Positions 1 to 64,000 of a stretch of DNA of 64,000 nt are shown here, piece by piece. The DNA is from an uncultured Planctomycetaceae bacterium (GTDB lineage: Bacteria; Planctomycetota; Planctomycetia; Isosphaerales; Isosphaeraceae). Where the stretch lies: assembly GCA_963833985.1 (NCBI GenBank), contig CAWIAD010000002.1:2176001-2240000 (forward strand), in the 5' to 3' direction. Position 1 is the first letter of the stretch. Each line of letters opens with the position of its first letter. The notes below the pieces were generated by a model that was not told the origin of the DNA, made no database searches, and saw only the letters and a list, made by a program, of their open reading frames with translations. Both the position numbers and the translations under genes were made by a program.

Positions 1-622
1 AATCTCCCGGTCCGAACCGCTCGCGAAAGAGCGCGGGCGTGGCCAGGGAAAAGCGCTGGAGAACGCCGTTGGGAACAACCTCCATGCGCGCCGCTTCCGC
101 TCCGAAGAGCGTGCAGAGCTGATGTGCCTCGGCCCGAGAGTTGGGCAAGATGCGGTCGCACAGGCCAAGCAGCTCGCGCCGCCAGCCCGGCAGACGGGGC
201 CAGGCGCGACGCAGCGACCAGGCCGCGAGTCCCGCCAGCTTGCGGCCCGGTCCGGGCTCCAGGGCCCAGAGAGCGGCTGGCTGGAACCAGCAGATCGGCG
301 AGAGCACGACCGGCGTTCCCTCGGCCCGTGCCCGCCGCGCCAGCTCCAGTCCCTCGCGGGACATCCCGAAGAGGTGCAGCAGCCGCGCCGGGCCTAGCCG
401 GTCGGTCCAGGGGCAAAACAGGCGCAAGGGCAGCCCCAGGTCCTCCAGGTGGCGGGCCGTCTGGACCAGCTGGTTCTCACCTCCACCCGGCGCCTGGAAG
501 GCAAACGACGGCGCGTGCAGGAGGACCGAGCCGGCGCGGGCTGGCGCCCGGGAGTGTTCCTCGAGCCACGCCGCATCCGGCTGTTGCCGGCTGACCCGGC
601 TCGGCGCCGCGGTCCGAGGCAT
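1..622 (-). CDS. Glycosyltransferase family 4 (GT-B), runs off the window edge
   Basis: Manual translation from ATG 622: SVLLHAPSFAFQAPGGGENQLVQTARHL...LLGLCDRILPNSRAE...MEVVPNGV, a GT4 N-terminal pattern. The start overlaps the upstream stop codon. Confidence 0.75.
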   Translation of the reverse strand, partial: MPRTAAPSRVSRQQPDAAWLEEHSRAPARAGSVLLHAPSFAFQAPGGGENQLVQTARHLEDLGLPLRLFCPWTDRLGPARLLHLFGMSREGLELARRARAEGTPVVLSPICWFQPAALWALEPGPGRKLAGLAAWSLRRAWPRLPGWRRELLGLCDRILPNSRAEAHQLCTLFGAEAARMEVVPNGVLQRFSLATPALFRERFGPGD

Positions 623-2123
623 CAGCCGGTTCCCGTTTGCTGGAGCTTCCACCACCGCAGTCCTTTCTTGAGCCGGCCGGCCAGCGAGGCTGCTGGCAGC
701 TCATCCAGCGGCGTGACCGTCTCCCAGTCGAGTGCCTGGCGCACCGCGGCCTTCAGCCCGAGCGGCCGGGCATCGAGTCGAGGGCGCGCGCAGCGTCTGA
801 TCGTCGGCGGCTGGCAGCCTCTCATAGACCAGCTCATCCGCCCTGATGACCGTGCGCGCGGGTGACCGGCAGAACGCATGTGAAGCAGCCGCGCTGAATC
901 TCCACCGCCAGGGGATATTCGGCGGCCCATTCCTCGAACTGGATCTCGTAGCGGCTATCCTCCATGGCGAGCACGATGTACTTGCGGCTGGCTCGCCAGC
1001 GCCACCAGCGGGCGAGCTCGCTGAGGGTGGTTCGCCAGACCAGCGTCTGCGTTTCCAGCAGGCGATGCAGCGCGATGAGGATCTCGGGAATCCGGCCCAG
1101 CCGGCGCTCCGGATGGCCGTAGACCAGGGCTGGCTGGCCACCGGCGAACCTGGCCGCGGCCACGCGGCACAGGTAATTGGCGACAGCCCGCCCATCCCGG
1201 ACGCCGGCATCAAGGAACAGCCCCTCGCAGACCGGGTGCACCGGCAGTTGCAGGACTCGCGAGAACCGGTCACGCTTCCAGGGGAAGAACGGCAGGTCGT
1301 CGTAGCCGAGCTGGAATTCCGAGGAATACTCGTACCCCAGAGACTCGACGGCGTCGTCCAGCCCGGGATTCCAGCGGCCGTGCGGGCCCGCGAAGCCGCG
1401 CGGCTCCAGTCCCGCCTCGCAGAGCACGCGATGGGCGCGCTCCAGGTTGCGGAAGTTGGCCTCGCGGTCCCGATAGACGTAGTGAAAATGACCGTGCGAC
1501 TGGGCGTCGTGGCGCCGCAGGTCGTGCAATACTTCATGTTCATTCTCATAAGCATGCGTACTCACGAAATGCGTGCAGCAGTCGGCCAGCAAGTTGCGGC
1601 TCAGCGCGAAGCGGTGGTAGTCCTCCGGAATCGGCTCATCCAGGTCCACTCGCAAGTTGAAGACCGAACGAAACGGGTACGGGTAGGGCGCAAGCCTGAT
1701 CCAGACGCCTCCGGATGCCAGCACCTGCTGCCGGATGGAGGCGATCAGGCGCCGGCGAATCCAAGCCTTGGGTTGACGCGACACGCGTTCCCTCAGTTCA
1801 AGGCCGCGTATGGTCCACAGAGCCGGTGCGGCCTGGTCATCCACGAGTGCGGCGAACGGGTCCTCGGGCTCGCCGCGCCTCAGCGCGTTGACGTCGATCG
1901 CCACATGCCCGCCCGTCAGCAGGGCCCGCATGGCGGCTGCGGAGACCTCTCGGCCGTCGTAGAGCACGAACCGCCCGCGGCGAAACGCGAAGGGATGCGG
2001 ATCACGGACGACCTCGTGCGCGACACCCTCCTGGCCCAGGATCAATTCCAGGCCCGGCGGCGTTCTCCAGAGCATGAGGGGCAGGGGCGCGAGTCGAGGC
2101 ATGTAGACGCTAGACACGGTCAC
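622..2123 (-). CDS. Polysaccharide deacetylase (NodB-like) family protein, two apparent frameshifts near 860 and 780
   Basis: ORF 834-2123 has FNLRVDLDE, QSHGHFH and GFAGPHG motifs. The C-terminus continues through two other frames (RTVIRADELVYERL, then LGLKAAVRQALDWETVTP) to a stop at 622. Confidence 0.65.
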
Positions 2124-2811
2124 CTCCCGGAACCCGAGCCGACCAGAGTGCCATCAACCGCACCGCGGGCAGCCGCCGAAACAGCCAGGACTTCTCCTCG
2201 GCGGGCGCCAGGAGGTGATGGATCTGCACGTCCTGGAACGTCCGCTCCAGCTCGGCCCGCATTGCTTCCGGCCAGAACCAGCGCTCGCGTACAGGGCCGC
2301 CTGCCGGATACATCCAGCGGCCCCGGTACTCGTCGATCCGCTTCACCAGCACGCTGGGCAGCCAGGGACGGCGGGCGTCGAGTGCGCCTGTATTCTTGTC
2401 AACGATCACGAGCAGGCCTCCGGGCAGCAAGACGCGGCGAGCCTCTGCGCAGACCAGGCTGCGAGACCGCGGATCGAGATGCTCGAAGACCTCGACCGCG
2501 CACACCGCGTCGAACGCGGCCGATGCCAGGGGGAGCCTGCGCGCCGAGGCCCGCACGCGCGGCAGGCCCACGGCCCCGGCCAGCATCGCCGCGGAGAGGT
2601 CCACCCCAACCACCTCGGCCCCGCGCTCCCAAAGAGCACGCGCGAACCGGCCCTTGCCGCAGCCCAGGTCGAGAATCCGCCGGCCAGCAACAGCCCCAAG
2701 TGCCTGGAGGACTCCCCGCAGGCGGTAGTCGTCCGGGGCGAGCGACGCCTTGAACCGTCCCTGCAACGCCGTGAACCGGTGCGCGACCTCACGCTCGTGC
2801 ATCGAGATCAT
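2110..2811 (-). CDS. Class I SAM-dependent methyltransferase
   Basis: Motif I ILDLGCGKG, plus GVDLSAAML and FDAVCAVEVFEHL. ATG 2811 overlaps the upstream TGA. Confidence 0.85.
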   Translation of the reverse strand: MISMHEREVAHRFTALQGRFKASLAPDDYRLRGVLQALGAVAGRRILDLGCGKGRFARALWERGAEVVGVDLSAAMLAGAVGLPRVRASARRLPLASAAFDAVCAVEVFEHLDPRSRSLVCAEARRVLLPGGLLVIVDKNTGALDARRPWLPSVLVKRIDEYRGRWMYPAGGPVRERWFWPEAMRAELERTFQDVQIHHLLAPAEEKSWLFRRLPAVRLMALWSARVPGGDRV

Positions 2812-3575
2812 GACGCCCTCCCGGCCAGGTCCAGCTCTCGCAGCTTCCAGCTCCGCACGGCCACCGACACCGCCGAGAGGGAGCAGAACATCAGCCCTTC
2901 CAGGCCGTCGCGAAATCCCTGCCTGGCGAGATAGAGCTTGGCGAACGTCCAGAACGGGCGGATCGCCAGGTCGCTGATCCGGAACCGCCGGCCCGCCTGG
3001 TGCAGATCGGCAGCCTCCAGCGTCGTGTACTGATTGATCTTGCCCAGGAACACGCGGACATCCGGCAGCGTGCGGTGTGTGAGCACCTCGTCCATGAGGC
3101 CGATCGGTCCGGAGATCCGCACCGTCTCGTGCACCTTGCCGGTCCAGCGGCCGAGATCGCGCCGGAAGAGACGCAAGGGGAGGTCGTGCTGCGTGCCCGA
3201 AAACCGGAATCGCCGCCCCAGGACCTCGCTCCGGATCGGCACGCGGAAGCCGACGCAAGTGCTCGTGGGATCTGCCAGCCGCCTCTGGATCTCGGCAGCC
3301 AGCTCCGGAGTCACGCGCTCGTCGGCGTCGATCGCCAGCACCCAGTCGGCCGTGGCCAGGTCCAGGGCCGCGTTCCGCTGGTTGGCGAAGTGGTCGAAGG
3401 CCCGGACGATCGCACGGTCCGCGAGTCGCTGCGCGACCTGGAGCGTGCCGTCCTCGCTGGCCGCGTCGACGACGACAATCCGCTCGGCCGCGAACCGCGC
3501 GGACTCCAGGCAGCCCGGGAGATTGGCTTCCTCGTTGCGGGCGACGACCAGCACGGCGAGCCGCAAGTCAGGCAT
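2808..3575 (-). CDS. Glycosyltransferase family 2 (WaaE/KdtX-like beta-1,4-glucosyltransferase type)
   Basis: Motifs VVARNEEANLPGCLES, VVDAASEDGT, QRNAALD, WVLAIDADE and GFRDGLEG. Confidence 0.85.
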   Translation of the reverse strand: MPDLRLAVLVVARNEEANLPGCLESARFAAERIVVVDAASEDGTLQVAQRLADRAIVRAFDHFANQRNAALDLATADWVLAIDADERVTPELAAEIQRRLADPTSTCVGFRVPIRSEVLGRRFRFSGTQHDLPLRLFRRDLGRWTGKVHETVRISGPIGLMDEVLTHRTLPDVRVFLGKINQYTTLEAADLHQAGRRFRISDLAIRPFWTFAKLYLARQGFRDGLEGLMFCSLSAVSVAVRSWKLRELDLAGRAS

Positions 3576-4680
3576 GCGTCACCGCCTTCCGCAGCACGCC
3601 CGCAATCGCGCGTGCCGGAAAGTAAGCCGCGTAGACGGCCAGAGCGATGTCGAGCCGGCCGGCGGCGGCCAGTATGATCCACAGATGCCACCGCAGATCG
3701 GCGTGCCCGACGGCCGCGACCAGCTTCCTGGAAGCCCGGCCGAGCGCCCGCAGAGGCACGATCCGAGCCCTCGCTGGATGGCGCGCCGGCTGCCGCGCCG
3801 GAGTGGTCCCGCCATGGCTCCACTGAGCTCCCTCCCGTGCCGGCCTGGCGGTGAGCTGTTCGCCTGTGATCGACTGGATCAGGAAGAAAGACTTGCCGCC
3901 CAGGTAAAGCATGCCGATCGCCAGCCAACCGGCCTGACCGCTCGAGCGGAACAGCGACCAGGCAATCGCCGCATGCAACACCAGGTCGGCGAGCTCGTCG
4001 AGCACCTGGTCGAGCCAGCGCCCGAAGGCCGAGCTGGTTCCCTGAAGCCTTGCCAGGCGGCCATCGGCCGTGTCCAGCACCAGCGCCGCGGCCATGGCCA
4101 GCGCCGCCGCACCGCCGGCGAGCGTGCCGGGAGTGCCGAAGGCGACCACAACCGCGGCCGCCAGCATCAGCCCGGCGGCGGCGAGCGTGAGGTGGTTGGG
4201 ACGAAACGCGGTGGGCTCAAGTCTGGACGCCAGAGCCTCGGCCAGCGGAAACGCCCAGTACCTTCCCAGGGGCTGATAGTCCAGGCGCCGCTTGAGCTCC
4301 TCCTCGGCCGTCGCCAGCGAAGGACCCTGGTCGAGCCGCCAGATGGCCGCGGTCTCGGCGTCCGCCCCGCGCCGCACGGCTCGGCGTAGGCGGGGCAGGT
4401 CGTAGAGGCGATCGGTACGCAGAATCACCGCGCCGCTGCGCGGCGGACCGGGAAAGAAGAGGACCCGTCTGGATTGCTCGCCCCTGAGCATTCGCTCCAG
4501 CAGGGCGTGCTCATCTTCCCTCGCAAAGATGTCGATGGTCGTTCCCGCCGGACCAAGCCGCAGCGCCTGGTCGAGGAGCCGATCGAACACGGAGCGGCCC
4601 AGCAGCACCTCGCCGGCCAGCAAGCCGCGCGGCCCGCGCGGCCGGGCGTCGATCACCACATGGACGGCCGGCCGAGCCAT
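3568..4680 (-). CDS. CDP-alcohol phosphatidyltransferase family protein with soluble N-terminal extension
   Basis: Signature DTADGRLARLQGTSSAFGRWLDQVLD, PNHLT helix and several TM segments. Start MARPAV at 4680. Confidence 0.85.
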   Translation of the reverse strand: MARPAVHVVIDARPRGPRGLLAGEVLLGRSVFDRLLDQALRLGPAGTTIDIFAREDEHALLERMLRGEQSRRVLFFPGPPRSGAVILRTDRLYDLPRLRRAVRRGADAETAAIWRLDQGPSLATAEEELKRRLDYQPLGRYWAFPLAEALASRLEPTAFRPNHLTLAAAGLMLAAAVVVAFGTPGTLAGGAAALAMAAALVLDTADGRLARLQGTSSAFGRWLDQVLDELADLVLHAAIAWSLFRSSGQAGWLAIGMLYLGGKSFFLIQSITGEQLTARPAREGAQWSHGGTTPARQPARHPARARIVPLRALGRASRKLVAAVGHADLRWHLWIILAAAGRLDIALAVYAAYFPARAIAGVLRKAVTHA

Positions 4681-4786
4681 GAATCGCCTCCCTGCGATTG
4701 CCTTGTCTTCTGCAAACGGCCCTGGTACGGGCGAGCGCGACGGCCGCGAGCGAATCCTTCGCAACGCGGCGCCGCTTGCCTTTTTC

Positions 4787-5743
4787 TCACCACGAGAACC
4801 TTTGGAAGAACGCCTCCTGCCGGGGGACCCACGAATTCCGGCCGATCGCCGGCGGCTGCCAGCCATCGCGGCAGGCCGTCAATCGGCGCACCGCGTCGGC
4901 CAGGCTCAAGGCCAGGTCGAGCCGTCCCCGCAGCAGCCAGTATCCCAGCCGCACGGGCAGCCAGCCGAAATGGGCCAGCAAGCGCGTGCCTCGGAGGTTC
5001 TTCCACGCGAAGAGGAAGCTGTTGCGAACGGCCAGCGCGTCGCTCCGCGCCAGCCCCAGTTCCGGCTCAAATGTGCCGAAGCCCTGATGATAGGCCACCG
5101 ACCTCGGCTCGTAGTATCCCACGAAACCCGCCATCCAGCCCCGAAAACCGAGATCGAGGTCCTCGATCCGCCCCGGGAAGTACAGCGGGTCGTAGCCGCC
5201 GATCGCCAGGAACTTGCGGCGATCAACGGCCAGCACGGGCCCGGCCGCGGCCGTCAGGTCGGTCCGGCCGAGCAGCTTCTCGTGTCCGGGAACCCGGCAC
5301 ATCCCCTGCACCAGCCCGAACCGCGACCGCACGCGCCTGCGCATGCCCTCGTACGTCCGGCCATCGAACGACCAGCAAAGCGGAGCCGCGAACAGGGCGT
5401 CCTCGTGAGCGTCGAAGACCTCCAGCAACGGCCCCACCGCCCCGGGGTCCAGCTTCACATCGTTGTTCAAGAGCACAACTACCGACTCATCCATTGATGC
5501 CAGCACGCGGTTGAACGAGGCGAGCCCGAGGTTCTCGTGGCGGATGACAGGAACATCGGGCCAGCGCGTGCGGAGCCATTCCGCGGAGCCGTCCGTCGAG
5601 TCATTGTCGATCACGGACACGCGGCAACTGACGGGCGACGCGGACGCCGCCGCCAGGACAGAAGGCAGGCACTCCGCCAGCAGTTCCCTGCCATTGTAGT
5701 TGAGAACCAGGATGTGGCTGCGGTTGGTCGTCAAGGGCTCCAT
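4787..5743 (-). CDS. Glycosyltransferase family 2 (WbbL-like)
   Basis: Motifs ILVLNYNG, VIDNDSTDGS, NLGLA, LLNNDV and EDLDLGFRGW. Start MEPLTT at 5743. Confidence 0.85.
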   Translation of the reverse strand: MEPLTTNRSHILVLNYNGRELLAECLPSVLAAASASPVSCRVSVIDNDSTDGSAEWLRTRWPDVPVIRHENLGLASFNRVLASMDESVVVLLNNDVKLDPGAVGPLLEVFDAHEDALFAAPLCWSFDGRTYEGMRRRVRSRFGLVQGMCRVPGHEKLLGRTDLTAAAGPVLAVDRRKFLAIGGYDPLYFPGRIEDLDLGFRGWMAGFVGYYEPRSVAYHQGFGTFEPELGLARSDALAVRNSFLFAWKNLRGTRLLAHFGWLPVRLGYWLLRGRLDLALSLADAVRRLTACRDGWQPPAIGRNSWVPRQEAFFQRFSW

Positions 5744-6209
5744 CCCTCGGACTGCCGGGGCAAACTCGAATTGGTCGCGATCCGCTCGACAGGAGTCGCC
5801 CTGGTCACTCGTGATCGTCCGCGTGGGCAATGGCTTCGCGCTTCTGGAAGCCTGGCTGCGGACGCCACTCGGTGCCATGCATTGACGGTTCGGTGATACC
5901 CCGGCGAGAATACGCCACCGGGCACGGTCGGTCAAGACAGGCGCGCCTGGAAAACCGCTGGAACCGAGAACGGCTTTCCGACGGGGCCGCTGCCTGGACG
6001 GCACGGCCTGCAATGCCTGCGTCCTGGCGAACGCAGGCTGACGCGTCGCGGTCCGGGAGATCCTCCGGACCGTGCCCTGATCGGGGCCGGATACCGGCAG
6101 ATTCGACGGCCTCCAGAGCTTTGGCCTCTCGTGCTGTTGACCTAGAATAGAAAGGGCAGATCGCTCCCGGCCTCGTTGGCCGTTCCATAAGGTCACGCGG
6201 AGATCGCTC

Positions 6210-6557
6210 GTGAATGCCCTGATCAGCCTCGCACTTCTGGGACTCGTCGGCTGGGGCGTCTGGCAAGCCTTGCAGCCGCGCGCGGTCTTCGACATCCGGG
6301 TCGCGGACGGAGAGCCGCACGTCGTGCGCGGCACGGTGACGAAGACCTTTCTCAGGGAGATTCGCGAGCTGTGCCAGCACCACGGGGTCACGCGCGGAGT
6401 GGTCCGGGGCAAGGCGCGCGGCAACCGCATCGGGCTGGAGATACTGGGGAGTTTTCCTCCGGCCTACTGCCAGCAACTGAGGAATGTCTGGGCCATCTCG
6501 GGCTGGTCCGCTGGACGCCCCGCAGCCCGGCGCGGGGCTGGCCCGCGCCCGGTCTGA
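6210..6557 (+). CDS. Small membrane-anchored protein, DUF3634-like
   Basis: N-terminal TM helix, FDIRVADG...VRG and C-terminal QQLRNVW. Confidence 0.6.
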   Translation: MNALISLALLGLVGWGVWQALQPRAVFDIRVADGEPHVVRGTVTKTFLREIRELCQHHGVTRGVVRGKARGNRIGLEILGSFPPAYCQQLRNVWAISGWSAGRPAARRGAGPRPV

Positions 6558-6644
6558 TGCAGGATGCGTCGTGCGGGGCTGCGAGCGCGCGCTGATCGAC
6601 CATGCGGAATTCCGAGTCCACTGATCGAAGCCCGCGGGCTCGTT

Positions 6645-6824
6645 TCAGCCGGGACGAGTATGACCAGATGGATTGGTCGAAGGAAGATCGAGCGATTCGA
6701 TACAGGTCCATTTCGCCGCGTCCTCCGTGGATGCCCAGCGGGCGTCCAGACCTTCGAGCAGCAAGGTGTTGATGCGTTGTTCGACCTTGTGTTTCTGGAT
6801 GGGTGGGAGTTCACGTTTGCTCAT
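6645..6824 (-). pseudogene. Possible C-terminal remnant of a ParD-like antitoxin
   Basis: QKHKVEQRINTLLLEGLD...W resembles the ParD (CC2985-type) C-terminus. No RHH N-terminus is visible. Confidence 0.35.
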
Positions 6825-6919
6825 GGCGTGGATGGTAGTGCGAGGAGAGGAACACCAAATATTGGCACTTTTCCTTCGTTTTGGGCGGCGGTTGTCAGTG
6901 AGGCGGAGGCGTTCGGTCG

Positions 6920-7450
6920 TCACACACGCCAGTTGACCAGGATCAGCGGATAGCCAAGCTGCTGGACTCGTTGGAAATGGGCGGTCTTGCCGGTTACTAA
7001 ATAGCTCCCCGTAAGAGGGAAAGTGTGGAACGGCCGCCCTCGGCCGTCCTGAGCCAGCCGAGGGCGGCTGGCCCACATTCCAAGAGGCGAGGATCTATTT
7101 AGCTCCAGGCCGTGATGCAGGGCGATGGCGGCGATCATGGGATCGGCGGTCCCAATGGGATGGCCGACTCGCTCGAGTTCGCCCGCGATGCGTCCTGCCA
7201 ACTCGGCGGCGGGCTGGTCGAAGGGCAGTATTTCTTCGAGGGCGATGGCGGTGAGGAAGATGTTCAGGCGGCGGGTGCTCTGGTTCTTCTGGAAACCCCT
7301 GACCACTTCCATGACGGTGACGGCAGAGAACGTCAGGATTCCCTGTGCTTTTCGATAGGTGGTCGCGTTTGCGGTGACGGTCGGGTTCACGGCCTTGAGG
7401 ATTTCGGAATAGATGTCGGTGTCGAGCAGGGCTTTATTCAACGGAGACAT
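6920..7450 (-). CDS. vapC: VapC/PIN-domain toxin carrying a 34-aa in-frame MITE insertion
   Basis: Motifs LLDTDIYSE, VTVMEV and DPMIAAIAL. LELVTG is split by the insert. Removing 102 bp restores a 142-aa PIN protein. Confidence 0.85.
   Translation of the reverse strand: MSPLNKALLDTDIYSEILKAVNPTVTANATTYRKAQGILTFSAVTVMEVVRGFQKNQSTRRLNIFLTAIALEEILPFDQPAAELAGRIAGELERVGHPIGTADPMIAAIALHHGLELNRSSPLGMWASRPRLAQDGRGRPFHTFPLTGSYLVTGKTAHFQRVQQLGYPLILVNWRV
7000..7099. mobile_element. 100-bp MITE-like palindromic element, copy 1
   Basis: Ends CTAAATAGCTCC...GGATCTATTTAG are inverted (11/12 including the flanking CTA/TAG). TA is duplicated at 6998-6999 and 7100-7101. There is an internal GC hairpin. It differs from copy 2 at one base. 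Confidence 0.9.
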
Positions 7451-7688
7451 CCCGCCACTTTTCTTCCCGCCGGTGTTTCATCGCGTCGGCAACGATTTCG
7501 TCCAGCTCATCAGCGGCATCCCGCATCGCACCGATGGAGCCCGATCCTGGGTTTGACTGCGTGGACTTCAGCTGACGCAGGAACGACCGCACGGCCTGGG
7601 TGACCAGCTCATCGGCCGACGCGAAGTGCCCGCTATCGACGGCGGCAGTGATCGAGCTTTCCTCGTCTTCGGGTAAATGAATGGTCAT
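7434..7688 (-). CDS. Antitoxin (ribbon-helix-helix / ParD-like), partner of the downstream VapC
   Basis: MTIHLP...AAVDSGHFASADELVTQAVR, 84 aa, overlapping the vapC start. Confidence 0.7.
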   Translation of the reverse strand: MTIHLPEDEESSITAAVDSGHFASADELVTQAVRSFLRQLKSTQSNPGSGSIGAMRDAADELDEIVADAMKHRREEKWRDVSVE

Positions 7689-7794
7689 AATTGCGATTCT
7701 CCTCCGTTAACCACTTTGCCACGTCCTTGAAATACCAGGCCAGCGTGACCGAACAGTCGATGACCAGGGATTCGGAGCCGTCCAATGGCTGCAT
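7633..7794 (-). pseudogene. Truncated VapC/PIN toxin (N-terminal ~24 residues only)
   Basis: Manual translation MQPLDGSESLVIDCSVTLAWYFKD is a PIN first-strand motif. It follows AAGGAG just after the Phd antitoxin and then runs out of frame into the next gene. Confidence 0.6.
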
Positions 7795-7812
7795 CGTTGG
7801 CACTCCTTGTTG

Positions 7813-8064
7813 TCAGTATCGTCCCTCGTCGATGAGGTCGCGGATCGTGATCTTGCCGCCGAGGGTGGGGCCTTCCTGCTCCTGGAACTGAATCATCGCC
7901 GCGATGGCGGATGCAACATCTGGGCGGGGCGTGCTGGCGACGGCGGGTACCAGGCGGGCGACGGGTTTACCCTGGCGGGTGATGGTGATGGTTTCGCCGT
8001 GCTCGACCCGCTCCAAAAGCTGGGGCGGGTGGGTCTTGGCTTCGTGAGAACCGACAGTGTGCAT
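7813..8064 (-). CDS. Phd/YefM family antitoxin
   Basis: VGSHEAKTH..LLERVEHGETITITRQGKPVARLVP...DLIDEGR. Confidence 0.85.
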   Translation of the reverse strand: MHTVGSHEAKTHPPQLLERVEHGETITITRQGKPVARLVPAVASTPRPDVASAIAAMIQFQEQEGPTLGGKITIRDLIDEGRY

Positions 8065-8080
8065 GACGCATCCTCGTTTC

Positions 8081-8098
8081 GACTGGTCCCGACCAATC
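8081..8098. promoter_or_regulatory. Palindrome upstream of the Phd antitoxin, candidate autoregulatory operator
   Basis: GACTGGTC-CC-GACCAATC (7/8 inverted), about 17 bp upstream of the ATG. Confidence 0.4.
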
Positions 8099-8222
8099 TA
8101 ACAAAGCTCGCGGGGTAGTCGAATGACAGATGCTCGGAAGCTTCGGGCAAGGCTTCCTCGGTTCTCAAGCTGGAACCCTATCCTCTGGCGGAGGTTCTGG
8201 AACTCGTAGCGGTCGGTGTCGT

Positions 8223-8402
8223 CTACGAGCTTCTCCATCTCCGCATCGTCGCCAGCACGCCCGTCAGGCAAGGCCTTTGCGATACCGCCGCACTTCCCGG
8301 CATGCGAATCGCATCGATCAGTGTCCGTTCAACGTCGGTCACGTAGACGGGAAGCCCTGAGCTGTCGCCGACCGTGATCCCGAACTCTCGCTCGTCCTTC
8401 AT
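8223..8402 (-). pseudogene. Fragment of a type IV TA (AbiEi-like) antitoxin C-terminal domain
   Basis: EFGI....G.PVYVTDVERTLIDAIRMP resembles the AbiEi TD.ERT..D motif. The N-terminus is missing. Confidence 0.5.
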
Positions 8403-8539
8403 CTCGGTCCGTGAAAGTCGCGCCCCGGTCGATGGCCGTGAATCGGAACTTCGGTGGCGTCGAGGTCGAGCACGATCTGTTCGGCGGCACGGGATGGGGT
8501 TGCGAGGAAGAACGCGACGAACAGGAGTGCGGCCGGCAT
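8399..8539 (-). pseudogene. IS1380-family transposase fragment
   Basis: Manual translation LFVAFFL...EQIVLDLDATEVPIHGHRPGRDFHG matches the IS1380 motif IVLDxDATDDPxHGxQEGRxFHG. Confidence 0.65.
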
Positions 8540-8712
8540 GATGCCTCAACTCCAGTCACTTGCGCGTGGGAGGCGGCAACAACCGCAATCAGAGGAAGTT
8601 CCAGCCAACCGGGCCGGCACGGGCGTGGTCCTTGAAAGGCTGCTTGCCCGTCTGCTACATTCCAGGGCCGGCCGGACACAAGACTGGCAGGACGGCGGGA
8701 AAGGTTGCGGTG

Positions 8713-9291
8713 ATGTCCGAGGAAGAACAGATCCTGTGCGATTCCGAGGAAATCGAGCCGCGGATTGCCTCGATGGCACGGCAGATCTGGGACGGACGCC
8801 GCCATGACCTGCCCTTCTACCTGATTGGCGTGCGCTCGCGGGGCGTACCGCTTGCTGAGCGGCTGGCCCAGGAGATCGCCCTGCTGGCCGGTGACGAGAT
8901 CGTCGTGGGCGCCGTGGATATCACGCTCTACCGCGACGACCTTGGCCGCGGCCGGCGCTGGCCCGTCTTGCGGGGCACGGACATCGCCTTTCCGGTCGAC
9001 GGCGCCGAGATCGTCCTTGCCGACGACGTGCTGTTCACGGGGCGAACCATCCGCGCGGCACTCAATGCCATCTGCGATCTGGGCCGGCCGGGTCGCATCC
9101 GGCTGGCGGTACTCGTCGATCGCGGCCACCGCGAGCTGCCCATCCAGCCGGATTTCGTGGGTCTCCACCTGCCCACCGACCGCGGCGACCGCGTCCGGGT
9201 ACGGCTGCATCCGCTCGATCCCGTGGAAGAGATCGTGCACATCGCCGCCACCGCCCGGCCGTCCGAACCCAAGAGGAGTCCCTTGCCGTGA
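8713..9291 (+). CDS. pyrR: Bifunctional pyr operon regulator / uracil phosphoribosyltransferase
   Basis: Motifs [35 protein letters not shown] and [12 protein letters not shown]. Confidence 0.9.
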
Positions 9292-10306
9292 CCACGGTTT
9301 CAGCCCCCAGCCCGGGCTCCCCCCCGGCGCGGCCGCCGCCTCTGCACCGGACAGCCCGCTCTCCTCGTGGACGCGCAAGCATTTGCTGGGTCTGGAGGAG
9401 CTTTCGGCCGAGGAGATCATGGCGATCCTGGAAACCGCGGAATCGTTCGCCGAGATCTCGACGCGGAGCCGCAAGAAGGTTCCCGCAATGCAAGGCCGCA
9501 TCGTCTTCAACCTGTTCTTCGAGAACTCCACCCGCACCCGCACCAGCTTCAGCCTCGCCGCCAAGCGTCTTTCCGCGGACACCCAGGACTTCTCGGCCAG
9601 CGCGTCGAGCATCTCCAAGGGTGAGACCTTCATCGACACGGCCAAGAACATCGAGGCCATGGGCGCCGACGTGATGGTGGTGCGGCACCCGACACCCGGC
9701 GCCCCGCACCTGCTGGCCCAGCACGTGAAGGCCTCGATCATCAACGCCGGCGACGGGGCCCACGAGCATCCCACGCAGGGACTGCTCGACCTGATGACCA
9801 TCCGCAAGGCCAAGGGCAGGATCCAGGGCCTGACCGTCGGATTGCTGGGCGACATCGCGCACTCGCGGGTGGCGCGGTCGAATATCTGGGGCCTCCAGAA
9901 GCTGGGGGCCAAAGTCATCCTGTGCGGGCCGCCCACGCTCGTGCCCCGGTCGATGGAGCGCCTGGGCTGCGAGGTGGCCCATCGCCTCGACGACATCCTC
10001 CCCCGATGCGACGTCGTCAACGTGCTGCGCATTCAGTTCGAGCGCCAGCAGGGGGGCCTCTTCCCCTCGGTCAGTGAATATTCGCACTTTTATATGATGA
10101 CTCAAGAACGAATCAAGCTGGCCCGCCCGGACCTGCTCATCCTGGCTCCCGGGCCGATCAACCGGGGCGTCGAGCTGACGCCCGAAGTGGCCGACGGCAA
10201 GCATTCCGCCATCCTTGACCAGGTGACCAACGGCCTGGCGGTCCGCATGGCGGTGCTGTACCTCTTGAGCGGGAAGATGGAGGTCAGGGGGCTGACGCAC
10301 GATTGA
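9288..10306 (+). CDS. pyrB: Aspartate carbamoyltransferase catalytic subunit, apparent frameshift in the C-run 9319-9325
   Basis: Motifs [25 protein letters not shown] and [12 protein letters not shown] 9288 overlaps the pyrR stop and joins the ATCase frame if the C7 run is C8. Confidence 0.9.
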
Positions 10307-10431
10307 ACGCCACACGGTTGACCGTGCCGGCCAGCCGTCGCAGCGATGACTCCCGCCGGAACCTACTCCCATACCGTTGGATCGGATCGGACAGATCCGA
10401 CCTGCGCCCCACCAGCAGAAGGCAACCAGCC

Positions 10432-11759
10432 ATGGCCAAAGACGCCTTGCCGACCATCCGGATCGCGGGCGGCCGGATCATCGACCCGAGCCAGGAGCGC
10501 GACGAGACCGGCGATCTCTGGATCAGCCGGGGGCATATCCTGCCGGCCGGGGCCGGTTACGAAGAGGCCGAGATCGTCATCGACGCGCGCGGGCTGATCA
10601 TCTGCCCCGGGCTGATCGACGTGCACGTTCACCTGCGTGAGCCGGGGAACGAGGAAGATGAGACGATCGCCAGCGGTGCAGCAGCTGCGCTGGCGGGCGG
10701 GGTCACTTCCGTGGCGTGCATGCCCAACACCCTTCCGTCCATCGACAGCCAGGCCGCCGCCGAGTTCGTGGTGCTCCAGGGCCAGCGTGCGCGGCAGGCG
10801 AACGTTTATCCCGTCGGCGCCGTGAGCAAGGGCGCAAGGGCGAAGAGCTAGCAAGCCTGGGGCAGCTCGTGGCTGGCGGCGCCGTGGCCTTCACGGATGA
10901 CGGTGCTCCGGTGGCCTCCGCAGCGCTCATGCGCCGCGCCCTGGAATACTCCAGGATGTTCGACCGCGTGATCATGCAGCATTGCCAGGTTCCCGAACTG
11001 ACCGTGGGCGGCGTGATGAACGAAGGGTTCGAGTCGATGCGGCTGGGGCTGGCCGGCATGCCCGACGCGGCCGAGGACATCATGGTCGCCCGCGACATCC
11101 GCCTGGCGGAGATCACCCGCGGCCGGCTGCACATCCAGCACATCTCGACGGCGCGGTCGGTGGAGCTGGTTCGCGAAGGGAAGCGGCGCGGAGTGAAGGT
11201 GACTGCCGAGGCGTGCCCGCACCATTTCACGCTCACCGACGAGCGGCTGCGCACCTTCGACTCCAACTACAAGATGAACCCGCCCCTGCGCACCTGGTCG
11301 GACGTCGAGGCGGTGCTCGGCGGCCTCAAGGACGGCACCATCGAGGTGCTCGCCACCGACCACGCCCCGCACGCGCCCGAGAAGAAGATGCGCGAGCTGG
11401 ACCAGGCCCCCTTCGGCATCATTGGCCTGGAGACGCTGGTGCCGATCGTCGCAACGTACCTGGTCGATCCCGGCCACCTGACGTGGTCGGAGGCCATCCG
11501 CAAACTGACGATCAACCCGGCCCAACTCCTGGGGATACCCAAGGGCACTCTCAGGGCAGGGGCTGACGCGGATGTCACCCTGCTGGATCCTGCCACGCGC
11601 TGGACCATCGATCCGGCGCAGTTCCGCTCGCGCAGCCGAAACTGCCCGTTTGCGGGCTGGGAAGTTCGCGGCCGGGCGCACACCGTGATCGTCGGCGGCG
11701 AGGTGCGGTTCACGCTCGGAGGCATCGTCCAGCAGGCGGGGGTCATGGCCGCCTCTTGA
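10432..11759 (+). CDS. pyrC: Dihydroorotase, apparent frameshift at ~10831
   Basis: [10 protein letters not shown] and CMPNT in one frame, then KMNPPLR and ATDHAPH in the second. VSKG/RKGEEL is restored by one extra G. Confidence 0.9.
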
Positions 11760-11831
11760 AAACCGTACCGGGTGTCGCCTACATTTCCAGTAGGGAATCT
11801 CTGATCCGGCTGATGCTTCAAGCGACGGCCT

Positions 11832-12446
11832 TTGCTCATGCTCTGGCTCATCGACGGCTACAATTTGATGCACGCCGCCGGCGCTGTGGACAGCAGTGCA
11901 CCGAGCCGTAAAGTCTTTGCACGCAAGCGGCGAAGGTTCCTGATCGACCTGGCCGACGCCCTGGGACAGGAGCGATGCCGGGAGACGACGGTCGTGCTCG
12001 ACGCGAACTCGCCGCCGGCCGACTTTCCCCTCGAAAGCGACTACCAGGGCTTGCACCTGATCTTCGCACTTGGCGATGAGAGCGCCGACGCCCGTATCGA
12101 GACCCTGATTGCCGCGCATTCCGCCCCCAAGTCGCTCACTGTGGTCTCGTCCGACCGGAGGGTCCGCCGCGCGGCCAGCCGGCGGCGGGCGAGAGCCTTG
12201 AGCGCCGACGAGTTCCTCGATCTGCTCGACCGGTTCAAGTTCGACCGGAAAGCTCCGCCGGTGAACCCGCTACCCTCCGCGCAAGCTGATGTCGCGCTCA
12301 CGCCCGAGGAGCGGGCTTACTGGCTGGAACAGTTTGCGGGCGTTGACGCCTCTCCAGAAGCCAGGGAAGGCCCTGCGAACCCGCCCGTCCTCTTGACCGA
12401 CGCCGATATTGCCCGGATTCAACAGGAGATTGACAGCGAAGCGTGA
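11832..12446 (+). CDS. NYN domain (YacP-like) protein
   Basis: Motifs LIDGYNLM, VVLD, ESADARI and VVSSDRRV. Confidence 0.75.
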   Translation: MLMLWLIDGYNLMHAAGAVDSSAPSRKVFARKRRRFLIDLADALGQERCRETTVVLDANSPPADFPLESDYQGLHLIFALGDESADARIETLIAAHSAPKSLTVVSSDRRVRRAASRRRARALSADEFLDLLDRFKFDRKAPPVNPLPSAQADVALTPEERAYWLEQFAGVDASPEAREGPANPPVLLTDADIARIQQEIDSEA

Positions 12447-12512
12447 TGCCCTTATGGTGACCTGAGATCATGCATCCTGCTTCGTACGTCTCTTCGCATC
12501 CGGGGGTCGAAC

Positions 12513-15484
12513 ATGGGTCAGGCGACGGGTCGCGCAATGCGGGGCGCTGAGCCCTGCCGATGGGGTCAAATTGCCGTTGTTCTGGGGCTGGTGCTCGCTC
12601 TCGCCGGCGACGCACTGGCGCAGCGAGTGCCGCGCCGCCCGCAGCGCGGTCGGCCGTCACCCGGCATGAACCGGGGCGCGGCTGCACCCGCTCCGGCAAA
12701 TCGACCCCCTGCTACAACTCCGGCGGCGCGCACGAATGCCCCGGAAGGCTCATCCGCCCCGATCAAGAACCTGGCTGATCCCAATGCTCCCGCACCCTCG
12801 CTGTGGCAGGTGAAGCCGGACCCGGCCCGCGAGCAGCCCGCCCCGATCACCCAGGAGGTCACGCTCCGCGTGCCCCCCAGCTTCTTCGGCGGCGAGGTGG
12901 TCTTTCCTTCCGCGCCCAGCACCTTTGTCGCGCTCGGCCGCAACGGCGACCAGCGCGACCTGCGCGAGATCTGGGACCTGGCAACGCGGAAACGGGTGGG
13001 AGCGATTCGTGGCGATGTGAAGCTGGACAGGCCTCAAGCCCTGAGCGCGGATGGCACCCTCTTCGCCGGCAAGGCAGACCGCAGCTTCACCGTCTACGAA
13101 ACCAGGGCCGGCCGGCTGCTGGCACAGCTCCGTGTCGATTCGCCCTTTGCCGATTACGTCGATTTTGCTGGTGAAGGCCAGGTCATCACCGGCAACTGCG
13201 GCGACCGCCGGTTCGAGGTCTGGGACCTCAAGACCCAGACCTCGTCCGTGGAGATCTCGCCCCGGGAGCGCGTGGCGAAGGAATCGGTCGTGGTGAGCCC
13301 GGGCCGGCATTTCCTGGCGATGATCGGCGCCAACACGCTCTGGGTCTACGACGTTGCGACGGGCCGCAAGGTCGGCGAGGCACCTGTTCCGAAGAACGGG
13401 GCGTTCGACCTGAACTGCAAGGACCTGGTCTTTTCTCCGGACGGTGCCGAGCTGGCCGGCATCTTTGACTCGTTCGGCACGCACCTGCTCTGCTGGGACG
13501 TGGCCTCGGGCCGGCTGACCCACCAGTTCAAGTACGACGACAAGAGCGGCATCAAGATGCCGCTAGGATTTGAAGGGATCGCTCTGGACTGGTTGACGGA
13601 CCGCTCCGCGTGGCTCCTGTTCGGCTCGGTTGTGGTGGACCATCAGTCGGGCCAGAAGACCTTCACGATCCCCAGCGACACTCCAGGCACGGACAAGGGG
13701 CCGCGGAAGATCGTTGGCAAGAACCTGGTGCTCATCACGGTGGGCGAGCCCCGCAACCGGATGGTCCGAAGCTACGTGTTGCCCACCGACGTCATCGCGC
13801 GGGCGTCAAAGCTGATCGCGGAAGGCGGCAGCGCAGCGGATGCGGCCTTGCCGCCCCTCTCGACGGCCGATCTCTCCGGTGCGCGGAGGGTCGCCGTTCA
13901 GGCGGCCGCGCCCGCATGGTCGGTGCGGATGGAAAGCACGCAGGCCCCGCTCGTCACGTCCCGGCGCTCGATCTCCGCGCAGCTTCCGGCCAATGAGGCG
14001 GTCGGGCTGCTCTTCAGCGGGGCTGGTGCCCATCAGGTTGCCATCGTCAGCCTGCCCGGCGGCGTGAACGCCTTCGATCCCAACCAGAATGACGGCAAGC
14101 CCCGGCGCCTGACCCGGTTCGACGCGTCCACGGGCAGGACCCTGGGGAGCACCGAGGTTTCCCCTCTGTGCGATCCCGTGTCCCTGAGCCCGGACGGCAC
14201 GCGCGTGCTCACGCTCGACGGACGCGAGCGCCGCCGGATCGACGTCTACCAGACGGCTGGCGCGGGCCACGTGGCCGGCTGGCGGCCCTACGAGAAGGAG
14301 CAGTCCGACAACGAGAAAGCCGTGCTCTGGGCCGATTTCCTTACGCCGGATCGTGTCCTGACCGTCAACGGGTCGGGGATGCTCGTGCTCTGGTCGCTGC
14401 CGGACTGCAAGGCCGTGTACGTGGCGGAAGGGGCCTGCGAGGGCGCACCGGTGCTGGACCCGTCCCGAAGGTACCTGGCTGCCTACCTGGGCGGAACGTT
14501 CCGGGTGCTGAAGGCCGACACGGGCAAGCTCGCGGGCGAGGCCCAGGCCCCGGCCTCGGCCGGTTCCGGCAAGTCCGTCCTCACGGGCGCCGCGTTTCAG
14601 GCCGATGGGGCAGGACTCGTGGCGCTCATCGGCGGCCAGCATGTGGTGCGCTGGAACTTTGCCACCGGTAAGCTGACGGCTGACTTTCCCATTCCCATGA
14701 CCATCAGTCCGGGCGCGGGCTCGCATCACGCGGCCGTCGAGGCGTGCGACGCGAGCCACGCCTTGCTCGACGGCCGGATCCTCGTCGACCTGGAGAAGCG
14801 GTCGCACGTCTGGTCCTACTTCGGCCCGACCGTCTCCTCCGGTGGCCCGGACGGCCGGCACTGGTACGTGGCCGGACTGAACACCCAGCCCGCGACCATC
14901 ATGCCGCTGAGCTTGCCGGAAGAGAACGTGAACCGCGTGGTGGCCATGGTGAACGATCCGGCCGTGGCCTCGTCGCTGCGCGTCGGCATGCCGGTGGGAG
15001 TTCAACTCGAGCTCGGAGGCCCACCTCGAAACAACGGCGAGTTCAAGCGCACCGTGACCGAAAGCCTGAACGCCAAGCTGAAGGCCAACGGCATGACACC
15101 GTCCCCCTCAGCCCCGCGCGGTTCGTCGTCCACGTCGATGAGAAGAACACGGGCAAAGCCGTGAACTATAACGAGTTCGGCGACAGCCATTTTTCCAGCC
15201 CGCGGGGCAGCATCGCGATCACCAACCTGGTGTGCAATGTGTACTTTGCAGACGGCCAGGGCCGTATCCCGATCGCCCCCGAGCAGTCCTTCGGTCTGCT
15301 CCAGGGCTTCCGGCGGATCTACCGGATCCCGCAAGGCGAGACGCTGGAAACCTATCTCAAGGGGAACCAGTGGGGCCATGTCCGGCAATTCGTGGGCGGC
15401 ATCGGCCTGCCGTACTTCATCGCACGGCAGGCCGGCGGGGTGGCCACTCTGCCGGGTTCTACCGATTTAAACGCGGTGCGATAG
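12513..15484 (+). CDS. Large secreted WD40/beta-propeller protein, apparent frameshift at ~15105
   Basis: Signal-like hydrophobic segment, Pro-rich linker and repeated SPDG/WD-like units in two blocks. The C-terminus continues in ORF 14744-15484. Confidence 0.6.
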
Positions 15485-17526
15485 AGCGGATGGGGTTGCC
15501 TTCAAGCTTCGTCACCTTGCCGTCACGGACCACGAATTGCTCCTGACCGGCGTTGATGAGGTCGCCGTTCTGGAGGCCAAGCCCTTCGTAGCCGAACTGC
15601 TGCGGATCGAGGGGCTTGTTGACCTCACACTGCAGCAGGGAAGCCATGGTCTGATAAGGCGGCGCTCCGCCCGGATCGTAGGACGTGGTCCGGACCACCT
15701 GAGGTATGTAGATACCGTCAATCTGTTCCCACTTCCACTCGGTGCAGTCGCCAAGCTTGCCGTCGGGCCGTCCCCAGGCGGAGAATCTGACCACCGGGTT
15801 ATAGCCTTCCCGCGGACTCCAGACCGAGACGATATAAAGGTCCGATGCACCGCCAGCCGCCGGACTTCTCGTCTGCTGCCAGTACCACCGACCGCCCGGT
15901 CCCTCGGCCTGGCGTATATTCAATCCGCGTTCAACCCTCTGCCGTTGCTCTTCTCCGTGCTTTCCTTTGAGGCGGCTGAGATTGGCCTCGGTCTCGGTCC
16001 AGAGATAATAAGACGGACCATAGGCGTAGAAACCGCGCGGGTCGGTGAACCTCGGCTCGCGCACCGCCTCCTGCGCTGGCATGGAGAGGGCTTGCCGTCC
16101 GGACACCGCTCGGGGCTCGCCCGGCGCGGACACAAGCCTCGTGTGATTGTCTCGATAAAGTACGAGATACCGGTCGGCCGTCGTGATCGATCGCGTGTCG
16201 TGACCGAGCTGGGGGCCCTCGGAAGGCTCGTGCGTGCGCGAATGGACGTAGCGGCTGGACTTCGTGTCGCGGCTGCGGAAGACGCTGCCCGAGGCGGTGT
16301 CCACCGCGAAGTCGATGGTGAACTCCAGCTCGTGGGTGAGGGGTTCAATCTTGCCGGTTCTCCCGGGAAAGCTCGCCAGGAACTTCTCGCTCAGGGGCTC
16401 GGACACCAGGAAATCGTAGGAGCCTTTCCAGGTTTTGATGTTTTCATAATTCGCCCTGGACCTTGCTGCCAGCAGCTCCAGGACCCGGAGTTTGTCTTGT
16501 GCCGGGACCGTGGTCCAGACCAGGCCCTTCGGCACCAGAGCGCTCTTGCTCAGCACGGGGTGCCGGGTAATGTCAACGGGATCTTGCCCGGCCGGGGCAC
16601 CGGTCGGCATCGCGGCCTGGGCCGTCGCGCCTTGATCGTGTGTTTGCTGGTAGACGACGCCGGCGCCGGTCGCTACGCGCACTGAACATGATGACGGCCG
16701 CGGCCGCCATCTTGAGTTTGGTCAGGAACATGGTTCGCAAGACTCCTTCAGTCATCTGGAGGGTGCCGGCCGAGATGGCGATGGTTCCGGCACTCTCGTG
16801 CAGAACCGAGGCGACGGCGGCCCGGATCACGGCGCCTGCGAGTGCGGGAGGAACGGCGGCCTCGGCGGTCTGAGTGGCCAGTCCGGCGCCCAGCAGTCCT
16901 GCGGGCAGCGTCAGGCCGCGGCGGGTGAGCCTGGCCTTCAACTGCTCGCGAGCCCGGGAGAGACGCGACAGGACGGTCCCCTGAGGACAGCCCAGGCGCT
17001 GGGCGGCAGCTTCCGTGCTCATGCCTTCGAGGTAGCAGAGGACGACTGGCTCCCGGTATTTCTCCGGCAGCCGCCCCAGCTCCTCGTGCAGTTCGGGCCA
17101 GCACTCCGGCTCGCTCGTGGCCTTGCACCGCTGCGACATTTCCATGGCTGCCCACCGCTGTTCGTGCGACCGCCTCCGCGCCGCGTCGGCACGAGCCCGC
17201 TGCGCCACGCGGAGGGCGATCCCATAAAGCCAGCTAGCCACCGAGCCACGCTTCCGGACCGTGCCCGCCTTGCGGGCCAGCACCAGGAACGTGGCCTGGA
17301 ATGCGTCCTCGGCCTCATCGGTATTGCCCAGGATCTGCCGGCAGACGCGCAGCACCATCGGCCCGTGCCGATCGACGAGTGCCGCGAAGCCAGCCTCGGC
17401 GCTTTCCCGTTTTCCCGCCAGGAACGTCTCCAGGAGCTGGCCGTCACTCAGGTTGGCGACCACTCCCAGCGTGCAGAGCGCGGGTAGATGAGTGTGGGAA
17501 ACTCTGCTTGCCGATTTGCTGGTCAT
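15459..17526 (-). CDS. Planctomycete-type ECF sigma-70 factor with long C-terminal extension, apparent frameshift at ~16680
   Basis: SDGQLL..F, RHGPMVLRVCR, AEDAFQATFLVLARKA, LPEKYREPVVLCYLEG and GTVLSRLSRAR. A TM helix after MFLTKLK continues in ORF 15459-16682. Confidence 0.8.
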
Positions 17527-17629
17527 CCGCCCGGCTCCCTCGTCCCCGTCTCGCATGCGAGGTAGTGCCGGGAGGCGAGATTGCTATTCCAACCTTTTTC
17601 CGGGAGCCGGCCGAATGCGTTCTCGCCCG

Positions 17630-18649
17630 TCACGTCGAAGCGTTCTTCTCACGGTGGCCGCCGAACTGGAAACGCATGGCGGAGAGCAGCTTATCCTGAA
17701 AATCGGCCTCACCGCGCGACGAGAACCGCTCATAAAGGGCCGTGCTCAGAACGGGCACGGGGACGGCCTCATCGATGGCCGCCTTGATGGTCCAGCGGCC
17801 CTCGCCGGAATCGGAGACCTGGCCGGCGAACTCGGAGAGATCGGCGTCGGCCGCCAGCGCGGTGGCCGTGAGGTCCAGCAGCCAGGAGGCGATCACGCTC
17901 CCACGCCGCCAGACCTCGGCCACGTCGGCCATCTGGAAATCGTACTGATACAGCCCGGGCTCGCGGAGAGGCGTGGTCTCGGCGTCAATCTCGTGCTGCC
18001 GCTTGCCGATGTTCGCGCTTTTCAGGACGGCAAGGCCCTCGGCATAGGCGGCCATCACACCATACTCGATGCCGTTGTGAACCATCTTGACGAAGTGCCC
18101 CGCGCCGGGTGGGCCGCAATGCAGGTAGCCCTCCTCGGCAGTGCCGCCCAGCTTGTCGCGTCCCGGCGTACGCGCGATGTTGCCCAGCCCGGGGGCGAGC
18201 GTCTTGAAGACGGGGTCCAGGTGCTTCACGGCTGCTTCGGAGCCGCCGATCATCATGCAGTACCCGCGCTCCAGGCCCCAGACGCCTCCACTGGTTCCGA
18301 CGTCGATGTAGCTGATCTTCCGGGTGGCCAGATCGCCGGCCCTGCGGATATCGTCGACATAGTACGAGTTGCCGCCGTCGACGAGAATGTCGCCGGCTTC
18401 CAGCAGCGGTGCCAGGCTGGCGATCGTTGCGTCGACAGCAGCCGCGGGAACCATCAGCCAGACCGCGCGCGGCCGCTCGAGCTGCTTCACGAACGCCTCC
18501 AGCGACGAGGCGCCGAGCGCTTTTTCCTTCACGAGCTGCTCGATGGCTTCGGGACTCCGGTCGTGCACCACGCACGAGTGGCCGCCCCGGAGCAGCCTCC
18601 GCACCATGTTCGCGCCCATCCGGCCCAGGCCGATCATCCCGAGTTGCAT
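17630..18649 (-). CDS. gnd: 6-phosphogluconate dehydrogenase, decarboxylating (short type)
   Basis: Motifs MQLGMIGLGRMG, DGGNS, GHFVKMVHNGIEYG and SAMRFQFGGH. Confidence 0.92.
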   Translation of the reverse strand: MQLGMIGLGRMGANMVRRLLRGGHSCVVHDRSPEAIEQLVKEKALGASSLEAFVKQLERPRAVWLMVPAAAVDATIASLAPLLEAGDILVDGGNSYYVDDIRRAGDLATRKISYIDVGTSGGVWGLERGYCMMIGGSEAAVKHLDPVFKTLAPGLGNIARTPGRDKLGGTAEEGYLHCGPPGAGHFVKMVHNGIEYGVMAAYAEGLAVLKSANIGKRQHEIDAETTPLREPGLYQYDFQMADVAEVWRRGSVIASWLLDLTATALAADADLSEFAGQVSDSGEGRWTIKAAIDEAVPVPVLSTALYERFSSRGEADFQDKLLSAMRFQFGGHREKNAST

Positions 18650-18695
18650 CGCTAGCTCCCTTCCCGCGTGTCGCGGAGTGCCTGGTGCTGTCGCC

Positions 18696-20342
18696 TTAGC
18701 CGGCCTGTTGCTTGAGCTTGCGGTAACGGCGGATGAGGTTGTTCGTGGAGCCGTCGTGGTGCAGGTCCGGCTCCGTCTTGCTCTCCAGCTCGGGGATGAT
18801 CCGCTGGGCAAGGACCTTGCCCAGCTCGACGCCCCACTGATCGAAGGAGTCGATGTTCCAGATCACGCCCTGGGTGAAGACGTTGTGTTCGTACAAGGCA
18901 ATCAGCATGCCAAGCGTTGCGGGATCCAGCCGTTCGGCCAGAAGGGTGTTCGACGGACGGTTCCCCTCGAAGACGCGGTGCGGGACGAGCCAGTCCGGCG
19001 TTCCCTCGGCCTTGACCTCCTCGGCGGTTTTGCCGAAGGCCAGGGCCTCGGCCTGCGCGAAGACGTTGGCCATGAGCATGTCGTGGTGGCGGGGCAGGGG
19101 GTCGAGCGACCGGGCGAAGGCGATGAAGTCGCAGGGGATGAGCTTCGTCCCCTGGTGGATCATCTGGTAGAACGAGTGCTGGCCGTTGGTGCCGGGCTCG
19201 CCCCAGTAGATGGGGCTGGTCTGGTAATCAACGACGGTCCCATCGAGCGTGACGTGCTTGCCGTTGCTCTCCATGGTGAGCTGCTGCAAGTAGGCCGGAA
19301 AGCGCTTCAGGTACTGCTCGTAGGGGAGCACGGCCACGGTCTGGGAGCCGAAGAAGTTGTTATACCAGATCGTCAAGAGCGCCATGAGGACCGGCAGATT
19401 CTTCTCGAACGGCGTGGTACGGAAATGCTCGTCCATGCGGTGAAAGCCGCCGAGCAGGGCCCGGAAGTTCTCCGGCCCGATGGCGAGCATCGTGGAGAGT
19501 CCGATCGCGGAATCCATGGAGTACCGCCCGCCGACCCAGTCCCAGAACTCGAACATGTTGGCCGTGTCGATGCCGAAAGCGGACACCTTGGCGGCATTGG
19601 TGGAGACGGCCACGAAATGCCGGGCCACGGCGCTTGCGTCTCCGCCCAGGCCTTGCAGCAGCCAGTCGCGGGCGCTGCCGGCGTTGGTCATCGTCTCCAG
19701 CGTGGTGAAGGTCTTCGACGAGACAATGAACAATGTCTCCGAGGGGTCGATGTCGCGGGTGGCTTCCGCCAGGTCGACGCCGTCCACGTTGGAGACGAAG
19801 CGGAAGTTCAGCTTGCGGTCGCTGTAATACCGGAGCGCCTCGTAGGCCATCACGGGGCCCAGGTCCGAGCCGCCGATGCCGATGTTGATGATGTTCCGCA
19901 TCGGCTTGCCGGTGTGACCCTTCCAGCTTCCGTTGCGCACCCGTTGGGAGAAATCCGCCATCTTGTCGAGCACGGCGTGGACGTGCGGTACGACGTTCTC
20001 GCCGTCGACCAGGATCGTGGCGTCTCTGGGAGTGCGCAGGGCCACGTGCAGGACGGATCGGTTCTCCGTCACGTTGATCTTTTCGCCCCGGAACATGGCG
20101 TCGATGCGGCCGCGTAGACCCACCTGCTCGGCCAGGATGAGCAGCAGCCTCAGGGTCTCGTCGGTGATCCGGTTCTTCGAGTAATCAAGGAACAGGCCGC
20201 CGGCCTCAACCGTCATTCGCTCGCCGCGGCCGGGGTCATCGGCAAACAGGCTGCGCAGGTGAAGGTTGCCCACGTCATGAAGGTGGTCGGCCAGAGCGCT
20301 CCAGGCCGGGCGGCTCTTGAGTGATTCCTGCTGGACCGTCAT
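18696..20342 (-). CDS. pgi: Glucose-6-phosphate isomerase
   Basis: Motifs [26 protein letters not shown] and [10 protein letters not shown]. Confidence 0.96.
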
Positions 20343-20354
20343 CTGGTGTCCTTT

Positions 20355-20394
20355 CGAGGTCGATGTTCGGCTGGCGAGGTCGATGTTCGGCTGG
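20355..20394. repeat. Perfect 20-bp tandem duplication
   Basis: CGAGGTCGATGTTCGGCTGG occurs twice in the pgm-pgi spacer. Confidence 0.85.
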
Positions 20395-20409
20395 TTCGCG
20401 GCGCTTGCC

Positions 20410-22053
20410 TCAAGACTTCAGCGCCTTGTTCACGATGGTCTGCGCCTCGCTGACGATCTGTTCCAAATGGTGCTGGTCCTTGAAGCTCTCGGCATAAATC
20501 TTGTAGATATTCTCAGTGCCGGAAGGACGCGCCGCGAACCAGCCGCTGGAGCTGGTGACCTTGAGCCCGCCGATGGCCGCGCCGTTGCCCGGTGCGGTCG
20601 TGAGCTTGGCCGTGATCGGGTCGCCGGCCAGCTCCGAATCCTTCACGGCCTCAAGTGCGAGCTTCGAGAGCCGCGCCTTCTGCTCCGGCGTGGCCGCGGC
20701 GTCGATGCGCGTGTAATAAGGAGTGCCGAACTCCAGGGTTAGCTCGCGGTAATGCTCGCCGGGGTCGCTGCCGGTGCGCGCGGTGATCTCGGCGGCCAGC
20801 AGGTCCATGATCAGGCCGTCCTTGTCGGTCGTCCAGACGCTGCCGTCGCGCCGCAGGAAGCTTGCCCCCGCGCTCTCCTCACCACCGAAGCAGTACGACC
20901 CGTCGAAGAGCCCCGGCGCGAACCACTTGAAGCCCACCGGCACTTCCGAGAGCCGCCGGCACTGCTTCCGCACGACGTGATCGATCATGCTGCTGCTCAC
21001 CAGCGTCTTGCCCACCGCGGCATGCACCGGCCAGCGCGGCCGGTGGCACAGCAAGTAGCCGATGGCCGCGGCCAGGTAGTGGTTCGGATTCATGAGCCCG
21101 GCCGTGGGCGTGACGATGCCGTGCCGGTCCGAGTCCGGGTCGTTGGCGAAGGCGACCTGGTATCTGTCCTTCAGCTTCACCAGCCCCGCCATGGCATAGG
21201 GGCTGGAGCAATCCATGCGGATCTTGCCGTCGTGATCGACCATCATGAACGAGAACGTCGGGTCCACTTCCTGGTTCACCACCTCGAGGTTCAGGCCGTA
21301 GATGTTGGCGATGGGCTCCCAGTAGTGGACCGACGCGCCGCCGAGCGGATCGACGCCCAGCTTGAGCCCGGCCGAGACGATCGCCTCCATGTCGACGACG
21401 CTCTGGAGGTCGTTCACGTAAGGGATGATGAAATCGTCCTGGTGCGTGGTCGCAGCCATCAGAGCCGATGCCAGGGGCATGCGCTTGACGTCCGCGTTGC
21501 CGGATTCCAGCAGGGCGTTGGCCCGATTCTCGATCCATTTCGTCGCGTCGGTGTCGGCCGGACCGCCATTGGTGGGGTTGTACTTGAAGCCGCCGTCCTC
21601 GGGCGGATTGTGCGACGGCGTGATCACGATGCCGTCTGCGAGGTGCTCCGCGCGGCCATGGTTGTACACCAGGATGGCGCGAGAGATGACGGGTGTTGGC
21701 GTCACTCCGTCATCGCGCTGAATGATCGTGTCCACACGATTAGCCGCCAGCACCTCGAGTGCCGTGCGCTGGGCGGGAGACGACATCGCGTGCGTGTCCT
21801 TGCCCATGAACAGCGGCCCGGTGGTTCTCTCGCTCTGGCGGTAGTCGCAGATGGCCTGGGTGATGGCCAGGATGTGCGCCTCGGTGAACGTTCCATCCCG
21901 CGGCGTGCCCCGGTGGCCGCTGGTGCCGAAGCTGACCCGCTGGTTGCGGTTGCTCAGATCAGGCAGGCGTTCGAGGTATTCCCGTTCGAGCCGGGCGGGG
22001 TCGATCAGCATCTGCTTCAGTGCCGGCTTGCCCGCAAGTGGAGAGATCGCCAC
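20410..22053 (-). CDS. pgm: Phosphoglucomutase (alpha-D-glucose phosphate-specific)
   Basis: Motifs [25 protein letters not shown] and GGEESAG. Confidence 0.95.
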
Positions 22054-22118
22054 GCGGCTGATCCTTTCTTTTCAAAGTTTCGCGGCACGGTTCGGGTGTG
22101 CTCCAGGAACGTATTCTA

Positions 22119-22218
22119 AATAGCTCCCCGTAAGAGGGAAAGTGTGGAACGGCCGCCCTCGGCCGTCCCGAGCCAGCCGAGGGCGGCTGGCCCACATTCC
22201 AAGAGGCGAGGATCTATT
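22119..22218. mobile_element. 100-bp MITE-like palindromic element, copy 2
   Basis: Same sequence as 7000-7099 with one T/C difference. TA lies at 22117-22118 and 22219-22220. The empty site is TTCTAGCA. Confidence 0.9.
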
Positions 22219-22363
22219 TAGCATGACCGGAGTGATGCCAGGAACCCTCGCGGCGGGTTTCCTCCGCCCCACGATCCCGGCGGCGCAGGGATGTTCGAGA
22301 GCCCCGCAACGCAGAATCCGCGGCGCCTCGCCGGACTTCGGCCCGCTTGCAAGGATTTACCGC

Positions 22364-23515
22364 TTACGGGCCGCCGGGAGTGTGCGGGCCGTTCCCGCCC
22401 GAGTCCGGTAAGGGGAGCCGAACGGTGAACTCGCTCCCCTTGCCAAGCCCGTCGCTCGCCGCCTGCACGGTCCCGCCGTGCAGCGCCGTGTAGTCCTTCA
22501 CGACAGAGAGCCCGATCCCCAGGCCGCTCTCCGGGCGACCGGCGGACTCGGCCTGGGTGAACAGGTCGAATATGTGCGGCATGATGTCGGGCGAGATGCC
22601 AATCCCCGTATCCTGCATCCGGACGACCGCCTCATCACCCTCCACGGTCGCCTTGATCCAGATCGTCCCCCCGTCCCCGGTAAACTTTCCCGCATTCTGC
22701 ACAAGGTTGATGAAGACCTGACGCAGTCGGGTCGGATCGGCATGCAGAGGGATCGGGACCTCGGGCAGCAACATTTGAAGTGATTGCATCCGACCGTTGA
22801 GCGCGGGGCGGCACGTCTCGACCGCCTGGTGGATCACGTCCTGGAGGACGACCCGCTCCTTGTTGAGCTGGACCTTGCCCGCGGCGGTGCGTGCCATCTC
22901 CAGCAGGTCGTCCACCATTCGCCCCATGAACTCGACCTGCCTGCGCAGCATGCTTGCCATGAAGGACATTTCGGAAGATGCCGACTCGTAGCGCTTGAGC
23001 AAGTGAGTGGCGTTGGACAGCGCGCTCAGAGGATTCCGCAGCTCGTGGGCGAGCGTGGAGATGAACACGTTCTTCCGGTGATCGGCTTGCTGAAGGGCGC
23101 TGATGCGGCCTTCGAGCGTCTCGACCAGCGACTTCTGATCCGTCTGGTTCCGCACGATCTTGACGAAGCCGAGGAGTTCACCCCGTTCGTCCCGGAGTGC
23201 GGTCAGCGTCCCGCTCACCCAGATCCGGCCGCCGTCCTTGCGGAGCTGCCAGCGGTCATCCTCCGACTCCCCGGAGGCGCTGGCCGTCTGCTGCTCCCAG
23301 GCGGCAAGGTCCTTCTCCAGGTCTTCCGGGATGAACAGGACAGAGGCGCTCCGGCCGATGATCTCCTCCGTCGCATGGCCCAGCAACCGTTCAGACCCAG
23401 CCATCCAGCCGACGATGACTCCGCTGGGATCAAGCAGGATCACAGCGTGAGTACCGACCTGGTCCATCGCCATTTCAAGCAGGCGGCTGGCGAGCGCCGA
23501 GTGTTCCTTGGACAT
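22364..23515 (-). CDS. PAS-domain sensor histidine kinase
   Basis: PAS/PAC (RKDGGRIW), H-box LAHELRNPL, N-box NLVQNAGKFT, G-boxes DTGIGI and GLGIGL. Confidence 0.92.
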   Translation of the reverse strand: MSKEHSALASRLLEMAMDQVGTHAVILLDPSGVIVGWMAGSERLLGHATEEIIGRSASVLFIPEDLEKDLAAWEQQTASASGESEDDRWQLRKDGGRIWVSGTLTALRDERGELLGFVKIVRNQTDQKSLVETLEGRISALQQADHRKNVFISTLAHELRNPLSALSNATHLLKRYESASSEMSFMASMLRRQVEFMGRMVDDLLEMARTAAGKVQLNKERVVLQDVIHQAVETCRPALNGRMQSLQMLLPEVPIPLHADPTRLRQVFINLVQNAGKFTGDGGTIWIKATVEGDEAVVRMQDTGIGISPDIMPHIFDLFTQAESAGRPESGLGIGLSVVKDYTALHGGTVQAASDGLGKGSEFTVRLPLPDSGGNGPHTPGGP

Positions 23516-23794
23516 CGACCTCTCCGACCGCGGGGAGCATCAGGGTGTTGAGGGGACTTGGTCGTCAGGTCGATGCAACCTTCGACCGCACCAGCAGGCA
23601 TGGAGGTTCCCGAACTGAAGTAAGCCTGAAAGCCTGACGGACTTACTTCGGCTCCCTCGCCTGACAGATCGGTTCTCATATACGACTACCATACCGGCCT
23701 CCCGAGAGACAATGTGATCTCCTGATCTTTGACCGCCCGGTGCGACTCGGGCCGCCAGCCGAGTGCCACCATCGAGCTTCCCGGCGAGCCCGTT

Positions 23795-24004
23795 TTGAAT
23801 CGTCGCCGCGGGGACGGGAAGCTCGCATATCGAGCCATGTTCCGGGCACAAGCTCGGTGAGCGGGCCATCCCGTGGTTCTGCCATCGAGGCTGAGGGTCG
23901 ACATGGCGAACGGACCGGGTATCGGCTCCAAGGCCGAGATCGAGCCAGTCCATTAACAGACGATCCATGAGACGTATTCGCAGCATCCGGGCAAGCGGAG
24001 CCGG
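23795..24004 (+). pseudogene. Degenerate, internally deleted duplicate of the GH97 upstream region and N-terminus
   Basis: 23795-23858 aligns with 25735-25798, and 23861-24004 with 26021-26164. There is an in-frame TAA where the intact gene has TCA. Confidence 0.75.
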
Positions 24005-24182
24005 TTGCGGCGTCTATGCGCCGGGAGGAGGCTATCTGGGCGATGTCAACACACCGGTGACGAACGATCTGTCCGATATGCTTCGGATCAATGCGATCGT
24101 GCCTGAGCCGCCATCCTCGGTTCTATTACTCCTGGGCTTCATCGGAGGAGCCTGCGGCATTGGTCAGATGGTGAGACGTTGA
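24005..24182 (+). pseudogene. PEP-CTERM sorting-signal remnant
   Basis: ...NAIVPEPPSSVLLLLGFIGGACGIGQMVRR*: VPEP, a hydrophobic helix and a basic end. No credible N-terminus. Confidence 0.55.
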
Positions 24183-24444
24183 GCGGACAACTTCGCCCCG
24201 CGATACCGGAACCGTGGGCGAAAGCGAAGCGGGCTGTTTTGCCACCAGTCCATGAAGGAACGCAGCTCGACGGTCGTCCCTGCGAAGCAGTCGTCCAATT
24301 TCTTGCCGCGCTTGAGGACGTGGTCGATGAGCCCGTCCTCAGCCGCACAGGGCAGTTGTCCCATGATTCACTTCTCCCGCCCGCCTCATGCGCTCGGAAG
24401 ATCACGTCGACGGCAGTATCTCCACTCGCATGGACCGTTCAACT

Positions 24445-25350
24445 TCACGGGCGTGCCACGGATTCGACTCGCATCGTCAGCTTCAGTGCGTCGGGCAGCG
24501 CGGGCGAGCCTCCGGGTTGCGAGCAGACGTACGCCGCAACCTCGCTGGCGTGCCGATTGATCTCGTCGAGAGGTCGGCCGGCGAGGCGGCCGACGACCAG
24601 TGCGGCCGTGAAGGCGTCCCCCGCTCCGACAGTGTCGTGAACCTCGACCGGCACGCCCGGATGGTCCGACCAGGCCCCGTCGGCGAACAGGAGGCTGCCG
24701 CTCGACCCGCGCGTCAGCGCCACGAGCGCGAGGTCGAATCGACGGGCCAGGCCGGCGATTGCCGACCGGGCATCGGTCGGCAGACCGAACATGGCGGCGA
24801 GGACGGGCAATTCCTGGTCGTTCAGCTTCAGGGCATTCGCCAGTACCAGAGAGCACTCGATCACGGCCGGGTCGATGAACGGCGCCCGGAGGTTCACATC
24901 GAACATCCGAAGTGCTCCGGGGCGTGCCGTCTGCACCAGTGAGCGGATTGAGCGCCTCGACGGCTCATCTCGCTGCGCGAGGCTGCCGAAGCAAACGGCG
25001 TCGGCCGAGGCGGCGTGACTCGTCGCGACGGGGTCGGCCTCGATCCTGTCCCAGGCGGCGCCGGCCCGGATCGTGTAGCAGGGTTGCCCGTCGGAGGCCA
25101 GGCTCACATCGACAGTGCCGGTCGGCCAGGCGCGATCGACCTGCACCGTGTCAGTCGGGAGCCCCATCAACCGGAACTGATCCAGGACCTCGCGTCCAAG
25201 GTCGTCGCCGCCGACGCGCGTGACGACGCGTGCATCGGCGCCGAGGCATCGGCACTGGAACGCAAAGTTGGCTGGGGCGCCTCCCAGTTGCTTGCCGGAA
25301 GGCAACAGGTCCCAGAGGACCTCGCCCAAGGCCAGGATCTTGTCAGGCAT
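24445..25350 (-). CDS. PfkB family carbohydrate kinase (fructokinase-like)
   Basis: Motifs GEVLWD, GGAPANFA, FDVNLR and DTVGAGDAF. Confidence 0.9.
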   Translation of the reverse strand: MPDKILALGEVLWDLLPSGKQLGGAPANFAFQCRCLGADARVVTRVGGDDLGREVLDQFRLMGLPTDTVQVDRAWPTGTVDVSLASDGQPCYTIRAGAAWDRIEADPVATSHAASADAVCFGSLAQRDEPSRRSIRSLVQTARPGALRMFDVNLRAPFIDPAVIECSLVLANALKLNDQELPVLAAMFGLPTDARSAIAGLARRFDLALVALTRGSSGSLLFADGAWSDHPGVPVEVHDTVGAGDAFTAALVVGRLAGRPLDEINRHASEVAAYVCSQPGGSPALPDALKLTMRVESVARP

Positions 25351-25834
25351 GGTCGCCTCGTTCGCTCACCGGTCCCGGATACGCGCGTGTATTCGCGGCG
25401 CGCTCGCATGGGGCACGCCGGCATCGCGAAAGCACGCATTCACGACGATCTGGGCCTTGACACGTCGATGTTACAGGCCACCTCCCTGGGGCGGATAGGT
25501 CGCAGTGTCAAATTCAGTCATAACAGCTCGGTCGGTACTCGGAGCCGACGGCATGGGATCGGGCCCGTGGCATCACCGGAACTCCCGAGGCGATCCTCGG
25601 AGCCTTTCGACGAGACGGAGCAGGCGCTATATAGAACGTGCCTTCCGCGAGCAGCACGCCCCCGCGGGCCAGGGCCCGTCGCAGCAGATTATCGTTACTC
25701 AGAGGTTACGAAGAGGATCATCCTGAGGTCTCCCTTGAATCGTCGCCGCGGGGGCGCGAAGCTGGAACTTCGAGCCACGTCCACGGCGCGTGCTCCGTCT
25801 CGTCGATCCGGCTGCATCAGAATGGAGAACGGCA

Positions 25835-27851
25835 ATGGGGCGCTTCAGCCTGAGACTTGCGTGCACGCTGTGGAGCTATGTGCTCGTCTCTGTTTCATGC
25901 TTCGCCGGGGACAGACCGCCGGGAGCGTCCGCGACCTCGCCCGATGGGCGTGTCCGGGCGGAAGTGGCGCTGGTGGAGGTCAACGCGCAGACGACGGCTC
26001 CGACCTACTCCATTACCCTGGCGGGCCATCCCGTGGTTCTGCCCTCGAGGCTGGGGGTCGAGATGGCGAACGGACCGGGAATCGGCTCGAACGCCGAGAT
26101 TGAAGCCGTCCATTCACGCATGATCCATGAAACGTATTCGCAGCATCCGGGCAAGCGGAGCCGGGTGCTCAACCACTGCAACGAGATCACGATCGCGTTC
26201 CGCGAGCGAACCGAGCCGCCCCGGCGCTGGGAACTCGTGATCCGGGCCTACGATGATGGCGTCGCCCTGCGCTATCGTTTTCCCGCTCAGAGCGGCTGGG
26301 AAGTGCTCCGCATCGCCGCCGAGCGCCACGCAGATTGGCTTGCCCTCGGATGCCGTGGCTTACGCCCTGCCGCTGAAGGGCTTCACGTCGTCTCACGAGG
26401 GCCGCTATGAGAAGCGGCCGGTCTCGGAAATCCCGAGGGACTGGCTGCTCGGCTTGCCGCTCTTGACCGAGCTTCGCGGCACCGGCTGGCTCGCCGTCAT
26501 GGAGGCCAATCTCACCGACTACGCGGGCATGTACCTGGCGCACGGCAGCGGGGACGGAGCCGTCATGACCACGCGGCTTTCACCCAGGAAGGACGATCCT
26601 GGCCTGGCCGTGCAGGCAAGGCTGCCGCACGAGTCTCCCTGGCGCGTGTTCCTGCTGGCCGACCGCCTCGAGCGGCTCGTTGAATCGGACCTGCAACTGA
26701 ACCTGAACGCCCCCTGTGCGATTGGAGACGCAGCCTGGATCCGTCCAGGCAAGACGACCTTCCCCTGGTGGAACGGGTTCTACGAAACGCAGGTGCCTTT
26801 CCAGATGGGGCTGAATACGGCCACGGCCAGGTACTACATCGACTTCTGCGCCGAGGCGGGAATCCCCTACCACTCGCTTGACGGCAAGGACAACATCGCC
26901 TGGTACGGCGGTACGATCGTACCCTACGAGGGAGCGGACATCACCCGCGGTATTGATGGTCTCGACCTCCGCGCAGTGCTTCACCATGCGGCATCCAGGG
27001 GCGTCAGGATCCGCCTCTGGATGCACTGGCAAGCCGCACAGAAACACATGGAGCGAGCCTTCCCCCTGTTCCATGAGTGGGGGGTTGAAGGGGTCATGCT
27101 TGACTTCATGGACCGCGACGACCAGGAGATGGTGAACTTCCTGCGCAGGGCGATCCACCTGGCGGCCCAGAACCAGTTGACCGTGACGCTGCACGGCGTG
27201 GCCGCGCCCACCGGCCTGGAGCGAACCTACCCGAACCTGCTGACCAGCGAAGGTGTTCTCAACCTGGAATATGGCAAATGGGACCGGCTGGGCGTGCCTC
27301 CCGAGCACGAGCTGACCGTGCCGTTCACGCGCATGCTCGCCGGACCGCTCGATTTCCATCAGGGCTCGCTGCGCGGCGTGCGGGTCGAGGATTTCCAGCC
27401 GCACAACGCGGCGCCGCTGGTCATGGGCACTCCGTGCCAGATGCTTGCCTCCTACGTCGTCTTGCAGAATCATCTACCGATGGCGGCGGATTACCCTTCC
27501 GCTTATCGCGGCCATCCCGCGCTGCCCGTGCTGGCGGCCATTCCCGCGACCTGGGACGACACGCGTTGCCTTGCCGCCAGGGTGGGTGAGCTCGCCGTGA
27601 TCGCTCGCCGTCATGGCTCCGACTGGTGGGTCGGTGCCATGGGCGGCCGGGACGCCCGCGAGCTGGAGGTTCCGCTCGGATTCTTGGGGCCAGGACCGTA
27701 CCGCGCCGATTGCCATCGCGATGACCCCAGCGCCTCCGGCCGGGTGGCGAAGGAGACCGAGCAGGTCGACTCCGGGAAAACCGTGCGTGCGCACCTGGCG
27801 CCTGCGGGAGGCCTGCTGGTTCACCTCGTGCCTGCCGGCGACGCCAGGTGA
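25835..27851 (+). CDS. Glycoside hydrolase family 97, apparent frameshift at ~26325
   Basis: Signal peptide, SPDG and RAYDDGVALRY, then WIRPGK, YIDFCA, DFMDRDDQ, LERTYPN, PFTRMLAGPLDF and IPATWDDT. Confidence 0.88.
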
Positions 27852-27929
27852 TTGCTTCGGATGCGCTTCACCGGCCGGGTTGTTGCCTGGCAAGAGGCCG
27901 CCGGCCGGTGACGATGCTCGGTCACGGCC

Positions 27930-28433
27930 TCATTCCGGGCAGGAGCCGGAAGGGCCTTTTGCGAACGCTTCCTTCATCGCCGCCTGTATCTGGTCCGGGG
28001 ACAGGTCCTGAATGTGCGTCGCGAAGCTCCACTTGTGGCCGTAAGGATCGACGACCATGCCGTAGCGATCTCCCCAGAACATATCCTGTGCAGGCATGGC
28101 GACCCTGGCGCCTGCATCCTTGGCCCGCGCGATGGCGGCGTCGCAGTCCTTGACGTAGAGGTGCAGCGAGACCGGTGTGCCACCCAGGGCGGTGGCCGTG
28201 TTCGCCTTGCCCCCGGAGTACTCCGGGAAATCGTCATTCAGAAAAATATGGCTGGAGCCGATGCGCAGCTCCGCGTGCATGACCCGCTTCCCGTCGGGCG
28301 CGGGCATGCAATAGACTTCCTCGGCACCGAGCGCCTGCTTGTAGAAGGCGATGGCCTCGGTGCAAGGGCTGCATGTCAGGTGCGGGATGAGGCTTTCATG
28401 GCCCCGGGAAATGGGTTGACTGGCTCCGGACAT
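27930..28433 (-). CDS. VOC/glyoxalase family protein
   Basis: Motifs AIAFYKQALGA, HAELRIG and DMFWGDRYG.VVDPYGH.W. Confidence 0.88.
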   Translation of the reverse strand: MSGASQPISRGHESLIPHLTCSPCTEAIAFYKQALGAEEVYCMPAPDGKRVMHAELRIGSSHIFLNDDFPEYSGGKANTATALGGTPVSLHLYVKDCDAAIARAKDAGARVAMPAQDMFWGDRYGMVVDPYGHKWSFATHIQDLSPDQIQAAMKEAFAKGPSGSCPE

Positions 28434-28526
28434 GGGATTCTCCTCGAGTCAAGGTTGGGAAAGGGGAATCGGAACTGGTCTTGCATCAAAACGAAGGGGC
28501 GTCGTCGTCGGCACGGGGAATTTTGG

Positions 28527-29006
28527 TCACGCTTGATCGTACGCCTGCTGGAGCACGGAAATATCGAGCTTCTTCATGCTGAGCATTGCCTGCATGGCCC
28601 GTCGAGACCTTGCCGGATCGGCCCCGCTCAGGAGCCTGGGTAGAATGGTCGGGACGATTTGCCAGGAAAGGCCGAATTTGTCCTTGAGCCAGCCGCACTG
28701 GCTCTCGGCACCTCCCGCGGACAGTTGTTCGTAATAGGCGTCGACTTCTTGCTGGGTCTCGCAGTTCACGACGAACGAGACAGCCTCGGAGAACGTGAAG
28801 TGCGGCCCTCCATTGAGTCCGACGAACGTCTGGCCGTCGAGCTGGAACTCCACGGTCATCACGGAGCCGGCGGGTCCTGGCCCGGACTCGCCATAGCGTA
28901 CGGCCTGAACGATCCTGGAGTTCGGGAAGATCGAGGTGTACAACGTCGCCGCCTCCTCTGCCTGGTGGTCGAACCACAAGAAGGGCGTGATCTTCTGGAT
29001 GGGCAC
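28527..29006 (-). CDS. VOC family protein, PhnB / 3-demethylubiquinone-methyltransferase-like
   Basis: Motifs QKITPFLWFD.QAEEA, LNGGPHF and CGWLKDKFGLSWQIVP. Confidence 0.88.
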   Translation of the reverse strand: MPIQKITPFLWFDHQAEEAATLYTSIFPNSRIVQAVRYGESGPGPAGSVMTVEFQLDGQTFVGLNGGPHFTFSEAVSFVVNCETQQEVDAYYEQLSAGGAESQCGWLKDKFGLSWQIVPTILPRLLSGADPARSRRAMQAMLSMKKLDISVLQQAYDQA

Positions 29007-29286
29007 CAGTCTCTCCTCGATTTCAGGGAGTCTACCTTCGTGATCTCGGCGCTGACTTTCCAGAGTCGAATGGCAACCAACCGGATCGACACCAATCTTG
29101 GGAACCGCCGGAGTTTTTTCAAGGAGGTCGTCCGCTGACTCCTCCCGGGTCTGGAGCATGAGCCGGCCAATCCCTGCCTGCTGGAATCGGCCCCGGGAGC
29201 GCGGTACAAGAGGAACGTGTGAAAATGCCCGCCTCGAAGAGACGGCCAGGGCAAGACATCCTCTTTGGAATCAGGGCCCTATCGCA

Positions 29287-30540
29287 ATGAAGGTCCACGA
29301 ATACCAGGCGAAGGAGCTGCTGGAGCAGGCTGGGGTCGCGGTGCCGGCAGGTGTCGTCGTGACGAAGCCGGCCGAGGCGGCCAGAGCCTACAGCACGCTG
29401 GGTGGTGGTCTCATCGTCGTCAAGGCGCAGGTGCACGCCGGCGGCCGGGGCAAGGGGGTCGCGGTGGGGCCGGAGGTCGACCGCGAACTGGCGCTGGCGA
29501 TTGCCAGCGGCAAGCAGCCGCGGCCCGACGGGATGGCCAGGGGCGTGCAGCTCGTCAAGTCGGCCGAGGAGGCCGAGAAGGCGGCCGCCAGCCTGCTCGG
29601 CAAGACGCTGGTCACGTACCAGACCGGGGCGGCGGGGCAGACCATCGCCAAGGTCCTGGTCACGGTGGGCCACACGATCGCCCGCGAGCTGTACCTGGGC
29701 CTGGCGATCGACCGCAATCTCAAGTGTCCCGTGCTCATGGCCTCCACCGAGGGCGGCGTGGAGATCGAGACCGTGGCCTCGACGACGCCGGAGAAGATCC
29801 ATCGCGAGCCGATCGACGTGGGGCTCGGCCTGGCCGACTTCCAGGCTCGCAAGGTATGCAAGGCGCTCGGGCTCACCGGGGCAACGGCCAAGAAGGGCGT
29901 GGTCTTTCTCAAGAACTTTGTCAAGCTGTTCATCGACAAGGACGCCTCGCTGGCCGAGATCAATCCGCTCATCGTCACCGAGAGTGGTGACGTGCTGGCG
30001 CTCGACTGCAAGATCAACTTCGATGACAACGCCGTGTTTCGCCATCCCGACGTGGCCGCGATGCTCGATGAGACCGAAGAAGACCCGGCGGAGCTTCGGG
30101 CCGCGCGCACCGGATTGTCCTACGTCAGCCTTGACGGCGACATCGCCTGCCTGGTCAACGGCGCGGGGCTGGCCATGAGTACGATGGACCTGATCAAGTA
30201 CCATGGCGGCGAGCCGGCCAATTTCCTGGACGTGGGCGGAGGGGCCAGCAAGGACCAGGTGCTCGAAGGGTTCCGCATCCTGCTCTCCGCGCCGCAGGTC
30301 AGGGCCGTGCTGGTCAACATCTTTGGCGGCATCATGAAGTGCGACATCATCGCCTCGGCCATCCTGGCCGCCTACGACGAGATCGACTTCCGGCTTCCCC
30401 TGGTCGTGCGGCTGGAAGGCACCAACTCCGACCTCGGCCGTCAGCTGCTCCAGAAGAGCGGCCGCAAGATCATCACCGCAGAAGGCCTGACCGACGCGGC
30501 ACAGAAGGTGGTCGCGGCAGCGCAAGGGAACGCGGCCTGA
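29287..30540 (+). CDS. sucC: Succinyl-CoA synthetase beta subunit
   Basis: Motifs [30 protein letters not shown] and NIFGGI. Confidence 0.96.
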
Positions 30541-30582
30541 AATCACGGCCGTTTGTAAAAGCCCCTCGACCAGGAGGCGACC

Positions 30583-31038
30583 ATGGGAACCGGCACGCTG
30601 GGCAGGGTGACAGTAAGTGCCAGAATCGAGAACGTCGCGGAGCTTTTTCTCGTCGATAGGGGTCAACTCGCTCCGGATCAGGTTCATCGCGTGGAAGTCG
30701 GCGATGCATTGGTCGACACCGGGGCGACGACGCTTTCAATGCCCCGCTCGCTGATCCAGCAGCTTGACCTCACTCCACTGCGATCACGGACCGCTCGAAC
30801 CAGCGCGGGGTTGTCCACTTTCCAGATCTACAGTGCCGTCCGTCTCACGGTGCAGGGCAGGGAGTGTACCATCGACGTTGCTGAGGTCCCGGAAGGCTGC
30901 CCGGTTCTGATCGGCCAGGTTCCACTGGAATTGCTTGATTTCGTTGTCGATTCGTCGAGCCAGCGTCTCATCGGCAACCCGGCGCACGGCGGAGAGCAGA
31001 TGCTCGAGATGTACTGTCATATTCTTGAATCCCATTGA
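30583..31038 (+). CDS. Clan AA (retropepsin-like) aspartic protease
   Basis: Catalytic motif ALVDTGATTL and C-terminal VLIGQVPLELLD. Confidence 0.8.
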   Translation: MGTGTLGRVTVSARIENVAELFLVDRGQLAPDQVHRVEVGDALVDTGATTLSMPRSLIQQLDLTPLRSRTARTSAGLSTFQIYSAVRLTVQGRECTIDVAEVPEGCPVLIGQVPLELLDFVVDSSSQRLIGNPAHGGEQMLEMYCHILESH

Positions 31039-31055
31039 AATACAAGGCATAGAAG

Positions 31056-31937
31056 ATGAGCATTCTCGTCAACAAGAACACGCGCTTGATCTGCCAGGGA
31101 ATCACGGGCAAGGCCGGGGCGTTTCATGCCGAGCAGTGCAAGGCGTACGGCACGAACCTGGTGGGTGGCGTGACGCCCGGCCGCGGGGGAGAGACGGCTC
31201 TGGGCGTGCCGGTCTTTGACACCTGCGCCGAGGCCGTGCAGGCCACCGGAGCCAACGCCACCATGATCTTCGTACCGGCCGGCGGCGCGGCCGATGCGGT
31301 CATGGAAGCCGCGGATGCCGGCATCGCCGTGATCGTGGCCATCACCGAAGGTACGCCGGTCGTCGACATGGCTCGCGCCGTGGCGTACCTGCGGGCGCAC
31401 CGTCCCCAGGCACGGCTGATCGGACCGAACTGTCCGGGCATCATCACGCCCGGCGAGTGCAAGATTGGCATCATGCCGGGATATATCCACAAGCCGGGCC
31501 GGGTGGGCGTTGTCAGCCGGTCGGGAACGCTCACCTATGAGGGAGTCTGGCAGCTCACCAACCTGGGCATCGGCCAGAGCACCTGCGTGGGCATCGGCGG
31601 CGACCCGGTCAACGGCACCAGCTTCGTCGACGTGCTGGCCATGTATGAGGCGGATCCCGCCACCGATGCCGTGCTCATGATGGGTGAGATTGGCGGCAAC
31701 GCGGAGGAACAGGCGGCCGAGTTCAAGCGCTCCGGCAAGTTCACCAAGCCGCTGGCCGCCTTCATCGCCGGCCAGACCGCGCCGCCGGGCAAGCGCATGG
31801 GCCACGCCGGAGCGATCATCTCCGGCGGATCCGGGAAGGCGGAGGACAAGATCGCGGCGCTCGAGGCCGCGGGTATCCGCGTGGCCAGGAGCCCGGCCGA
31901 CATGGGCTCGGCGCTCAAGGCCGCACTCGGGAAGTGA
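31056..31937 (+). CDS. sucD: Succinyl-CoA synthetase alpha subunit
   Basis: Motifs [21 protein letters not shown] and RMGHAGA. Confidence 0.96.
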
Positions 31938-31974
31938 CCGGTACCATGTTCAAACCTCGTGGAGCAAGCTGGCT

Positions 31975-33828
31975 GTGTTCTTTTCTGCCGTACCGTCCCG
32001 CCGCTCGATCGCCATCCTCTTCTGCGTCTGCCTGCTTCCCGCAATCCCTGCCCGGTCCGCTCCCCCGGCCGGCATGGAGCCGATCATCGAGGAGTACCGC
32101 GCAGACCAGGGAAGCGTCTCGGAATTCTACGACTTACCCTGGTCGCCCCGCCGGTTCGATCGCCTCGACGGGCTTCTGCACGACTGGCAACGGCGCATCC
32201 GCGCCCTCGATTTTGACGCGCTGGACCACCACGCCCGGGTGGACTACCTGCTCTTGCGCACCAGGATTGGCGCCGGGCTGGACAATCAGACAACCGATCG
32301 CAAGCGTCTGGAAGAGATTGCCGAGCTGATTCCCTTCCGGGAGCAGATCCAGTCTCTGGAAGCGGCCCGCTGGCGGCTCGAGCCGGTGGACGCCGAGCAC
32401 GCGGCCGCGCGGCTGGCCGAGCTTCCCGACCAGATCCGGAAGCTCCGGGAGCGGATCGAGCAGGGGAAGAAGGCTCAGGCGGAGACCAAGAAAGAGAAGG
32501 ACGGCACGGCCAGAGCCGCGGCGCAGCCCCCAGCCGGAACCACCAGGCAAAGTGCCGGTGCGGAGCCCGCCAGGGACGGCCCGCCCGCGCTCAGGCCGTC
32601 GCCCATTCTGGCACAGCAGGCAGCCTCCGCCGTGGGCTCGCTCCGCCAGTCGCTACGGACCTGGTTCACGTTTTACGATGGGTTCACCCCCGAGTTCTCA
32701 TGGTGGGTGCGCAAGCCGCACGAGGCGGCCGACAAGGCACTCGAGGAGTATGCCAAGCTCCTCCGTGAAGAGATTGCCGGGCTGCACGGCAAGGATGAGG
32801 ATCCGCTCGTCGGCTATCCGATCGGCGAGGACGCACTGAAGCGACTGCTGGCCGCGGAGATGATCGCCTACACGCCGCAGGAGATTGTCAGCATCGGCGA
32901 GCGGCAGCTCGCCTGGTGTGGCGCACAGATGCGCCAGGCCGCACGCGAGATGGGCTGCGGCGATGACTGGAAGGCCGCGCTCGCCCGGGTGAAGTCGCGG
33001 TTCGCGCCCCCCGGCCGCCAGGACGACCTGGTTGCCGAGCAGGCCAGGGAAGCGATCCGGTTCGTCAAGGACCGCGATCTGATCACCGTCCCGGCGCTCT
33101 GCGAGGAGACGTGGCGGCTCACCATGACGGCGCCTGAGGCACAGAAGACGATGCCCTACGCGGCTTACGGCGGCCAGGAGATGACGGTCGCCTACGCCAG
33201 CGAATCGATGAAACATGATGACAAGTTGATGGCGATGCGCGGTAATAACCGGTACTTCACCCGGATTGTGACCGCGCACGAGCTCATTCCCGGTCATCAC
33301 CTGGAGCGCTACCAGTCCGGCCGGCATCGCACCTACCGGCGCATCTTCTCCACGCCTTTCTTTGTGGAGGGCTGGGGCCTGTACTGGGAAATGCGGCTCT
33401 GGGACCTGGGTTACGCGCAAGGTCCCGAGGATCGTATCGGCATGCTCTTCTGGAGGATGAACCGCGCGGCCCGCATCATCGTCTCGTTCAAGTTCCACCT
33501 GAAGACGATGACTCCCGCGGAGATGGTCGATTTCCTGGTCCAGAAAGTGGGGAACGAGCAGTTCGGTGCCACGGGTGAGGTCCGGCGTTACCTCCAGTAT
33601 CCACCGCTCTACCAGGCTGCCTACATGCTCGGCGGCTTGCAGCTCCACGCACTGCACGGGGAGGCGGTTCATTCCGGCAAGATGACGGAGAAGGCGTTTC
33701 ACGACGCCGTGCTCTCCGGCCACGCAATGCCCGTGGAAATGGTCCGCGCCGAGGTGCTGAACCTGCCGCTGTCTCGCGACTTCAAGCCGAGCTGGCGGTT
33801 CGCGGAGCCTCGTTCCGAGAATCCCTGA
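31975..33828 (+). CDS. DUF885 family secreted metalloprotein
   Basis: Signal-like N-terminus, HELIPGHHL, FVEGWGLYWE and QAAYMLG. The start is approximate. Confidence 0.75.
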   Translation: MFFSAVPSRRSIAILFCVCLLPAIPARSAPPAGMEPIIEEYRADQGSVSEFYDLPWSPRRFDRLDGLLHDWQRRIRALDFDALDHHARVDYLLLRTRIGAGLDNQTTDRKRLEEIAELIPFREQIQSLEAARWRLEPVDAEHAAARLAELPDQIRKLRERIEQGKKAQAETKKEKDGTARAAAQPPAGTTRQSAGAEPARDGPPALRPSPILAQQAASAVGSLRQSLRTWFTFYDGFTPEFSWWVRKPHEAADKALEEYAKLLREEIAGLHGKDEDPLVGYPIGEDALKRLLAAEMIAYTPQEIVSIGERQLAWCGAQMRQAAREMGCGDDWKAALARVKSRFAPPGRQDDLVAEQAREAIRFVKDRDLITVPALCEETWRLTMTAPEAQKTMPYAAYGGQEMTVAYASESMKHDDKLMAMRGNNRYFTRIVTAHELIPGHHLERYQSGRHRTYRRIFSTPFFVEGWGLYWEMRLWDLGYAQGPEDRIGMLFWRMNRAARIIVSFKFHLKTMTPAEMVDFLVQKVGNEQFGATGEVRRYLQYPPLYQAAYMLGGLQLHALHGEAVHSGKMTEKAFHDAVLSGHAMPVEMVRAEVLNLPLSRDFKPSWRFAEPRSENP

Positions 33829-33876
33829 GCGGAGCCCGCGCGGAGCATCCCGGGTACCTGGAGGCAGCCGTCAGAG

Positions 33877-34458
33877 ATGACCCAGCCGGCAAATCCCTGG
33901 ACGACCTTGAGCAGCCGCCTGGTTTACCAGAACCCATGGATCCGCGTGCGCGAGGACCAGGTGCTGCGGCCCGACGGCAACCCCGGCGTCTACGGAGTCG
34001 TCGAGTTCAAGAACCGGGCGGTGGGTGTGCTGCCCGTGGATGAGAACGGCCATGTGTGGCTGGTTGGACAGTACCGTTATCCGCTCAAGCAGTATTCCTG
34101 GGAGATCCCCGAGGGAGGCAGCCCGTCCTCCGAAACTCCTGAAGAGACGGCGGTGCGCGAGCTGAAGGAAGAAACCGGTCTGTCCGCCGGCAAGCTCGAG
34201 CTGATCGCCACCGCTCATCTTTCCAATTCCGTCTGCGACGAGGTGGCCTACATCTACCGGGCGACCCAGCTCACACACGGTTCGAGCGCGCCTGAGGGAA
34301 CGGAAGAGCTGCACGCCAGGTGCGTGTCCTGGAGCGAGGCGTGGGCGATGCTGAAACGTGGCGAGATCACGGATTCGATGTCGGTGATCGCGCTGCTGGA
34401 TGAGGCAGTGCGGCGACTGGCGGGAAGCGGACCGGTGGATGCGGCCGCGGCAGGGTGA
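33877..34458 (+). CDS. NUDIX hydrolase (ADP-ribose pyrophosphatase-like)
   Basis: Nudix box EGG....ETPEETAVRELKEETG. Confidence 0.9.
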   Translation: MTQPANPWTTLSSRLVYQNPWIRVREDQVLRPDGNPGVYGVVEFKNRAVGVLPVDENGHVWLVGQYRYPLKQYSWEIPEGGSPSSETPEETAVRELKEETGLSAGKLELIATAHLSNSVCDEVAYIYRATQLTHGSSAPEGTEELHARCVSWSEAWAMLKRGEITDSMSVIALLDEAVRRLAGSGPVDAAAAG

Positions 34459-34531
34459 GGGGGAAACACCCGCGTCCTTGCGGGTTGGAGATGGCTCGGG
34501 TATGAGCTGAAGTGGCTGTGGATCGAGCGAT

Positions 34532-35704
34532 TTAGCGGGTTTCGAGCCCGGGCCCGCGGGCCACGCGCCAGGCCGTGGGAACGGGGCCGTTCACGCCCGT
34601 CTTCTCATGGTTCGGGCGGGCATCGTCAGCGAGCAAGGAGTCGATGGGGAAGTGCCGGCCAGGGCAGACGGTCGGCGTCGCCGCCAGGTGGGCGTGGGTT
34701 TCCACGCGGGCGCGGGCAATGCCGTAGCGCGCGCTCAGGTAGGCAACCAGGGCCCTGGCTGCCGCGACCTGTCGCGGCGTGGGGGGCTCCTTATCCAGGT
34801 CGCCCACGAAGCAGATACCGATGCCGTACTCGTCGATCTCGGAGCTTTTGGCGTTCCGGCAGTGCACTCCATGCTTCTGGTTGACCCAGCGCTGGGCGAC
34901 CTCGATCTGGCCGTCCTCGCTACCGCTGCCGTTGCCGATCACAAAGTGATAGCCGCAGCCGTCGTAGCCCAGCACCTTGCGGTGCTCGCGATCGATCTGG
35001 TCGTAGCTGCCCGATGTGCTGGCGCTGTGGTGCAGCACGATGTACTTCCAGGGGCGGTCGGCCTTGCTGGGGTAGAACAGCTCGTCGCCGCCGGACTCTC
35101 CAAAATAAGGGCTGAGGCGCTTCTGAAAGCTCGCCTGCCGCACCGGGCCGCTGGCCGATGTGGTGCGCAGGCCATCCGGGGAGATCATCGACGACGAGCC
35201 CGATGTGCCCGGCCCGCTCAGCGGAGGTTTGGCGGAGGGCGTGGGCGAGGGTGACGAAGTCGTGCCGCGCGGCCGCGTCGATTGCGATGGGATCATGTTC
35301 AGATCGGGCTCGCTACCGATCGAGGCGCGCGGAGCCCGCTCGGGGAGCGGGCTGCGCTGCGATGATCGGGAGGAGCCATTCTGCGAGCCGAGCGCAGGCA
35401 CCGACGATTCGGTCACGCCTCCGGCCGGCTCATCGATGGCCGGCTCGGAGGACAGGGACCGCGACGTGGAGCCCATGCCGCCGGGCGACGATGGCGCGGT
35501 GATGACGGGTGCCGAGCCAGCCCCCGCGCCGCAATTGGTGCACGGAGCCGCAATGGTCTGGGGCGCGGTGTAGACCGGCCTGAGCGTGGCCCGGCGGTGA
35601 TGATTGCCGCAGCCGGAGGTTGTCAGGAGCGCCAGCGACACGATGCCGATGAGCCAGACTCGCGGCGGGCGCAGCGCGATCCGGGCCATGAATTTCAGGG
35701 CCAT
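34532..35704 (-). CDS. Lipoprotein with C-terminal N-acetylmuramoyl-L-alanine amidase (amidase_2/PGRP) domain
   Basis: Lipobox-like LTTSGC, Pro/Ser-rich linker, then IVLHHS, GYHFVIGNG, IGICFVG and H......CPG. Confidence 0.8.
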   Translation of the reverse strand: MALKFMARIALRPPRVWLIGIVSLALLTTSGCGNHHRRATLRPVYTAPQTIAAPCTNCGAGAGSAPVITAPSSPGGMGSTSRSLSSEPAIDEPAGGVTESSVPALGSQNGSSRSSQRSPLPERAPRASIGSEPDLNMIPSQSTRPRGTTSSPSPTPSAKPPLSGPGTSGSSSMISPDGLRTTSASGPVRQASFQKRLSPYFGESGGDELFYPSKADRPWKYIVLHHSASTSGSYDQIDREHRKVLGYDGCGYHFVIGNGSGSEDGQIEVAQRWVNQKHGVHCRNAKSSEIDEYGIGICFVGDLDKEPPTPRQVAAARALVAYLSARYGIARARVETHAHLAATPTVCPGRHFPIDSLLADDARPNHEKTGVNGPVPTAWRVARGPGLETR

Positions 35705-36134
35705 CTTCCATCTCCTGGCCAGGGTTGAACAGGTTTCCCGACATCCGGGGTCGGGCCCTCGGCACACGTGGATCGCAATCGCGATGCCGAACGAGAGGCT
35801 CTTCTTCCACGGCGAGGGTTTCAATTTCCTGACCTTCGCCTCAAGTCTACACGCCGATTGGCCGACGCGCGATCACCCACAAAAAATTGTAAGATTTTCC
35901 TTCAAGTTCATCCGTCCCCTGACCGCGGCCCGTCCTGTGTCGTTCTTACCAGGATTGTAAAGTCGCTCGTGACGGCACCGTCTGCGGTGCTCTCGGCGCA
36001 GCCCGGCGTGGTCGTCCACCCGGGTACACCGCTTCAGAGCAGGACCCGTCCAGCGCAACCGTCTACCAGGGTCGGGCCGGCTCTGGGAGAATCCGTTCAT
36101 TCCGAATTCTCCATCACCGCTTGTCGAGGCCGAC

Positions 36135-36710
36135 ATGAGAGCCATTGCATCGCTGATCGTTGCAGGTTGCCTGCTGATGGCGGGGGCGCAGCCGCCCACG
36201 GCACCGAAGGATCCCGTTGCGCGCTTTGAGCCTTCCTCCCAGCCCGGGGCCGGACAGAAATACTTGCAGCAGATGGTGGGCCGGTGGGACGTTCAGAAGA
36301 TCTTCTACCCCCGTCAGGGTGAGCCGGTTCGCGCGAGCGGCGAGTGTCGCCAGTCCATGGTGCAGGACGGAAAATTCCTCCAGTCGGACTTCGTCTTCGA
36401 ACAGGGCGGCCAGAGGTCGACCGGCCAGGGCATCATCGGCTTCGAGCCGGAATCCGGCCGGTTCACCAGCTTCTGGATCGATTCCCGGCAGACCCGGATC
36501 TCCGCGCGCCAGAGCCGCGAGCCATTCGACGGCGCCAGGATCGTTCTCTACAGCCTGACGCTGGACCCGCAGGAAAAGGAGCCACGACGGTCCAGAACCA
36601 TCTCGGAGGTCGAGGACGACGGCCGGAAGATCAGCCACCGGCAATTCAACTTCGGCAGCGGGGGCGAGGAGCGATTGATCATGGAACTGATCATGACCCG
36701 GAAACCCTGA
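36135..36710 (+). CDS. Secreted DUF1579-like protein
   Basis: Signal peptide, LQQMVGRWD, DGKFL and FTSFWIDS. Confidence 0.65.
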   Translation: MRAIASLIVAGCLLMAGAQPPTAPKDPVARFEPSSQPGAGQKYLQQMVGRWDVQKIFYPRQGEPVRASGECRQSMVQDGKFLQSDFVFEQGGQRSTGQGIIGFEPESGRFTSFWIDSRQTRISARQSREPFDGARIVLYSLTLDPQEKEPRRSRTISEVEDDGRKISHRQFNFGSGGEERLIMELIMTRKP

Positions 36711-36878
36711 CTGGAAAGACCCGTAAAACCCGCTGCGCTTGCCTCACGCAAGCAAATTGTCGGCTATGCTTTACGCAGCCCGCATGAGACGATATCATTG
36801 TGCATGGGTGAATGCGCACTTGATGTGGCGCGGCCTCTGGAAATCCTGGTCTCTTCCTGTCTCGAACGGAGCGGTTGC

Positions 36879-37934
36879 ATGAGGTCCAAGCAGGATCGCA
36901 ATCGGGTCAGTCTGCGTAGCGGGTTCACGCTCATCGAGCTATTGGTGGTCATCGCCATCATCGCGGTCCTGATCTCGCTCTTGCTGCCGGCCGTGCAGTC
37001 CGCGCGCGAAGCGGCGCGGCGGATGCAATGCTCGAACAATCTCAAGCAGATGGGCCTGGCGATGCACAACTATGAGTCGATCGCCGGCACCTTTCCGATG
37101 ACCGGAGTGATTGATACGCGGCCGACCGCCTATGCGGCCTGGGTCGGCTGGAGCGGACACGCCAGGATCCTGCCACTGCTCGAGCAAGGTTCCATGTTCA
37201 ACTCCATGAACATCACGCTCCCTTACACGCTGCCGGACAACTACACGGTCGCCTCGACCACGGTTTCCAGCTTTGTCTGCCCCAGCGAGGTGGACCCATT
37301 ACCCACGCCGGCGAGTGCGTTTTTCAACATTCCCAAGGCGGTGTCGAACTACGGTCTGAACATGGGCGACTGGTTCGTCTTCGCGCCGGGTGGACCTCCC
37401 ACGCGCGGGGTATTCGCGCCCAACCTGAGCCGCCGGATTGCCAGTTTCACCGACGGCACCACCAACACGCTGATGGTCAGCGAAGTGAAGGTACGCAGCC
37501 CTGAGTACAACTGCATCCCGCAGGGCCTGTCCCAGATCAACAACGCCAACAGCGTGCCCGATGCCATGGCAAACCCGTACACCGTCGCTCCCGAGTATGG
37601 CGGGAGCTGTGGTCCGGTGGGGCAAAGCCACACAGCCTGGGTGGATGGCAACGCCCAGGAGACCGGCATGACCACGGCCTGGCCGCCCAACAAGCAGATC
37701 CTCGGCCAGCATGGCGAGGGCGATCTGGACCTCCAGGGGCTGCCGCTGTTTCTGGGCGGGAAGGTCGGCCCCACGTTCGCGGCCATCACCTCGCGCAGCT
37801 ATCACCCCGGCGGCGTCAACGCCCTGTTCGCCGACGGCAGCGTGCACTTCATCAAGTCATCGATCGCCGGCTCCGTGTGGCGGGCCCTGGGAACGGTGGC
37901 TGGCGGAGAGGTGATCAGCGGCGATTCGTACTGA
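36879..37934 (+). CDS. DUF1559 prepilin-type N-terminal cleavage / H-X9-DG protein
   Basis: [36 protein letters not shown] and [14 protein letters not shown]. Confidence 0.93.
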
Positions 37935-38087
37935 TTCGAGTTGTCCGAGCTTTCCCGGTTGTGTTGCCTTGGCAGCCGGGCAGATGTCTCCGAGGGTGCG
38001 CGCGGGTCGGGATGCCGAGGCCCGAGAGCGAGCTGACCCTTCCCCGGCCGCCCTCGAAACGGTATCTTCAAAGAGAAACGCGGCGCC

Positions 38088-38118
38088 CCGGCCCCCGAAC
38101 TTGCGGCGGGCTTTTTTT
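38088..38118 (+). terminator. Possible intrinsic terminator between DUF1559 and leuS
   Basis: Imperfect GC stem (GCCC-CCG...CGG-C-GGGC) followed by T7. Confidence 0.35.
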
Positions 38119-38191
38119 GTCGAGAGTATTGGCGTGGCCGTCTGGCCTTCCGCCGTTGAAGGATCGGGCCGCGAGGCCGGAGAAGCGATTC

Positions 38192-41083
<2,892 letters not shown>

Positions 41084-41187
41084 GCTTCCCGGGATGAACG
41101 AATGAGCGAGGCCGCCCAGCACGATCCATCGCGAGCATCCGCAACATACGGGATGATCGAGCCTATCTGTTGCTCCCGGGGCGAGGG

Positions 41188-41739
41188 TCAGTCAATTCCC
41201 TCTTGCTCACGGGCCCGTGAGACGCCGCCGATCTGGCGGAATCTCTGAATCATCGGTTCCTTGGCAAAAACATTGAGGTCCGTCGCCGTCGGGCCGGTCT
41301 CCGGTGAAGAGCCGAGCCGCTTGAGGAACGAAACGTTCTTCGGATCGTTGGCCACAAGCCTGAGAAACCGATCCATGGCCCGATTCTGAAGCAGCCGGCC
41401 TCTCTCCCAGCGCGAGATGGTCGCCTCGCCAATCCCGGTGAGTCGGGACAGTTCCGCCTGGGTAAGCTTGAGTTGCTCCCGCAGTTCGCGAATGGCCTTC
41501 GGATCCAGCAACCCGAGCGCACGGCAGATGGCCTGGTGCTTGACTTGCGCGGCCATCGGACCGCTGAATTCCTCTCCGCAGTGTTCGCAACGCTCGATCG
41601 GCACGCCGGTGACTTCGACCCTGGTCGGTTCGCCGTCGTAAGCAACCTCGACAACCTCAGTACGGATATCGTAGACAACCGGCCCGATCCCACAGATGGG
41701 GCATCCCGACCGTCTCGAGGTTTCTCCGGCAGTGTTCAT
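41188..41739 (-). CDS. MqsA-like antitoxin (Zn-ribbon plus XRE HTH)
   Basis: CPIC...CEHC zinc finger and IRELREQLKLTQAELS...ATISRWERG. Confidence 0.85.
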   Translation of the reverse strand: MNTAGETSRRSGCPICGIGPVVYDIRTEVVEVAYDGEPTRVEVTGVPIERCEHCGEEFSGPMAAQVKHQAICRALGLLDPKAIRELREQLKLTQAELSRLTGIGEATISRWERGRLLQNRAMDRFLRLVANDPKNVSFLKRLGSSPETGPTATDLNVFAKEPMIQRFRQIGGVSRAREQEGID

Positions 41740-41868
41740 GATCGAACCTCGCTGCCTCGGGAATCGTCGATCAGAAGCCCGAGGATGAATGGCCTGCGAT
41801 GCCTGCATGAAACCCGCACAATCACCGCCAATCCATCGATCGCGCACACTCCGCGCACGCCCAGCCTC

Positions 41869-42219
41869 TCAATAGTGAAAACTGATCAGGACAACAAGTT
41901 CATGGCCAAAGGATCGCTCATCGAGACCGAGCTTGATGTAGAGACCCGCAGGATTGGCTTGCCTTAGTTCGTAAGCGACACCGTGGCTCCCTGGCGGCTC
42001 GCCCTGAGGAACTTCGCGAATAGGATGACCCGCTTTCAATCGCTCAAGAACGAAGTCGATGAGCCCCTATTCCGTGGCAGCCACTCCTTAGTCCCTGAGG
42101 ATCTGAGAGCCCTCGTGCAGGGCCCTTCTGGTCACCCGGTACTCGTCCGCATCCAGCAGGCGAATGAGTCGCTGGCGAACTTCCTCGAGACGCGGATCCG
42201 ATTCCGAAGAACTCATCAT
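41869..42219 (-). pseudogene. MqsR/RelE-like toxin pseudogene with two nonsense codons
   Basis: Manual 117-codon frame MMSSSESDPRLEEVRQRL...LRD*GVAATE*GLIDFV...GLYIKLGL...LVVLISFHY*, with stops at 42088-42090 and 42067-42069. Confidence 0.65.
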
Positions 42220-42546
42220 ACGTCCCGATGGAGAAACGCTCGCGGTTCTCGATCTTCGTGCGATCAGGCGCGACGGAACCGCCCCTCACACCAGGGACTT
42301 GCCGCAGAAGGTTCCGGCGGCACTCTCTAATCATATGATAGGAAACCGGTGCCGTCAAGTTCGTCGGGGGACAACGGAAATCGGCACAGGTCGAGAGCCC
42401 GAGAGACTGGTCCGATTGCCGGACAACGTCTCACTTCGGGTGTGAAGTCTTTTCCAGCCGCGTTCCTTGCTCCGCGCCGGCTCGTCGGTGATCATGTACG
42501 TGTTGCGTACGCCGAGTCATGCGTTCAGCCCCGCGGAGGAGTGCCC

Positions 42547-45016
42547 GTGGCCAGCCTGACGACCGAGGAAAGCCTCAAGCCCTACGAGGCGGAGTTCCGG
42601 TTCGCGGATCGCGATTATTATGATCGCCACCTGGTTTTCGACCATGCCGTCAGCGCTGAGCAGGCCGACCAGCGGCAGCGGTTCGAGGCGATGGCGCGTT
42701 CGCTGCGCGACCTGCTCACCCAGCGCTGGCTGCTGACGCAATCGGTGCATCAGCGGACGAACCCCAAGCAGGTCTATTACCTGTCGATGGAGTTCCTCAT
42801 GGGCCGCACGCTCCAGAGCGCGGTGACGAATTTGCAGGTCCAGTCGTTCGTCGACGAGGACCTGCGCTCCGACCCGCATCAGGAGTGGCACCAGCTTCAG
42901 GACGCCGAGCCCGACGCCGGGCTGGGCAACGGCGGCCTGGGGCGGCTTGCGGCGTGCTTCCTGGACTCGCTGGCCACGCTCAAGATCCCCGCCATCGGCT
43001 ACGGCCTGCGCTACCAGTACGGCATGTTCCGCCAGGAGATCAAGAACGGCTACCAGGTGGAGCAGCCCGACAACTGGCTGCTCCATCCCGACCCCTGGGA
43101 AGTGGCACGGATGAACGAGACGGTCGACGTGCCGCTGAACTGCTCATTCCGGCTCGAGGGCGGGATGATCGAGGAGATTCCCCGCCAGCCGATTCATTTG
43201 CTGGGTGTGCCTTACGATCGTCCGGTCGTGGGCTATGGCGGCAAGACGATCAACACGCTGCGGCTCTGGAACGCCTCGTCGCCTGACTACTTCGATTTCG
43301 GCGAGTTCTCCGGGGGCGAGTTCTTCGGCGCGGTGCTGGACAAGACGGTCGCCGAATCGCTGACCCGCGTGCTTTACCCGGACGACTCGACCCCGCGCGG
43401 CCGGTCGTTGCGTTTCTTGCAGGAGTACTTCCTGGTTGCCTGCTCGATCGGGGATATCATCCGCCGGTTCCGCAGCCGCGGCAACGACTGGCCGGCCCTT
43501 GCCGACAAGGTCGCCATTCAGCTCAACGATACGCACCCCGCGATGGCCGTCGCGGAGCTCATGCGGGTGCTGCTGGACGAGGCGAAGCTGAGCTGGGACG
43601 AAGCCTGGAAGCTGACCGTCGGCACGCTCGCCTACACGAACCACACGCTGCTCCCCGAGGCACTCGAGAAGTGGCCGATCGAGCTCTTCGAGCTGTTCAT
43701 CCCCCGCCACCTGGAAATCATCTACGAGGTCAACGCGCGATTCTTGCGTGATGTCAGCGCACGGTTTCCGGGGGACGACGCCCGCGCCCGGCGAATGAGC
43801 CTGATCGAGGAGACGCCGCACCGCCAGGTGCGCATGGCGAACCTGGCCATCGTGGGAACCCACAGCACCAACGGCGTGGCCGAGATCCACAGCCGGCTGC
43901 TGCGCGAGCACACCGTGGCCGACTTCGCCCGCATGTTTCCGGAGCGCTTCAACAACAAGACCAACGGCGTGACGCCCCGGCGCTGGCTCTTGATGGCGAA
44001 TCCCGACCTGTCCGCCCTGCTCACCGAGGCCGCCGGCGATGGCTGGGTCACGGACCTTGACCGCCTCGCCGTGCTCCGGAAGCTGGCCCGTGATCAGGGT
44101 TTCCAGGACCGCTTCCGTCAGGCCAAGCAATCCGCGAAGTCACGGTTCGCGGACTGGGCGAAGCGAGAGCTGGGCATCAGCCTGGATGAATCATCCATCT
44201 TCGACAGCCAGATCAAGCGCATTCACGAGTACAAGCGGCAGTTGCTCAATGTCCTGCACATCATGGTGATTTATCACCGGTTGCGCATGGACCCGGGTTT
44301 CGACCCCGCGCCGCGGACCTTCTTCTTCGCCGGGAAGGCCGCACCGGCCTATCACCTGGCCAAGCTGATCATCAAGCTGATCAACGACGTGGCAGTGGCC
44401 ATCGACGCGGACGCGCGGGTGCGCGGCCGGCTCAAGGTGGTGTTCCTGCCCAACTACGGTGTCAGCCTGGCCGAGCGGCTGATTCCGGCGAGCGAGGTCT
44501 CCGAGCAGATCTCCACGGCCGGTTACGAGGCCAGCGGCACCAGCAACATGAAGCTCATGATGAACGGCGCCCTCACCATGGGCACGCGCGACGGCGCAAC
44601 CATCGAGATTGCCGAGGCGGTCGGCGAGGAGAACACCTTCCTCTTCGGCCTGACCGCCGAAGAGGTCGCCGGCAGCCGCTCCTGGTACAGCCCTTACTGG
44701 CATTATGATCATGAATCGGAAACGCGCGCGGCGGTTGACCTGCTGTTCAGCGACCACATCAATTCGGGACCGGCTGGACTCTACGAGCCCATCCGCCAGG
44801 CGCTGCTGTCCAGTGGAGATCACTACATGCACCTGGCAGACCTGAAGAGCTACACCCAGGCCCAGGAACGCCTGGCTGCACTGTACCGCCAGGACCCCAA
44901 GGAATGGACCGCGCGGGCCATCCTCAATGTCGCCGGCAGTGGACGCTTCTCGGCCGACCGTACCATCAGCGAGTATGCGCGAGATCTGGCACTCGCGCGC
45001 GTGCCCGGTGCCCTGA
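42547..45016 (+). CDS. glgP: Glycogen/starch phosphorylase, apparent 2-bp deletion at ~44978
   Basis: Motifs GLGNGGLGRLAACF, QLNDTHP, KRIHEYKRQ and EASGTSNMK. The C-terminus EYAR/EIWHSRACPVP* lies in the shifted frame. Confidence 0.93.
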
Positions 45017-45078
45017 CGGGCGCTCCGCTGAAACGTCGTCCATGCCCCCCGAAATCCAGAGGATCAACCCGCCGTCAC

Positions 45079-46877
45079 ATGCCCCGATCCCGGAAGACTC
45101 TCGAACTCAAGCGCACAGTGCGGCTGGCCGCACTGGGTGCCGGCGTCGCGGTGAGCCTGGCTTTGCTGGCGGGTCTCTGCTTCTGGCTGGAGGACCACCT
45201 GCCTCGTACCGTGCTCTGGCGCCTCAAGCTCGCCGGCCTGCTTGCGCTCGAGCTCGGGTACGGCGTCCTGGTAGCGACCCTCTGTCTGGCGGCTCCGGTG
45301 CTGGCAGTCCTCCTCTACCGGGGACGCAAACAGCCGGGCCCGCGGCCGTCCTGGGCGCGCGTTCTGCTTCTGGCCGCGTCGTTACTGGTCTGTCTTGTCC
45401 TGGCGGAGGGGGCGTCGGCCGTCTGGTGGCAGCGCACGCACCAGAGGGCGGCCTTGCCGATTGGCGGGCTGAGGCGGCCGTACGGAACCAGGAAAGCGTT
45501 TCAGCTCCCCGCAGCGCCGGAACAGATTGCAATGCCGTTGAGCTTTCCTGACTCCACGAAGGACGTGGTGAACCTGGTCATGGTGGGTGAGTCGAGCGCG
45601 GAGGGTGTTCCGTATGACTGGTGGCTGTCCATCGCCACGATGGTCCGCTGGCAACTGGAGGAATTGTTTCCTGGCAGGAGATTCCAGTACCACCTCGTCG
45701 CAACCGCCGGTGATACGCTCGAGGCCCAGCACGCGCGGCTGGCGGAGCTGAAAGTCCGCCCGGACGTGCTCATCGTTTACGCGGGGCACAACGAATTCAC
45801 GGCTCGATTCCCCTGGTCACGCGAGATCAGCCACTATGATGACGGCAAGCTGCCGGGGCGCTCGAACTCATGGTTCAGCAGGCCGAGACGCGCTCGTCGT
45901 TCTGCCGGCTTGTTCGAGAGGGCATCGACAAGTGCCGGGTGGCGCTGCCGCCCCCGCCGGGAGCGAATCGCAGTCTGGTGGATGAGCCGGCCTTCAGCCC
46001 CGCGGAGCTGCACATCCTGCGGAACGACTTCGAGCGGCGCCTGGAGTCCATCGTGAGCTTTGCGCGGCGCGTCGGTGCCGTGCCCATCCTGATCTTGCCT
46101 CCGGGGAACGATTCCGGTTTTGATCCGAATCGCTCGTATCTCCCCTCGAAGACGACGCGGGCCGAGCGGGAGGCCTTCGCCGCACGCTTCCTGGCGGCTC
46201 GGAAGCTCGAGGAAAGCGATCCTGCCGGCAGCCTGACGCGTTATCAGGCCCTGATCGATGAGCAACCCGGATTCGCCGAGCTGCACTACCGGCTGGCGCG
46301 GCTGCATGAACGCTCCGGACACTGGGATCAAGCCTACCATGAAGACGTCGCGGCGCGTGACCTCGACGGACTTCCGGAGCGCTGCCCGACGCCATTTCAG
46401 GAAGCCTACCGCACGGTGGCCAGGCGGCATCACTGCGCGTTGATCGACGGGCAATCGTATTTCCATAAGATCGGATTCCACGGTCTCCTGGACGATCATC
46501 TGTTTCATGACGCGGTCCATCCCTCGCTGCGCGGTCAAATTGCCCTGGCTCAGGCTGTGCTCGTGGCCCTGCAAAAAAGCGAGGCGTTCCAGTGGCCGGA
46601 CGCGCGATCCGTGAGGGTCATCGATCCCGCGCAGTGCGCCAGGCACTTCGGACTGACCTCCTGGTCTTGGCAGAAGATCTGCAACTTTGGGATCATGTTT
46701 TATGATGTGACCTCCGGGGCGCGATACGACCCGGGCGAACGGCTGGCGAAGCGACAGGCATTCGGCGCTGCGCTCGAGCGAATCGCGGCCGGTGCGGATC
46801 CCGGGGCGGTCGGGCTGCCAAATATCGGCCTGCCCGAGCCGGTTCCCCTGGTGCCCGAAGACGTGGTGATTCCCTGA
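45079..46877 (+). CDS. Membrane-anchored SGNH/GDSL-like protein with TPR-like helices, apparent frameshift at ~45865
   Basis: Three N-terminal TM segments, VGESSAEG, YAGHNEF, FHDAVHP and AELHYRLARL. Confidence 0.6.
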
Positions 46878-46935
46878 GCGATCAGCGTGCAGACGTGCTC
46901 ATATCAGCGACAGTTCCCAACCCGATCAACCCACC

Positions 46936-48036
46936 ATGCAACAGCCTTCACTGACGGACTATGAGGCCGCACAGGTGACGCGGATTGCCGCCTGGAAGGC
47001 ACGCAAGCCCGGCGTGCTGCGGCGCTCGCTGGCAACCCTCAAGTGGCCGCTCACCCGCGTTTTCGAGACGCTGCTGCCCTCGAAACGGGCCCGTGGATTG
47101 TTCGAACGGGTGCACCGGGCGGCCGACTGGAAACACGGCCGCAGCTTGATCGAGCGCTCTCTGGGAATCGATCATGTCCACGAGCTTGGCGCCGGTCCGC
47201 TGGAACGCTGCGATGCCCTGGTCAAGAAGGTGACCGACCTCAGCCGCGAGATCATCACCTCGGAAAGCCTGCTGGCCAACGCCGGGGGGCTGGCCACGGA
47301 ACTCCTTCAGTTGCCGGCGGAAATCATGCTCGCCTTGCGTACCGTGCATCGCGTGGCGGCGTGCTACGGCTATGCGCTGGAGGGTCCTCTGGACGAGACG
47401 CTCGTGATCAGCATCATCGGTCTTTCTCTACAGGAGGATCCCGAGGAAAAGCAGCGAACCGCTCGATTCATCCGGGCACTACAGGACGGCAGCCTGGCTC
47501 AGCAGGACCAGCAGCGTGTCACCACCTCCGCGGAGACCCGGCTCGAGGATGAGGTGGGAGACGACCTCGTGCGGGACATCGCTTCCACGCTGGTGGAAGA
47601 GAAGGTCGAGGAGGGCATCCCGCTCCTGGGTGCGGCGATCGGCGTGGTCCTTGACAACGCGTTCATCATTGGCGTCGAGGAAGCCGCCCGATACACGTTC
47701 CAGGAGCGCTGGCTGCGCGACCATGGCAAGCTCGACGAGATTGCCCCGGCGCCGGCGGAGCAAGGAGACGGCAGCACGCTGGGTGAGAACCTGTCCCAGG
47801 CGGTATATTCCACGAGCTACGCCGTCAGCTATGGCGTCGTCTTTCCGGCCGCCTTCGTGAGCTCTGCCCTGACGAGCATCCTTCCCGGGTCCGCAACCAC
47901 CGGTTTCAGCGCAGGCGCCGTCACCGCGGCGCGGGATGCGGATCGGCTCATCGCGGGACTGCGCGGCGAACCGGACCCTGCCCAGGGAGGGGCTGGAGGA
48001 GAGGCTTCAGCTCGTGCTACCGCTCTGAAGGGATAA
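46936..48036 (+). CDS. EcsC family protein
   Basis: Motifs LALRTVHRVAACYGY, IPLLGAAIG...N and FQERWL. Confidence 0.7.
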   Translation: MQQPSLTDYEAAQVTRIAAWKARKPGVLRRSLATLKWPLTRVFETLLPSKRARGLFERVHRAADWKHGRSLIERSLGIDHVHELGAGPLERCDALVKKVTDLSREIITSESLLANAGGLATELLQLPAEIMLALRTVHRVAACYGYALEGPLDETLVISIIGLSLQEDPEEKQRTARFIRALQDGSLAQQDQQRVTTSAETRLEDEVGDDLVRDIASTLVEEKVEEGIPLLGAAIGVVLDNAFIIGVEEAARYTFQERWLRDHGKLDEIAPAPAEQGDGSTLGENLSQAVYSTSYAVSYGVVFPAAFVSSALTSILPGSATTGFSAGAVTAARDADRLIAGLRGEPDPAQGGAGGEASARATALKG

Positions 48037-48559
48037 GGTCGCGGTAGTAGACCGTCGTGCTGCATGGGCCTCCCTGCGGCATGAGCGCGTACCCGGGGAT
48101 ATCGCCGACGCGTACCCATCCCAGGCGCTGGTAGAGCCGTCCGGCATCGCCGCCGGTCACCGCGTCGAGCACGAGCAAGGTTTTGCCACATTCTCGGGCC
48201 GCGGTCTCCGCGGCGCGCATCAGCGCCTCTCCCAGCCCTTGGCGGCGCGCCCGGCGATGCACCAGCATCTTCGCCACGTCAGCACGATGCGGCTGGTTCT
48301 CGGGCATGGCGAGCACCAGTTGCACGGTCCCGCAAACGCCCTGGGCGTCCTCGGCGGCCAGCAGCACGCGTTCACCCGCCGCCACGCCCTGCGCCACACG
48401 GTGCCAGAACGCCAGTGCGCGGTCGCGCGTCAACGGCTGCATGAAGCCCACCGACGCCCCACCTTCGACACAGTCGATCAGGACGTCCGCCAACCCGTCG
48501 ATCGCGGCATCATCCAGTTCGTGCAAGCGGTGCGGCGACCACGGCGTTCGGGTGCTCAT
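48017..48559 (-). CDS. GNAT N-acetyltransferase
   Basis: Motifs DCVEGGASVGF, HRADVAKMLVHRRARRQGLG and LYQRLGW. Confidence 0.88.
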   Translation of the reverse strand: MSTRTPWSPHRLHELDDAAIDGLADVLIDCVEGGASVGFMQPLTRDRALAFWHRVAQGVAAGERVLLAAEDAQGVCGTVQLVLAMPENQPHRADVAKMLVHRRARRQGLGEALMRAAETAARECGKTLLVLDAVTGGDAGRLYQRLGWVRVGDIPGYALMPQGGPCSTTVYYRDLIPSER

Positions 48560-48848
48560 AGGCTCATCCTCGGGTCCGGACACTGGCGAAGGACGAAGAC
48601 TCGAAGTTACGACGGATCGACCCGGAATGGGAAGGCTCATCCAGCGCAAGCACAGGCTGCTGCGATCTCGGAATGACGCGTGGTCAAGCCACCCGCCTTG
48701 GCTGGTTGCGACGGCGGCCTTGAAACGACAAAAAGCGTAACGGGCCCACAACCAGCAGAATGGAAAGCACTCGCGCGGTGCAGGAAACGCCGGCCGGCCA
48801 TGTCGCGGGTGCGCCGGGTTTTGCTCGCGGCAGGCACAAGTCGACAGG

Positions 48849-49211
48849 CTAAGACCGGCTGCGTCGTGGTCTCGGCTTCGAGGACCTGGACCTGTCATTC
48901 TTGCTGACGCGGAGGTTCCAGGCGATCTCCAGGCCCTTGAGCATCTGTTCCGCAGTTGCGTTGGCGAACCGGATGTGCGTGCATCCCATCCGCCCCCAGC
49001 CACCGGGGACCGGCAGGAAGACGTCGGGCGCGTCCGCGACGAGCGTCTGCTGCAACGCTGGCGAGAGCATCAGGTTGCCGAATCCCAGGTGCTGCATGGC
49101 AAGCGTCGCGAAGATGCGGCCGCCAACCCGGAAATCGGCCGCGCCGCCGTGCGACCCTTCCTCCGCGCCGTCAAAGCTGAGCGCCAGCTCACGGAAATCT
49201 TCGGCGTCCAT
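48849..49211 (-). CDS. MmcQ/YjbR family protein
   Basis: Motifs FRELALS, DFRVGGRIFATL and GGWGRMG.T. Confidence 0.8.
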   Translation of the reverse strand: MDAEDFRELALSFDGAEEGSHGGAADFRVGGRIFATLAMQHLGFGNLMLSPALQQTLVADAPDVFLPVPGGWGRMGCTHIRFANATAEQMLKGLEIAWNLRVSKNDRSRSSKPRPRRSRS

Positions 49212-49775
49212 CACGACTGCCCCATTCGTGTGCGATTTTCCTCGAATCCCAGCCATTCCGGCAGACGGGTCGCCATCGTCCGCCGAGGCGCGACGCATCG
49301 CGAGAGCCAGTCGGCCTCAAGTTCGAGCGTCCGCCGAACCGTGGACGGAGGAGCCTCGGAGCATGACGACGGGCGAATTGTGTTTTAGTCTATGGGCCAC
49401 CCGGCGAAACGGACAACGCCATCGTACACTGAATCAGGAGGGCAGAAGGTGCTTCCGAGCAGCAATTCTTCTCGCCGTCAGCGGTTGCGCCGTCGAAGCC
49501 GCAGCGCGCGAGGGAGTGATGCGAATCGACGTCAGAAGAGACCGTTCAGGCCAATGAATCACCGAGGGTAACGTGCGAGGGATTCGTTCCTGTTTGGCGC
49601 TCTGGAATCCGTTTTCCGCGGCAGTACGGATCCCAGGCCGGAGTTCGGCACGGTCGGTTCCGCGGTCTGGGAGAGGACGATCGCGATCTGGTTCTCCTGT
49701 CTGTTTTACGAACACGCCTGCTGCCCCTATGATGTTTCGTAGCACGCAGAGCCTGGAACGCGGGGTGAATACGGG

Positions 49776-52673
49776 ATGAGCCGGTCTCGGTATATCGTCG
49801 GCATTGATCTGGGGACGACCAACTGCGCGGTGGCGTATGTTGACACCAAGGGGCGCGAGCGGCCGGCGGCGGAGATCCGCATGTTCGACGTTCCGCAACT
49901 GGTGGCGGCGGGCGAATCGGCACCGCGGAGCATGCTGCCGTCATTCCTTTACCTGGCCGGCGGGCCGGAGCTGCCGCCGGGTGCAGCGCGGCTGCCCTGG
50001 GGCGACGGCGGCAACCGGATCGTCGGCGAGTTCGCGCGGATCCAGGGCGCCCGCGTGCCCGGCCGCCTGGTGCACAGCGCCAAGAGCTGGCTCTGCCATC
50101 CGGGCGTGGACCGCGAGGCCGACATCCTCCCCTGGGCGCGGGGCCGGAGATCCAGCGCGTCTCGCCCGTCGAGGCGTCGGCGGCCTACCTGCGGCACATC
50201 CGCGACGCCTGGAACCACAGCTTTGCCCTGGACGACCCGGCGCGCCGCCTGGAACAGCAAGAGGTCATCCTCACCGTGCCGGCCTCGTTCGATGAAGCGG
50301 TGCGCGAGCTGACCATCCTGGCCGCGAAGCAGGCCGACCTGAATTCGATCACGCTGCTGGAGGAGCCGCAGGCGGCGTTCTACTGCTGGATCGTCTCGCA
50401 CCAGGACCGCTGGCAGCGCGAGGTGCGGGCCGGCGAGCTCATCCTCGTCTGCGATATCGGCGGCGGCACCACCGACTTCAGCCTGATCACCGTGGTCGAG
50501 ACCCTCACCGGGCCGGGATTCCGCCGCGTGGCCGTGGGCGATCATCTCATGCTCGGCGGCGATAATATCGACCTGGCACTGGCGCACCAGGTGGAGACAA
50601 AACTGGGTGGCGTGCGGCTCGATACCGAGCAGTGGAGTGCCTTGCGCTTCGCCTGCCGGACGGCCAAGGAGAAGCTGCTCGTCGCGCAGCAGCCACTGCT
50701 CGAGCGCTGGCCCGTCACGATCGCCGGGCGCGGGTCGCGGATCATCGGCGGCAGCATCCAGTCGGAGCTGACGCGGCAGGACGTGCAGTCGATCGCGCTG
50801 GACGGGTTCTTCCCCCGGATTGGCCGCAGCGAGGAGCCGCAGCGCGGGGCGAAAACGGGGTTCCAGGAGTTTGGCCTCCCGTTCGTGGCCGACCCGGCCG
50901 TGCCCAGGCACCTGGCCGCCTTCCTGCGCCGGCACCGCTCCGAGGCGATCGGCCAGGGAGGCCACCAGAGCAACGACCGGCCGGCCCGGCCCGACGCGAT
51001 CCTCTTCAACGGCGGTGCACTCACGCCGGAGAGCGTGCGCAACCGGATCGTCGAGGTGGTGGCCTCGTGGTTCGGCGACGATCCGGGTCCGGCGTACTCC
51101 CCGCGCGTGCTCTCGAATTTTTCGCTGGACCTGGCCGTGGCCCAGGGCGCCGCGTACTACGGCGTGGTGCGCAGGGGCGGGGGAATCCGCATTGGGGGCG
51201 GTACGGCGCGTTCGTTCTACGTGGGGCTGGAGACGGGACAGGACGCCAGGCCATGGATGTGCGTGGTACCGCGTGATGCCCAGGAGGGCGACGAGACCAC
51301 GATCGACGGCCACGATTTCGACCTGCTCATGGGCCAGCCGGTGCTCTTCCCGCTGGCCAGCAGCTCGGTGCGGCCCGACGATCGGCCCGGGGACCTGGTC
51401 GCCGCCGACCCGGATTCCATTCGCGAGCTGCCTCCCTTGCAGAGCCTCATGAGGGTGGGCCGCAAGGCCAGGGCGGAGCGCGTGCCGGTGAGCCTGGTGG
51501 CACGAGTGACCGAGGTGGGTACCATCGAGCTCTGGTGCCAGTCGCGTACCGACACCCGCCGCTGGCGCTTGCAAATCCAGCTTCGAGGGCCGTCCGCCCA
51601 ACCCCAGCCGCGGACGACTGTCGCCGGAGTGGAGACCGACCGGGTGATCATCGAGCAATCCGAGCTCGATACGGCCATCGCCGCGATCCGCGATGCGTTC
51701 GCCGCACCGGCCTCGGCGGCTGGGTCCGAGACCGGTCCGGCCCGATTGATCAAGCGGCTCGAAGAGCTGATCGACGTTCCGCGCGACCAGTGGCCGCCCG
51801 CAGCCCTGCGCGCCTGGTGGGAGCCCGTGCGCGACGCGGCCGACCAGCGGCTGAAGAGCCCGCAGCACGAATCGCGCTGGTTCAACCTGGCCGGCTTCGC
51901 CTTGCGGCCCGGCCGCGGCTTCCCGCTTGACGAGATCCGCCTCAAGGCGCTCTGGCCGGTGTTTCACCAGGGAGTGAAGCACACCAGGGACGTGCAGTGC
52001 TGGGCCGAGTGGTGGATCCTCTGGCGGCGCGTGGCGGCCGGCCTGAGCCGCCAGCATCACGACGAGATCCATCGTCGCCTCGCCCCGTTCGTGGTGCCGG
52101 CGAAAGGCACCAGCCCGTCGAAGAAAGCCGGCCGGCCCAAGCCCGAGCCGCACGAGCTTGCAGAAATGTGGCGCTGCGCCGCCAGCCTGGAGCGGCTGGC
52201 GCCGGAGGTCAAGGAGGGATTGGGCAGCTCGCTGGCCAAGGAGCTGTCCCGGCCTTCCATTCCGAACTATCTGCTCTGGTGCCTGGGCCGGCTGGGCGCC
52301 CGCGTGCCGCTCTATGGACTGGCCAACACCGTGGTCCGACGCGAGGCCGCCGAGCGCTGGGTCGACGCGCTCCTCTCCCGCACGTTCGCCCCTGGCCGTG
52401 AGACCAGCGACGCGATCTTCGCCCTCTCTCAGCTTGCCCGCTCTTCCGGCGACCGTGCCCGCGATCTGCCGGAGGAGCTGCGCCAGCCGCGTCTTGAGCC
52501 GTCTCGAAGCACTGGGCGCCGACGAGTCCATTCTCCGCCCCGTCCGCGAATACCACGAGCTGGAAGCCGCACAGGAGAGCATCGCCCTGGGCGACGCGCT
52601 GCCGATCGGGCTGCGGCTGCGGGAGGAAAGTCCGCAACTCTCGCCGGCTGCGGATGCAGAGCCAGGAAAGTAA
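49776..52673 (+). CDS. Hsp70-family protein with extended C-terminal domain (DUF3731-like), apparent frameshifts at ~50135 and ~52488
   Basis: GIDLGTTN, TVPASFDE, EEPQAA, DIGGGTTD, LGGDNID and LFNGG, then a helical C-terminus with WFNLAGFALRPGRG and LGRLGAR.P.YG. Confidence 0.8.
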
Positions 52674-52830
52674 GTCTGGCCGACCGGAGCCAGGCTGCGT
52701 ACGCCCTTGACGTAGTGAGTCCCGACACCTGAAACTTGGGGCAACTTCTAATCTTGCCCGTGACCACTATCAACGCGTCGTGTCGATCTGGAGAAGAAGC
52801 AACTCTCTCACTCACCGGGACGAAACGGCC

Positions 52831-53455
52831 ATGACGACGATCGCACACCCCCCAGCCACCTTGATGTTGCCGCCGGGATTGACGCCTTACCGTCTCAGCG
52901 TCGACCAGTACGAGGCAATGGCTGAGGCCGGGATTTTGACCGAGCGCGACCGGATCGAGCTGATTGAAGGGCTGCTGGTAAGGAAAATGACCAGGAAACC
53001 CGACCACTCCACGGGCTCGGAGAAGTGCCGTCGAAGAATCGATCAGGCGCTGCCGCCCGGCTGGCACACGCGCCAGCAACAACCCATCCGCATCCCTCTG
53101 CGCAACAGTGAGCCTGAACCCGACATCGCCGTGGCTCGGGGCGACCTTGACGATTACGACACCGAGCACCCTGGTCCCGCCGACATCGCCCTCGTCGTCG
53201 AGGTCGCCCACTTCGAGCCTCCTTGCCGACCGGGCCCTCGCGAGAACCTACGGCGGAGGTGGCATTCCCACCTACTGGATCGTCAACCCGATCGACCGGC
53301 AGCTCGAGGTCTACGCGAACCCGACCGGCGGCGGCTATCCCGATCCCACCATGCTCGCCGAATCCGCGGCCGTCGAGCTGATCGTTGCCGGTGAGGTTGT
53401 CGCCCAGATCCCCGTTGTCGATCTCCTTCCTCGTAAGCCGAAGAAAGCCCTCTGA
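52831..53455 (+). CDS. Uma2 family endonuclease-fold protein, apparent frameshift at ~53209
   Basis: Motifs SVDQYEAM, RIELIEG, SEPEPD and LVVEVA, then GIPTYWIVN in the next frame. Confidence 0.85.
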
Positions 53456-53489
53456 GCATGGCCGGAAATTCACGCCGCTTGCTGTGATC

Positions 53490-53526
53490 GGCCTTGCGAT
53501 AGCAAATGGACAAAAAACCAACGCTC
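53490..53526 (+). repeat. Left terminal inverted repeat
   Basis: GGCCTTGCGATAGCAAATGGACAAAAAACCAACGCTC. Confidence 0.75.
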
Positions 53527-53542
53527 CGTCTATCTAAATGGC

Positions 53543-53916
53543 TCATAATTTGATGGAACGCAGCAGGTTCTTGCCGGCCCATCGATCGACTGGCAACTGA
53601 TGCCGGCCGTCCGGATTGATATGCTCGTACCTCGCCGGGGAGAGGTGCGCCAGGTCCTCGGGATCGATCCGCTGCCCCTTGGCCCTCGATCGGTCGATCA
53701 CCGCCCCCATGTAGACCGTGTTCCAGACGATCACGGCGTTGGTCACCAGGTTCAGGCAGCTCGCCTGGTTCGGCTGGCGTCATCGGTGCACCAATTGACC
53801 TGGGCCTTGTCCGCCTTCGTGAGGGTGTAGAAGGTGACCAGGTCCTCCCGGGGGACCTGCGGTGGATATCCAGCCAGCCGTTTCCGTTCGGCTTCGTTGA
53901 AGATCTGCCCCGGCAT
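53543..53916 (-). pseudogene. tnpA: Tn3-family transposase with large internal deletion
   Basis: N-terminus MPGQIFNEAERKRLAGYPPQVPREDLVTFYTLT.AD is joined out of frame to the C-terminus NQASCLNLVTNAVIVWNTVYM...LAHLSP..YEHIN. Confidence 0.8.
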
Positions 53917-53935
53917 GAGCTGGCACCCCCCGCCG

Positions 53936-54463
53936 TCACCACTTCCGCTCGAACTCCTCCTGGATGTGGGAGTCGGTGAAGTTGAGGTAGATGGCGGTCG
54001 TCTGGAGCCGGTCGTGGCCGAGGATCTTCTGGACGGTGGCCAGGCTTATGCCTTTCTCCAGGGCAGTCGCGGCGAAGGTGTGGCGGAGGACGTGCGGGGT
54101 CACGTCCTTGGCGAGGCCCGCCCGGTTGGCGACCTCCTTGATCAGCCCCTGGGCCCGCCGCGGCCGGACGGGGAAGTCCTTGCGAAGGGTGAAGTGATGC
54201 TCCAGCAGGCCGCGTAAGCGGCCGGACATGGGCACGACGCGGACCTTGGACTTCTTGCCGTAGGGGCCGCCCTTGCCCCGGACCCTGAGCTGACGTTGCT
54301 GCCAGAGGACATCCTTGGTGGTCAGGGCGCACAGCTCGTTAACGCGGAGGCCAGTGTCGAGCAGGGTCCAGACGATGAGGTGCTCGGTGGGCGTCTCGCA
54401 GGCGTTGGCAAGGATGTCGGCCTCCTCGGCGGTGAGGGGCTGGCGGACGTACTGGTAGGGCAT
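53936..54463 (-). CDS. Small tyrosine recombinase (putative TnpI-like resolvase)
   Basis: TGLRVNEL (R), GKG (K), PHVLRHT (H-x-x-R), LGH and C-terminal Y (TTAIY), 175 aa. Confidence 0.88.
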   Translation of the reverse strand: MPYQYVRQPLTAEEADILANACETPTEHLIVWTLLDTGLRVNELCALTTKDVLWQQRQLRVRGKGGPYGKKSKVRVVPMSGRLRGLLEHHFTLRKDFPVRPRRAQGLIKEVANRAGLAKDVTPHVLRHTFAATALEKGISLATVQKILGHDRLQTTAIYLNFTDSHIQEEFERKW

Positions 54464-54490
54464 TGCTCCCCCCGAACCGTGCGCTTATAG

Positions 54491-54629
54491 TCACGGAAAG
54501 CGCAAAGATTGCGCCTTCCGCGATTCAGCCTACTCCGGCTGCATGGGGCGGAAAAGGGGCAGATGCCTGAGAAATTTTGGCTCCGGGCATATCGGGCTCG
54601 ATGGGGCACGCGGGGCCCGATTGCGCCTT
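54491..54629. promoter_or_regulatory. Candidate resolution site upstream of the recombinase
   Basis: Inverted repeat TCACGGAAAGCGC-N7-GCGCCTTCCGCGA (54491-54523) and direct repeat GATTGCGCCTT (54507-54517, 54619-54629). Confidence 0.5.
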
Positions 54630-54813
54630 TTTACGCGGAACGCGCGCACCGGGACCCTTCAGAAAGCCATCGCCTTCCTCGTTACTCTTGCGGTTGGGGA
54701 TAATGTCCGGTGGGTGGAACCATGGCGGCTTCGACCCACAGATCCTTGGGAAAAGCGGGACCGGGACCGGGTCGCCACCGCGGGGCTCCTGATTATATCG
54801 GGGACTGAGAGCT

Positions 54814-57800
54814 ATGGCGAATCGCTTCGATGCGTTCCTATCGCATGCCTCTTCCGATAAGCCCCTCATCGAGGAACTGGCCAGGCGCTGGAGCGCGAGA
54901 ATCTGAAACCATGGCTTGACAAGTGGAATCTGATTCCCGGCATGCCCTGGATGCCCGAGCTCGAGGCTGCCCTGAATTCCTGCGCCTCCGGCGTTGTGTT
55001 CATCGGGGCCGGGGGCTTCGGCCCCTGGCAGAACGAGGAGATGCGGACGGCCATCACCCGCCGCGTCGACGAGAGCCGGGCCGGGGCTCCCGGCGATGGC
55101 CGGCCGTTCCGCGTGATTCCGGTGCTCCTGCCTGGGGCCGGCCGGCCGGAGCGTAGCCAGCTGCCTGCATTCCTGGTCGCGACGACCTGGGTGGAGTTCC
55201 GCGACTCGCTCGACGACCCCGAGGCATTCCACCGGCTGGTTTGCGGGATCCGAGGCATCGAGCCGGCCGCCGGCCCCGGCGGGGCTGTGTTCGAGGGCCG
55301 GTGCCCTTATCGCGGCCTCGAGTTATTCGATGTGGAACACGCACCGCTCTTCTTCGGCCGAGAAGCGCTCACGGAGTGGTTGCTCGACAACCTCAAGCGC
55401 CAGCCGTCCGGCAGGGAGAGTCGGTTCCTGGCGATTGTTGGTGCCTCGGGAAGTGGCAAGTCGTCGGTGGTGCGCGCGGGATTGCTCGCTGCCCTCAAGA
55501 ACGGCAAGCTCGAAGGCAGTGAGGCGTGGCCGCGGGCGGTTTGCCGGCCAGGGGCGGAGCCGTTCTTCAACCTGGCGAAAGCACTCACCGGCTTGGCGCA
55601 GGAATCCGTGAGCGCCGTGGTCTTCGATCGGTTGCAGGGCCGCAAGGACGGTGAGCGGTCTCTGCACGTTGCCGCTGGCCTGGTCCTGGGCGAGCCTCCT
55701 CGCGGTGAGCGGCTGGTTTTGCTGGTAGATCAGTTCGAGGAGATCTTCACGCTTTGCAACGATGAAGCGGAACGCCGCGACTTCATCGCCAACCTCTTGC
55801 ATGCGGCGACGGTGGCCGGCGGTCGCGCCATCGTCGTCGTGACGATGCGGGCCGACTTCTACCATCGCTGTGCCGTTCACAACGATCTGGCCGCCGCTCT
55901 GTCGGATCATCAGGTACTGATCGGACCGATGACCGACGACGAGCTGCGGCGGGCCATCGAGCGGCCTGCGCGGCTGGCCGGCCTGGAACCGGAGGCGGGA
56001 CTCGTCGAACTGCTGCTGGATGACATCCGGGGCCGTGTCGGGGCCTTGCCGCTGCTGCAGTTCGCGCTTCAAGAGGTGTGGCGTCGTCGTGAAGATTATC
56101 GTCTGACCGTCCATACTTATCGTGAGATTGGTCAGCTCGAAGGAGCGCTTCAGCGCAAGGCAGACGCGGTTTACGGCAGGTTCACGCCTGAGCAGCAAGA
56201 ACTTTGCCGTCGTGTCTTCTTGAGGTTGGTTCATCCGGGCGAGGGGAGCGAGGACACGCGCCGGCGGGCCACGCTGCGCGAACTCTTGCCGAGCGACCCC
56301 GCGCAGGCCGCGGCGGTGCAGTCGATCATCGACCGGCTGGCCGATCCGGAATCGCGGCTCTTGACGACCGAGCGGCAAAAGACGGCCGCGGGCGAGGCAA
56401 CGGCCGAGGTCGCCCACGAAGCCTTGATTCGCGGCTGGCCGTTGCTGCGGAAGTGGATCGAGGCCGACCGCGACGGGTTGAAGCTCCAGCGGCGGCTGAC
56501 CGAGGCCGCGACGGGTTGGTTGTTGCACGATCGGGAGAGCAGCTTCCTGTACACCGGCATCCCGCTGGCACAGGCGCGAGAGTGGTTGAAGACGAACCCC
56601 GATGCGCTCAACACGGTGGAGACGCAGTTCCTCAATGCGAGCATGAGGCGGCGGCGCAGGGCCAAGGTCGCGCGACTCGGGGCCATCGCCGCGATCGTCG
56701 GCCTCGCTTTCCTGGGCTGGGAGGGGCTGCGCCTGCAACAACAGGCCCAGTTCGCCTCTTTATCGAAGCTGACCAACGACGACGTGCAAGAAGCCCGAAA
56801 ACTCTCACTCCAGTCCAAGTGGGGCGAGGCGATCACTGTGCTGGAGGGGGCCGAGAAACGGCTCGGGATTGGCGGCAGGTACGAGGAACTGCGTTCCCAG
56901 GTGGAACGTCCTCTGAGTACGTACAAGGCGAAGCAACAGGAGCATGACTCGGAGGTGCGCGACAAGACAATGATCGCGGCCCTCGAAGAGGCGCACACGT
57001 TGCTTGCTGAGAATACAAGATCAGGCGGTTTGCCGTCAGAACCCGATCTCAAGGTCTTGATTCCCGGCTATCGACAGGCACTTCGCGATGGAGGGATCGA
57101 CATTGACAACCTTCCTGACGAACGGGTCATCGAGTTGATCGGGGCCAAGCCGCCGCGGGCCCGTGAGATCGTGGCCGCGGCGCTCGACGATTGGGCCAGG
57201 GCCCTCGATGGAGCAGAGCAAGAGCGCTTTCGCCGGATTGCCCGAACCTCGGACCCCGATCCGTACCGCAGCGCCATCCGCGACGCTTGCCTGAGCCACA
57301 ATCTTGCCGCCCTGAAGAAGCTGGCAAACGATCCCGAGTTAACCAAGCAGCCCGCGTTCACGCTCAATCGGTTGTGTGAATCGCTGTTTGAAGAAGGCGG
57401 CGACAAGGAGTCGATACCGTTACTGCGCCGGGCCCAGGTCCTTCACCCCCGCGACTTCTGGATCACGGCAAGCCTCGCCGCGCGCCTATGCTGGGTCTCT
57501 CCCCCCCAGCCAAACGACGCCATTCGCTTTGCAACGGCCGCCGTCGCGCTCCGACCTGAGATTCCCAGCGTTCATCGCCGCCTGGCGGTCGCTCTCATCA
57601 GGTGTGGCCGCATCAACGACGCGCGCATTGCGCTCCAGGAAGCCTTTCGGCTGAATCCCAAAGACCCCTTTGCCTACAGCACGCAGGGTTGGATCTGGGC
57701 GGCGGAAAAGAATTTCGAGAAGGCCCTCGCCAACTATGACAAGGCCATAGCCCTCAACCCGAGCTACGGACTCTACAAGAGCCGCGGCGATACGTGGATT

Positions 57801-59036
57801 GACGCGGGTGATTACGGTAGGGGGCTCGCGGACTTCGACACAGCGCTCCGCATCAATCCCCAGGATGGAGGTTCGCATATGGGGCGCGGTCGGGCTCTAG
57901 GGTTCGCAAAACGATTTCCTGAGGCAATCAAGGCGTATGACGAGGCGATCAAGCTCAGCCCCCGAGACCCGTTTGCCTACCACAACCGCGGTCTGGCGCA
58001 CCTGAACCTGGGGGAAGAGCACAACGATAGGGCCGTTGCCGATTTCACCAAGGCACTGGAACTGTTTCCGCAATTTGGCGATCCCTACGCGCATCGTGCG
58101 GAAATATGGCTACGACACCGAGACGAAAAGAGCGCGCTAGACGACTTCGACCGTGCCATCAAGTATGGGGTCAGCTACGAGTTTGCTTACAACCGACGCG
58201 GGTCGATTCGGCACCGGAACGGCTACCTCCAGGGTGCGATCGCGGATTACACCAAGGCAATCGAGATCAACCCACGATCTGCATCCGCGTACCATGATCG
58301 TGGTCGGGCCTGGACGGAAATCGGCGATTTTGACAAGGCCATGAAAGACTACGACAAGGCCATCGAACTGAGTGGAACGTTCGCCACTGCATGGGGCAAT
58401 CGAGGTCGAGTGAAGAGATTGAAGGGAGATTACGCCGGCGCTCTCGCTGACTTCAACGAGGCGATCCGGCTCAATCCTCGCTACGCCTGGGCTTTCGCGG
58501 GTCGCGCGGCGGTATGGATCAAGAAAAAGGAATTTGACAAGGCCATCAACGATTACGACCAGGCAATCCGGCTCGACCCGAGTCGAGAGCTCGCCTGGGC
58601 TCACAGCGAACGAGGGTACGCGCGAAATTCCCTGCGTCAGTACGACAAGGCGTTCGCCGATTATGACGAAGCGATTCGACTCAACGATAAACTGGCCGAT
58701 CCCTACAACCGACGCGCCTGGATCCGGGCCACTTGCCCGGACTCGAAATGCCGTGATGGCAAGAAGGCCGTCGAGTCAGCCACCCGCGCCTGTGAGCTGA
58801 CGGCGTGGAAGAACGCCGAGTTCCTCACCACGCTCGCCGCGGCCTGCGCAGAGGCCGGAGACTTCGCCGGCGCGATGAAGTGGGAAGAGAAGGCCATCGG
58901 GCTGCCCGCGAAAGGCGAGCCCCGGCGCACGACCTTCGATTCCCGCATGGCGCTCTTCGAGGCCAAGAAACCATATCGCGAAGAGCCGGACGTCGGTAAT
59001 TCCCGAGGAAACGCAATCCAGGCTGCGCGGCCGTGA
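54814..59036 (+). CDS. TIR domain - STAND (nSTAND1-like) NTPase - TM helix - TPR repeat protein, apparent 1-bp deletion at ~54887
   Basis: TIR region FDAFLSHASSDK...WLDKWNLIPG...GPWQNEE. NTPase region CPYRGL..F...FFGRE, Walker A GASGSGKS, Walker B LLVDQFEE, GALPLL and HEALIRGW. Then a hydrophobic helix after RRRRR and roughly a dozen TPRs. Confidence 0.85.
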
Positions 59037-59146
59037 TTGCCCACGACGACGGGTCGTCCGGAATCCCCTCGACGCGATGTCAACCCAAAATCAAGAAGTG
59101 CGTCTTTCTGGGCCCGAAGCGCACACCTGAACCGGCGCTCACTACC

Positions 59147-59182
59147 GAGCGTCGGTTTTTGTCCGTTTACTATCCCTAGCCC
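59147..59182 (-). repeat. Right terminal inverted repeat
   Basis: The reverse complement reads GGGCTAGGGATAGTAAACGGACAAAAACCGACGCTC. Confidence 0.75.
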
Positions 59183-59223
59183 TGATCGGCCGGCTGTGCC
59201 GAGGCGCATTGCCTCGTGATCGA

Positions 59224-60537
59224 TCATCCGCGAATCGTCCTCACCCACCGGGCAATGTCCTCGATGACACGCGGGTCGACGGGGGCGGGTTTGAGGTACT
59301 CAGCGGGAACGGCTTTCCCTTTGCCGGTCTGGAAGAAGTGATTCAGGTCGGGGTAGAGGTGAAAGGCCGTGTTGGGACGGCCGCGCAGGGCGGAGCAGAA
59401 GCCTTCATAATCGGCCTGGGTGGACTGATAGTCGCGCCCGCCCTGAAGCACCAGCACGGGCAGGGCCGGCACGCTCTTGAAGGTGCGCACCGGGTCGATC
59501 GCCAGCCAGGATTTCCAGTACGCCACGGGCGCTCCCATGATGATCTCGTCGTCGCGCGCCGTGCCGGCCTTCAGCCCTGAAAACATGCTCTCCAGTTGCT
59601 TCCGCAGTGCGCCGATCGCTTCGGCCTGGTCGTGGTCGGTGCTGGCGACGTGATCGAGCTGCTCGAAGAGGCCTTCCTTGAGGGGACGACTGCCGGCCGC
59701 GAGCAGGATGATGCCGGCGACCTTGCCGTCACGCTGAGCGATCAAAGGCGCCAGGCTGCCGCCTCCACTGTGGCCGAGGACGAAAACCCGGTCGGGGTTG
59801 ATTCCTGAAAGCCCTCGCGCCCGCGCGAGCGTCGCCAGGACATCGTCGATGACCTCCTGCTGGATGGTGATCGTCTTGTCGAGCCCGGCCTTGAAGAGCC
59901 TGTCCTTGTGGGCGAAGGTGCGCTTGTCGTAGCGCAGCACCGCGATCCCCCGGCTGGCCAGGCCGTGCGCCAGGTCGCGAAAGGGCTTGTTCGGGCCGAG
60001 GGTCTCGTCGCGGTCATTGGGGCCCGAGCCGTGCACCAGGATCACCAGCGGAGCCGGCGACACGGCCTTCGGGCGCGTCAGCGTCCCGGGCAAGGGCCAG
60101 TCGGGGGCGCCGACGGTGATCGGCTCTTCGGTGAACTTGCTGCGGTCGACGTAGGCGGGATCCGGCGTGGCGACCGTCTTTTCCGCGGGCACCAGGAAGA
60201 AGCCCTCGATCTGGCCCTGCGAGTTGAAGCTCACCAGTGCGTCGAGCGGCATGGTCTTGAACGCGCAGCGAATCTTCACGCGGGTCGAGTTGCCGACCCT
60301 GTCCGTGCGGGGCGGTCCCATCGCCTCGATCGGACCGAGCTGCTGTCCGAGCTTCTTCCAGAGGTCCTCGAGCTTCTCCGGCCCCAGCGCCTCCTTCATC
60401 CTGGTGTCGAAGTTCACGGTGGCCTCCGCGAACTTGCCGGCCTGGCACAGATTCAGGAATTGACGCGCTTGCTCTTGATGATCCGGGGGAGCGAGCAACG
60501 AAAAGAACAGCGGCACGAGCCGGGCGACGTGAATCAT
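59224..60537 (-). CDS. Secreted alpha/beta hydrolase with N-terminal DUF3887-like domain
   Basis: Motifs VHGSGPNDRDE, GIAVLRYDKR, nucleophile elbow GHSGG, QGGRD and LNHFF. Confidence 0.85.
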   Translation of the reverse strand: MIHVARLVPLFFSLLAPPDHQEQARQFLNLCQAGKFAEATVNFDTRMKEALGPEKLEDLWKKLGQQLGPIEAMGPPRTDRVGNSTRVKIRCAFKTMPLDALVSFNSQGQIEGFFLVPAEKTVATPDPAYVDRSKFTEEPITVGAPDWPLPGTLTRPKAVSPAPLVILVHGSGPNDRDETLGPNKPFRDLAHGLASRGIAVLRYDKRTFAHKDRLFKAGLDKTITIQQEVIDDVLATLARARGLSGINPDRVFVLGHSGGGSLAPLIAQRDGKVAGIILLAAGSRPLKEGLFEQLDHVASTDHDQAEAIGALRKQLESMFSGLKAGTARDDEIIMGAPVAYWKSWLAIDPVRTFKSVPALPVLVLQGGRDYQSTQADYEGFCSALRGRPNTAFHLYPDLNHFFQTGKGKAVPAEYLKPAPVDPRVIEDIARWVRTIRG

Positions 60538-60685
60538 CGTCGATCTCCTTCGAGCGTCGGTCTCCAGGCCATCTGAGAAAACGCGGCAAGGGAACAGACT
60601 GGCCCGCGGCAACCGCGCCGCCTAGGATCATAAGGGTTCCAGGTGACCAGGTCGATGCCCCGCGGCCGATGGAAAGTACCTGCGC

Positions 60686-61342
60686 ATGCCGAATGAAGCG
60701 ATGCGACGGTTCTCGATTGCCCGCGCGATGCTGTTCATCGCACTGGTGGGTGGAAACTGTGCTCTGCTGCGCGAGTTTCCCTGGTGGAGCCTCGGCAATC
60801 CGACGATCTTGTGCTTGCTGGGGGTCGTGGACTTCGTGATTGTCTGGAAGGTCACTCTGAGCCGACCGTTCCAGGCTGCACAGTACACTTTTCTGACGGT
60901 GTTTGTGGTCGCGTATCTGGTCCTGGTCAACCTGGCAACCCGGGAGCTCATCCATCCCACGGGACCGCTCATCCCGTGGTATCAGCGGACAGGCGGGATG
61001 TGGGGGACGAACCTTTCGCTCCGATTCGCGTGGCTGGCCGACATCTGGGCGACGGTGCTCATCGCTTTTCTGCTGGCAGGGACCGTGGCGTGGCTCGCCG
61101 CCTGGCTGGAGCGGAAAAGAGGGTGGGACATCGCGGCCTTTTTCCGAGGCGCGTTGGTCGGCTTTGGGACTGCGAACGTCGTCGCATTGCTCAGCTTCCC
61201 CTTCCTGGGAGAAGCCGCACCCGGCAGTCTCGCTCGGTACCTCAACCTGGGATCACTGACCGTTTGCGTGGTTGCCGGGGGTTTCCTGGGATTGCGGTGG
61301 CTGAAGTCGAAGCCGGCTCGATCACCTGGGTCCGGAGACTGA
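60686..61342 (+). CDS. Hypothetical multi-pass membrane protein
   Basis: RFSIARAM N-terminus and 5-6 hydrophobic segments. Confidence 0.6.
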   Translation: MPNEAMRRFSIARAMLFIALVGGNCALLREFPWWSLGNPTILCLLGVVDFVIVWKVTLSRPFQAAQYTFLTVFVVAYLVLVNLATRELIHPTGPLIPWYQRTGGMWGTNLSLRFAWLADIWATVLIAFLLAGTVAWLAAWLERKRGWDIAAFFRGALVGFGTANVVALLSFPFLGEAAPGSLARYLNLGSLTVCVVAGGFLGLRWLKSKPARSPGSGD

Positions 61343-63001
61343 GAGCTTCTCAACGGTCGCCGGTGCGCTCAGGGCAGAAAGATCAAGCGTTTTGACAGTC
61401 TTCGTTGTGATGTCGACGACGCGGATCTTGTGGTTGTTGGTGTCGGCCACGTAGAGGCGCTCACCGGCCACGCTCAGGCCGCCCGGCTGATACAACCGCG
61501 CAGGGTCGTCGCTGCTGCCCGACTTGCCGTCGCCGACGAATGTCCGCACGGCGGAGGTGTCCAGGTCGCACACCTTGACCTTGTTGTTGTAGGTGTCGGC
61601 GATGAACAGCTTGCCAGGTGCGTACGCCAGGCCCAGGCAGTGCTGGAGCCGGACCTCCGCGCCCACGCCGTCGACGTCGCCGAACTTGAAGAGGCCCTGA
61701 CCCACGATCCGGCCGACCGTCGGCTGTTCGGTATGGATTCCCGAGATCACGCGCACGCCGGAGGCCTCGGAATCGGCCACGAACAGGTGCTTGCCATCCG
61801 TCGCCAGGCCGCTGGGCTGGGCGAACTTGGAGAATTCCAGGTTACCGTCCTCGATGTCCTCGTAGCCCGATCCCGCCCACGTCGCGATCTTGCCCGTCTT
61901 CAGGTTGAGCTTCCAGATCTGGTGCGGACCGGCCATGGCGATGTGGAGCGCGTGGTCGCCGGGAAGCTGGATGATGTCCCAGGGACTACTCAATCCGCTG
62001 GTCGCGGCATTGCCGACGTAACGTTCGAGCGGGCTGCGCGGAGACTGCGCCCCGTTCCCGGAGATCGTGCGCATGCGCCTGTTCTTCATGTCCACGGCCC
62101 GGATCGCGTGGTTCTCCGTGTCGGCCACGTAGAGCGTTTCGCCCACCAGGCAGAGGCCCTGCTGCCGGTTGAACTGGGCTTTCTGGAAGTCTCCGTCCAC
62201 CAGCCCTGCGCCGCCGGAGCCGATGACGGTGGGGGATTTTCCCTCCAGGTCCGTGACGACGACGCGGTTGTGTCCTGTGTCGGAGATGAACAGCCGCTTG
62301 CCGGCCGGGTCGGCCAGCACCTTGCCCGGGAAGAGCAACGGCTCCTGCACGATACGGTCGGCCTCGGCGGGGAACTCGATGGGCTTCAGGTTCATCTGCC
62401 CCTTGTACCTGGCCGCCACCTGGCCGATGACCCGATCAAGGTCCTGGAAAGGCACCTCGCCCCCGCGCGATCCGCCGTACCTGCCGTCCGGCGTGATGAG
62501 CACCAGCGTGGGCCAGCTCGTCACGCCGAAGCGCTCCCAGATCACCATGTTGGCGTCGTTGGCCACCGGGTGGCGGATACGGTACTCGGCCACCTTGCGG
62601 CGGATGTTCTCGGTGTTCCGCTCGGCGTCGAACTTGCCGGAGTGCACGCCGATGATTACCAGCTCGTTCTTGTACTTGGCCTCGAGCTTCGCCAGGGTGG
62701 GCAGCACGTGATGGCAGTTGATGCAGCAGTAGGTCCAGAAGTCGAGCAGCACGATCTTGCCCCTGAGCTGGGCCAGCGTGATCGGACCGGAATTGATCCA
62801 GCCGACCGCACCGTCCAGGCTGGGCTGCTCCACCTGGCGCAAAGACGCCAGGCGAAACAGGGGTGGAGGCGACGTCTGGAGAGGAAGGCTGCGTGGCGTG
62901 GGGGAGTCAATCAGGACGCGCGCAAGAATCACCACGGCGAAAAAGAGCAACACGGCACATGCCGTGAGCAATCGGGAACGGTTCAAGAAAGAGCGAATCA
63001 T
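61322..63001 (-). CDS. Thioredoxin-like plus NHL-repeat protein (NHLRC2-like)
   Basis: LDFWTYCCINC, then NHL repeats ISDTGHNR, VADTENHAIR and IADTYNNK, with an N-terminal TM. Confidence 0.88.
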   Translation of the reverse strand: MIRSFLNRSRLLTACAVLLFFAVVILARVLIDSPTPRSLPLQTSPPPLFRLASLRQVEQPSLDGAVGWINSGPITLAQLRGKIVLLDFWTYCCINCHHVLPTLAKLEAKYKNELVIIGVHSGKFDAERNTENIRRKVAEYRIRHPVANDANMVIWERFGVTSWPTLVLITPDGRYGGSRGGEVPFQDLDRVIGQVAARYKGQMNLKPIEFPAEADRIVQEPLLFPGKVLADPAGKRLFISDTGHNRVVVTDLEGKSPTVIGSGGAGLVDGDFQKAQFNRQQGLCLVGETLYVADTENHAIRAVDMKNRRMRTISGNGAQSPRSPLERYVGNAATSGLSSPWDIIQLPGDHALHIAMAGPHQIWKLNLKTGKIATWAGSGYEDIEDGNLEFSKFAQPSGLATDGKHLFVADSEASGVRVISGIHTEQPTVGRIVGQGLFKFGDVDGVGAEVRLQHCLGLAYAPGKLFIADTYNNKVKVCDLDTSAVRTFVGDGKSGSSDDPARLYQPGGLSVAGERLYVADTNNHKIRVVDITTKTVKTLDLSALSAPATVEKLSVSGPR

Positions 63002-63303
63002 GCCAGGGACCTCACGGGTTGCCTGTGGTCTTGAATGCAACGCAAGCTCGTCCTGCTCCAGCATTCTAGTCGAGGCGGCAAAAAAGAGCAGGGGGGTGAC
63101 GGAGGAGCCGGCAGACGGGTCCAGGGGACGCGGGCCGTCCAACAGCCGCGCTGGCAGTCAATTCCCGAGCTTGTTAAGATATGAAGAGGATCGTTCAGGA
63201 CGAGGGACCGCGTCCACGGCCGGGCGCCAGGTGATTCGAGAGCCGCTCCTCCGCGTTTCTTCCGCGACACCCGAACCCGAGCAGCAGGACAACCGCCGTG
63301 GCC

Positions 63304-64000
63304 ATGGACAAGTCGCTGATTTGCTATGACGAGTCTTCCAAGCGGACTGACCCGTATGGCGAGCTGAAGATCTTCGCCGGCAGTGCAAGTGGCTCGCTGG
63401 GGCAGGCGATCTGCAATCACCTGGGAGTCGAGCTGGCTCAGTCCGAGACGCACGTCTTCAGCGAAGGCAACGTCTTCGTCCGCGTGCTTGAAAATGTCCG
63501 AGGGCGCGACGTCTTCGTGATCCAGGGGACCGACTACCCGGTCAACGACAACTTCATCGAGCTGCTGTTCTGGATCGACGCCTTCCGCCGCGCCAGCGCC
63601 ACGCAGGTGACGGCGGTGATTCCCTTTTTCTCGTACGCCAAGGGAGACAAGAAGGACGAGCCGCGGGTGTCGATCCGCGCCCGTGTGTGTGCCGACTGCA
63701 TCGAGGCCGCGGGGGCGGACCGGGTCCTCACCATGGACCTGCACAGCCCGCAGATCCAGGGCTTCTTCAAGATCCCTGTCGACCACCTCTACGCCATGCC
63801 CGTGCTCGTGGATTATTTCCGCGACAAGGAAATCCCCGACCTGGTGGTCGCCTCTCCGGACGTCGGCTTCGGCAAGCAGGCGTACAAGTTCGCCGAGATG
63901 ATCCACGCGCCGGGGCCGCCCCGCGTCGTCTTTGGCAACAAGGTCCGCCACCGGCATGATGAGCAGGCCGAGATGCTCGACATCGTCGGTGACGTGCGCG
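63304..64000 (+). CDS. prs: Ribose-phosphate pyrophosphokinase, partial
   Basis: Manual translation gives LKIFAGSAS, FSEGNVFVRVLENVRGRDV, VIPFFSYAKGDKK, TMDLHSPQIQGFF and VASPDVG. Confidence 0.92.
   Translation, partial: MDKSLICYDESSKRTDPYGELKIFAGSASGSLGQAICNHLGVELAQSETHVFSEGNVFVRVLENVRGRDVFVIQGTDYPVNDNFIELLFWIDAFRRASATQVTAVIPFFSYAKGDKKDEPRVSIRARVCADCIEAAGADRVLTMDLHSPQIQGFFKIPVDHLYAMPVLVDYFRDKEIPDLVVASPDVGFGKQAYKFAEMIHAPGPPRVVFGNKVRHRHDEQAEMLDIVGDVR

Follow-up and report, generated by a model that had tools for sequence, protein, structure and literature searches.

In XerA and Cre the core-binding domain supplies half of the clamp that holds DNA; FimB and FimE, like the recombinase described below, have no such N-terminal domain, and TnpI is a protein of about 284 residues. 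Among non-autonomous relatives of Tn3, MICs and TIMEs are described as movable in trans only, and one TIME derivative as keeping both a resolvase and res (PMC4337579, PMC4133298, PMC13367494). The nSTAND1 domain is described in predicted counter-invader proteins (PMC8195603), and one STAND-lectin target is predicted to be periplasmic (PMC10907252), so membrane-associated STAND proteins would not be without precedent.

The locus considered here lies in a window of 64,000 nucleotides from an uncultured Planctomycetaceae bacterium, where a transposon of ~5.7 kb with imperfect 38-bp Tn3-type ends occupies positions 53490-59182. Its best explanation as a whole, and one we consider fairly probable, is a Tn3 transposon with most of its tnpA deleted that carries a small predicted resolvase and a putatively membrane-spanning TIR-STAND-TPR passenger. 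In itself, a Tn3 derivative that is defective and carries a passenger is nothing unusual.

The terminal inverted repeat (IR) on the tnpA side (53490..53528, forward strand, 39 nt with one extra A in its A-run) and that on the cargo side (59145..59182, reverse strand, 38 nt, beginning 108 bp past the passenger's stop codon) are identical at 31 of 38 positions with one gap, and 5-bp copies of TGATC abut them at 53485..53489 and 59183..59187. The first-pass annotation of this DNA had reported such imperfect ends next to TGATC, and both are present, although the right IR has five As where six had been written. Compared with the IR behind the intact tnpA of another genome (G003:C248), the left and right IRs are identical at 35 and 32 of 38 positions, respectively; no second match of equal level to the left IR was found elsewhere in the 64-kb window. 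A 9-mer shared by both sides had seemed to leave the left boundary ambiguous. The boundary at 53490 can now be regarded as settled, since ends that start GGCC are usual in this IR family (27 of 48 distinct IR-plus-flank copies collected, the commonest start); a 9-bp duplication of TGATCGGCC with a truncated left IR was rejected on that ground and because relatives show 5-bp duplications. Such duplications occur at three of the eight other IR pairs examined, and the five pairs without one, among nine examined, all span ≤2.2 kb. With ~38-bp terminal IRs starting GG and a 5-bp target duplication, the element almost certainly, to judge from its sequence, belongs to the Tn3 family.

The passenger and the tnpA-side parts lie within one IR pair with identical flanking 5-mers, which supports the earlier suggestion that a Tn3-family element was inserted together with the TIR-STAND-TPR gene. 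It is conceivable that the receptor gene was a resident and that separate events placed a deleted transposon on one side of it and a stray IR on the other, given that solo IRs are common across the family and occur in this genome as well (C2:3816207 and C1:2758856). The identical 5-mers, the placement of the cargo on the same side of the recombination site as in intact relatives and the absence of the gene from this slot in three same-genus genomes holding both flanks (G009, G002 and G010) render such a coincidence very improbable. The exact empty site suggested as a check (Uma2 gene, one TGATC, hydrolase gene) was not found in these three genomes: in all three the space between the flanks lacks the Uma2 gene, and it consists of a 75-bp gap in G009, of a short gene of predicted HNH type in G002 and of 5.8 kb of different DNA in G010.

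Joint insertion being the preferred reading, the state of the transposase merits attention. Remnants of tnpA are present at one end, as had been proposed: on the reverse strand, the last ~77 codons, with the stop in its usual place, at 53543..53777 (Pfam DDE_Tnp_Tn3, E 1.8e-18; 81% DNA identity to the G003 gene), and the first ~48 codons at 53771..53916 (DUF4158, E 6.8e-5, below cut-off). Both ends of a gene for the ~1,000-aa DDE transposase of the Tn3 lineage thus remain, the intact relative in G003 having 980 aa (NCBIfam Tn3, 995 bits; cut-off 500). Relative to the intact copy in a same-genus genome, ~2.56 kb has been deleted, and the two remnants meet at a short, imperfect microhomology. 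Searches of this genome (G000, 96% complete) gave no intact cognate transposase. The element, a single copy in the genome, is therefore non-autonomous, an IR-flanked passenger lacking a working transposase in the manner of MICs and TIMEs, and the deletion may have happened after insertion.

The search for autonomous relatives that had been recommended was productive. The IR pattern occurs in 29 of 121 family genomes (a reversed control pattern in none), and the same IRs enclose a recombinase and an intact tnpA in L062 (12,987 bp, duplication GGATC) and L112 (6,650 bp, GCCTC), which disposes of the concern that these ends might never flank intact Tn3 transposases. A non-autonomous relative (L237) measures 2,961 bp with the duplication GGATA, and minis of ~435 bp (L238, L239) have the layout IR-site-IR.

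As proposed earlier, a tyrosine recombinase lies directly upstream of tnpA (53936..54463, reverse strand; Phage_integrase match). It comprises 175 aa and a catalytic domain only, and it aligns with XerA over the C-terminal portion alone (residues 94-262 of 263); its catalytic set (R40, H124, R127, H150, Y159, and K64 as candidate lysine) is intact. Start and length are common to 42 aligned homologues of 49-91% identity, and a search for longer homologues among longer proteins returned seven matches only. Tn3 tnpA lies ≤1.5 kb away in 27 of the 51 informative loci with homologues at ≥60% identity, a fraction biased upward, as short contigs were counted only if they held tnpA and some loci are near-duplicates; these 27 span four layouts and several TnpA clades. 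Transposases of several Tn3 clades and of Mu-like type, as well as plasmid parA, are found beside relatives of the recombinase; the protein is thus likely a portable resolvase, and a resolvase role seems quite probable. In a quick TnpA tree built without named references, the sister clade has a serine resolvase in place of the small recombinase.

The enzyme might instead depend on a host partner that replaces the core-binding domain, or serve mainly as a repressor or invertase, as the missing domain and the many homologues without a nearby transposase would allow (no Tn3 tnpA within 1.5 kb at 24 of 51 informative close loci and at 23 of 23 distant loci). We think this improbable, given that the catalytic residues are invariant or nearly so among aligned homologues, that the gap to tnpA (~20 bp when colinear, 200-280 bp when divergent) leaves no room for a helper gene, and that the protein takes the position held by a serine resolvase beside sister transposases. 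XerL of the Legionellales was considered as the resolvase and rejected on size (~400 aa with catalytic Y387, against 175 aa with Y159). We found no description of a catalytic-domain-only Tn3 resolvase in the literature searched, which consisted mainly of freely readable papers and did not extend to TnCentral or ISfinder.

A resolvase, the role we favour for the protein, would require a site, and a candidate of five motifs over 167 bp adjoins the gene. Directly upstream, on the reverse strand, are three motifs in the arrangement GCGCA-N5-TGCGC-N15-GCGCA (54480..54514), which are likely accessory or autoregulatory. The distal dyad, motif-N15-motif (54622..54646, reverse strand), is the likely crossover site, because similarity between elements with different cargo starts there. 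Among homologues at ≥75% identity, 17 of 18 are preceded by the three-motif site, as are 51 of 55 in the 60-75% range; the site is absent from all 103 downstream controls, and shuffles give ~0.06 expected per group. The letters of the motif arms change together across homologues, and the motif accompanies only two of 40 distant homologues. Scans for other signals gave no tRNA genes at seven loci and one weak promoter match, near chance.

The passenger (54814..59036, forward strand, ~1,407 codons) bears out the TIR-STAND-TPR architecture first assigned to it, with a TIR domain (54814..55241; partial TIR_2 match), an nSTAND1 NTPase (55305..56540; PF20703, E 1.8e-127, 427 bits against a cut-off of 27) and a helical linker domain followed by a TPR array (56742..59033), all on the forward strand. 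The Walker A (GASGSGKSS) and Walker B (VDQFEE) motifs are conserved in homologues, and the model of one homologue (P0141) matches Cdc6/Orc1 AAA+ plus winged helix (Z 16.5-16.8, rmsd 7.9-9.5). The TIR glutamate at 55038-55040, E76 in intact homologues, is invariant in 25 of 25 aligned sequences, and the TIR family profile matches bacterial TIR structures, among them the NAD+ hydrolase AbTIR. The description "NLR-like" holds for the effector-STAND-repeat order, as in Avs proteins; it overlooked a hydrophobic helix, which would make the protein membrane-spanning, and a frameshift in the gene as assembled.

The helix (56661..56717, forward strand) follows an arginine run and has a hydropathy of 1.73, a moderate value on a simple scale. 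Hydropathy reaches ≥1.6 in 91 of 113 scored homologues, the segment is absent from seven of seven histidine-kinase/PAS fusions, and it is present or absent in keeping with where the C-terminal domain is expected to lie. Such a transmembrane helix, predicted to separate STAND from TPR, would place the putative sensor and the TIR domain on opposite sides of the membrane, a topology we regard as quite probable, with the linker and TPR array on the far side.

The frameshift, of one base near 54888, splits the TIR domain, leaving a long open frame of 1,364 aa that starts at 54942. It is possibly an assembly error: conserved genes of the assembly show eight frame changes in 43 alignments, or ~0.16 per kb after removal of a gene counted eight times, which gives about an even chance of one such error in a gene of 4.2 kb. 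The public sequencing comprises one DNA run with 5% of the words, which leaves the frameshift uncovered, and no RNA run is listed. Were the frameshift real, the passenger could be a dead hitch-hiker, its TIR domain without the first strand and helix and the whole element in decay, for which the tnpA deletion, several IR substitutions and the recombinase's dN (0.05-0.07 against relatives, 0.02-0.04 among them) also speak. Yet the remaining 1,364 codons are open with all motifs intact, and together with the rate of frame changes this makes such decay somewhat doubtful and an intact copy slightly the better supposition.

As to what an intact receptor would do, the closest full-length homologue (P0123) is 79% identical, and the TIR-STAND part has a dN/dS of 0.15 against a homologue in G083 with a WD40 sensor instead. 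An ordinary transmembrane signalling receptor, in which a TIR-STAND output sits on a planctomycete kinase-TPR sensor half with no anti-phage role, is a possibility we rate as less probable than not by some way. The genome has three paralogues of the linker domain, all of which follow Ser/Thr kinase motifs, and TIR-nSTAND1 is elsewhere fused to histidine kinase, PAS, phosphatase and penicillin-binding domains, which suggests signalling roles; defence and non-defence STAND clades are also described as interspersed (PMC13581612). PADLOC gave the passenger P-loop-sized matches only, its STAND part has no match in PADLOC 2023 or PDB sequences, and Foldseek with the passenger model returned TPR proteins only; a wider structure search listed no Avs structure, a result that excludes nothing. 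Against this reading, the TIR glutamate is invariant and bacterial NADases are the nearest TIR structures, and the patchy distribution (11 of 121 family genomes) and the swapped sensors fit a conflict system; an immune role for the protein family appears moderately probable on present sequence comparisons.

The transposon family is itself not specialised for such cargo. Sister elements carry unrelated cargo that is metabolic and not defensive, and such ends are missing from the surroundings of 14 of 15 related TIR-nSTAND1 loci; the receptor looks like an occasional capture and not the mark of a defence-dedicated transposon. A PADLOC scan for defence enrichment (150 neighbours of 173 picked) gave few matches, mostly to generic domains, and we claim no such enrichment; we also found no description of NLR cargo on Tn3 elements in the literature consulted, mainly freely readable papers. 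The element nonetheless illustrates one way for such receptors to pass from one planctomycete genome to another.

We propose that a cognate TnpA, encoded by the element itself until its tnpA was deleted or else provided in trans, would make a cointegrate. The small recombinase would then resolve the cointegrate through a crossover at the distal dyad, the three proximal motifs serving as accessory and autoregulatory sites; where the crossover joined the dyads of different elements, cargo would be exchanged as well. The TPR array would lie outside the inner membrane and bind a ligand; clustering would then drive ATP-dependent STAND oligomerisation inside the cell, and NAD+ cleavage by the assembled TIR domains would kill the cell, stall it or produce a signal. 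Joining both halves, into an additional class of cointegrate resolvase alongside TnpR, TnpI and TnpS/T and a working NLR of Toll-like topology delivered here, is decidedly tentative. That joint reading envisages a self-sufficient catalytic-domain-only recombinase with a five-motif site, a 0.7-kb module traded among Tn3 clades, Mu-like transposons and plasmids across phyla, whose crossover site doubles as a cargo-swap point, and an NLR that senses outside and fires a cytoplasmic TIR NADase. If true, the resolvase would show tyrosine-recombinase specificity and directionality without a core-binding clamp, and 175 aa with a 25-bp candidate core are easily tested and could become a compact tool; the transmembrane TIR-STAND-TPR protein, if true, would mean that NLR-type sensing in bacteria reaches beyond the cytoplasm to the envelope.

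Among known systems, the recombinase is closest in sequence and fold to archaeal XerA (PDB 5hxy, 4a8e), which resolves chromosomes and has the core-binding domain lacking here; a Fim-type model gave 31 bits only (cut-off 221). With Tn4430, Tn5401 and TnBth4 (PMC7157771, PMC2847244), the element shares the Tn3 family, the colinear order of site, tyrosine recombinase and tnpA, and a site in which one motif recurs several times and the likely core lies at a distance from the gene. The label "Tn4430-like" given to it earlier holds for this layout only, because a core-binding domain is missing from the recombinase and the site is unlike the IRS. By its published description, TnpI has at least 234 residues (H234L mutant, PMC2847244) and two domains, against 175 residues here, and the IRS comprises 116 bp (IR1-IR2 plus DR1-DR2), against five motifs over 167 bp in another arrangement; judged on these features, the recombinase is not TnpI. 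Tn4430 also has no passenger, and the G003 TnpA matches its TnpA at 615 bits, about the level of other 38-39% matches. MICs and TIMEs are likewise non-autonomous Tn3 derivatives with 38-bp IRs, a 5-bp duplication and passengers, whereas this element retains tnpA stubs, a tyrosine and not a serine resolvase, and a 4.2-kb receptor gene as cargo. Finally, the passenger resembles the Avs/NLR-like STAND proteins (PMC13581612) and nSTAND1 conflict proteins (PMC8195603, PMC10907252) in its effector-STAND-repeat order, TIR effector, TPR sensor and swappable sensors; the Avs proteins tested there bind phage proteins inside cells, whereas here a predicted transmembrane helix stands between STAND and sensor.

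The source genome (G000; 10.2 Mb in two contigs, with the window at C2:2176001-2240000) holds the element at 53490-59182 (5,693 bp), with TGATC adjoining each end and terminal inverted repeats (IRs) that are identical at 31 of 38 positions with one gap, a match equalled nowhere else in the window. The right IR contains five As, and not the six read in the first-pass annotation. A 9-mer shared by both sides had also been held to leave the left boundary ambiguous. We place this end at 53490 and treat the 9-mer as coincidence because GGCC is the commonest IR start among 48 distinct copies (27/48; GGGG, 12/48) and relatives carry 5-bp duplications. The latter flank two complete elements, L062 (12,987 bp) and L112 (6,650 bp, both tnpA frames interrupted as assembled), as well as the non-autonomous L237 (2,961 bp), and are absent from five shorter IR pairs. 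Of the 121 family genomes surveyed, 29 contain the IR pattern, which the reversed control matched in none; two minis of ~435 bp have nothing but the site and gene stubs between their IRs. On a contig from the same genus, G003:C248 (L041), the gene for the same recombinase (88% amino acid identity) precedes an intact 980-aa tnpA, beyond which an IR matches the window's left end at 35/38 positions; relative to this tnpA, that of the element lacks ~2.56 kb. The ends, the TGATC duplication and IRs common to tnpA-bearing relatives bear out the initial assignment to the Tn3 family. Its planctomycete attribution agrees with the closest named relatives, which are from Planctomycetales genomes for the recombinase and from Isosphaeraceae and Planctomycetaceae entries for the passenger. 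Non-autonomous Tn3 derivatives with a passenger are a known kind, as described in PMC4337579 and PMC4133298.

The insertion slot is variable. Three same-genus genomes keep both flanking genes, spaced 75 bp (G009), ~560 bp (G002) and 5.8 kb (G010) apart; the passenger and the Uma2 gene are absent from the slot in each (0/3), and none offers the exact empty site that had been suggested as a check. A Tn3 DDE model matched four places in G000: what is left of the element's own tnpA, two further stubs, and a distant-type frame of 427 aa. The assembly, which may lack plasmids, yielded no intact cognate transposase. At G000:C1:2758856-2759065 (L001), a Tn3-type IR ending ACGCTAAG with ~50 codons from the 3' end of a tnpA is a relic of a related element. 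At G000:C2:3816207-3816273 (L004), a cargo-side IR of the element's family stands alone: ~60 bp resemble the window's right end, and neither recombinase nor tnpA occurs within 10 kb. A degraded 3' fragment of the small recombinase gene (L005, G000:C2:2271935-2272089), 37 kb past the element, adjoins a small toxin-antitoxin-like gene pair.

With its start at 54814, the passenger undergoes a frameshift near 54888, a point at which the frame is continuous in P0123 (1,398 aa, 79% identical over the searched region) and in the homologue from genome G083. Frame changes also affect conserved genes of the G000 assembly, 8 of them over 43 alignments (65 kb, in which a single gene was counted eight times), which makes an assembly error and a real lesion about equally likely. 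The neighbouring Uma2-type gene (window 52831-53455) and Hsp70-like gene (49776-52732) likewise seem frameshifted, in agreement with indel errors in the assembly.

The passenger comprises, in order, TIR, nSTAND1, a hydrophobic helix, a helical linker and a TPR array; the structural model used is of homologue P0141. The TIR glutamate is invariant (25/25 and 52/52 aligned sequences), and the nearest TIR structures by profile are bacterial, one being titled NAD+ hydrolase. Of 120 homologues, 113 could be anchored (7 could not), and in 91 of these the helix scored ≥1.6, compared with 11/113 for later regions. It is absent from 7/7 histidine-kinase/PAS fusions and present in the penicillin-binding-domain fusion; a phosphatase fusion reaches a hydropathy of 1.76 inside its own domain. 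An arginine run precedes the passenger's helix, and under the positive-inside rule the protein is predicted to span the membrane with TIR-STAND inside and TPR outside. Since the linker has three paralogues in G000, each behind Ser/Thr kinase motifs, the passenger looks like a TIR-STAND module joined to the sensor half of a kinase receptor. TIR-nSTAND1 also occurs fused to histidine kinase, PAS/GAF, SpoIIE phosphatase and penicillin-binding domains (P0168, P0170, P0194, P0199, P0211, P0225, P0236, P0148, P0216), unusual partners for an NLR-type module. The STAND clade may already be classified in the supplements of PMC13581612.

The TIR-nSTAND1 group is large (4,287 of 8,000 candidates pass at E 1e-60), and 11 of the 121 family genomes contain it. 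Neither recombinase nor tnpA accompanies any of 15 other TIR-nSTAND1 loci within ~10 kb per side (less on short contigs), and a family IR lies near one, the closest homologue (76%), in G083. There, L235:9640-15446 (G083:C4) holds a TIR-nSTAND1-WD40 gene, a patatin gene and the IR; no second end was found in 50 kb upstream. That a transposon may formerly have carried this gene is a hint, no more. L125 and L155 likewise have patatin genes close to the recombinase, L155 together with a PAS-TIR gene. The cargo of sister elements is DabAB with carbonic anhydrases, an acyltransferase, redox enzymes or an esterase, and the transposon family is a general carrier. The 13-kb member L062:573-13559 encodes two carbonic anhydrases alongside DabA/DabB-type inorganic carbon transporters, which makes it a mobile cassette for CO2 concentration in a planctomycete.

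The 175-aa recombinase matches only the catalytic half of XerA, in profile and sequence comparisons as well as in its predicted fold (pLDDT 83.8; TM-score 0.73 by query length). A homology search yielded 2,351 proteins (96-307 aa, E ≤1e-30), and most of the best 120 have exactly 175 aa. All 42 aligned homologues share start and length, with H128, R127, H150 and Y159 invariant and R40 and H124 nearly so. Scarcity among longer proteins (7 matches) is weak evidence that the recombinase stands alone. In the portion of PMC8138268 available, no catalytic-only group is named.

Among informative loci at ≥60% identity, 27 of 51 have a Tn3 tnpA within 1.5 kb of the recombinase, a count that leans upward, includes near-duplicates and leaves out 44 further loci that were too short; below 60%, 0/23 loci have one. 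In a quick tree the associated TnpAs spread over several distant clades, and a sister TnpA group (58-64% identity) has a divergent serine resolvase in place of the recombinase at 6/7 loci. Between L292 and L293, whose TnpAs are very close, a serine resolvase before one and a 92%-identical small tyrosine recombinase piece before the other mark a recent module swap. The recombinase also adjoins a divergent Mu/Tn5053-like transposase in L065 (1977-4944), L066, L070 and L124, three of them named Legionella or Tatlockia, in a position at which one would expect to see a serine resolvase; an AAA ATPase accompanies the transposase in L065 and L124. On two plasmids it lies near parA. Each of these hosts has to resolve multimers or cointegrates, and on this basis we take the recombinase to be a probable portable resolvase. 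A Megaira endosymbiont plasmid (L257:6537-8528) carries it divergently to a gene annotated as encoding a TIR domain, and in L115 it adjoins EAD8-trypsin genes. A distant branch (L083-L106, L163-L189; ~50% identity, also 175 aa) from Aerophobetes, Atribacterota, Elusimicrobiota and archaeal bins has neither Tn3 transposase nor three-motif site.

This site, [GA]CG[AC]A-N5-T[TG]CG[CT]-N15-[GA]CG[AC]A, lies 5' of the recombinase gene in 17/18 homologues at ≥75% identity, 51/55 at 60-75% and 2/40 below 60%, figures that measure conservation and are not an independent test, the pattern having been built from the same loci; downstream control stretches gave 0/103. The three arm letters covary, from C/G/C in 17/17 close matches to A/T/A in 37/51. 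A further motif-N15-motif dyad is found, in most cases, 112-114 bp upstream, and it is mostly from this point that elements of differing cargo resemble one another. On the model of Tn3 site I and Tn4430 IR1-IR2, we regard this distal dyad as the probable crossover site. Two features would be new: a predicted resolvase module that is catalytic-only and has a defined site, and NLR-type cargo predicted to span the membrane. The Tn4430-like designation of the first-pass annotation holds in part: the element resembles Tn4430 in layout but differs in its recombinase, which has the catalytic half only and is not a TnpI.
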